Shown here one piece after another: positions 1 through 64,000 of a DNA stretch of 64,000 nucleotides. How positions within the stretch are numbered: position 1 is the stretch's first letter; each line of letters opens with the position of its first letter. A program made the position numbers and the translations under genes. The notes under the pieces are model-generated. The model saw only the letters and a list, made by a program, of their open reading frames with translations. It did not search any database and was not told the DNA's origin. The stretch comes from Selaginella moellendorffii (lineage: Eukaryota; Plantae; Lycopodiophyta), in assembly GCF_000143415.4 (NCBI RefSeq), contig NW_003314356.1, positions 620,001 through 684,000 on the forward strand. Direction: 5' to 3'.

Positions 1-1274
1 TCGGACGAGAGCAATCGTGTCCAATTGGAGGACTGGTGAGTTTAATCTTCACTTTCCGGCTTTAGAGGGATCTAAAGCAGAATGTTTTTCAGGAGGCGGT
101 CCCGAGTGAGCGGCTTAACTTAACGTGCACCATCTGCCAGCAACAACAAGGAGCATGTATCAAGGTTTGGAGTCTTTTTAACTCGAATTTCGTTACGGAC
201 CTTTATGTTTTTTTACTCCCAGTGCAACTTCGGTCACTGCTCCGGTGCTTTCCATCCTATGTGTGCACGAGACTCTGGGCTTTATATCAGTGCGCGAAAT
301 ATCAATGGCAGAGCTCATTACCGAGCATTTTGTGAGCGTCACAGTCCTCAACAGAGAGCAAAGGTTTGCTTAGTCCACCTTTTTCAAACATATTTCACGC
401 GCACTAATTGGTCAAAACTCTGTTCAGTCAGCTGATTTCGTCTCTCAGGCGGAGCTGAAGCAGTATGGTTCTCCGGACGAGATAAATGCACTGCGGCAGA
501 TTCGGGTATAAAAGCTTCTCCTGTTCTTCTCTCCCTTTTGCTGAAGGTGTTTCATAGGTTGAGTTTGAGCGTGTTCGGCTTATTTGCGAGCGCATCTGCA
601 AGAGAGAGCGGATCAAGGTAGACCACTTCCACGGTTGTTTCTTTTGATGCATTCTAAGCCTCGTGTTCTTTCCAGCGGGAGCTGACACATTGTATTAAAG
701 ATTTGTACATTAATCAGCTTGTAGCTGTCGTGGGAGGGCACTCGGTGGATCAAGCTGTGAATCATCAAAAACCAGGTGAAGGAAACGGGCCACTGTACAG
801 CGATAGCCTTTTGGACGTGCCTTGGACTGCCGAGTCGAGGCTGACGGAACCTATCTGGCCGGCCGGAAGAAATAACAACACCAAAGAGTTGACATGGTCG
901 ACGACGAAAGCAGACGCAAACACTGGAATCCGGGATCAGAAGAAGCTCAGAAGATTCAACCGGGTAGCGTCTCTGTCTTGTCCTCTTTTGTGGTTCGTGA
1001 CTGATTCTCACCTTTGATTGTGCAGCACTCGGAGCCTTTGGGTCGAGAGAAGATAATGACCCCCACTGAGGCCTCGATGCACAACAGGCTTTTGCCGAAA
1101 GGATTCGCTTACGTTCCCGTGGATGTGCTCGAGAAAGGGGTGATGAAGCGGCAACAGGAACAAGCTACAGTGCAACCGCAGCAGCAGGAAAGCGATCAAC
1201 AGCAGCAAAATCATCAACACCAAGATCATGGTCAAGACGAGCATAAATTGGAAGGAAGAAAGAGTGAGAGTTGA
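1..1274 (+). CDS. 3' part of an extended-PHD (zf-HC5HC2H, BRPF/Jade-like) finger protein; multi-exon, 5' end outside the window
   Basis: Spliced reading gives LTCTICQQQQGACIK/CNFGHCSGAFHPMCAR...RAFCERHS, then the helix VEFERVRLICERICKRERIK and HNRLLPKGFAYVP; short GT-AG introns; stop at 1272-1274. Confidence 0.85.
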
Positions 1275-1454
1275 GAGAGCGGATGACTAATTTTCCAAGG
1301 CTTAGTTTATCTGCTCTAGTGAGGAAAGGGACCAAGTTTGTGTACATTCGTTCTCCCCAAAGAGAAAGGCAAAAAAAAAAAAAAAGAACTTGTAAGATGG
1401 TCCCTCCGCGTTTAAATTTGAATTTGGCGCTCTGGTTTTAGGGTTTATGGAAGA

Positions 1455-2392
1455 ATGGCGATATTTCTCATCTTTCTCATCGTCACTGGCTTGATCTCCC
1501 AATGCGGCGAGGATGGAGCGATTCACACAAGCGATGGGATCGATCTGGATCGCTATTGCGCCGCTGGCGATGCTTCTTGCAGGAATCCGGCGCCAAGGCG
1601 TGGTCTTCTCTTGGGTATTTCCAGATTTTTCAGTGTTTCGTCACGGATTTCGCCTCATCGTGATTCAGGCGCGTGCCGCTGCTGCCGCCATGGAGATTGG
1701 AGGGCGGATTATGGCACATCGGAGCGACAACAGCCGCAATGTTCCGGGATTTGGCAGCGAATGAGTCGTTTGAGGATCCAACGGAGCTTGCTTTACAGTT
1801 CTTGGCAAGATTGGACGAAGGAACGCTCTCCACGATCGGTCTGGGTACGCTATGCGCTTCAGTTCTTCGTCATATGCCAGTGTATTGGAGAAATGCCCGC
1901 GCTTGGACATCGAAGCCAGATGGTAAGGAACTCTTTCTTTTCTTTACTCCAGATTTTCATGAAAGAACCAGGGTCCGGGACTGTAACATTTGCGGAAGTT
2001 CCCCATATACCGAGCTTGCTCCATTACACTCTACGAGTTCTCCTAAGCCAGGTTTGAATTGATCATGAACTGTCACTACGATTCCAATTCTTTTGCTTTG
2101 CTTCCTATCATATCGTAGTGGCACGAGATCTCGGAGGAAAAGGGGAAGCATCTGGAGAAGTTCTTGATGGTTGCAGACTTCACATTCTCCTTCCTTCGAA
2201 TCCACCCGTTTCTCGACGGCAATGGACGATGCAGCCGATGGATGGCAGGTTCGTTTTCTTCCTTGCTTCTTCTAGAGATTGATTCCGACTCGCTTTGATC
2301 ATACAACAGGCTGGATGATGTATAGAGAGCTCGGGTTTGAGCTCAAACTTCCAGATGCCAACGAGACAACTCGCTACAAGGTTTTTCTCTAA
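1455..2392 (+). CDS. Spliced Fic/Fido-domain protein (Fic-A); N-terminal exon structure uncertain, possibly frameshifted
   Basis: Exon 2119-2248 reads WHEISEEKGKHLEKFLMVADFTFSFLRIHPFLDGNGRCSRWMA, with the canonical Fic motif at 2203-2238. Upstream exons give YWRNARAWTSKPD/EPGSGTVTFAEVPHIPSLL. Putative introns 1615-1668, 1923-1965, 2052-2118, 2249-2309; last exon GWMMYRELGFELKLP...YKVFL*. Confidence 0.7.
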
Positions 2393-2541
2393 GAAAGAAA
2401 CCATTGTAACGTTACAAGAATTTTGAATATCAGCCGTCCGATTTCTTATGATCCAACGGATGCCCCTAAATATATATTATCCTATTTAAACTAGGGAATA
2501 TAAAAAAGTTTGTATTAGGGTTTGTCAGCGAGGGTTGAGCG

Positions 2542-3633
2542 ATGCTCCTTCGATTCATCCTCGCGATCGCTCTTGTGATCGCAGTAGACGCACGGGCGTC
2601 GGGAAAGGCGGACTACGAGGTCTCGGCGAATCCATTCTGGCGATCCAGCGACGCAGTGAGCACTAGCGAGCTCGTCTCTAGGATCCACGAATTCCGAGAT
2701 CGATACAGGCAGCTCCCGGAGGAGCACAAGCGGTGGGCGAGAGAGAGCTATGGCCCCGAGGCTCTGTTGCAGTACCTCTTCCAGGTAAACAAGATCGAGG
2801 GAGAGGGATTTGACACCTTTGAGGAGACGAGGGAAGCCATTCTTCGGGGCAAAGCTCTTGAGCTGGGAGATGTGATTCAATCCGATAGGAGGCTGGAAGC
2901 CGTGCGCTGCCTCGACCGAGCCTTGAGGATTTTCCTCCCGGATCACCAAGAGAATGGCACAGTGGTCGAGCTCCTCAGTGTTCCAAAGATCTTGGAAGCT
3001 CACCAGGAGCTCATGGCGAGCACAAAGCCCGAGTTTGCAGCACACTTGAGGCGAGAGATGCACGAAGTGGTGTTTACCAGGACGCTAGCGGGTGGAATTC
3101 ACGTCTTTTTGTGGCCGACGCGAGTGGAAGCAGCGCTGGAAGAGCTGGTGGCGAGCTCCAACGAAGAACTCAAGGAGCTCATCGCCATCGACGAGGCGGA
3201 GTTCTCGGCCGAGAGCTTGGAGGCGATCCTCAAGTTTGGTGCCAGGGTCTTCTTCGAGTTTGAGAACGTCCATCCTTTCCTGGACGGGAATGGCCGGGTT
3301 GGGAGGATCGTTCTGGCAGCACTCCTTCGCAGCGTGATGCCGTTTCCCAATGTTCTCCTCGTGGAGAGAAGCGATGGCAATGCGGATGAACCTCCTTTCG
3401 TGGACAAGAGGGACTACTATGAATGTTTCGCTAGAGCTCAGGAGGAGCAAAAGTTTGAGATGGTTCGCAGCGATGGCGCTGGTGCCTCTCGGATTGTGGT
3501 GGCGGAGGAGAATGTTGCCAATGCCAGGATTTATCCTCCAGCGGATCTAGCTGCGCTGGTTATCGAGGGAGTCTACGTTGGATGGAAGAGATTTTTCGAT
3601 GCTCTTGGCTCTCAAAGTTTTGCCACCTTCTAG
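2542..3633 (+). CDS. Intronless Fic/Fido-domain protein with N-terminal signal peptide (Fic-B), 363 aa
   Basis: Hydrophobic leader MLLRFILAIALVIAVDARA; intact HPFLDGNGRVGR at 3271-3306; VNKIEGEG resembles the Fic regulatory helix motif (S/T)xxxE(G/N). Confidence 0.92.
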   Translation: MLLRFILAIALVIAVDARASGKADYEVSANPFWRSSDAVSTSELVSRIHEFRDRYRQLPEEHKRWARESYGPEALLQYLFQVNKIEGEGFDTFEETREAILRGKALELGDVIQSDRRLEAVRCLDRALRIFLPDHQENGTVVELLSVPKILEAHQELMASTKPEFAAHLRREMHEVVFTRTLAGGIHVFLWPTRVEAALEELVASSNEELKELIAIDEAEFSAESLEAILKFGARVFFEFENVHPFLDGNGRVGRIVLAALLRSVMPFPNVLLVERSDGNADEPPFVDKRDYYECFARAQEEQKFEMVRSDGAGASRIVVAEENVANARIYPPADLAALVIEGVYVGWKRFFDALGSQSFATF

Positions 3634-3700
3634 CCTTGTAAAAACATGAAATTTTTAACTGTCGTTGAAATGATCAAAGCTCTACAAAGAAGGAAAAGAC

Positions 3701-5818
3701 TTAACTTTTTTGCAAAGTTTCCATAAGCATCCTTGCTGCCGAGTCTTTGGCCTTGTTGATCGTAGGCCTTGGCTGACCGATGCATTCTTGTTTCTCTCCT
3801 TGCTCGATACGAACCGATGCTGTGCATGTAAACATCTTTGCGTGGGCCGGCCCGGTTTCACTGTGTGTGCTGCAAAACGAAGATCGATAAAAAGATGGAG
3901 AAAACTAGAAACTTACTTGTAGTCTGGACATGGCCAGCCTCTCTGAGAGCACAGCTCATGTAGCGCCTGTCTTGAGAATTCTCCACTCGTTTTTTCTTCT
4001 TGAGACGGTGTTAGAGGGGACGCGCTTTTGTCGAGCTTCGCTATTGCATTGATGGCCGCCAGCTTCTTCGCCATCTTCTTTTGGACGTTTGTACCACGGC
4101 CGAGAACTTTGTTTCCGACGAGAGCCCTGGCTAGGAACAGATCCCCGGACAAGGAGTAATCCCATTCCAGTTTTTTCATGTGCTTGTCACAGAGCTCGTA
4201 GAGCTCGCGGACTGGATGGATTGGAACTGCTTCTGGTGTCACCAGCGGCTGTAGCAATGGCTCAAAAACCTGCGATTTCATGTTTAAGAGAAAGAAAGGA
4301 AAAAAGAAAAACAACAGACCTTCCAGACTTGATCCAAGTTTAAGCCACTGTCAATGTAGAGTGCCCCAACGAGTGATTGGAAAACATCTCCTAACACCTT
4401 CGGTGCCTTGACAGCTCCAAAACCATACGAATAGATGGCATTCTCTTCCATATTAAGCGCATGTTTCGCATAAGTTTTTATCTGCGCTGCAAAGGAAACT
4501 ACTCGTCAAGAAAAGAGATCAACAACTTACTTGAGAGTGGAAGTCATTCGATTCGTGCAAGATATGAGCATGGAGCTTGTGCTTGACCATTGCTCGAGCA
4601 AAACTCTCGCTGTTAAGAGCTGCACAGCGCAAGTCTGTCAAGCGCCCGGGATGTAAGTCCTTGTAGGAGAAGTATATGTGCCTTGTCAAGAGATGGTCCA
4701 GCACAGCATCACCTATAAACTCGAGACGCTCGTAAATAGGAACCATGGAAGCTTGCCGAGAAGAAGAGTGCGTGAGAGCCTGAGCGAGCAGATTTCTCGA
4801 TCCAAAACTATACCCGAGTGTGTTTTCCAGCCCCTCAAAGTCGATCGAATTGAGAACCTCTGGAGAAACAACACTTCCAGCCCTGGCGATCTGGAGCTCG
4901 GCATCGCTAAAGCCTGTCTCGATACCAAGCCACTCCACTACGTGCCGAGCACCTTTGTCGCCATGGTGGACGTAGTAAGCTCCGATCAGTGCTTCCACCA
5001 CGTTTGCCAGGACTTTACTTGAGAGCTCTTGGAGATCCGTGGGCTCTCTTCCAGGCACGAAAGGATTTATCCTCACGTAAGTCTCAAGTCCTTTCTCCAA
5101 GGCAAGGTAGTGAAGCGCCGAGTTTGAGATGATCTTTCCACGCGTGATCGTGAGCTCTCCTTCCGGAAAATCTGAGAACTTTAGATAGAGTCTGGTGCTC
5201 ACGGCCCACTTGAGATACGCATCGCCGAGAAGTTCTATGCGCTCGTAGCAGTATGGCTCGTGACAATTAGCAGCGGTGAGAGCTTCCAAGATCTGCAAAC
5301 AGAAGAATTCTATGAGACTGTAGAGAAAACAAGGAAAGAAATCAGACCTTTGAAGCGGGGATGTTGTAGTTTATTGCTTTTCTCAGCTGGATAGCCTGCA
5401 TCATACGCTCCACCCGGTTCCTCAAATGTGGGAGCTTCTCAGTCCCTTTAGATACAAGCTCGGAAAAATTATGGATAAAACCAGCATCAAATTCTTCTTG
5501 CTCATCTAGCGAGAAATTCCAAAAATCACGACATAAAAATCTAGCTCGCAGCTAAACCTGAGAAGAATATCAAGTTCTCACCACGAATTCTCTTCCAAGG
5601 CTGCTGCTGCTGCTGGCCCGACTTGTAGCAGCAGAAGAAAACCACAAAACTCACAACCAAATTCCACTTACTAGTCTCGAATGGCGCCGACGACGAGCAT
5701 GCTCTGGCGCCGCGCCACCGGGAGCGCAGCGCTCGAATTCTCGGAGAAAATCTGTGCTGGAGCTCCAAAGCCTTGAAACAAGGCAGTGGATTCGCGAGGA
5801 GCATACCGCCCTCGTCAT
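3701..5818 (-). CDS. DCL1-derived protein: two RNase III domains plus two dsRBDs, no helicase, DUF283 or PAZ
   Basis: LPHLRNRVERMMQAIQLRKAINYNIPASKILEALTAANCHEPYCYERIELLGDAYLKW closely parallels the DCL1 RNase IIIa entry; second domain ERLEFIGDAVL...KAPKVLGDVFQSLVGA; dsRBDs HPVRELYELC and SRQALHELC...GPAHAKMFTC...KAKDSAA; stop at 3701-3703. A consistent 7-exon model starts at ATG 5818. Confidence 0.85.
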
Positions 5819-5877
5819 AAACCCTAGCGAATATCCCCCAAACGAAGATATTTTGAATTTGGGCGCCAAGAACACCC

Positions 5878-8800
5878 TCACCGGGCGTGGGGTTGGGCGA
5901 AGACCGAGCTTAGATCCATGGTCGACCGTGGATTTCTGGGCGCATCCAGGTGGTAGGGAGTTCCCGCTGCTGCTGCCCGCGATGATTCTACGTCATCGTC
6001 GAATTGGTCGGGATTGTGTGGTTTTGGCGATGATTCGAGGCCGACCGGCTCTTCTTCGAGATCCAGAGCCTCCTGGAGCTCGCGCGCCACCTCCGCCATC
6101 GTTGGTCGATTCACCCCATGCGGCTCCACGCAATACATTGCGATCTCGCCGACCTTCCACAGAGATTCCATCCGGGGAGCGTCGCCAAGCGCTGGATCCA
6201 CGATGCTCTTTATGTCCCCCTTTTGGAGAGCCGCTCGAGCCTGGAAGAAGAAGAAGAGGAATCCATGAGCTCGATCGAAGAAGAACTACGCGAGAGATCG
6301 CACTGACCCACTGGACGATGTTGGATTCCGGCTCGAAGAGCTCGGGACTGAGAGGCTCTCTCGCGGAGATGGTCTCGAGGAGAACGATTCCAAAGCTATA
6401 GACATCGCTCTTCTCGGTGAGGCGTTGGTTCATGTAGTATCTGCGAAGAGAGGATCGAGCTTTAGAGACAGAAGTAGAAGAAGAGAGAAGAGCTCTTACT
6501 CGGGATCCAAGTATCCCACTGTTCCTTTGACAGTGGTGGAGACGAGGCTCGACCCTTCCGAGGTCATTTTGGAGAGGCCAAAGTCGGCAACTTTGCCAGT
6601 TTTCTTGTCACTGATGAGAATGTTGCTGCTCTTGACATCTCGGTGGATGATACTCGGATTGCATCCAGTGTGGAGATAATCCAGGCCTGGATAGAAGAAG
6701 AAGAAGATAAAAAAAGTTCTTTTTGGACAACTTCCAGACCTTTTGCTGCGTCCAAAAGAACTTTGAGCCTCGCAGTCCAGTCCAGGACGAGTCGATCTTC
6801 TTCTTTGGCTGGCAAAGAACAATAAAATCTTAGCACTTGTGCTTTGCTCGATCTCCAGAATCACATACCGTAGAGGCAATCTCTCAGCGTTCCTATGTGC
6901 ATGAACTCGTACACGAGGATTCGTTCTTTTCCTTCTTGGCAAAATCCCAAGAACGAAACCAAGTTACGGTGGTGAATGCGAGACAAGAGCGTTACCTGAA
7001 AGAGCTCAAGTTCATTGAAAGATCCAAGAGGAAGAAGAAAGAACTTACTTCGTTGGAGAATTCTCTGGCTCCTTGGTGCGACGTCGCTGATAACACTTTG
7101 ATCGCAACTTCTCTGCCGTTCTTGAGCCTTCCATAGTAGACAGTTCCAAAACCACCGGAGCCAATCTTGTTGCCAAAGTTGTTTGATGCTTCTTTCATCT
7201 CTTGGAACGAGTAGCGATACGCATCGCTTGGTTGCTCCTGGACGAAGCTCCCACTGTCGGATCCGTGAGACTGGTGTGTAGAGATCATGGACGTGAAAGA
7301 GTCCGCTGCTAGAGAGTTTTTGCCTTCGTTAGAGACGAAATGGAAGAAACCAGAGAACGAAACTTTCAGGACTTACGCTGGTCCGCAGTAGTTTTTGATG
7401 GAGTGCTTGCCTTATATGATCTCCGCTTCTTTCTCAAGAACACGAAGTATATTGCTGTTGCTGCTCCCGCGCAAAGAATTATCCCTCCTATCAATCCACC
7501 AACAATTCCTCCGATAACTCTCGATCGTGAGTAATTGTTCGAGCAATCCCTGGTACACAGGTTTGGATTTCCAGAGTACTGGAAATCCAAGCCACGCCTG
7601 TTTAGAAGGTCCTCGGGTATACTTCCAGTTAAAAGGTTGTTCTGGAGGTATCTAGCAACAGGAGAAATGAATGGAGTCTGTAAAATAATTGGATTGACAA
7701 GAGCTACTTACAGTAGTTGGAGTGTTTGTATATTTTCGAGAGATTCCGGAAAGTCTCCGCTAAGACGATTGCTTTCGAGATGCCTGGAACTTAGACGCTC
7801 AAAAACCTCCCTAGGAGAATTCACTAAACTTACAGTTGTCTCAAGACAGAGAGTCGACTCATATCGGGTATAGAACCTGACAAGGAATTGTTTCGGAGAT
7901 CTCTGCGGGAAGAAAAGAAATGTAAGACGTGAGATGAGAAACAAAACTGGACGAAGATCTTACAATATGTTTAAGCCTGTCATTTGAGAAACACCAGCAG
8001 GGATTGTACCATTCAAGTTACTGTTTGGAAGTATTCTGTTCAGCACAAAAACAAGCTTCGAACTTGAACAAAACAATGGTAAACATTTTCAAAGCTTACA
8101 TTCCATTAACTCTCGGAATTCCATCGTTGCTGCAAGTTATCCAGTCCCACATCACGGGAAGACATGGATCTCCCGTCCCAGAGAGTCCAAACTGCTGAAT
8201 GAATTGGCCGAGAGAATTCACTGCAAAAAAAGGATCATATGAAATGAAAGCGTAGAAAATGAAGAACTTGAGTACCATCGTCCAAGTTTGTGGGAGATTG
8301 CCTGTTTACAATCCTCAGCACCTCCATGGCGTTGAGTATAGGACCCAAGTTTGCCTCCGCCGTTCTCTGGAAAGCAAAGTTTATGATTCCAGGCAAAGAG
8401 ATGTTGTCATATCCAGGTTCGTAGGCTTGAAACGCACCGATGTCATTCCGGAGGTTCACAACTTGGTTTCGAAAGAACGTATCGCTGGGCAGGATGAAGG
8501 TGAAAGCTCGAACGTCGCTGGCTCTCAACTCTTGGATCTCCGCAAAGTAAGTTCTTCCGAAAGCAAACGCCGGGAACTCTGGGATGAAGTAGCGATACGT
8601 CAAGCTTCCATTGGATCCCACCACTGCGGTTTGCATGACACGCTCGGGAGGCCTCTCGGCAGCCGTATCCACTCCTACCGTCGAAGTTGTGTTCACTCGG
8701 ATCGTCCCGGGAGCTTCCGCGGCGAGATTGTTTGGCCTGGTAAGATCCGACTGCCATCTTCGATCGACTATATCATCCGGATACCTGAAAGTTTTGCTGC

Positions 8801-9550
8801 AAAGTTGTAGAAAGGAAAAACTCTGGTGATTTTTCTTACCTCACGTCGTCGGTTGTGAGAGCTCCAAAGTTGATGCGAACGATATGTTGGAGGTGAGCTC
8901 GACCTTCGTATGGAGCCGAGTACATGGATCCAATCAGTTGTCTAAGCTCGAGAGTAGAGATAAATGGAACTCCAGTTCCTCCACTCACAAGACAAGCTTC
9001 CAGCGTCGATCCGGGGGAGAGAAACAGCATCTCCACGAAAACTTCACGATTGATATCTTCCACCCTCACTTCGGCCCAGCGCGTAACGTTGAGATATATG
9101 GTAAACTCGGGAGCAGTGTTTCGGCCATCGTAGTTTCCATAGAGAAAAGTTGCTCGGATGAGATACCGCTGGCTGGCATTCACAGGAAGCGAGTAGCAGC
9201 TCTTGCGATCGGGTCCAGGAAAAGATCGAAGCTGCCTGTATGGATTCCGGACGGAAGAGTTTGATACCTGACGGATGACGCTGTTACTTGCTCCACTCGA
9301 GAGGAAGAAAGCGTCTGGCTGCCACCGAATTCCGGTGGCTGGATCCGTGTAGCTTGCATTCGCTCCACAATCCAAGCTCAAAAATCCTGCCAAAAGGATA
9401 CAAAAGTTCCTTGCTTTAGAAGGGAAGAACTTCAAGGTAGGGGAAGAGATTTTCTTCTCACTCACCTGGTTGAGCTGAAACTTCGAGGCTAGTTTGATGG
9501 ATCACGAGCGCGACGAGCGAGAAAAAGAGGAGGAGAGAGATTCGATCCAT
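5878..9550 (-). CDS. Malectin-like domain LRR receptor-like kinase (LRR-I type), multi-exon
   Basis: Signal peptide [16 protein letters not shown]; GFLSLDCG and [13 protein letters not shown] (malectin-like); GDPC motif; short LRR exons; TM helix; kinase motifs [34 protein letters not shown]. Confidence 0.92.
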
Positions 9551-9829
9551 GGTGGCGATCACCCACAAGCCCAATCCATAGAAAACTACGAACCTTGGCA
9601 CGCATACTTTGCCGCTTGGGTCGTCTCAAATGGCGGCCGCATTCTAGGAAGATCTCTCGAGCACGACTTCTTCCTTCAATCAGGGCTACTACAGCAATAC
9701 GAGTTCCTTTACTAATTCTTTTGCTTTTCTGGTCTTCCGTTTGGTGGGTTTCCTGGCTGGAAAATCCAACCGAGATTCCAAAAGAAATCGCTGATCTGAC
9801 TTCTTTCTTAATCCATGCCACTACGCTTG

Positions 9830-30813: not shown

Positions 30814-32946
30814 ATGCCCTCACGAGTCCTTGTCGCCGTCTCGGCGAAGATCATGGCGCTGCTCCAATTCCTCTTCCTCGCTCTCCTCTCGACCGCGCTC
30901 GCCGACGATCGAATGCCGCTGGGATCGCGCCTGCTCGCCACGGAATCCCTCATCTCGACAAATGGCACGGTCAAGCTCGAGTTTTTCTCGCTTACCAGTG
31001 GCAGCAGCAGTGATCTCTACTTGGGCATCTCCTTCAACACAAGAACCAGCGAATTCATCCCCATCTGGATCGCAAATCGCGATGCCCCGGTGAGTTCCAA
31101 CGCCTCGCTCCTCCTCACGAGCGAAGGCGAGCTCCAGATCATCGATAGGGGGAGTATCATATGGTCTGGCGCTCCCAGCTCCAGGAACTCGGGAACCACC
31201 CAAGCGGTACTCCTGGATTCGGGCAACTTCGTCCTCACTGACGACTCCTTCGATCCGAGTGACGATAACGCGACGTATCCCTGGCAGAGCTTCGATCACC
31301 CGGCGGATGCCTGGGTCCCAAGGATGAAGATGTTCCTGGGAGACAACCTCACGGCCTGGAAGTCGAGCGTCTCTCCGGCTAGTGGGCGATTCGTCATGAC
31401 CATGAGAACCTCTACCGAGTTCGTCATCTCCACCACGAATGATACGTCGCGGGAGTACTGGACGTCCGGTGCCTGGAACGGCAGGATCTTCTCGCTGGTA
31501 CCGCAGATGACCGACAACTATCTCTACACGTTCATCTTCAACGCCACCAATCCTCCATACTTCACTTGGTTCGAGAAGAGCTTCCAGCACTCCATCTTTC
31601 GCCTCGGGCACGATGGAAGGATCGAGGTGAAGCAGCTGGATGGAAACGGAAACTGGTACACCCCCTGGGTCGTCCCGGCTAACATCTGCGGCGTGACTTC
31701 TCTCTGCGGATCAAACTCGGTTTGCTCGACCAACTCGAATCCACCCTGTAGTTGTCCCACCGGATCGAGCCCGAGCAACGGCACCAACTGGAGAACCGAG
31801 GACTGGGCCGAAGGCTGCACCGCTCTCTCGAGCCAAGCACGGAGAAGTTCTTCCAAGAACTCGGGAGTTGCCATCGGAGTCGGAGCCGGAGCTGGTGTCG
31901 TGCTGCTGCTGCTGGCTGGAGTAGCGGCGTTTGTGATCGTCAGGAGAAGACGCAAGGCAAAGAGAGTGAGCTCCGGACGTGGCAGCAGTGATGGTTCCGG
32001 CTATAACTTTGTTAGTGGCGAGCTCGCTCATTTCACGTTCAAGCAGCTCCATGCGGCCACCGATGGCTTCAGGAAGCAGCTCGGCAGCGGAGGCTTTGGA
32101 GAAGTCTTCAAAGGCAGCATCCAAGGCGAGGCCGTGGCTGTCAAGAGGCTGATGAGGTTCGATGACAAGCAGTTTCGAGCGGAGGTGAGCACCATCGGCA
32201 CCATCCAGCACATGAACCTCGTCCGTCTTCGAGGATTCTGTGCGGATGGGGCGCTGCAGAGGCTCCTGGTGTATGAGTTCGTCGAGAGAGGATCACTGGA
32301 CAGGAGCCTCTTCAACCGAGATGCTGAAAACTCTATCGTGCTCAGCTGGAGCCAAAGGTTCGGAATTGCTCTCGGGACTGCCAAAGGACTTGCATATCTT
32401 CACGAGGAGTGTCGAGACCGGATCATCCACTGCGATATCAAGCCGGAGAACATTCTCCTGGACGCTGAGATGAAACCGAAAGTCGGCGACTTTGGCCTGG
32501 CCAAGCTTATGGGACGAGAGTTCAGCCGAGTTGTGACGAGCATGAGAGGAACCCGCGGCTACCTTGCACCAGAGTGGCTGTCAAACATGCCCATCACCCC
32601 CAAAGCCGACGTCTACAGCTACGGGATGACGCTGCTGGAGATCATCAGTGGTCGCAGGAACGTGAACGTCCAGAGCAAACAACCTTTCTATCCATTCTGG
32701 GCTTCTCAGCAAGTTCGCAACGGTGAGTTCGCGAAGTTGCCAGATGATCGTCTTGAAGAGTGGGATGAAGACGAGCTACGCCGGGCTGCCAAGACTGCTA
32801 TCTGGTGCGTGCAGGACGACGAGATCAACCGGCCCAGCATGAAAACCGTGGTGCAAATGCTCGAAGGAAGTGCTACTGACTTCCCAGACCCAGTGATCCC
32901 GAGTTCGTTTGAGATCTGGCTTGAGATTGAAGAAGAAAGTGGTTGA
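30814..32946 (+). CDS. G-type lectin S-domain receptor-like kinase (tandem copy 2)
   Basis: Intact 710-aa ORF with all kinase motifs. Confidence 0.95.
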   Translation: MPSRVLVAVSAKIMALLQFLFLALLSTALADDRMPLGSRLLATESLISTNGTVKLEFFSLTSGSSSDLYLGISFNTRTSEFIPIWIANRDAPVSSNASLLLTSEGELQIIDRGSIIWSGAPSSRNSGTTQAVLLDSGNFVLTDDSFDPSDDNATYPWQSFDHPADAWVPRMKMFLGDNLTAWKSSVSPASGRFVMTMRTSTEFVISTTNDTSREYWTSGAWNGRIFSLVPQMTDNYLYTFIFNATNPPYFTWFEKSFQHSIFRLGHDGRIEVKQLDGNGNWYTPWVVPANICGVTSLCGSNSVCSTNSNPPCSCPTGSSPSNGTNWRTEDWAEGCTALSSQARRSSSKNSGVAIGVGAGAGVVLLLLAGVAAFVIVRRRRKAKRVSSGRGSSDGSGYNFVSGELAHFTFKQLHAATDGFRKQLGSGGFGEVFKGSIQGEAVAVKRLMRFDDKQFRAEVSTIGTIQHMNLVRLRGFCADGALQRLLVYEFVERGSLDRSLFNRDAENSIVLSWSQRFGIALGTAKGLAYLHEECRDRIIHCDIKPENILLDAEMKPKVGDFGLAKLMGREFSRVVTSMRGTRGYLAPEWLSNMPITPKADVYSYGMTLLEIISGRRNVNVQSKQPFYPFWASQQVRNGEFAKLPDDRLEEWDEDELRRAAKTAIWCVQDDEINRPSMKTVVQMLEGSATDFPDPVIPSSFEIWLEIEEESG

Positions 32947-33089
32947 CATGAGTACCAAAGAATGGAGAACACTCACAGCGCATTCTTTCGGGACACACCT
33001 GCCTGTTTTTGTTCGAAAATGTGAGTTGTCTACTTACTTATCGTGCTTGGTACTCGCCAGCTAAATTTTATTTGAACTCGGCAGCCTGC

Positions 33090-33894
33090 CTAATAAGGTC
33101 CGGGAAAGACACCCATCTCCCTCTGCTCGTTCCATCTCTCAATCTGTAGATAGTAGCACCAGTTACGCATCTGTATCTATCACGAACAGATTTAAAAGAA
33201 AGGACTTACCCATTCGGAGGGGCACAGAGAGCGATAGTATCTGGCATATTTGTCACACTCCGGAGCGTCAGGTCCTCTTTCTTTGCGGCACCTATTTGCA
33301 AAAACTGTAAAGACTGAAGAAGCGAAAGAAACTTACTTGTGATATTCAATGTAGCGAGTGTAGCAGTGCTTGGTTTGGTTGGTCGATGGAAACCGGATAT
33401 CAAATGGAGCAGTCTTTGTATTCAAGACGTCCTCGACCTGGAACGAAAGAACCAAGCATTGAACAAGAAGAAAAAACTAGGAAGTTTTGTGATCTTACCG
33501 TGAGTTTGGGCTTTGGTTGCTCTTCTTCTTCTTCTTCTTTCTCCTCCTCCGGCTCTTCCTGGACTAAATTCTCTCCATTGTCTCCAGCGTCTTCGCCAGC
33601 AGCAGCTCCTTCTTGCGATGCATGCTCCTTTTCTTCTTCTTGGAGCTCGGAATAAGAAGAATCCGGATTGGATGCATGAGCAGTGGAATCAGAAGGAGAG
33701 TCAGAGGACTCCTCGGCCGGAACTGGCAGTTCCTAGGGAAGAGCAAGAATCTCGAAATTTCTCAAAGCTGGAGAAAGATTTCTTACCGCTTCCTGTCTGG
33801 TCGGCGCAGCAGTCTCTACCACTGGAAGCTCCGCCGCTTTCACCCCCGCCTCCTCGCTCGCGGCATGGACGAGGTTGCTGTGACTCGCGCCCAT
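33090..33894 (-). CDS. COX6B: Cytochrome c oxidase subunit 6b, long acidic N-terminal form, 5 exons
   Basis: Spliced: KTAPFDIRFPSTNQTKHCYTRYIEYHK/CRKERGPDAPECDKYARYYRSLCPSEW/IERWNEQREMGVFPGPY*; not recovered by the ORF track. Confidence 0.92.
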
Positions 33895-34065
33895 CGCCAA
33901 GCTTCTAGAGAGCTTTCCTTGCCCTAAATGTAAAATGGTGCCACGTAAACGCGATAGCCGACGGTAAGGATTAGCCCTGGGATTTTAGGTTAGAACACCA
34001 GCAGAAATATTTTGCTGGAGGAGGAGGTGCGTCTGCGAGGCGCGAGGTGAGTGATTTCTTCCGGG

Positions 34066-37000
34066 ATGTCGGCTCCATCGGCGCCATCGCACAGCATCTT
34101 CGACGCCGCGACGCAATCGCACAGCGATGCCTACACATTCCTGGAATTCAACACGCAGGGGGACGAATTCGACTATCCAGAGTTTACCGAGCTGAGCCAG
34201 CCCGTTCGTCCGGCGTCGGTGTGGCCAGAGGCGGCGTCCTTCAGCGTCAGTGTCACGCCGCCGGATGCTGGCGACGATGCCGCGGCCGCGACTGGAGCAG
34301 CGGCGGCGGCGGCGGCAGCAGCGAGCACTGGGGCCAGTGATCCTGCGACAGAGGCCAAGAGCAATCAGGCAGCTTTGAATGCGCTATCGGCAAGTATCAG
34401 TGATCTTAACTTTGAAGACACTGGGGAAGATGATAGCCAGGATTATTCCAAGAGGGCGCTTCCAGAGCACGCTTGCAAGTACTGTGGAATACACAACCCG
34501 GCTTGTGTCGCGCGATGCAACGTTCCTACTTGCCGCAAGTGGTTTTGTAATTCCCGCGGCAACACTTCCGGCTCACACATTGTGAATCACCTCGTACGTT
34601 TATTTGCTTTGGTTTCTTCGAAGCTAATACGTGGTTCTTCCTTTCGCAGGTTCGAGCTAAGCACAAGGAGGTTTGCCTTCACAAAGATAGCCCGCTCGGA
34701 GAAACTATTCTCGAATGCTACAACTGTGGCTGCCGCAATGTGTTTTTGCTGGGTTATATCTCTGCCAAGTCCGAGAGTGTTGTAGTGCTCTTGTGCCGTG
34801 AGCCTTGCTTAAGTGTCAGCGGCTTGAAAGACATGAACTTTGATCTAAGTCAGTGGCAGCCGCTTATAGATGATCGCTGTTTTCTTCACTGGCTTGTAAA
34901 GGTACATCCGTTTCTTATGTCTGGATAGTTCTCTTACTCTTCGAACTTCTACAGGTTCCTTCCGAGCAGGAACAGCTACGGGCACGACAAATCAGCGCGC
35001 AACAAATAAATAAGGTGGAAGAGCTTTGGAAGACAAACCCGGATGCGACATTAGAAGACCTTGAAAAACCTGGAGTTGATGATGAACCACAACCCGTCGC
35101 GCTAAAATACGAAGATGCCTATCAGGTGATAAGTTTCTTGCTTCAGATAGTTTCTTTTACTTACCTTTATTGTTTTTTCTTAATAGTATCAAAATGTTTT
35201 TGGGCCGCTAGTGAAGCTTGAAGCCGATTACGATAAGGTTGGATTTTTCATTGGCTTCTTTGATCTAACTGGTGCCTGGATCGTAGATGATGAAAGAATC
35301 TCAAAGTAAGGACAACATTACCGTTCGTTGGGACGTTGGGCTGAACAAAAAGCGCATTGCGTACTTTGTGTTTCCAAAGGTATGTCTGACAGATGGTTGC
35401 ACAGGTTTTTAAGTCTTTTGGTTACAGGAAGACAATGAACTGAGGCTTGTACCCGGCGACGAACTGCGTCTGCGGTATTCTGGTGACAGTTCTCATCCTG
35501 CTTGGCAGTCGGTTGGGCATGTGGTACAGTACCGCCGTATTCATATCATATATGACGTGCATAGGAGGATCTAACTAAGATACTTCATTCAGATTAAACT
35601 GACCGCGCAAGAGGAGGTTGCTTTAGAGCTTCGAGCGAGCCAGGTATTGGTTGCTTTGGCTAAGATAACGTGTCATTTACTTTTTTCTTTCTTGCAGGGG
35701 GTTCCAACTGATGTGCTTCATAATTTTAGCGTGGACTTTGTTTGGAAAAGCACCAGTTTCGACAGGATGCAAGCTGCTATGAAAACCTTTGCCGTCGATG
35801 AGACCAGTGTCAGCGGGTAAGTACCCGTTTAATTTTAGAGTATAAAGTATAACTTGGTTTCAATACCAGATACATCTATCACCGACTTTTGGGTCACGAG
35901 GTGGAGTCTCAAACTGTGCGAAATACATTGCCGAGGAGGTTTGCTGCTCCAGGTCTGCCCGACCTGAATGCTTCGCAGGTTTTTAGCTTCTAAAAATAAT
36001 TGTTGATCTTCTAACTTGTGTGCATTTATAGGTTTATGCTGTTAAACACGTATTGCAAAAGCCTGTTAGCCTCATTCAAGGTCCACCTGGAACTGGTAAA
36101 ACGGTGACTTCCGCGGCAATTGTTTACCACTTGGCGAAACAAGGGCAAGGACAGGTATTACCAGTCACATACATTGGATTGTAACAATAATTTAAAATTC
36201 TTTGCAGGTCCTAGTATGTGCTCCAAGTAACGTTGCGGTTGATCAACTCGCGGAGAAGATCAGTGCGACTGGCTTGAAGGTGGGTTACATGCTTGTTGCA
36301 CGTCAACGTTGACTTAACAGTCTCTGGACAGGTTGTGCGGCTATGTGCGAAGTCCAGAGAAGCTGTCAGTTCGCCTGTCGAACATCTTACTTTACATTAT
36401 CAGGTTTGTGCATTTGGAGATCATTTCAAAAATCTAATAAAGCCTTTTTCAGGTTAGGCACTTGGATACATCTGATAAAAGTGAACTACACAAGCTGCAA
36501 ATGCTGAAAGATGAACAAGGTGAGCAAAGATGCACAACCAAATGTTTTTCTGAATATATTTATATACAGGCGAGCTTTCAAGTGCCGATGAAAAGAAATA
36601 CAAAGCTTTGAAAAGGGCAACAGAGCGTGAAATTGCCCAAAGTGCTGATATTATATGCTGTACTTGTGTTGGTGCTGGAGATCCTCGCCTCGCAAACTTC
36701 AGATTTCGACAGGTATTTTGAATAAAAAAATTGTTTTTTCCTGATAATTTTGTTGCTAGGTTCTCATCGATGAGTCGACTCAAGCAACTGAACCGGAATG
36801 CCTTATTCCTCTGGTTCTGGGTGCTAAGCAGGTCAGTATGACTTATTGGATTGAGTTTTTTCAAAACCTCGAGTCTCTGTAGGTTGTTCTTGTCGGCGAT
36901 CACTGTCAACTAGGACCTGTGATTATGTGCAAAAAAGCAGCGCGTGCTGGTCTGGCACAATCACTGTTTGAAAGGCTTGTACTTTTGGGAGTAAAACCCA

Positions 37001-39262
37001 TTCGTCTTCAGGTATGTAACTTTAAAGCTGTTTATCTACGGTCTGAAGGACATTGTGTTACAGGTGCAATATCGAATGCACCCTTGCTTGTCCGAGTTTC
37101 CCTCCAATAGCTTTTACGAAGGAACACTGCAAAACGGCATTTCAATGAACGAGAGGCTTTCATCTGGTACTGACTTCCCATGGCCTGTTCCTACACGCCC
37201 AATGTTCTTCTACGTTCAGGTGGGTCTTAATTCAAGTTTGTTATTGTGAAGTAGGACCTTCGAGTTCTTCAGATGGGCCAAGAGGAAATCAGTGCAAGCG
37301 GGACATCCTACCTGAATAGGACAGAGGCTGCCAATGTCGAAAAAATCGTGAGCACGTTCCTGAAGAGTGGTGTTGTACCTAGTCAGGTAAATACCAAAGT
37401 TCAATGGCCATTCCTTGAAGTAAACGTTTATATTCGCTGTAGATTGGTGTTATCACTCCATACGAAGGTCAGCGAGCCTACATTGTTAGCCATATGGCTA
37501 GAAATGGAAACCTTCGACAGCAGTTGTACAAAGAGATCGAGGTGTGTTTCTTAGTAGGTGTGCGGTGTTGTCTGAAGTGAAAATGCAGGTCGCCAGTGTC
37601 GACTCCTTTCAGGGACGTGAAAAGGACTACATCATATTATCCTGTGTTAGAAGCAACGAACATCAGGTGCACGTCTTTTATAACTCAATGAAATCTTATC
37701 GATCTTTACAGGGCATTGGTTTTCTGAACGATCCCCGAAGATTGAACGTGGCGCTTACTCGAGCTCGGTTTGGAATTGTTATCCTAGGCAATCCCAAGGT
37801 TCTGAGTAAGCAAGCTCTTTGGAATGGTCTCTTATCACATTACAAGGTATCTAAAGCTGGAAATTCATACATTTGCACATGATAAAACGCTTTTAACTTT
37901 CAGGAGCACGAATGCTTGGTCGAGGGACCTCTGAATAATTTGAAGCAAAGCATGGTGCAGTTTCAGAAGCCTAAAAAGGTATACGTAGTTTGGAGCATTT
38001 ATTCCATTTTAACACTTTTCGTGTAGATCTTCCACGATCGACGAGTTTATGGTCCTGTTGGAGTTGGAGTTGTTCCTGCCGCTGCAGGGCCATACGATAA
38101 ACGCAGTGGTCGTGGCAAAGTTGTGGAAGGTCGTGGAGGTACTCGTGTATTTTTATGTGAGATTGAGAATTATTCACCGATTATCCTTGTAGGTGGCTAC
38201 ATGCCATTTGGTGCTATTCCTCACAAAGGAGGCATTCCTCATCCTGGCTTCCCGCAACCGCGGATGCCGCTTCCTCCTTTTCCCGGCGGTCCGCATACGC
38301 AGCCTTACGCCATTCCACCGCGCGGTACTCTTCACGGACCAATCGGTGGAGTTCCAGGGAATAGAGGCTATGGTGGTCGTGGCAACGCCGGGGGACCTAT
38401 AGGTGGCCACCTATCCCATCATCAACCATCCCAAGGGTTGGGAGGAATTGGTGGCTTTAACTTTGGACTGGACAATCCATCTAGCCAGCCTTCCATGGGT
38501 GGGCCGCTTACTCAGCAGGGACTAATGACTCAGGTAATGTATTTTCTTTTGTCTCGGGGCTGTTAACAATTTTTGGATGCCATCACAGGGCTTGAGCCAG
38601 AATTTGAGGGAAGGATATTCATTGGGAGGGATGTCACAGGTGCGTTTTTGTGATTCGATATTATTTAGTCATTCGTTAAACCTCTTTCTTCAGGATTTTC
38701 TGGCCGAGGATTTCAAATCTCAGGGCTCTCATGTGGGATACAATGGACCAGAATTTTCAACACAGGTAGACATTGCTTGCGATCTTTCTTCTATTTTATT
38801 TTATCATTGTCTTTCTTCCAGGCCGGTATGTATGGGGTTGATTTCGTCACCCAGGGAACCCAAGGCACGTACCCTGGCGATTACATGAATCAGAATTCGC
38901 AAGGTTATGGTTCAAACAACGAGTTTGTACCTCAGGTTCGTTCGTTCGTTCGTTTGAGTTTTTCTTTTGGTTGACTGATTTTCCGTGCTACATACAAACA
39001 ACAGGACTTCCTGTCTCATGGATCACAGAACTTGTTCACCCAAGTTGGCTTCGGCGAACGCACTCAAGATGATCCATCCGCTCAAGCTCACTACGGTCTG
39101 GGTGCCCACCAGGTAATACGAGCTGATTAATCGAGCAAGGAAGCTAAGCTTGTATTTTTCCAGGGTCTCATGGGGCCAATGTACTCGCAGCCCTTCACGC
39201 AGTACACGCAGCCGTTGAATCAGCAGCAGCCGGCCCAGCACCGCATGCATTACAATGGTTAG
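34066..39262 (+). CDS. UPF1: Regulator of nonsense transcripts 1 RNA helicase, many short introns
   Basis: [97 protein letters not shown]-rich tail. Confidence 0.97.
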
Positions 39263-40042
39263 AGAAAAGCCGGGAAGGGACTCGACGTACGCTCGTTCTC
39301 TTCTGAACAACGGACACGGTCCGAGCAGCATCCGAAGAATTCCGGGATGTACAAACGGCGAGGCACAAGCGACGAGACAACGACGACGATGGCGACGATG
39401 GCTTACCTTCTTCTCTGAAGGAAACAGAAGGGAGGAAAAAATCCGCCGGCATCAAGTCTTCTTTGTTTTTGCAAGCGCGGTGCAAGTTCTAGTGGCACTT
39501 CCCTTCAACCAGTGCGACGTCTAACTTGCTTAAGGTGCTCGATCCGATCAATCTCCTCCATGGTATGGACTAAGTTTGTCAAAGTTACAGCATTTAGGAC
39601 TTGGTTTTAAGTGATATGTCCAATTTGCTGATCTTTTGCTTTCTGTTTTTCGACAAAATAAATACCCGATTTTTTATCAATGGGTCAAGCCAGCTCAGAT
39701 GGTCAAGGCGGCGCTGTCAGGCGGTCGGCCGGCATGCCAGATCGGTGTATATAAATGCGAGACTGGCGGCGCTAGGGTTTTCTCGGGGGCCTCTGGCGGT
39801 TGAGCTCGGGAGGATTGCTTGTGTGTGTGCGCTCTTCTTACTTCTAACGAGTTTCTTTGGCTGTGGCGTAGAAGATGGAGCTGGATCTGGATGGCACCCA
39901 TGCTGAGTGATTAGATCTTCTTGCTTGGTTGTTTTCATGTGCTTCTGGCTGTGTGTGGAGCTTGGTAGACTTTTTTGCTTGTCTGCTTTCTTTCTCCTCC
40001 TTGCCGCGAAGAAAAGAAGAAAAAGGCGAAGAGCTCGACTAG

Positions 40043-40239
40043 ATTTCCCACGCCTCCAGCAGCCCACCGGACAAAGTCCGGCCCGACCTGGGGACATCCT
40101 GGCTCGGGCGTTTTCCTTTGGAGGCGGCGCCTCCAAATGGGACTCGTGGGTAATTTGCAAGAGGAGGCTGCCGCGCTGGTGGGGGTACTCGGCGAGCGCC
40201 TCCACCAGGCTACTGTGGCGGCCTCCACAAGTCTTGCAA
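40043..40239 (+). ncRNA. Candidate highly structured non-coding RNA (multibranch domain plus long hairpin), family unknown
   Basis: Several adjacent stems, with many G-U pairs that form only on the + strand; TATATAAA at 39748 upstream; no convincing ORF. Confidence 0.45.
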
Positions 40240-41861
40240 AACCAAAGAAGCACTCCTCTTTTTTCCAGTTTCTCCGCTCGAACAACCGAAGTGGCGACTA
40301 CATTATTAACAGTTCAAAATTCCTTTGGTGCCAGGACGTTTCTCTAAACGAACATCCGCACTTGGTTCGAATTCTTCTTTGATCTCTTCAGGAGGACCAA
40401 AATTCAGCTCTTCCACTGCACCAGCAGTCAGAGCCGCTGGCTCAACTGCCCTACCTCTCGGCATCATATTGATTTGGGAATAGCCTTCAGCATCAGCACC
40501 ACTTTGATGTCGTACACCTTCACTGATGTTGCTTCTTGATTTGATGTTGCTTCTTGATGGCTGATCGACACCAGTCACCACCTGATCATATGTGAATGGA
40601 ATATGCATTCATTTGCTACGTGCACCTGCAAAATGGTCAGTATATTTACCTCAGGATAAAATTATTCTGTAGCCTACCACTTTGTGCGGGGAAATGTCGA
40701 CTTGATACTCGGACCTAAACTCGAGTGCCTCCTCAACAACGCTTTCTCCCCAATTGGATTACATTTTCTAGGGAACACCCTCTTCTCGTCCTTTACTTGA
40801 TCTAGTGGTTCATGAACTCCACAGACAGACAAGAGCTCCCAAAGTAACCTTGAATATGGCGAACAAAAGAAACGCTAGAGCAACCTGTGAAAGGTGGTGA
40901 GACGAGAATGTAAAACTGGGTTTGATTCATTTTACATGGTCCAGCATGCTGCGTATGCCATGCAATTATACTGTCAAATTTTATTTTATAGAAAGTCCAT
41001 GCAAGAATTCGGTTGACTGCGGAATGAAGCTAAAAGCCGCCGGTTTAAAATGGGCGTAAGCCCGGATCGCCCCTGCTCGTCGCGCCCTCGATCCTGTTCC
41101 TCATCAATTTTAGGGTGAAAGTTAATCATTACATGTTCTTGCATCTACCACGTTAAATGTGCGACTCGATTCTTAAGCTTGAAGACGTGATCTTGTGCGT
41201 GCTCTTCAAAATGCAAAAGCATCGCAAATATTCGGCCTTAGTTAAAATTTAACATTGGAGCCACAATTTTATTCCTTGTGCTCTTTTGGATTACATTTTC
41301 TAGGGAATCTTCTCATCCTTGTCTTGCTTGTCTTTCTTCTTCCTTGTCTTCCTTTTGTTTCTCCTCATCTTTTGAATCTAGATGATCATCCTTACACTTG
41401 AAGTTGATGTTAATGTTGTTGCCATTGTCATTCCATGCCTTGGTGAAAATCATCACCATCTTCTTCGTAAGAAGGCAAAAGAGAATCGGAAGTCTAGTGC
41501 TGCTGATTATTCATGAACTCCATGGACGGACAAGAGCTCCCTCCTTGAAGAAGACGAAGTATGATGTATAAGTATGATACAAAAGTAATGATGTAAGATA
41601 CATGTATACAAAATGAGTATACGTATGATGTACAAAGTAAAATAAAAAGCTGATAAAAAAAGTTTGAATATTAGCCTTCAAATAAGAAACAAAACCATGG
41701 CAACTCAACCGACAGCCTCCTCTTGCAAATTACCCACGAGTGGAGGATGGCCCCAAGTTGGGAGCTCTTCTTTTTTCTCTGTCGTCGTCTTGGAATTTAG
41801 GGCAAACATGGCAGCATCGTGTTAAAAGCAATGGTGTTCCATAGGGTTAGGGCTCGAGGCA

Positions 41862-43536
41862 ATGGATGATGTGTTTTCGACTCCCGTGTGCATTGTGTAC
41901 GTGCATCCGGCGGAGGAGCGTGGTAGGAATGTGGACGATCTGCGTGCCAAGCTAGCATTCCGGGCCGTGCCATCCGACATCAAGAATTCGGGCGACCTTG
42001 TAAACTGGCTCAAGACGGTTCTTAAAGTGGACGCGGTCCTTAGCTCCAAGGGATGGATGGAAATTCCTACGCCAGATCCTGGCGCACACCTGCCCCCAAC
42101 ATTCGAGCTTCATCTCCGCAAGGTGCTCTTCACAGGTTTGATGTTGTTTGGCATGCTACTGTTCTCATACATTTCAAACAGATGCTTCTGATAACAGCAA
42201 GGAATGGGCTCGCACAGTGTTACAACCATTTCCGTTTGCTGTTCTCGACGTTGCTGGCTTGCGGAGAGCATTGGAGGAGCCACTCCCTTTGCCGCTTCCT
42301 GTTGGTCCTGCTACATATGCAACTCTGGACCCGAGCTATGCTACCCAGTTCATTCCGACCAACCAGTACCCCGCCGAGAGAATATCCGGTTGCGTAACAA
42401 ACTTCATGAACTCGAGAGTGGCGCTTGGCATGTCCGAGAATCTGCTGCAAAGTATCTGGGACTCGGCATTTTGCAACTTGTGGATGGAGCTGCTGTATCT
42501 GTCGGAGATTACGAGCATTCAGTTCAACCGGAACGTCACCGACCATTCTGGTGCTTCAACGACAAACGTCCGTCCTGATTTGCTGCTTTGGATCTTGAAC
42601 AGGCTGTGCGTCAAGTTCGAGGAGAAACGGGCAACTTTGGAAGAGGCGTACCAGGACCTGATAAATAAGCTTGGCGTACTTCCACCACAGTACTATGAAC
42701 CCGTCCAGTGGATAGTTGGGGTCGCATTAGCAGGTCCGGAGATGGCGGGGTGGGCTATGAGACAGGGGCAGACACCAGATGATCTGTTTGGGCGCTTAAA
42801 CATGGGGTCACTCAGGGACAAGACAACATGCTTACGGCTCTCCATCAACTTCCTTCGGATTGCCTTGACAATTTCAAGCATCTACTCCAAGCTGAATTTT
42901 CTGCCGAGGCCATTCAACGTGCTTCCTCCCGCCTTTTACGGTTCTCTCAGTCAGATAACCAGGACTCTGCGGATCGTCTATCCTAAGGTGATCAAGGAGA
43001 TTCGCCCCTGGTCGCAGCACGTTGCGGAGGGATTCACTACGACGGCTTTTGTGACGCAAGCGTACGGGCTTGGCGCTGTGGGGCTGGTGTCAGGTGTCGT
43101 CAAAGTGAGGGCTGAACGATACAATGTGGTCATTCAGTCGGTGGGATACGAGCAGATGATTTCCAGCGAAGAGGACTTGTGGCCGGCCGTTCAGAGCGCG
43201 CTTCACGGCCTACATGCGTTGCACCAGGGAGGCTTGGTTCACAGGGACATCAGATGGAAAAACATCCTCAAGCTTCCTGCTAGTAATGGGAGCTGGATGC
43301 TTATCGATCTTGAGACAGTATGGAAGACAGACTGTACGCCCAGTTGCTGGCTTCGCGCCTGGGACGACAACACATTGGTCGATGGCGTCTACACGCGGTC
43401 CTCCGATCTGTATCTTGTTGGAAGGCTTATGGAGAGCTTTCGTGATCTGTCACCTGAGGCCAAGGAGTTTCAGGCTAAGCTTTTACGGCACGAGTTCCTG
43501 AGTGCTCAGGAAGCGCTCCATTACTTGTCGCGTTGA
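41862..43536 (+). CDS. Crinkler/CR-effector-like protein: N-terminal header, PD-(D/E)xK nuclease-like domain and divergent protein kinase; 2 exons
   Basis: Intron 42136-42181 joins the two ORFs in frame; VRPDLLLW...VKFEEK nuclease-like motif; LHALHQGGLVHRDIRWKNIL...WMLIDLE...SDLYLVG kinase C-lobe. Confidence 0.75.
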
Positions 43537-45279
43537 TGGAAATGGGAAGTACTCTTTTAGCGTAGATGGTACGTATATATATACGCCCAGTATATATATA
43601 TTGAAATGTAATTCAGCTTTGTATCTGGTTTGGGTTTATTAATTTTTTTGTTTGCTTTGAGTTATATTTAGAATATACCATCTATTTGTTGTTATTCATT
43701 CTGCTGGCTTGGACCAAAATAAGTCTTTGAAAACGCTTTATTGGGATAGAAAAGTTATAGCTAATAGTGCAATATAGAATAAATTAGTGTATATCCACAT
43801 TATATTCTTAATATGTTGGAATGGATCAAGTTTATACCCAGTAAGTTTTACTTTTCACTCTTCACATTTGTTTCTTTACTTCTTTACATTCTTGCCTCTT
43901 TGTTTCTCTCTTTTCATAGCCAAGTGATTTTCCAGGGCTACTTGAGAATACAAAATTAAACATTGACAGAATGTTCTCAAGAACTGGAAGAACCAGCTTT
44001 CTTAATGCTTTGGATTCGAATTAATTATGAAGTGAGGTAATAATTGGTGGTATATGTTCTCTTCCAAGTTCTATTTTTTCTAGCTATCTTTTTGTATTGC
44101 AAGGAGTTTATCCATGGTAATGTTCTTGTTCAATCTAATGCAACAGTGAATGGTTTTCGTATGGCTTTTCTCCACTAGCAGTGTTCAAGATAATGAACTT
44201 CATCCTTGACAACATTGACACTGAAAGTGAACACCATTAAGATTTTTTGTTAGTGATACAGATAAATAAAGGAAAATCCTTGTATCGTATGCCATTAATA
44301 ATGTGGAGTTTATAGCCAGGACAAGGAGGAGCTGCATTGGAGGAGCAAATATCTAGGAAACCCCCTTCTCCTTGCACCAGCAATCTCATCCAATGGAGAA
44401 CATTGGAGCGATCCAAGGAACTTGAGTGTAAACTATGGTGGGAAAACTTTTCTTTTCATTAGTTGTATCATAGTGTTACATAGCCAATTATGTTTTCTAT
44501 GATGAATTGAATTTAAGTTTAGAAGGAAGATAAATATTAAAATCGGAAGAAATAGGTGGTGAAGTGAACAGATGTATGGTAAATTGTAGTGCATGTGATT
44601 ATGGGATGAGATTTAGATATACCTTGGTAGATAAATGCTCTCTTATCAAACAATTACCCTTTCTCCAGTTAGTTTAAGGGAAGAGAGATAGAGTGTGTTG
44701 TGTCTTTGAGCTACAGCTACAAAATGCTAGTTTTGCTTGATGAAACCTATTTGGTACACACTATAATAAAATCAAACATATAAACATGAAAAATACCTAT
44801 AAGTTGACAACAACTACTTAAAGCTTGTCAGCATTCAAGGTTATCATATGTTCTGCCATAGTCACCTATCTAGATAGCAAAGCATTGTGTCATATCTTCA
44901 ACATGTTACTTTTCCAGATCTTGCTGCATTTTAGTCACTCCTTGTCTCATCCAAGACTTGGGATCTGTTTAGATCAATGTTTATCAGTGCATTGTGTTAT
45001 AAAATACATAAGAAATACCTTTGGATAACTTTTCAGTCATAGACACTATAATATAAAGTGTTTCTTTGTTTTGAAGAGCTCTCCACAAATTTCACATTTT
45101 CTATCACAATCTTCTACAAAGTCTGAATTGTTCCACAACTTGAAAATGAGATGCTTCATGGCTGGTGCTCTTAGTTATAAACACAAACTACTCATGAAAA
45201 CTATGTGGAATTGGAATCAATATGATGTTTAATCAAGTGTTCTAGAGCAAGTAAACATCAAGAGAGAAAGCAAGAAGGC

Positions 45280-45740
45280 TAAAGGTACTGCTCATGTGTG
45301 ACTTATTTATCATATGGTAGACGTATTACTTACATGCAGCTAATTATGAATTTGCAATATCCCTCCACTACTCATGCAACTTTTCGTTTCCTAGAAGAAT
45401 TTCAATGCCAAGACCTACTAAAGGTACTACACATGCAATCTATTTATCATATGGTAAACTTATTACTTATATGCAGTTACTTATGAATTGCTGTTCCTTG
45501 CAAGGTCCCTCCTTATGCAACTTTTCATTTCCTGGAAGAATCTCACTATCAAGATCCTCCATTGCAGTAACACTAATAAAACATTGTTAACACCAAAGTC
45601 TCCATCTAGGAAAATGGAGGATGCCAATCCAAGAAACACCAACAACACCAATACATATGGCCAATCTCATCACATATACATCATAGTAATTATGACCACA
45701 TCCTTGTTTTTTTCCTTAAACACGAATAGCAACAGCCTCA
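45280..45740 (-). mobile_element. Decayed fragment of the same gypsy family (gag/zinc-knuckle region) with a local duplication of about 130 bp
   Basis: 45520-45700 is the diverged reverse complement of about 49820-50040; atttatcatatggta..attactta.atgcag occurs twice. Confidence 0.6.
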
Positions 45741-48680
45741 ACCTTGATCGGAATAAAATATCTACCACAAGAAGTGGAGTTAAAGGACATGTAGTTGAAA
45801 GTGAGATATTTATAAAGTTTATTGTTTAATATAATGCAAAGTAACTAATCAAATTTGAGCTTAAAATTTTATATATCAAAATCCTTACTATATTCTCAAT
45901 ATGTTAGAATGGATCAAATTGGGTATGTTATGCCCAGCACTTTGATAAAAGACATTACTTACTATATAGTAGTATTTTGTTGAGAATCAGATAGTTTCCT
46001 TGGGATAACCATATTATAACACAACTCTACTCTTTTATACACTAGAGTCAGTTACAGAATTCATCTTGTCTTATAGTGTTTAGATTGAAATTTTATAATT
46101 AAATCTAATAGTAAAATAAACTAGAATATACTAGAAAGTGTGTTTATAATGATAAATATATCATCATCATCATACTCATATATTTAAACAAAAGAGCCGG
46201 TATAATAATAACATATGCTAGGGAAACTTATTCTGGGCATATGCCAAGATCTAACAGCTGAGATATAATTACAAAAGGTTGTAACTTTTCAAATCAGAAA
46301 TTTTTTAATTGTGGCTTTTAGGGTTTGGAGACTAGGTCTGACTGGGCTAGACAAGATGGTGGAGACTCTCAGTTTAAGCCGACACTAGCAGCGGCTCCTC
46401 CAACAATGCAAATCAAGCAATTGAAGTTTGTTCCCCAGGGTGATCAAGCCAAGATTTACACCTTGGAAAATTGTCTATGGTGGCCAGGGCCATAGAGAGA
46501 TTTGCAATCACCCACCAACTCAAGGGCTAGGGTGACAACTCCAAGTTAATGAATAAGGAGATCTTTCTCCTTGTGAGTTGGATGAGGTTGACGATGAGTG
46601 GGAGGTATTTATCATGGAGGTCCAACAACCACTAAAAGAGTTCTCAGAGCCTCAATCAGAAATGGCAATCTTAACTTCAACCTACCAACGTGGGATAGTT
46701 TTCTTGCTGGCTTATATGGGAAAAAGCAGGACTAGATTGTGTCTGAATACAAGGGAGTGTGGGCCAGTGAGTGGCATTTGTGCTCATTGACCTCCCACAT
46801 ACTTTTATCCACCAAAAATCCCTGGGGAAATTGAAGTTAACGGGGGGGGGGGGGGCGCTGATCAAGGCCACATAGAGAGCTCATTGTCTGGAGGGTATAC
46901 AATCAGTCAGCAGAATATTTTTGGTGCTAGACATGGGAGCCATAGACGAGTAGAGACATTGGAGCAATTAGGCAATAACTCTATTGACTTTGGGGAGCAA
47001 CACCTCTCATTTGAGAAGAATTGCTGAATATACAAATGGACAGGCACCCAGGCACGTTGTCCACTCTTGTCTGCTACCATCACTAATAGAGCCATGGCAT
47101 GGTGTTATGATCAAGAAATAGGATCCTTGTTGCCACACTTTGAGCCAGGGAATCATGAAAAAGAGGTCATCAATGAAGAAAGCAGCTCCCAGAAACATAA
47201 AGAGACTGAGTCTACTGCTAGAGTGTCGTTGGTGGAGGAGGTCGTTAATCAGGAGAAAAGAAGTCCTGCATGAAGAAAGTAGTGACCGTGCCCCTCCAGA
47301 TGGAAGAAAAGAAGTTCCAAGCAGAACCATGACCTCTAAGCTTGGGTAGGCAGCAGGAGACATTAGCAAGGGAAAAGAAGCCTTATTTGAAGAAAGTAGA
47401 GATGTTGGCTACCAGGGAAAAGTGAAGAAAGTAGTGCTAGGGTGGTAAGTTTTTTAGCTTTTAGTAAGCAAGGGAATTTCTCTAGAGCTGTTGGAACCTT
47501 TTGGCAAGGAGACAAACTTTCTTGGGGGTGTCTATAGTGTTGATATCCTCCAAAGCCTCTTCAACTGCTGAACTGGATGAAAGCCCCCCTTGGTTCCTCT
47601 TCCCCACACAGCTGGCAGTGTTCCTCAGAAAAGTTCAGTCTCAAGAAGAACAAGAGTTCAACATCAAATCATCTTGCATGAGGGCTCCCCTCCTTGAGGA
47701 ACACATGCTTTGGGCTTTCACCAAAGCATGTACCAGGAGTTAGTCTCTGGGACTAACTTGAAACTTACTAATTATAGAATGACATTAGATTGTGAATTTA
47801 GACACGGGACGAACACCATTGTGTTCAAGACAATCTTTACATTCTGTTCATATGCCAAATTAGCTAATCTAGACATTTTTTATAAATAGTAATTGGGACC
47901 AAACAAGACTAATACAAGATATATGATAGTGAGGGTGTTTGGTAGACATAGTAAGCTATCATTTGACGAATATTGAGGGATCAAACTCAATATCGTAATG
48001 GTTCCTAACAATAGAAAGTGCAAGTCAACGAATGAGTTTTTCTAACTAAGTTAAGTATGTTTGACTAATAGCATTTAAGAATTTTATCCTTATGCTCATC
48101 TAGTCAAGTGCATATGCAAAGACTAGTTTCTGAATTAACTTAGGCGGAGACTAAAAAAGGGACAAGCAATATTGACTTTCTGCCATCACGACAGTAAAGA
48201 TAAAATATTTGAAAGGACTAGCAGACAAATAACTTTTGATACCCAAAGTTACATTTATGACATGCACTCACAATATAAGTTTTATGGAAAAAATTAAAAT
48301 TATCTAAATATTTGTATATAAATATTTATAACACTTTATATCATATCAAGGCTGATTGCTATATTTTTAGTGATGGATTTAATATTTCTATTTATTTATT
48401 TTACATTTTAATAAAACTTAGAAATGTGAAATTTATATTTTCTAAATTATAATAAATATTCTTAAAGGACTTTAAGTAGTTAATTTTAAATTAAGTTCTA
48501 CTAAATCTAAACTAAGAGTTTGTGAATCTTTTAAAGATACAATCACTACTTCTTTCCCTAAATTATCATTTCTTAAAGGGAAACTATTCACCAACATTAC
48601 TTATATAATCTAAGCATATAAGTTTTTTATTTATATTATTGTATGAACTAATATATAGTATATAAAACTATATTCCATGT

Positions 48681-51600
48681 TGTGAGGGCCAAGTGTACGG
48701 ATATGATGTTATATATTAATATTAACGTAGTGGGATTTTGGTAGCTATTGGATTGGTTTCAATCTGGACTGTTCGCTCCTATATATAAGCTAGGGTTTTT
48801 GGGCTAATTGAGATGCACATTTTCTGTATTCCCTTTTCATATTCCATGCACTCACATTAGTGGAGATGAAGGGCATCTTTGATTGTCCTTGAGGAGTGCT
48901 TGGATTTGGGATTTTGGTTTAGATTTAGCTTTTGCATCGTCTAGATTTAGTTTTTTCCATTTCCTTTTTTTGTTCTTTCCTTTCAGGATCTTGGTTTAGA
49001 TTTAGCTTTTTGCATTGTCTAGATCTCCATTTCCTTCTAGCTTTTTTATCATTTCTCTTATTTTACTCTTTCCTTTTCGTTCATCTTCATGGCAAATCAA
49101 GAATCTCCTCCTTTGACTCTGGAGCAACAGTTGGTACAATTGCTTGATGCTATGCATTTGCAATTGAACAACCAAACTCAGTTGATGGTAGCGTTCACGG
49201 CACATAGTACAACTCCTCCTGCTCTTGGTGTTAATCCTGGCGTTTGGCTGGAGTTCTTTCGCGGGAATCCTGGGGATGATGTGTACCATTGGTTCGATCA
49301 CTTCACGGTGATTGCTACATATCATTTTTGGGATGATGCTCAACGTTTGTGTGAGTTTCCCATGTGTCTCCAAGGGACGGCATTGCAATCGTACAATGGT
49401 TTGAGCACAGCCACTCGTGGGGATTGGAGTGTTCTCCCGGACGTCTTCAAACACATATTCGGACATGCCAACGATTGTGATGATGCCTTCTAACAATTGC
49501 ATCATCTTCACTAAAGGCCATCTAAGTCGGTGATGCAATTTGGTATTCGTTTCCGAAGTCTTTTGCTTCGTGTGGAGCCAAATATATTGGAATGGATCAA
49601 GCTAGGAATCTTGTGGCTAGCACTTTGTCAAGATCTTGTCGGACTTGTGCATGCACTTGCTCCCGCCACCCTTGATGATACTCTTCACTTGGCACAACGT
49701 TATGAGATGTTGCCTCTTCCACTTTTTGCTACACGTCCTTCCGCTCCCCTTCTTGTTTGCGATGGTCCTGTTCCAATGGAGGTTGATACTACTGCTCAAG
49801 TCCAAGGACAAGGGTGAGGACGTGGTCATGGCCATGATGTTCATTTCTGAGCATGTGATGAAGTTGGTCACACTTATCGGCATTATTAGCGTTTTTCAGA
49901 TTGGCAACCTCTATTTCCTGGGTGGAGACCTTGGCGTCAACAACGTCCTGTTGGTGCTATTGCAGTGGAAGGTTTGGACACCAAGATGCATCCGGGAAAC
50001 AAGGAGTCGCGCGAGTAAAGGAGGGGCCTTGCACGAATAAGTCAGTGAACCGCACCATCTTTCTTTCGGGAGTATCATCAAGGGGTTCACTCGGCATCGG
50101 TTCATCCAATGTTTACTTTCCAAGCTCGTTTTTATAACAAGAGGTCTCCTATTATTCTCTCTATATTGGTTGATACAGGTTCGAGTTTATCTTCTATTCC
50201 TCGACCTGTTGCCACACGTTGCCGTCTACACTTGCATCGTGTGGCGGAACCAGTTTTTATTCTTTATGGCAACGGCCGTACACATGCATGTGCACGGGAT
50301 GAGATGGACCTAGTTGTGCGTGTGGGCGATCTCAAACTTGAGTTGCAATTATTATGGGTGGTGCCGAGTCAAGCTTTTGACCTCATCCTTGGTATGGATT
50401 GGTTGCAGCGCAATCATGCCAAGTGTGACTTTGAGGCTTCTCCCCTTTGTCTTATACTTCCTTATATTTCATTCATTCCTCTCACTTCCATACCTCTTTG
50501 TCCTTTTACTTCCACCTCTACTTTTATTACTTTTGTCCCCCCACTATTTCCTTCTATGTTTCTATTTTGTTCTACTCTTCCCTTTTCCAATCCCTTTGAT
50601 AATTTTTGTGTTGTAGCAATTGATTGGCTTACGAAGGAGTATTCTGATCTCTTTGAATTTGACCTATCGTCTGGGGCCAAGATTGCCACACATCATCCGA
50701 TTCCAACTGGGGATGCTTGTCTAATCAACGTTCCTATTCATTGTCAGTCACCCAAAGAGATCAAGATTTTATGGGCAAATGTCAAGGAGATGTTAGAGAA
50801 GGGTGTTCGCGAGAAAGGTTCGCGAGGCTCAAAAGATTGAGCTGTGGATTTGAAGTCTTCAATATGTGTTTGAGAATCCTGCATCACTTGCTAATGACTT
50901 GCCTTTCCGGCATTTACATTTTCAATATCGCCTTGAAAACGGCCTTCTTTATTTTGTGGGGATGGATTTTAATGATCATTTACAGCTAGTGGTAACTTCT
51001 GTCTTTATTCCGCGGTTTCTCCATGCCTACCATGATTCTTCTGTTCTAGGTGGGCATATAGGACATCGTCGTGTGACTAAGAAGCCGCACAGGTCTTTCT
51101 ATTGGCCGGAGATGCAACGTAATATTATCCAGTATATGCATAACTACATTTGGTGCCAAGCTCGTAATACTCCCCCTCGTATCGCGGAAGGACGGTTGAA
51201 GTCAATTGTAGTTTTCCATCCATTTAAATTGGTGGTGTTTGATTTTATGGGACTTTTTCCACGGTCGACTGTTAGCAATGAGTATGTTATTATTGCTTTT
51301 GATTACTTGACTTGTTGGGTGGAAGTTGGTGCTCTTGCCAGCACCTTTGCAACTACTGTTGGATACTTCCTCCTCAATCAAGTGGTGTTCTAACATTCTT
51401 GTCTAGAGCGGATTCTTTCGGATAATGGTCTTGCATTTATGGCTGAGGCATTTTATGTTTTGATGTCTTGGTTGGGGATATGCCACACTTTTACAAGTGC
51501 TTATCATCCACAATCAGACAGACTAGTGGAATGGCTCATTCGAACGTTCAAAGGGATGATCGTGAAATATGTGAACTTTCAGCATTCGGATTGGGATAGT

Positions 51601-52361
51601 TATTTGCTATCTCTTTGGTATGCATATGTCATAGGGGTGCAAAGTTCTATTGTGCTTCACCATATAAACTCTTATATAGTCATGATCCAATATTACCAAC
51701 AGAGCTGGGCTTACCTTCGCGATTGCCACGAGCTGCCAATGCTAGGTCATGGGATCAATATTTAACGAGCATTCTTCCACTTATCTGAGCAGAGTCTGCC
51801 GAACACTTAGGCCGTGTACAAATGGGACAACAACAGTGCTACAACTCCTATCATCATCCACCTGTAAAGTACAAAGTGGATGATTTGGTGTTAGTTCGTT
51901 TTCCCCATCTTATGGTACGTGGTTTATCTAAGGGGCTCTTTGCTCAGTGGAAAGGACCATATCGGGTGTTGCGGTAAGTGGGACCACAAGTTTATGAGGT
52001 TCGGCATGACATCCAAAAGGCCAATCCTCCAGAGATTGTGCATGTACAGCAGTTGAAACGCTTTATACAAAAGGATCAAGAGTAGTTAATACCACTTACA
52101 GATTTGCTAATGCCTCCTCTTGATGTTCCTCCAGATCCCGGCCCATCTACAAGAGAACTTTAATGGTCTTCCATTATTCCGAGAGGAGGGAATGATAGTG
52201 TACGCCAAGGATGCTATATACTAATATTAGCATAGTGGGATTTTGATAGCTGTCTAATTGGTTTTAATCTAGACCACTCACTCTTGTATATAAGCTAGGG
52301 TTTTTGGGCTAATTAATATACACATTTTCTGTATTCCCTTTCCATATTCCAAGCACTCACA
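48681..52361 (+). mobile_element. Degenerate Ty3/gypsy LTR retrotransposon lacking RT/RNase H
   Basis: LTRs 48681-48856 and 52193-52361 both end in cactcaCA; PBS-like ttagtggagatg; PPT gagaggaggg; gag, protease ILVDTGSS...LILGMDWL, integrase GGHIGH..YWPEM, DFMG, SDNG, AYHPQSD; many stops. Confidence 0.92.
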
Positions 52362-53374
52362 ATATCAAATAAACTTATTTACATAAATGAGTTCTTTCTC
52401 ATTTTTTACCTTCATTTCAAGATAAATTTTCAACCTTCAATGTGAAGTTTCTAAGCATCCACATACTGTAGTTATAGAAGAACAAAAGAAAGAAGTGAAT
52501 TTATTTCAAATGGCTTACATTGTTAGTGTGCTCTAGAATGACAATGTACAAGAAGAATTCCCATCTTGAAATGTGCTTATAAATCCAAGAACTCAATGAA
52601 TGAGATCAACCTTAGATAATCCACCCTTTATTTTAGTGGCAAGGCCTCAACTTGTATTATCTAAACTCTAAAATAGTTAAAGGCATGTTTTAATCCGAGC
52701 TCATCAATCAGACATACATACAATTCCCAGCCACTAGTCTCCCCATAGTAAAATTCAGAAAACTTTGCTAACTAAAAACTTTTCCCCAACCAAGAAAAAT
52801 ATGGCACTTTGTTCCTAACTTGCAAAATCCAAATAAGTTTGCAATTATGCTTTGGCCACTTTGATCCAACAGAGTTTCTACCAAAACTAAGGCTAAGAGG
52901 CACTATGCCATATAAATTTCATTGCAATGTGTCTAAGCAAGAATTTAGTAAGTTACAAAAGAAATAAACAAGGATTATTTAACAAAATTCACTTTGTTGC
53001 CAATAGCTGTAATAGTAAGTTACAATCAAAACTCTTTAAAACACTTTAAAATTCATTAATAACTAAATGTAATCTCAATAGCATACTAAAATCATTCTAA
53101 AAACACTTTTAAATGTTGTTAAAACATTTTGTGAGTCATAGCCTAAGCCTTCTTTGTAATTGCCCTCTTTTAGTTCTTATGCAGATTTCTTCTATATCTC
53201 TAGTGCAAATTCTCCTCCCATGATTCCTAAAGAATATCCACACATTTCCAAGTCACACCCTAGACATAAAACAACTTCAACTTCAATGGTACAAACTCTT
53301 CTTTACCACCTTAGCTACAGAAAGGTGGTGGCATTACGATCAGATTTCCCGTGCTTAATCTCTTTTCGTCTGTA

Positions 53375-55598
53375 TCACCGTGCTAACAACTGACTTGGAG
53401 CTTGTCTTGCATCCCTGAGCTCTAGAACTTTGGAGCTCTCATCGAGCAGACCATGGCTGGCGTAGATGTTGGCCATCACCAAGTACGATGACTCCTCCCG
53501 GCTATCGATTCTCACCAGCTCCTGGAACGCGACTCTGGCCGCCTCCATGTTGCTCCACTTCTTGCACGAGCCTAGCAGCGTCATCCAAGTCACCAGATCC
53601 GGCTGCCATGGCATAGACGCGATCAATCCCATCGCGGCCTCCAGTTGGTTCGATCTTCCCAGCAAGTCCACCATGCAAGTGTAGTGTCCCAGAGCTCTAC
53701 TCGCCAGCGGCAAGCTCTCAAAGATCTCTCGTCCCTTGTCCACCAGGCCGGTGTGGCTGCAAGCCGCGAGGAGCAACAGGCTCGTGATACCATCGCCTCG
53801 CAGGCCTTCGTTTCTCATCCTCGCGAATGATGAGAAGACTCTCTCAGCGTCGCCTTGGTTGCTGTAGCCTGTCATCAGTGCATTCCATAGCGTAGTGTCC
53901 TTGTAGCCACTGAGAGAGTCGAAAAGCTGCTGAGCTATTACCGTGATCCCACACTTGCCGTAGAAGTGAACGAGAGAGACTGCCACCCCGGTGTCGTCCT
54001 CCACTCCTGTCCTGCAGGCTATGCCGTGAGCTCTCTTCCCAGATTCCACAGCGACGAGGATGGAACTTGCTTTCACAGCCGCTGTGAGAGTCCGAGCGTC
54101 CAGTAACGCGTATCCCTGTGCTTGATCAGCCTCCATGCGACTAAAGAGCTCCAGTGCCAGTCTACTCTCGCCGTTCTCCACATATCCTGCCAGGAGAGCG
54201 TTCCAGGATATCACGTTCCTGTCTGGAATGCTGTCAAACACCGCTCGGGCGTCCTCCAGGCTGCCGCACTTGGCATACATGTCGATGAGCGTGTTGGCAA
54301 CGAATACGTTTGTGTCACAACCAGTGCTTACGCATTGGAGATGGATAGCTCGGCCTTTTTCCAGGCACTCTTTCCTTCTTCCAGCGTCTTTTGCTCCTCC
54401 ACTTTGTTTCTTGGCAGCCGAGCTCGCGCAGGCCATCAGCGCAGCGACGTAGCTTCTCAGGTTCGGAGAGAGTCCTCGAGCCACCATTCTTTCGAACAGC
54501 TCCAGTGCTAGCTCTGGCTCGCCATTGATCTCGCAGCCCAGCACCATAGCAGTAAGTGACACTACGTCGTGCCGGAGCATCCTGCTGAAAGCCATCCAGG
54601 CGTCTTCCAGGCTTCCACACTTGGAGTACATGTCGATCAACGAGCTAGCCACGAATATATCCTTCTGATAGCCATTTCTCGCCGCTAGCGAGTGAAGTGC
54701 CATGCCTCTCTCGAGGTACTCCATCTTCACGAGCTTGCCATCAACTTCCCTGCCATCTTCTCTCGCCGACAGATTCGAGCACGCCCTCAGTGCAGCTACA
54801 CAAGCCTGAGCATCTGGAGCCACCCCTCGGGACTGCATGGCTTGAAACAAAACAAGCGCCATCTCGCTGTCACCCGAGTCTGCGTAGCCGACCATCAACG
54901 TAGTCCATGTCACGACGTCAGGCGATTCTATTCGATCAAACACCCTCCGAGCATCCACCATCGCCCCGCATTTCGAGTACAGTTCAACCAGGCTGCTGGC
55001 CACGTAGAGGTTGGAGACCAAGTTGCTCGCTGCTGCCGAGGAACTGATAGACACCCCTTTCTCCAACCAAGTCTGCTTTCCTTGGCCGTCTTCTTTCTCT
55101 GCCATTGTAGCACACGCCGCAAGTGCCGCCACGAAACTTCTTGCGTTGGGCTGGCAGGACGTCTGCATTCGCGCAAACTGCTCCAGAGCTAGCTCGGCCT
55201 GTCCGTTCGAGATGTGTCCCATCATCAAGGCGTTCCAGGATACCACGTCGCGGTGAGGCATGCCCTCGAAAACCATGCAGGCATTCGCCATGCTGCCGCA
55301 TTTTGCGTACATGGTCACCAAGGCAGTTGCGAGAAAGACGTCGGTGTTGTCAGCATTTGTATTGGAGTGGATTCTCTTACCGATCTCGCAATCTCTCAAG
55401 ACAGTGCACGACTTCAACGCAGCAGAGAAAGAGGGTTCGATGTCATGCTCTCGAAGACTGAGGGAAAACAAACAGTGAGTTAGAGACCATGAAATAAGGT
55501 GAACTTTAGAGCACAAACCATACGAAGGATCCGAATAGCGGTTGGTGACGACCCACTGAAGAAACAAGAACCCTCGAGCGCCAACAACTGGAAAACAT
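53375..55598 (-). CDS. PLS-class PPR protein with E domain and no DYW; probable short first exon encoding a targeting peptide
   Basis: Long PPR ORF; proposed start MFSSCWRSRVLVSSVGRHQPLFGSFVC at 55598, joined in frame by an intron of about 60 nt; ends SYLVMANIYAS. Confidence 0.9.
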
Positions 55599-55662
55599 AA
55601 AACACGATGAATGTGTTACAAGACCTACCTTGAGAGCATATCTTGAAAGGCAGAGTCGTTGA

Positions 55663-58630
55663 TCATGCTTGATACGAGCAAACCTTTATCATCTTTTGCA
55701 AAACTGCCTCTGTTTGTATCCTCTTGCATTCCTCCAATACCCGAGCTTGCTCCTCCCACATTCCTAAGCTCGCAAAGAGATTTCCCATCAGCGTATAAGC
55801 GGAGTAAGTTCTCTCGTCCAGCCCCACAATCGTTTCAAAAGCCAGCCTTCCCAGCTCTAGATTCCCCCACTTTCCACACGCGCCCAGGAACGCTGTCCAT
55901 GCTACTACGTTCGATGGTATATTGCTCTTCAGCACCACAATGGCCTCATCCAGATAATTGGCACGTCCCAGAAGATCCACCATGCAGGCGTAATGCACGG
56001 CATCCACAGTAATGTCCCGGTCTGCTCGCATTGCCTCGAAGTACGTCTTTCCCTTCTCGACAAGCCCAGCATGACTGCAAGCTGCTAGAACTGAGAGATA
56101 CGTGATTCTGTCTCCTTTCATCCCTTGTCTCTGCATTTCTTCAAACAGTTCAATCGTCTTCTGTGCGTCTCCTTGACGACTGTATCCCGCTATCAGAGAA
56201 GTCCATGCCGAAACACTTCTCGGGTCTGTGACTGCTTCAAACAGCTGTTGAGAGACTGAGATCCTGCCGCACCTGCCATAGAAATCGACCAGCGAGTTGG
56301 CCACCAAAACGTTGTTCTCTAGTCCGCACCTACAGATGTCAGCTTGAATCTGCTTTCCAGTTTGCAGTGCCACCACACAACCACAGGCCGAAAGAGCCGC
56401 AACTACCGTCCGAGAATCCGGAAGAAAACCACTTTGCTGTTGCATGCTGGTGAAGAGATCTAGAGCCAGCTGTCCCTCGCTGTTTTCAACGAGTGCTGAC
56501 ATGAGAGCGTTCCAGGACACCACGTCGTGATGAAGCATCCGGTCAAATGCGGCTCGGCAATCCAGCAAGCTTCCGCATTTTGCGTACACGTCCACCAACG
56601 TGTTGGCCACGAACATATCGCCCAGTTTTCCTGTTTTACCAGCTTCGGAGTGCAAGGCCATAACCTTTTCCAAGCACTCCACCTTCACCACTTTGCCACT
56701 GACGTGCTTGCCTTCGTCTCGTTCAGCTAGATTACCGCATGCCGTCAGAGCAGCAACAAAGCTCTGCGAGTCTGGCGGACATCCCTGGCTTCTCATCTTG
56801 GTAAACAGCTCGAAAACTAGCTCCGCTTCACCATTACGAACGTATCCCAGCATGAGCGAGTTCCACAAAACCACATCCCGATGAAGCACTTTTTCAAACA
56901 CTGTCCGGGCATTGTCCATGCTCCCGGAGTTCGCGTACATGTCCACCAGCGCCGTAGCCACAAAAATGTCTGCGTCCCACCTGTTCCTTGCGGCTAGCGA
57001 GTGAATGTCCATGCCTCTTTTCAAAGCTCCGCTCTTGACTTTGGCAAGCTTGTCACCTTCTTCTTGCTCAGCCAAGCTTGTACAGGCCATCAACGCTGCA
57101 ACGAAACTTCTGCCATCGGGGACGCAACCTCCAGAGACCATGCTCTCAAACAAGGAAAACGCCACCTCGGCCTCGCCACATTCCACATAGCCCAGCATGA
57201 GAGCAGTCCAAGAGACCACGTCCCGCTCAGGCATCCTGTCAAAAACCTTGTGAGCATCAGCCAGGCTTCCACATTTTGCATACATACCAATTAAGCTGTT
57301 GCCGACGAAAGTATCACTTTGAAAACCGCCCTTGGTAGCGTCCAGATGGATCTTCTTCCCAACTTCTAGAGTCACCTCTTTCAAATACTGTCCGGCAACG
57401 AGCTTCGCCTCTTCTTTCTGTGCTACCCCAGCACAGGCTGCGAGGACTGCAACGTAAGTGCGTGAATTCGGTGAACAGCCCTCTGACTGCATGGAGTAAA
57501 ACATCTCTAGAGCCAGCTCCTCCTCCCCGTTTTCAGCACAGCCGAGTATGAGAGAGGTCCAGCATACGACGTCGCGGCGAGCCATTCCCCTGAAAACCGA
57601 CGTAGCATCGGCCAAGCTGCCGCACTTGCAGTACATATCGACGAGAGTGCTTGCCACAAAGATATCCTTGTCAAATCCACGTTTTGCAGCTTGAGAGTGA
57701 ATAGCTGAGCCCTTCCTCAAGCTTCCGAGCTTGAGAACTCTGCCGTCAACCAGCTCGCCCGGCTCCAAAGACGCTAAAGTAGCACAAGCCTTGAGCGCAG
57801 CGACGAAAGTCCGAGAGTTTGGTTCGCATCCCCGAGAAACCATTTGTGAGAACATCTCCAAAGCCAGGTTCCCGTCACCAGTCTCCGCGTATCCCATGAT
57901 CAAAGTTGTCCACGACACGACGTTGGGACTTCGAATCTTCTCAAACACCGCTCGAGCATCCACCAGGCTCCCACACTTGGCGTAGAGACTGATCAGGATG
58001 TTCTCCACGAACTCGTCGGACTCGTAGCCATACTTGGCAACCCGGCGATGGAGCTCCGTCCCTTTCCCCAAGCATCCGAGCTTGACGACCTTGCGGCAAA
58101 CTTCCTGTCCCACTTCCTTCTCGGCCAAGTTGACACAGGCCATCAGTCCAGCCACGAAACTCCGGTCGTTTGGACAGCAGCCACTTCTTTCCATTCCCCT
58201 GAGCAGCTCCAAAGCCAAATCCTCCTGGCCATTCACTGCGTAACCGAGCAGTAGCGCGTTCCAGGACACCACGTCTCGAGCCGGCATCTCATCGAACACC
58301 TTGCGAGCGTCGGCCATTTTCCCACACTTAGCATACATGTCCACCACCGCGGTCGCGACGAAAGCATCTGCAAAGATCCCCGTGCTCTCACGGGCGTCAG
58401 TATGGATTCTCTGGCCTGCTTCCAAGTACCTCAAGCTCCCGCACGCCTTGAGAGCCGCAAGAACGCCGCTCGACAGCCATGCCTCCAATTTGGAAATCTT
58501 CTCTATGGCTGCCGCTCGCTGCTCCACGAACTGCATCAAAGATTCAAGATCGATCAATGCTGCTGGATCGCACGAAGAAATGCCTCACATTCTTGAGCGG
58601 CGATCGAGTCCGATCGCAGAGCCGCATCAT
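55663..58630 (-). CDS. PLS-class PPR protein with E domain and no DYW, about 970 aa
   Basis: 964-aa PPR ORF; likely first exon MMRLCDRTRSPLKN (ATG 58630) spliced to FVEQRAAA. Confidence 0.92.
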
Positions 58631-59079
58631 AATCCATTGCCAGCGAGACGAAATACTCGCTCAAAGCTCTCGACAAGGAGTCGCTGGATCAATGCCGGTG
58701 ACACGATGAAACCTAATCACATTTTAGAGCTCCAATTGCAGCAACCTGATCGTCCATCGCCTGATCGTGATCGTATCGCGAGCCTAGAACCCTAGAAGCT
58801 CTGCTAGAGCCCTAAATATTCGTACGAGAGGTCCGTACTAAAAGAGAATCTAAGTGTGCCGGAGAATCGAACCGCCGGCCTCTAGCTCCACGAGAAAAGC
58901 TCTCTTTTGCGCTCTCCCAAACCCTAGGAGGAGCGCGCACGGCGAGGAACAGGTGAGTGCTCGTGGATTGGATCTATCCTCTCGGCGCTGAAATTTCTTG
59001 TGACCGCTTGCCGGCGCGCTTGAAATCTCTCCCAAATCCCTCGAGATCCTCTCTCACTCCCGCCCTGTCCAATCCAGGA

Positions 59080-60158
<1,079 letters not shown>

Positions 60159-60316
60159 TAGCTGTTAGACACCTCTCTCTTTCCTGCCTTGGTACTGTTG
60201 ATTTTTTTTGGTTCCTGAATACATTATTTGGCTTGCACTAACTCCATCTCTATGTTGCTTGTCTAGAACTTGTGGTTGATTGAGCCCTGGATCTCCACTA
60301 CCTCTTTTTTGATTCT

Positions 60317-60894
60317 CTATGGACATTTCAAGCCTCCCCTGTGGTTGGTCATGGTTGCATAGCAGGGGCATGTCTCTCTGTTGCCATAGGTTCCAGGAGG
60401 AACACAATGGCACTTTGCACAGCAGATGTTACAGCACTTGAGGCATCTCTTTGGTCTGCCTGCTTTGGAGCACCTCCTGTTGCATTCTTTGGTACAGTCT
60501 GTTTTGTTTTGTTGTGGATCACAGGACAGGGAAATTGAGACATCTCATCAGCACAGCCAAGTGGATGAAGGAAGCTTTATAAACACTTTACCAATTGGGG
60601 CTGGTGAGGAGGGTCCTGGAGCAGGGGTAGAGTTGGATGAAGTCACTTCCACCTGGTAAACAAAACAGGTTTATTGTGTTTTTTTTTTTTTTTTTGCATT
60701 ATTTTTGCATTATTTTGGTACTCACTGGTGGTATGTAGATAGCTGGTAGGAGCTCATCCACATCATGTTGTGACTCCAAACTGCTGTCTACCTGGAACCA
60801 AAATGGTGTTGCTAGTAGAGTAAGATGAAATCACCTCATCAGAGATCCATAACAGGAATGCCAGAAAGATCAGTGAAGAAATCCTCATGTCCAT
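60317..60894 (-). CDS. GASA/Snakin cysteine-rich secreted peptide, 4 exons
   Basis: Signal peptide [18 protein letters not shown]; Pro-rich linker; last exon [60 protein letters not shown]; missed by the ORF track. Confidence 0.9.
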
Positions 60895-61214
60895 GCTTCT
60901 TTGATCATGGAGGGGAGAGTGTGTTTTTTATTCCCAGCACAAAACTACAAACTATGTTGGTAAGTCCACCATGATAACGAGATTTACAATTCTGAGCCGG
61001 CCGACAAAAGATCACTTTTATCTTGACTACTCTTGACTGTGGAATGACTGTGAAATGAGTTGACCAAGTTGACCAACAATCGAACAAGTAGGGTTTTAGC
61101 GTTCTGTTCTAGGAGGAATGGTACAGTGCGCTTTTGTGTCCGGCATTTTTTTCTCCTTTTCTTCTTTTTGTGTAGGCCCTTGTGCTGTATGATCGCGAGG
61201 AGGCGGAGCAAGAA

Positions 61215-62230
61215 ATGGAGGGGGGCGATGGAAAAATGGAGGCCGAACTTTGCATCAGTCTGAGCACCAGCTGCTCGTCCGAAGCTCCTTCTTCGCCCAG
61301 TTCCTCCTCGACTTGCAGCGTCGATCGAGTCGCCGTCCGCAGAGCTCTCCAACATTTTGAGATGCTGCGCTCCGCGGACAAGGCAGGCCGTGCCGACCTC
61401 AACGCCGGCAAAGCCATGCGTCAACAGGCAAGCATCTCTCCACTTTCTTTCCTTCTCTCACTGGGTTCGCTTCTGGGACTTTTCGTTTCTTGGTTCGATG
61501 GTTTTGTTCCTTTTGCTTCTGTGCTCCAGACTCTGTCTCTTTGTTTCAACCTATGTGTTCTTGGACTTCTCAAAGATCGGATCTTGGGTCTTCCTTTAGA
61601 AACTCTCTATAAGTGCTCGTGTCTGATCTATTTTGCAGGGTATGTGGCTAAACCGTGTAAAATACTTTGGCCACGTCCCGGGTGTGGAAGTTGGCGACGT
61701 CTTCCACTTCCGCGTCGAGCTTTGCATCGTGGGGCTCCACGGCCACATCCAAGGCGGCATCTCGTGGATTGGTGGCGACGACAACAAGTGGGGCGAGCCA
61801 GTCGCAAACAGCATCGTTCTCTCTGGTGGCTACGAAGACGACGACTCGGGCGAGCGCTTTGTCTACCACGGTGCTGGGGGCAATCACCAAAACACCGCCC
61901 GGCCCGGGTGTTATGCCCAGGACCAGAGCCTGGATCGGGGAAATCTTGCTCTCGCCAACGCTTTTCTGTTCCAGGTTCCAATCCGGGTGATTCGGGGAAT
62001 CGAGTCTGGGCTCAAGAAGAAGAGCTATCGCTACGATGGTCTGTTTAGAGTGACTCGCTACTGGGACGAGGTTGATGGGGATGGATGGACGGTTTACAAG
62101 TTCCTGGTGGAGCGGAAGGGGATGAGTTTCGACAAGAACGAAGTGGCGAAGTAAGTTGGTTTTGTTTTGGTGTTCCTTGCTTGATCTTTTCATGCCTTTC
62201 AGGAATCTGAGGAAGTACCGCACTAGCTAG
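61215..62230 (+). CDS. SRA/YDG-domain-only protein (SUVH-like N-terminal half, no pre-SET/SET)
   Basis: RADLNAGKAM..GHVPGVEVGDVFHFRVELCIVGLH..SIVLSGGYEDD..YHGAGG..DQSLDRGNLAL..PIRVIRG..YRYDGLF; GC-AG intron 61428-61638; stop at 62154 (unspliced) or 62230 (spliced). Confidence 0.88.
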
Positions 62231-62649
62231 GAAATTGAACAAAGACCCGTCCCGGAAGTATCTCAAAGTTTTGCTCTTTGTAAATATAAGTGATCACGAT
62301 TTCGCAAAAGCACATTGTGTAAGTTTTGCGCTTCGCAGCATCCACTCCAACAGCAGCATTGCTGTGAAGCTTGCAATCTCCAAGAAAAGCTCTCCAAGCA
62401 ACCAATGATCTCACAAAAAACTTTTAACTTGCCAAACATGTCCATGAGTTGAGTTTCATGCTCCACAAATGCCCAAAGCTAGAGCCGACCTCCAGCTTAA
62501 TGGACAATTACCTGCAGAAACAAAGGACACCTCTGCAAACAGCTAACCTGAGAAATAGTTCCAGATCCTCATTTGTTCTGGACGTGGCGATCTATGAAAA
62601 CACTAGATAGATCGAACCTTTCTGAAGTTAGTCATTCTTTCGATTTGAT

Positions 62650-63649
62650 TTACTTTTGTTTCCCGCTCTTGTGCACGAACAGGATGAATGTCACAAGCGA
62701 CCCCAGCAAGTAGCCACCGGTTGCTCCATAAGTGCATGAGATCGGCCATTGCTGAAAAAGAGCGAGTAGAAAACTACAATGGAAAAAAGACTGGGATGTA
62801 TTGGACCTGCCATTCGCGTTCCCAGTCCAGGGGCATTGGCCAGGCACCAATCCAGGCTCCCACAGCAGCACCATGAGCGGGCACGCAAACTAGCAGCTCC
62901 AGAGAACCGCTTGGCCTGTAAAGTCGAGAGCAAACTTTACTTGAGAAGCTGACAAGAGAGAAGTATTCGACGAAGCTTGAACCTCGTGAACGCGAAAACT
63001 TGTTGCCAGCGTCGCCATGAAGGGCCTAGAACCATGCCAGCGGGCGCGATCTGCGTTGCAAAGGCGGCATAAGAAACTAGAGGAATCAAACAAAAAAACA
63101 CGAGAGACCATCAAAGTTGACATGAAAAAGCTCCAATAGAAGGTCGGCCAGAAAAACCTGCAGGACACCAGCAAATACAAACTGCTGTTTTTTATTCTTT
63201 TTTCTTCACTGACTCGTTTCCAAACGGTGCACCCAGTGTTATGGCGAAGAATGCAATGGCAGAAGCTCCTGGCATGGAAGATCCATTCTGTCTTAGAACA
63301 AAACCAGCAAAAGAATTCACAAAACTCACCTAAAGGAATGCAGAGAAGGCCTCGCATGAGCGCCTGCCAAGCCTGAGACGAGAAGAGCAAGTGAAAGAAA
63401 ATCCAAGACGTCAAAAAGAGAGGAAAAAAAAAACTCTTACCGGACAATCGCAAACAATGGTGCTAAAGAGAAGAACTTGGAGGAGGATGAGCTGAGAGAG
63501 GAAAAAACTGTCAATCCTCGCGCACGCTTTGATGGATCAGTCGATCTCACCGAATAGAAGCGACCTATGAACGCTGGAGAATGCAGCAATGCCACCGCCG
63601 CTCCCACAGCCAGCGCGCTAGACGCTGCCAGCACCGATCTAACCCCCAT
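62650..63649 (-). CDS. PIG-F: GPI-anchor biosynthesis protein PIG-F, multi-exon
   Basis: Exon reading GAAVGAWIGAWPMPLDWEREWQ / QWPISCTYGATGGYLLG, the PIG-F/GPI11 signature. Confidence 0.85.
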
Positions 63650-63844
63650 AAAAGAGTTGAACTAGGGCTTTTGACTGACTGACATCACAAACTCACTAAA
63701 CCCTTAAGATGAAAAAACTATGCTAAATTTGAGTAATTTTTTTAGAAATTATATTAATAGAATAGAGTAATTTAAAGTTTAAGGATTAGGTTTCTTCGAG
63801 AGGCGTCTGAAGCAAATTTCAGCTCCTCGACTTCGTTGCAGCTG

Positions 63845-64000
63845 CTCAAGCTTCTCCAGTTGGAGGTTCCTGGATGTCTTCGTCGTCGAAGGAACCGGAA
63901 GGAACTCCTTCCTCCTCGAGTCCTCCGGCCATGCTGAAACCGCACTTTGGCTCCGATGGACTCCCTTTCACGAACAGCAGCCAGTACAGCGAGACACAGC
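63845..64000 (-). pseudogene. Degenerate monothiol (CGFS) glutaredoxin domain at the window edge
   Basis: LLFVKGSPSEPKCGFS...EEEGVPSGSFD, then loss of the WPTxPQ motif and an early stop. Confidence 0.6.

What the first reader, a model, noticed from the sequence alone, without database searches (positions are those of the whole stretch)
2542..3633. Secretory-pathway Fic (AMPylase-type) enzyme in a land plant
Seen: an intronless 363-aa ORF with a cleavable-looking signal peptide, a perfect HPFxDGNGRxxR motif, an N-glycosylation sequon (NGT), an upstream VNKIEGEG helix and no HDEL/KDEL. Known: Fic enzymes AMPylate proteins. Animal FICD/HYPE acts on ER BiP and uses the Glu of a TxxIEGN helix to switch between AMPylation and deAMPylation. 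To my knowledge flowering plants lack a FICD ortholog. Inference: either a plant ER-lumen BiP regulator or a secreted antimicrobial toxin, possibly acquired horizontally. It lacks the TPRs of FICD.
Basis: partly seen in the sequence, partly recalled or inferred. Interest (0 to 1): 0.85.

Follow-up and report, generated by a model that had tools for sequence, protein, structure and literature searches.

The report
Signal-peptide Fic enzyme gene in Selaginella
This is a real, transcribed spikemoss gene for a Fic-type protein-modifying enzyme (AMP-transferase type). It belongs to a lycophyte and fern family that reviews say plants lack, because public gene models cut out the catalytic motif, and it is the only copy examined here that carries a secretion signal.

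Summary
Window 2542..3633 (+) is an intact 363-aa ORF in Selaginella moellendorffii. It has a Pfam Fic domain and a canonical motif, H244-PFLDGNGRVG-R255. It also has an FICD-like gatekeeper helix (VNKIE86G), one NGT sequon, no H/KDEL, and a signal-peptide-like N-terminus.

- **Annotation error:** the public models of this gene (SELMODRAFT_407185 and 447619) delete the active site. Model 407185 does so by splicing out an in-frame 99-nt "intron" (3234..3332). Transcript contigs from four studies run through this segment unspliced. Two paralogue loci carry the same kind of error.
- **Family:** the gene belongs to a lycophyte and fern Fic clade under purifying selection (dN/dS about 0.2). Its sister is a large intronless family whose one named member is from a sponge. 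The nearest solved structures are the catalytic domains of metazoan FICD and FIC-1. No prokaryote genome holds a close relative.
- **Not an FICD orthologue by architecture:** there is no TPR domain and no membrane anchor.
- **Signal peptide:** it is unique to this paralogue and its allele.
- **Unknown:** activity, localisation and target are all untested.

The scan found this family before on other DNA of this genome (s1-432092), and probably this gene's allele (s1-394659).

Verdict: a new variant of a known kind, of moderate interest.

The parts
2499..2506 (+). TATAAAAA box-like element about 25-30 nt upstream of where two transcript contigs begin (2531)
   Evidence: Sequence read; contig starts at 2531 in runs X3 and X4. 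That it acts as a promoter element is inferred, not tested.
2536..2538 (+). In-frame TGA stop immediately upstream of the start codon
   Evidence: It fixes M1 (2542) as the first possible start, so the hydrophobic N-terminus is part of any full-length product.
2542..3633 (+). Intronless CDS of the 363-aa Fic protein (stop included)
   Evidence: Transcript contigs are continuous across it. dN/dS is 0.17-0.22 against paralogues.
2542..2598 (+). Predicted cleavable signal peptide, residues 1-19 (n-region MLLR, 11-residue h-region, A-R-A before S20)
   Evidence: Hydrophobicity 3.43 over residues 5-15. pLDDT is low (64 and 49 for the first two ten-residue blocks) against 85-98 for the next eight blocks (residues 21-100). 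Absent from all relatives aligned. Heuristic only; no SignalP was run.
2632..2643 (+). Family-specific N-terminal P31-F-W-R34 motif
   Evidence: P, W and R are conserved in most plant members and most members of the sister clade.
2785..2808 (+). Gatekeeper (inhibitory) helix motif V82-N-K-I-E86-G-E-G
   Evidence: Aligned to the IEGN helix of C. elegans FIC-1 and to the corresponding helix of human FICD by the family profile. E86 is kept in 7 of 9 plant and 51 of 57 sister-clade sequences.
2953..2961 (+). Single N-X-T sequon (N138-G-T) in a lineage-specific, lower-confidence loop
   Evidence: Within chance expectation, so not evidence on its own.
3234..3332 (+). 99-nt in-frame GT..AG segment that public model SELMODRAFT_407185 removes as an intron. 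It encodes K231-S264, including the whole Fic motif
   Evidence: Alignment of P0001 with the ORF and the sequence. No joint here in contigs of four RNA studies.
3271..3306 (+). Fic catalytic motif H244-PFLDGNGRVG-R255
   Evidence: H, P, G and N are invariant; F, D, G, R and R are nearly invariant in 66 family members.
3565..3588 (+). Family-specific C-terminal helix motif E342-G-V-Y-V-G-W-K349
   Evidence: Invariant in plant members and largely kept in the sister clade.
2462..3869 (.). Span covered without gaps by transcript contigs, merged with the convergent DCL-like gene's transcript
   Evidence: table 8. The same contigs skip the neighbour's minus-strand GT..AG introns, so they are RNA. 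Contigs do not give the strand.

Best explanation
A real, transcribed, intronless nuclear gene of Selaginella moellendorffii. It encodes a stand-alone FICD-type Fic catalytic domain with an N-terminal gatekeeper helix (class II arrangement).

**Shown:**
- The ORF, fold and catalytic motif are intact.
- It belongs to a lycophyte and fern Fic family under purifying selection.
- The motif-encoding segment is present in transcript contigs.
- Public gene models wrongly delete that segment.

**Inferred:**
- The enzyme transfers AMP (or another NMP) from a nucleotide triphosphate onto Ser, Thr or Tyr hydroxyls of target proteins, using H244 as the catalytic base.
- E86 holds it in an auto-inhibited state by blocking productive binding of the ATP gamma-phosphate at R255. 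As in FICD, E86 may also support the reverse, de-AMPylating reaction.
- The first about 19 residues are a cleavable signal peptide gained only by this paralogue, so the catalytic domain enters the ER lumen. With no H/KDEL or membrane anchor it then travels on or is secreted.

The target is unknown.
For: - **ORF and upstream stop:**
- **Domain:** Pfam Fic at 48.9 bits.
- **Motif:** canonical and conserved across 66 relatives.
- **Structure:** AF2 model with pLDDT 87 and pTM 0.87. The best structural matches are human FICD (Z 24.8, rmsd 3.4 over 251 residues, model 37-363 on FICD 186-441), BT_2513 (Z 23.9) and C. elegans FIC-1 (Z 23.7).
- **Sequence profile:** the family profile hits FIC-1 and FICD at E 3e-26 and 1.5e-25, ahead of any bacterial structure. 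The gatekeeper helix aligns with the IEGN helix.
- **Transcription:** contigs from four studies cover the ORF at 99% identity or more without splicing, while the same contigs splice the neighbour's introns. All four start within 80 nt upstream of the ATG, and there is no coverage further upstream.
- **Selection:** dN/dS is 0.17-0.22 against paralogues.
- **Signal peptide:** the hydrophobic N-terminus is unique among relatives, identical in both haplotype models, and poorly modelled compared with the rest of the protein.
Against: - No enzymatic, localisation or glycosylation data exist.
- The signal-peptide call is a hand heuristic, not a trained predictor.
- Contigs give no strand. Coverage over the ORF could in principle be a long antisense 3' extension of the convergent DCL-like gene.
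- The Ser/Thr of the (S/T)xxxE(G/N) inhibitory motif is Val here and in all plant members.
- All close paralogues look cytosolic, so the ancestral targets are probably cytosolic.
Confidence: 0.6

Rival explanations
1. It is a functional analogue of FICD: an ER-lumenal enzyme that reversibly AMPylates the Hsp70 chaperone BiP to match chaperone capacity to protein load.
For: The catalytic domain is closest, by profile and by structure, to FICD and FIC-1. The gatekeeper Glu is conserved. The N-terminal signal would place it in the BiP compartment.
Against: FICD needs its TPR domain to recognise BiP for both reactions (PMC8373988), and this protein has no TPR domain. It has no ER-retention signal or anchor. 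Its closest paralogues lack any signal, so the family did not evolve around a lumenal substrate.
Confidence: 0.15
2. It is a secreted defence protein, an apoplastic or vacuolar Fic toxin acting on microbes or herbivores.
For: A signal peptide without H/KDEL implies default secretion in plants (established knowledge). Many bacterial Fic proteins are toxins. The gene family is expanded in Selaginella and sits near receptor-kinase genes.
Against: A retained gatekeeper Glu implies an auto-inhibited enzyme, unlike typical effector Fic toxins. There is no cell-entry or translocation domain: Pfam finds only Fic. ATP is scarce outside cells. There is no sign of fast diversifying evolution (dN/dS about 0.2).
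Confidence: 0.1
3. The hydrophobic N-terminus does not work as a signal. The protein is cytosolic, or tethered as a signal anchor, like its paralogues, and modifies cytosolic targets.
For: All relatives examined lack a signal. Only a heuristic supports the signal here.
Against: The start codon is fixed by an upstream in-frame stop. The next Met is M156, so any full-length product carries the segment. An 11-residue hydrophobic core followed by A-x-A is the classic signal-peptide layout and is too short for a membrane span. It is identical in both alleles.
Confidence: 0.12
4. It is a recent bacterial transfer, a contaminant, or a silent pseudogene.
For: Fic proteins are mainly bacterial, and the gene is intronless. 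A 2015 survey inferred several bacterium-to-eukaryote transfers for Fic (PMC4454073).
Against: It is flanked on the same DNA by plant genes with spliced introns, including RNase III/dsRBD, a G-lectin receptor kinase and a PPR gene. Both haplotypes and many paralogues exist. The best prokaryotic match is 27-31% identical and partial. The plant clade is monophyletic (SH-aLRT 98) and is sister to a eukaryote-like clade, not nested in prokaryotes. It is transcribed and under purifying selection.
Confidence: 0.03

Closest known systems
Metazoan FICD/HYPE and C. elegans FIC-1 (ER AMPylase/deAMPylase of BiP)
   Same: - Same Fic fold: Z 24.8 for human FICD and 23.7 for FIC-1, covering residues 37-363.
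- Identical catalytic motif type, HPFxDGNGRxxR.
- An N-terminal gatekeeper helix with IEG and the conserved Glu.
- Best PDB sequence-profile matches (E 3e-26 and 1.5e-25).
- Predicted topology with the catalytic domain in the secretory-pathway lumen.
   Different: - No TPR domain and no linker; about 40 residues precede the Fic fold.
- A short cleavable-type signal instead of a type II membrane anchor.
- Only about 20% identity.
- Val replaces Thr at the first position of the TxxxEG motif.
- Family-specific PxWR and EGxYxGW motifs.
- Orthology was not tested by a tree that includes FICD.
Bacterial class II Fic proteins with solved structures (BT_2513 of Bacteroides thetaiotaomicron, Dde_2494, SoFic, C. 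difficile Fic)
   Same: A single-chain Fic domain with an intramolecular N-terminal inhibitory helix. Structural scores are tied with FICD (BT_2513 Z 23.9, Dde_2494 Z 23.3).
   Different: Weaker profile matches (E 1e-20 to 1e-8). No Fic_N or HTH domains. No prokaryotic genome holds a relative above 31% identity. Prokaryotes group on the other side of a branch with 93% SH-aLRT support.
Selaginella and fern paralogues (SELMODRAFT_414686 and 444864, Adiantum nelumboides L7F22_068990, RefSeq 'fic-1' XP_024542721)
   Same: Same clade (SH-aLRT 98), 41-60% identity. The catalytic motif is intact once the genomic ORFs are read. They share the N- and C-terminal family motifs.
   Different: None has the N-terminal signal peptide. 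XP_024542721 and XP_024515747 have Asn instead of the gatekeeper Glu.
Intronless multi-copy Fic family on large eukaryote-like contigs (named member: Dysidea avara XP_065908787, 'FICD-like')
   Same: Sister clade of the plant family. It shares the PxWR start, the gatekeeper SNxGE helix, the canonical motif and the C-terminal Trp helix.
   Different: 25-30% identity. Often about 380 aa, with an extra C-terminal tail. Occurs in tandem arrays. No signal peptide. Taxonomy is known for only one member.

Membership tests
Fic/Fido domain (Pfam PF02661), NMP-transfer-competent type | Significant match to the Fic HMM above the curated cut-off | tested here: met
   48.9 bits against a cut-off of 24, E 1.2e-12.
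Fic/Fido domain (Pfam PF02661), NMP-transfer-competent type | Canonical motif HxFx(D/E)GNGRxxR with all residues present | tested here: met
   H244-PFLDGNGRVG-R255, conserved across the family.
Fic/Fido domain (Pfam PF02661), NMP-transfer-competent type | Fic fold | tested here: met
   AF2 pLDDT 87. Foldseek E 2e-9 and VIA Z 23-25 to solved Fic domains.
Fic/Fido domain (Pfam PF02661), NMP-transfer-competent type | Nucleotidyl (AMP) transfer activity | not testable with these tools
   Needs an in vitro assay.
Class II (intramolecular N-terminal alpha-inh) Fic proteins | Inhibitory motif (S/T)xxxE(G/N) on a helix N-terminal to the Fic core | tested here: inconclusive
   E86-G87 lie on helix 60-85/86 and align to the FIC-1 and FICD helix. 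The first position is Val82, not Ser/Thr, in all plant members. The Glu-Arg geometry could not be read because no coordinates were available.
FICD/HYPE orthologues | TPR domain N-terminal to the Fic domain | tested here: not met
   No TPR family in Pfam at E up to 1. None in 66 family members. Only about 40 residues precede the fold.
FICD/HYPE orthologues | N-terminal type II transmembrane anchor | tested here: not met
   The hydrophobic run is only 11 residues and is followed by D-A-R-A; the best 19-residue window has mean KD 2.0. This is a signal-peptide layout rather than an anchor (heuristic).
FICD/HYPE orthologues | Groups with FICD in a phylogeny to the exclusion of other Fic clades | not tested
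   No FICD sequence could be obtained by reference. Only indirect evidence exists: FICD and FIC-1 are the best PDB profile hits.
FICD/HYPE orthologues | AMPylates and de-AMPylates BiP | not testable with these tools
   Needs biochemistry.
Lycophyte-fern Fic clade (unnamed) | Monophyly with Selaginella and fern sequences | tested here: met
   Nine plant rows form one clade with SH-aLRT 98. The window protein pairs with SELMODRAFT_414686 (97).
Lycophyte-fern Fic clade (unnamed) | Shared PxWR N-terminal and EGxYxGWK C-terminal motifs | tested here: met
   P31, W33, R34 and E342-K349.

The most novel reading that the evidence does not exclude
A cytosolic Fic paralogue was retargeted to the secretory pathway by gaining a signal peptide. 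This gave an early vascular plant lineage its own lumenal reversible AMPylation system, acting on BiP or another lumenal or apoplastic protein. It would have arisen independently of the animal FICD architecture (no TPR, no anchor), in a kingdom where reviews say Fic enzymes are absent.
Probability: 0.15. Interest if true: 0.8.

Novelty: new variant of a known kind. Interest (0 to 1): 0.55.

Why it matters
Reviews of AMPylation state that Fic enzymes are absent from plants (PMC12409994) and that FICD is not conserved there (PMC11088923). This gene shows that lycophytes and ferns carry a conserved, expressed family with an FICD-like catalytic domain.

The family stayed largely invisible because the deposited models of this gene and of two paralogues delete the catalytic motif. 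The intact proteins are absent from a 15-billion-sequence collection.

The signal-peptide paralogue is the natural entry point for asking whether any plant uses AMPylation in the secretory pathway. It is also a practical warning: short in-frame GT..AG segments can be wrongly spliced out by gene predictors in genomes with very short introns.

Tried and rejected
- **Homodimer prediction** (complex prediction, residues 21-363, two copies). The result was 'no answer' (0.27 against a mark of 0.32). It is evidence neither for nor against an FICD-like dimer switch.
- **Naming the sister clade's organisms.** Two NCBI assemblies (GCA_008849205.1, GCA_029782515.1) could not be tied to an organism through a literature search. 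Only one member is named, from Dysidea avara. Atlas look-alikes point to eukaryotic clusters (Mollusca, Ascomycota), as leads only.
- **Looking for bona fide FICD sequences** among long hits, to root the tree. Ten proteins of 433-560 aa showed only Fic and no TPR, so FICD is not in the tree.
- **Literature search** for Fic with Selaginella, Viridiplantae or sponge found nothing relevant.
- **E86-R255 contact.** The model's coordinates are not exposed, so it was not checked.
- **N-glycosylation sequon as evidence.** Rejected, because one sequon is within chance.
- **Bacterial contamination or recent transfer.** Rejected.
- **The 99-nt segment as a real intron.** Rejected for the major transcript. 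A rare spliced isoform cannot be excluded, because contigs drop rare variants.

Full report
**1. What is in the sequence**

Window 2542..3633 (+) is a 363-codon ORF starting with ATG. The codon triplet at 2536-2538 is an in-frame TGA, so the ORF cannot begin further upstream. The next Met is residue 156, so any full-length product starts at M1.

- Pfam assigns a Fic domain (PF02661, 48.9 bits, cut-off 24, E 1.2e-12).
- The catalytic motif H244-PFLDGNGRVG-R255 (nt 3271-3306) is canonical at every position.
- The stretch V82-N-K-I-E86-G-E-G (nt 2785-2808) is aligned by HMMER onto the IEGN gatekeeper helix of C. elegans FIC-1.
- There is one N-X-T sequon (N138), two cysteines, and no H/KDEL at the C-terminus.
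- Residues 1-19 read M-L-L-R, then an 11-residue hydrophobic core (mean Kyte-Doolittle 3.43), then A-R-A before S20. This is the classical n/h/c layout of a cleavable signal peptide.

The single sequon is within chance expectation, and a cytosolic-type paralogue has one too. I therefore do not count it as evidence.

**2. Organism and context**

The nearest database proteins are SELMODRAFT_407185 and SELMODRAFT_447619 of Selaginella moellendorffii. They are 99% and 100% identical over the aligned columns.

The neighbours are ordinary plant nuclear genes:
- a convergent RNase III/dsRBD (Dicer-like) gene on the minus strand;
- a malectin-like ORF;
- a G-type lectin S-receptor kinase;
- a PPR gene.

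This, the two haplotype alleles and the many paralogues rule out contamination.

**3. The public gene models delete the active site**

SELMODRAFT_407185 (330 aa) equals the ORF, except that residues K231-S264 are replaced by a single Asn. This corresponds exactly to removing nt 3234..3332, a 99-nt in-frame segment that happens to begin with GT and end with AG. The segment encodes the entire Fic motif. SELMODRAFT_447619 has a larger deletion at the same place.

The same error affects paralogues. The genomic loci of SELMODRAFT_444864 (L003) and SELMODRAFT_414686 (L004) contain uninterrupted ORFs of 356 and 334 aa with intact HPFxDGNGRxGR motifs, which the deposited proteins lack.

The three intact proteins are not present in the 15-billion-sequence collection. 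The deposited versions carry no precomputed Pfam domain.

**4. Transcription**

Contigs of four runs from four different studies were laid on window 1300-6000.

- They are RNA. They skip CT..AC (minus-strand GT..AG) introns of the neighbouring Dicer-like gene at 3870-3916, 5293-5347 and 5506-5581.
- The same contigs cover the Fic ORF continuously from 2462, 2531, 2531 and 2540 to 3869. They have two to four mismatches and no joint at 3234/3332.
- The differences at 2768 and 2935/2937 reproduce the L76S and L131F differences of the other haplotype's model, so both alleles appear in transcriptomes.
- No contig covers 1300-2460.

The coverage starts within 80 nt upstream of the ATG in every run, and a TATAAAAA element lies at 2499-2506. 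This fits a plus-strand promoter.

One caveat applies. The contigs are merged with the convergent neighbour's transcript and carry no strand information, so sense transcription is very likely but not proven. A rare isoform that splices out the 99-nt segment cannot be excluded from contigs.

**5. Selection**

Against its two closest paralogues the gene shows dN/dS of 0.17 and 0.22, with saturated dS. That indicates long-term purifying selection on the protein.

**6. Fold**

An AlphaFold2 model built with 66 homologues has mean pLDDT 87 and pTM 0.87.

- The first two ten-residue blocks, which hold the putative signal helix, have mean pLDDT of only 64 and 49. The next eight blocks (residues 21-100) score 85-98.
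- Foldseek and VIA-align give Fic domains only:
  - human FICD: Z 24.8, rmsd 3.4 A, 251 residues, model 37-363 on FICD 186-441;
  - BT_2513: Z 23.9;
  - C. elegans FIC-1: Z 23.7;
  - Dde_2494: Z 23.3.
- Other bacterial Fic proteins score Z 20-21 or lower.
- A profile of the family hits FIC-1 (E 2.9e-26) and FICD (E 1.5e-25) ahead of any bacterial structure (BT_2513 at 1.2e-20). The alignment includes the gatekeeper helix.

The mature protein therefore corresponds to the FICD catalytic domain alone. No TPR domain is detected in it or in any of 66 relatives.

**7. Family and origin**

- An exhaustive HMMER search found 264 representatives at E of 0.001 or less, and 43 at 1e-10 or less.
- Named close relatives are all from Selaginella (at least nine gene models or loci) or the fern Adiantum nelumboides. 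One Selaginella paralogue is already labelled 'adenosine monophosphate-protein transferase fic-1' by RefSeq.
- In a maximum-likelihood tree of 91 sequences, the nine plant rows form one clade (SH-aLRT 98). Both Selaginella and fern members occur in more than one subclade.
- The sister of the plant clade is a clade of 57 unnamed sequences (97). The two together (93) are separated from the 25 best prokaryotic relatives.
- The sister clade consists of intronless, often tandem genes on contigs of up to megabases. The one named member is from the sponge Dysidea avara (XP_065908787, on a 40.5-Mb record).
- Both clades share a PxWR motif near the N-terminus, the gatekeeper Glu (7 of 9 plant sequences, 51 of 57 others) and a C-terminal EGxYxGW helix.
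- Scanning one genome for each of 185,579 prokaryotic species found nothing better than 27-31% identity over part of the protein.

There is thus no support for a recent bacterial origin. An old origin, at or before the lycophyte-fern split with loss in seed plants, is the simplest reading. The root and the full taxon range are not established.

**8. The signal peptide is a lineage-specific addition**

None of the aligned relatives has an N-terminal hydrophobic core. This holds for the genomic ORFs of the two closest paralogues, which begin a few residues before the PFWR motif. The segment is identical in both haplotype models. No trained predictor was available, so its function is inferred.

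**9. Mechanism proposed**

By homology to characterised Fic enzymes (Engel et al. 2012 for the inhibitory Glu; PMC8373988 for FICD):
- H244 would deprotonate a target hydroxyl for attack on the alpha-phosphate of ATP.
- E86 would obstruct productive ATP binding. As in FICD, it could also support hydrolytic de-AMPylation.
- The signal peptide would place the enzyme in the ER lumen. With no retention signal or anchor, it would move on or be secreted.

The target is unknown. BiP is possible, but FICD recognises BiP through its TPR domain (PMC8373988), which is absent here. A secreted-toxin role fits the lack of retention but not the retained auto-inhibition or the lack of an entry domain.

**10. 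Comparison with the literature and earlier scan notes**

- A 2025 review states that eukaryotic Fic proteins are absent in plants and fungi (PMC12409994).
- A 2024 review states that FICD does not appear conserved in plants (PMC11088923).
- A 2015 survey mentions unspecified 'plant' Fic proteins in a mixed eukaryotic clade (PMC4454073 supplement).
- I found no paper on Fic proteins of Selaginella or ferns.
- Within this scan, 25 notes concern Fic genes of this genome.
- A follow-up on another piece (s1-432092) also concluded that an overlooked lycophyte-fern Fic family was hidden by faulty models. My results reach the same point independently.
- Note s1-394659 (1092 letters, same title type) is probably the allele of this gene.

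**11. Verdict**

It is a new variant of a known enzyme kind, of moderate interest.

Noticed in passing
window 2119-2298 (+), possibly with 1664-2059 (+): A second Fic catalytic-motif piece (RIHPFLDGNGRCSR) lies 250-420 nt upstream of the gene. It scores 34 bits on Pfam Fic (cut-off 24). An upstream ORF in another frame carries a PPWR-like start. No transcript contig from four runs covers it. It is either a divergent split gene or a relic.
   Followed up: partly
window 14688-15371 (-): A divergent Fic-like ORF (227 aa) whose motif reads RPFVDGSARVGE. The catalytic His and other motif residues are replaced, and there is no Pfam hit. It looks like a catalytically dead paralogue or a pseudogene.
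   Followed up: partly
window 3701-5818 (-): The convergent Dicer-like (RNase III + dsRBD) gene has tiny introns confirmed by transcript contigs at 3870-3916 (47 nt), 5293-5347 (55 nt) and 5506-5581 (76 nt). There is also a 50-nt gap at 4268-4317. Its 3' end overlaps or abuts the Fic gene's 3' end, so assemblers merge the two transcripts.
   Followed up: partly
L003:3001-4071 and L004:2878-3882 (S. moellendorffii GL377613.1, GL377589.1): The paralogue models SELMODRAFT_444864 and SELMODRAFT_414686 also lack the Fic motif, although the genomic ORFs are uninterrupted and encode it. This looks like a systematic mis-annotation of in-frame GT..AG segments.
   Followed up: yes
P0016 / P0158 (XP_024542721, XP_024515747, S. 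moellendorffii): These paralogues have Asn in place of the gatekeeper Glu (V-N-T-I-N-G), with an intact catalytic motif. They could be constitutively active Fic enzymes.
   Followed up: no
L001:138-6927; L085:950-2807: Sister-clade Fic genes occur in tandem or head-to-head arrays: three in 7 kb on a 620-kb contig beside an SH2-domain fragment, and two on a 3-kb contig. This suggests a large lineage-specific expansion in a marine eukaryote; a sponge is the only named source.
   Followed up: partly
window 8836-9465 (-), 9830-11977 (-), 15945-18092 (+): A malectin-like ORF, an intronless G-type lectin S-receptor kinase (B_lectin + S_locus_glycop + Pkinase) and a 715-aa PPR protein flank the Fic cluster.
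   Followed up: no

Follow-up and report, generated by a model that had tools for sequence, protein, structure and literature searches.

A truncated DCL1-clade gene of Selaginella moellendorffii with an amide in place of one acid in each RNase III centre

What is left of a Dicer that retains only its C-terminal half, and is it still a nuclease? The question is raised by a locus of Selaginella moellendorffii that lies in a window of 64,000 nucleotides (the whole stretch of DNA analysed here), where a DCL1-like reading frame follows a receptor-kinase gene at a very short distance. The original prediction described it as a mini-Dicer, the C-terminal half of DCL1 fused to a leader resembling a mitochondrial presequence and thereby retargeted to an organelle. 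Our analysis leads to a different reading of its function, to which we give a probability of about 0.55: the product of this DCL1-clade paralogue, which is devoid of helicase and PAZ, altered in both nuclease centres and started at the ATG at 5804, would bind dsRNA as a decoy or cofactor without dicing it. The gene is already annotated, and truncated DCLs (mDCL, MpDCL1b) are already described as a class; a literature search by accession found no paper that mentions the accession numbers of this gene. New here are the substitutions in both active sites, the finding that splicing is mostly unproductive, and a counterpart in Diphasiastrum with the same truncation and a dead RNase IIIa.

The gene and its DCL1 homology

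The gene occupies positions 3701–5804 of the minus strand and is that of RefSeq XP_002989272.2, "endoribonuclease Dicer homolog 1", a protein of 608 aa. When the main exon was used as query in an exhaustive search of proteins, this one (P0121, 608 aa) was the single 100% match, and older partial models of 524 aa are also in the database. Introns in this eukaryotic region measure about 50 nt, and a multi-exon reading frame of 608 codons could be assembled on the minus strand from six exons and five coding-region introns. The transcripts used throughout are Logan contigs from four runs (X1–X4) aligned to positions 3301–6900, which we regard as RNA because they skip GT..AG introns; spliced contigs confirm all coding-region introns but one of the five. 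The first coding exon as annotated (5582–5804, ATG at 5804–5802) encodes an orphan leader of 74 aa, and XP_002989272.2 fits this frame only. It is followed by a GT..AG intron of 76 nt (5506–5581), the joint of which, 5505/5582, is spliced in four runs; the same intron is also found unspliced in contigs of X1 (5477–5611) and apparently of X4 (from the depth at 5531). Downstream lie the exon for the post-PAZ connector (5348–5505), an intron of 55 nt (5293–5347) spliced in all four runs, and the main exon (4531–5292), which encodes RNase IIIa and the N-terminal two thirds of RNase IIIb (Pfam Ribonuclease_3, E 7e-34, and the alignment with PDB 7ELD). An intron of 49 nt (4482–4530), which has to be removed for RNase IIIb to be in frame, separates the main exon from that for the C-terminal part of RNase IIIb (4320–4481), recognized by Pfam with this piece alone (E 9e-5). 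The exon for dsRBD1 and the first part of dsRBD2 (3917–4269; Pfam dsrm, Dicer_dsRBD) is flanked by introns of 50 nt (4270–4319, placed at 4268–4317 by the contig alignment) and 47 nt (3870–3916), both spliced in four of four runs, and the last exon (3701–3869, stop codon TAA at 3703–3701) provides the remainder of dsRBD2, of the DND1_DSRM type.

The similarity to DCL1 had been said to begin right behind PAZ, and this is borne out by a search of solved structures: XP_002989272.2 aligns from aa 85, in the connector exon, to its end with residues 1316–1906 of Arabidopsis DCL1 (PDB 7ELD, E 5e-145), and it is collinear with this region through connector, RNase IIIa, RNase IIIb, dsRBD1 and dsRBD2. 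Pfam finds Ribonuclease_3 in two stretches (E 1e-41), that is a tandem of RNase IIIa and IIIb, and dsrm in two stretches (E 4e-16) together with DND1_DSRM (E 4e-14), that is two C-terminal dsRBDs of which the second is of the DND1_DSRM type; a dsRBD match to PDB 2LRS, the dsRBD2 of DCL1, was also obtained. No PAZ, helicase or Dicer-dimer (DUF283) domain is detected by Pfam in the protein. The absence of helicase and PAZ exons upstream, also predicted originally, holds for the entire 64-kb window, in which tblastn with three full-length DCL1 proteins revealed no remnant of these domains and found homology at 3707–5479 only. AlphaFold2 assigns a pLDDT of 80–96 to the RNase III and dsRBD domains. 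The RNase III fold and the dsRBD signature residues are retained, and 55–66% of the columns that are at least 95% conserved in DCL1 are kept across these domains, while the long insert of DCL1 RNase IIIa (DCL1 1441–1494) is reduced to about 5 aa.

A second scaffold carries XP_002965641.2, which is 99% identical to XP_002989272.2. This locus is the other haplotype of the gene, because it has the same neighbours as the locus studied here: on one side a 962-aa malectin-like LRR receptor kinase, the stop of which is 73 nt before the ATG, and on the other a convergent gene. In the window, the upstream malectin-like LRR receptor-kinase gene is intact and on the same strand, and its stop codon TGA (5878–5880, minus strand) also lies 73 nt before the ATG at 5804. 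In neither haplotype are the 608 codons of the Dicer-like reading frame interrupted, although the divergence from DCL1 is about 50%. Between haplotypes it shows seven non-synonymous and five synonymous changes, a dN/dS of 0.41 that does not differ from neutrality (p = 0.11).

The start of the reading frame and the leader

An in-phase first exon, Arg/Ser-rich and free of acidic residues in its first 22 aa, had been placed at an ATG at 5818, with only 60 bp separating it from the kinase stop codon at 5878. The short gap is real, as 59 nt were measured between the TGA at 5880–5878 and the ATG at 5818–5816. The ORF exists as well (5651–5818, minus strand, 55 codons; MTRAVCSSRIHCLVSRLWSSST...), and has no Asp or Glu among its first 22 residues. 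However, it is not in phase with the gene: it is out of frame, overlaps the ATG at 5804, and could be joined to the RNase III frame only by a splice within 5582–5818. No splice is present between 5582 and 6239, an interval that the spliced contigs of all four runs cross without a gap, and therefore the frame opened at 5818 stops after 55 codons, at 5651. This ORF is at best an upstream overlapping ORF. A seven-exon model starting at 5818, in which a 50-nt GT..AG intron at 5622–5671 restores the frame on paper, was rejected, since this intron is unspliced in contigs and the RefSeq start is the ATG at 5804. Nor is the composition of the first 22 residues beyond chance: among the 1023 ATG-opened stretches of 22 codons in the window, 22% are free of Asp and Glu, and 1.9% combine this property with at least nine Arg plus Ser. 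The transcripts do include sequence further upstream, the contigs running unbroken from the last exon of the kinase gene into the Dicer-like gene, which also speaks in part against the start proposed originally. The frame of the ATG at 5804 is open through the 5582/5505 junction and coincides exactly with the RefSeq start. The haplotypes differ at three sites in the leader, and two of these differences are synonymous changes at third codon positions of this frame, which lends weak support to its being the coding frame.

The annotated leader of 74 aa has a net charge of +11, a poly-Gln tract and a hydrophobic run of 14 residues (aa 47–60). Its first 46 aa are Ser-rich and contain seven Arg, two Lys and two Glu (net +7), a basic composition shared by about 3% of the comparable open stretches that begin with ATG in the window. 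Its helical hydrophobic moment does not exceed 0.31, the predicted helix is of just 8 residues and of low confidence, and residues 1–98 of the protein have a pLDDT of 23–30 in the AlphaFold2 model. Searches for a homologue of the leader (Pfam; DNA and peptide against the window and all fetched proteins) found none, the CAG repeat being the sole match, and the Diphasiastrum counterpart starts 8 residues before the DCL1-homologous part, i.e. without a leader. In addition, the GC-rich (56%) non-coding DNA of this region yields Arg/Ser/Ala-rich peptides in more than one frame. The leader is best explained as a lineage-specific orphan peptide, and its features make organelle targeting unlikely. The proposal of a presequence-like leader and of organelle retargeting is thus not supported in the form in which it was made, as the proposed exon is unspliced to the gene and the annotated leader has a weak moment and no homologue.

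Two altered nuclease centres in a DCL1-clade protein

The best matches of the protein are all DCL1 (ferns 49%, angiosperms 43–45% identity), those to DCL3, DCL4, DCL2 and RTL being much weaker; E values are 1e-150 for DCL1 fragments, 7e-48 for RTL2-like and 2e-39 for RTL3-like proteins. Four trees, which comprise neither canonical lycophyte and bryophyte DCL1 nor P. patens mDCL and MpMDCL, place it in the DCL1 clade (support 100/100, 100/99, 99/100 and SH-like 100), on a very long branch of 1.1 changes per site. It does not group with the RTL proteins compared. RTL and chloroplast RNC1 are likewise small RNase III proteins without helicase and PAZ, but the lineage of RTL, and presumably that of RNC1, differs from that of the Selaginella protein. 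Together with the start of homology behind PAZ and the weaker RTL matches, the position in the DCL1 clade upholds the original description of the gene as a C-terminal half of DCL1 with an architecture unlike that of canonical DCLs.

Canonical DCL1 (Arabidopsis 7ELD/7ELE) and the Selaginella protein are alike in their collinear post-PAZ domains, in an identity of 44–49% to fern and angiosperm DCL1, and in their clade. The Selaginella protein differs by the absence of helicase, DUF283 and PAZ, by the deleted IIIa insert, by an orphan N-terminus of 74–84 aa, by its very long branch and by one replaced acid in each RNase III domain. In RNase IIIa, the position of the metal-binding Asp is occupied by Asn224 (codon AAC, 5002–5004, minus strand), within LANVVEAL as against LAD.VE.L in canonical DCL1 (most often LADVVEAL). 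In RNase IIIb, the position of the catalytic Glu is occupied by Gln416 (codon CAA, 4377–4379, minus strand), within GDVFQSL as against.D..ES. in canonical DCL1 (most often GDIVESI). Both substitutions are present in both haplotypes. The Asp and the Glu are kept by every canonical DCL1 row that covers these alignment columns, and Glu is found at the IIIb position in 174 of the 180 fetched RNase III proteins, among which the change to Gln occurs elsewhere only in a Riccia family with PAZ and two RNase III domains (mDCL type). Each centre retains three of its four acidic residues and so falls short of the canonical set of four. The two substituted positions are metal ligands of RNase III. Bacterial RNase III with Gln instead of Glu at the position corresponding to that in IIIb is the classic variant that binds RNA but is cleavage-dead, and this position is a hotspot in DICER1, where the change abolishes cleavage by the human enzyme. 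From the combination of Asp to Asn in IIIa with Glu to Gln in IIIb, the Selaginella protein is predicted to be a dsRNA binder that does not cut.

Other truncated DCLs have been described. The mDCL type is defined by the absence of helicase and the presence of PAZ and two RNase III domains (PMC5144951, PMC11799827, PMC13738684), and P. patens mDCL indeed has PAZ and RNase III without helicase (PMC10721683, PMC5144951). The Selaginella protein shares with P. patens mDCL and M. polymorpha MpMDCL (Mp6g09830) the lack of a helicase, the pair of RNase III domains and the grouping with DCL1. With Riccia fluitans P0187, the sole representative of the type in this comparison, it also shares the Gln that replaces the IIIb Glu and an IIIa insert that is short. 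In contrast, mDCL has PAZ and lacks the second dsRBD, whereas the Selaginella protein lacks PAZ and has both DCL1-type dsRBDs, and its identity is 44–49% to canonical DCL1 versus 35% to the Riccia mDCL type. These features divide on membership of mDCL: the shared IIIb Gln argues for it, whereas the lack of PAZ, the presence of two dsRBDs and the closer match to DCL1 than to the Riccia mDCL type argue against it. In the AU test a clade of the Selaginella protein with P0187 is not rejected (p = 0.19), and the best tree places P0187 apart. A truncated S. moellendorffii DCL stands beside mDCL in a tree published in 2016, where it has no gene identifier, so that its identity with XP_002989272.2 is uncertain (PMC5144951).

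A second type is represented by MpDCL1b, which has one RNase III domain and two dsRBDs and is diverged but open and expressed (PMC13738684); it has been discussed as a pseudogene or as an old gene (PMC13738684, PMC11799827). Proteins of this type (Mp7g16380 type; M. paleacea P0363, Riccia P0305) are, like the Selaginella protein, C-terminal fragments of the DCL1 clade with two DCL1-type dsRBDs and neither PAZ nor helicase, but these liverwort proteins have RNase IIIb only, with its Glu intact, whereas in Selaginella IIIa is also present and IIIb carries the Gln. In a tree computed from the C-terminal region alone, the non-canonical forms, including the MpDCL1b type of liverworts, form a polytomy at the base of DCL1.

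The third relative is KAJ7535022 of Diphasiastrum complanatum (P0273, 609 aa), which has the same truncation point (around DCL1 residue 1336) and the same domain set. Its gene has an intact ORF, the 8 kb upstream of it contain no DCL exons, and the two genes have introns at common positions in IIIb and in the dsRBDs. Its RNase IIIa is substituted at the same Asp, by Lys where Selaginella has Asn. It differs in having lost three acids of IIIa with IIIb intact, in keeping the long IIIa insert and in having no leader. The best tree does not join it directly to the Selaginella gene; the AU test does not reject such a grouping of the two (p = 0.18). Word-index and exhaustive protein searches found no orthologue in other Selaginella or lycophyte species, only the Diphasiastrum gene and DCL1 fragments being returned. 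Non-seed plants have several stripped-down DCL1-clade genes (mDCL, MpDCL1b), to which the Selaginella gene adds a form with both RNase III domains and both dsRBDs, minus PAZ and one acid per centre. If the Selaginella and Diphasiastrum genes belonged to one old lycophyte lineage, they would represent a Dicer impaired in cleavage by nature, with which the tuning of plant microRNA processing by decoys could be studied.

Transcripts and competing readings

The splicing of the 49-nt intron within RNase IIIb (4482–4530) bears directly on whether such a protein is made. The intron is retained in the contigs of X1–X3, which read ...HSQVSC*. In X4, which carries the SNPs of the other haplotype, 32 nt are skipped (4499–4530), and the 17 extra nt that are left cause a frameshift and a stop; on the other haplotype an insertion of 12 nt lengthens this intron to 61 nt, and the X4 skip measured there is of 44 nt. 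No in-frame junction at 4482–4530 was found in the contigs of the four runs, which represent majority paths. Most assembled mRNAs of the gene are therefore unproductive, on both haplotypes, because this intron is retained or mis-spliced. As its in-frame removal was seen in none of the four runs, the protein of 608 aa may be scarce or may not be produced at all; as contigs keep only majority paths, a minor productive isoform may exist.

The model that we favour is conditional on a protein being made. Of DCL1, the paralogue retains just the connector behind PAZ, the two RNase III domains and the two C-terminal dsRBDs, with one metal-binding acid per centre turned into an amide (Asn224, Gln416). 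The protein, if made, would most likely bind dsRNA, or the substrates or partners of DCL1, without dicing, so that it would serve the small-RNA machinery as a decoy or cofactor and not as a nuclease, probably outside organelles. A modest remaining activity is nevertheless conceivable, as Asn and Gln could allow weak, metal-dependent cutting. That the protein is a specialised small nuclease with residual activity in one or both centres, nicking or slowly cutting dsRNA without end measurement like the PAZ-less Dicers of ciliates, appears unlikely to us, given that both substituted positions are metal ligands, that both centres are hit in Selaginella and that Glu to Gln at IIIb abolishes cleavage in bacterial RNase III and human Dicer. 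This reading draws on the preservation of the fold and of three acids out of four per centre, on the fully intact IIIb of the Diphasiastrum counterpart, and on the fact that minimal DCLs are treated as functional in print, P. patens mDCL affecting 23/24-nt siRNAs (PMC10721683, PMC5144951). It is still less probable that the gene encodes a Dicer fragment imported into mitochondria or plastids by an N-terminal presequence, where it would act on organellar RNA like RNC1-like proteins. A basic, Ser-rich N-terminus followed by a 14-residue hydrophobic run, of a composition present in about 3% of comparable stretches, in a protein that has lost the N-terminal part of DCL1, is consistent with import, but the ATG-5818 exon is not joined to the gene, the moment and pLDDT of the annotated leader are low, it has no homologue and is missing in Diphasiastrum, similar peptides arise from the non-coding DNA of this region, and the protein originates from DCL1 and not from the RNC1/RTL lineage. 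Slightest of all is the chance that the annotated leader, with its Arg-rich stretch ahead of the 14-residue hydrophobic run, is a newly evolved bipartite targeting signal, bringing a cleavage-dead DCL1 half to an organelle or a membrane where it would bind dsRNA. RNC1 itself is an organellar protein, and neither of its two RNase III domains is catalytic; if the bipartite signal were real, Selaginella would have its own RNA chaperone resembling RNC1 but derived from Dicer.

The alternative that deserves most attention, doubtful as we hold it to be, is that of a decaying DCL1 fragment that is transcribed without giving a functional protein: a partial duplicate, landed behind the kinase gene, would ride on its read-through or overlapping transcripts. 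The premature stop at the 4482–4530 intron in the dominant contigs of four runs and in both haplotypes points in this direction, as do the partial retention of the first intron, the contigs joining the kinase and the Dicer-like gene, the alteration of both catalytic centres, the very long branch, a haplotype dN/dS indistinguishable from 1 and the failure of the protein searches to find an orthologue from other Selaginella species. Against decay, there is no stop or frameshift in the 608 codons and six exons of either haplotype, and an ORF of this length intact at only 45–50% identity to DCL1 argues for long purifying selection. The retention of more than half of the highly conserved DCL1 columns in the RNase III and dsRBD domains, the minor productive isoform that majority-path contigs may conceal, and the Diphasiastrum counterpart, with the same truncation point and also an intact ORF, likewise count against decay. 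In two runs a single contig spans the kinase exons and the Dicer-like gene, so that the two units overlap or read through; such contigs do not separate the two cases, since they also continue into the downstream convergent gene. The Dicer-like gene begins within the 3' end of the kinase transcription unit or immediately after it. Were the gene decaying, it would be an example of a gene fragment surviving on the transcription of its neighbour. Contig breaks at 5607–5611 were considered as a poly(A) site and dropped, as they coincide with a haplotype SNP at 5606.

Counterparts in Diphasiastrum and liverworts

Diphasiastrum complanatum carries a DCL1 back-half gene of 609 amino acids (locus L002, 8001–13699, CM055103.1), whose truncation point is identical to that of the Selaginella mini-DCL, but which lacks the orphan N-terminal leader of the latter. 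DCL1 residues 1336–1691 all lie within a single exon of this gene. The Diphasiastrum protein has an RNase IIIa that is dead by prediction (ELLGG, LAKVVEGL) and an intact RNase IIIb.

In the liverwort Riccia fluitans, a protein of the minimal Dicer-like type with PAZ and two RNase III domains (P0187, KAL2622282.1) has the RNase IIIb catalytic Glu replaced by Gln, as in mini-DCL; this shared Gln is either convergent or a family trait. Two proteins of 464–512 amino acids, P0363 from Marchantia paleacea and P0305 from R. fluitans, have one RNase III domain (IIIb, with an intact Glu) and two DCL1-type dsRBDs, an architecture that agrees with the published Marchantia MpDCL1b.

Haplotype differences within mini-DCL

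The intron that must be removed for an in-frame RNase IIIb (4482–4530) contains a 12-nt indel (TAGTTTTGTTTG; about 4507 in the window, about 5298–5309 in the second-scaffold copy L001) that separates the haplotypes, so that it measures 49 nt on one and 61 nt on the other. Aberrant splicing of this intron in the RNA contigs also differs by haplotype, with one kind of outcome each. In the leader, a minus-strand CAG repeat (5597–5611) codes for QQQQQ and its counterpart on the other haplotype for QQQEQ, owing to a SNP at 5606; contig breaks coincide with this SNP.

Neighbouring genes

Upstream lies an intact minus-strand malectin-like LRR receptor kinase gene (5878–9465; 962 amino acids on the other haplotype). 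Contigs confirm its introns 6240–6306, 6441–6499 and 6686–6738, and show two alternative junctions for a further intron, roughly 60 nt long, in the vicinity of 6806–6868; their depth reaches up to three times that of mini-DCL. The stop of mini-DCL and the end of a convergent plus-strand gene downstream of it (2542–3633) lie 67 nt apart. Because the same RNA contigs span both genes (3301–3869), their 3' ends appear to overlap on opposite strands.
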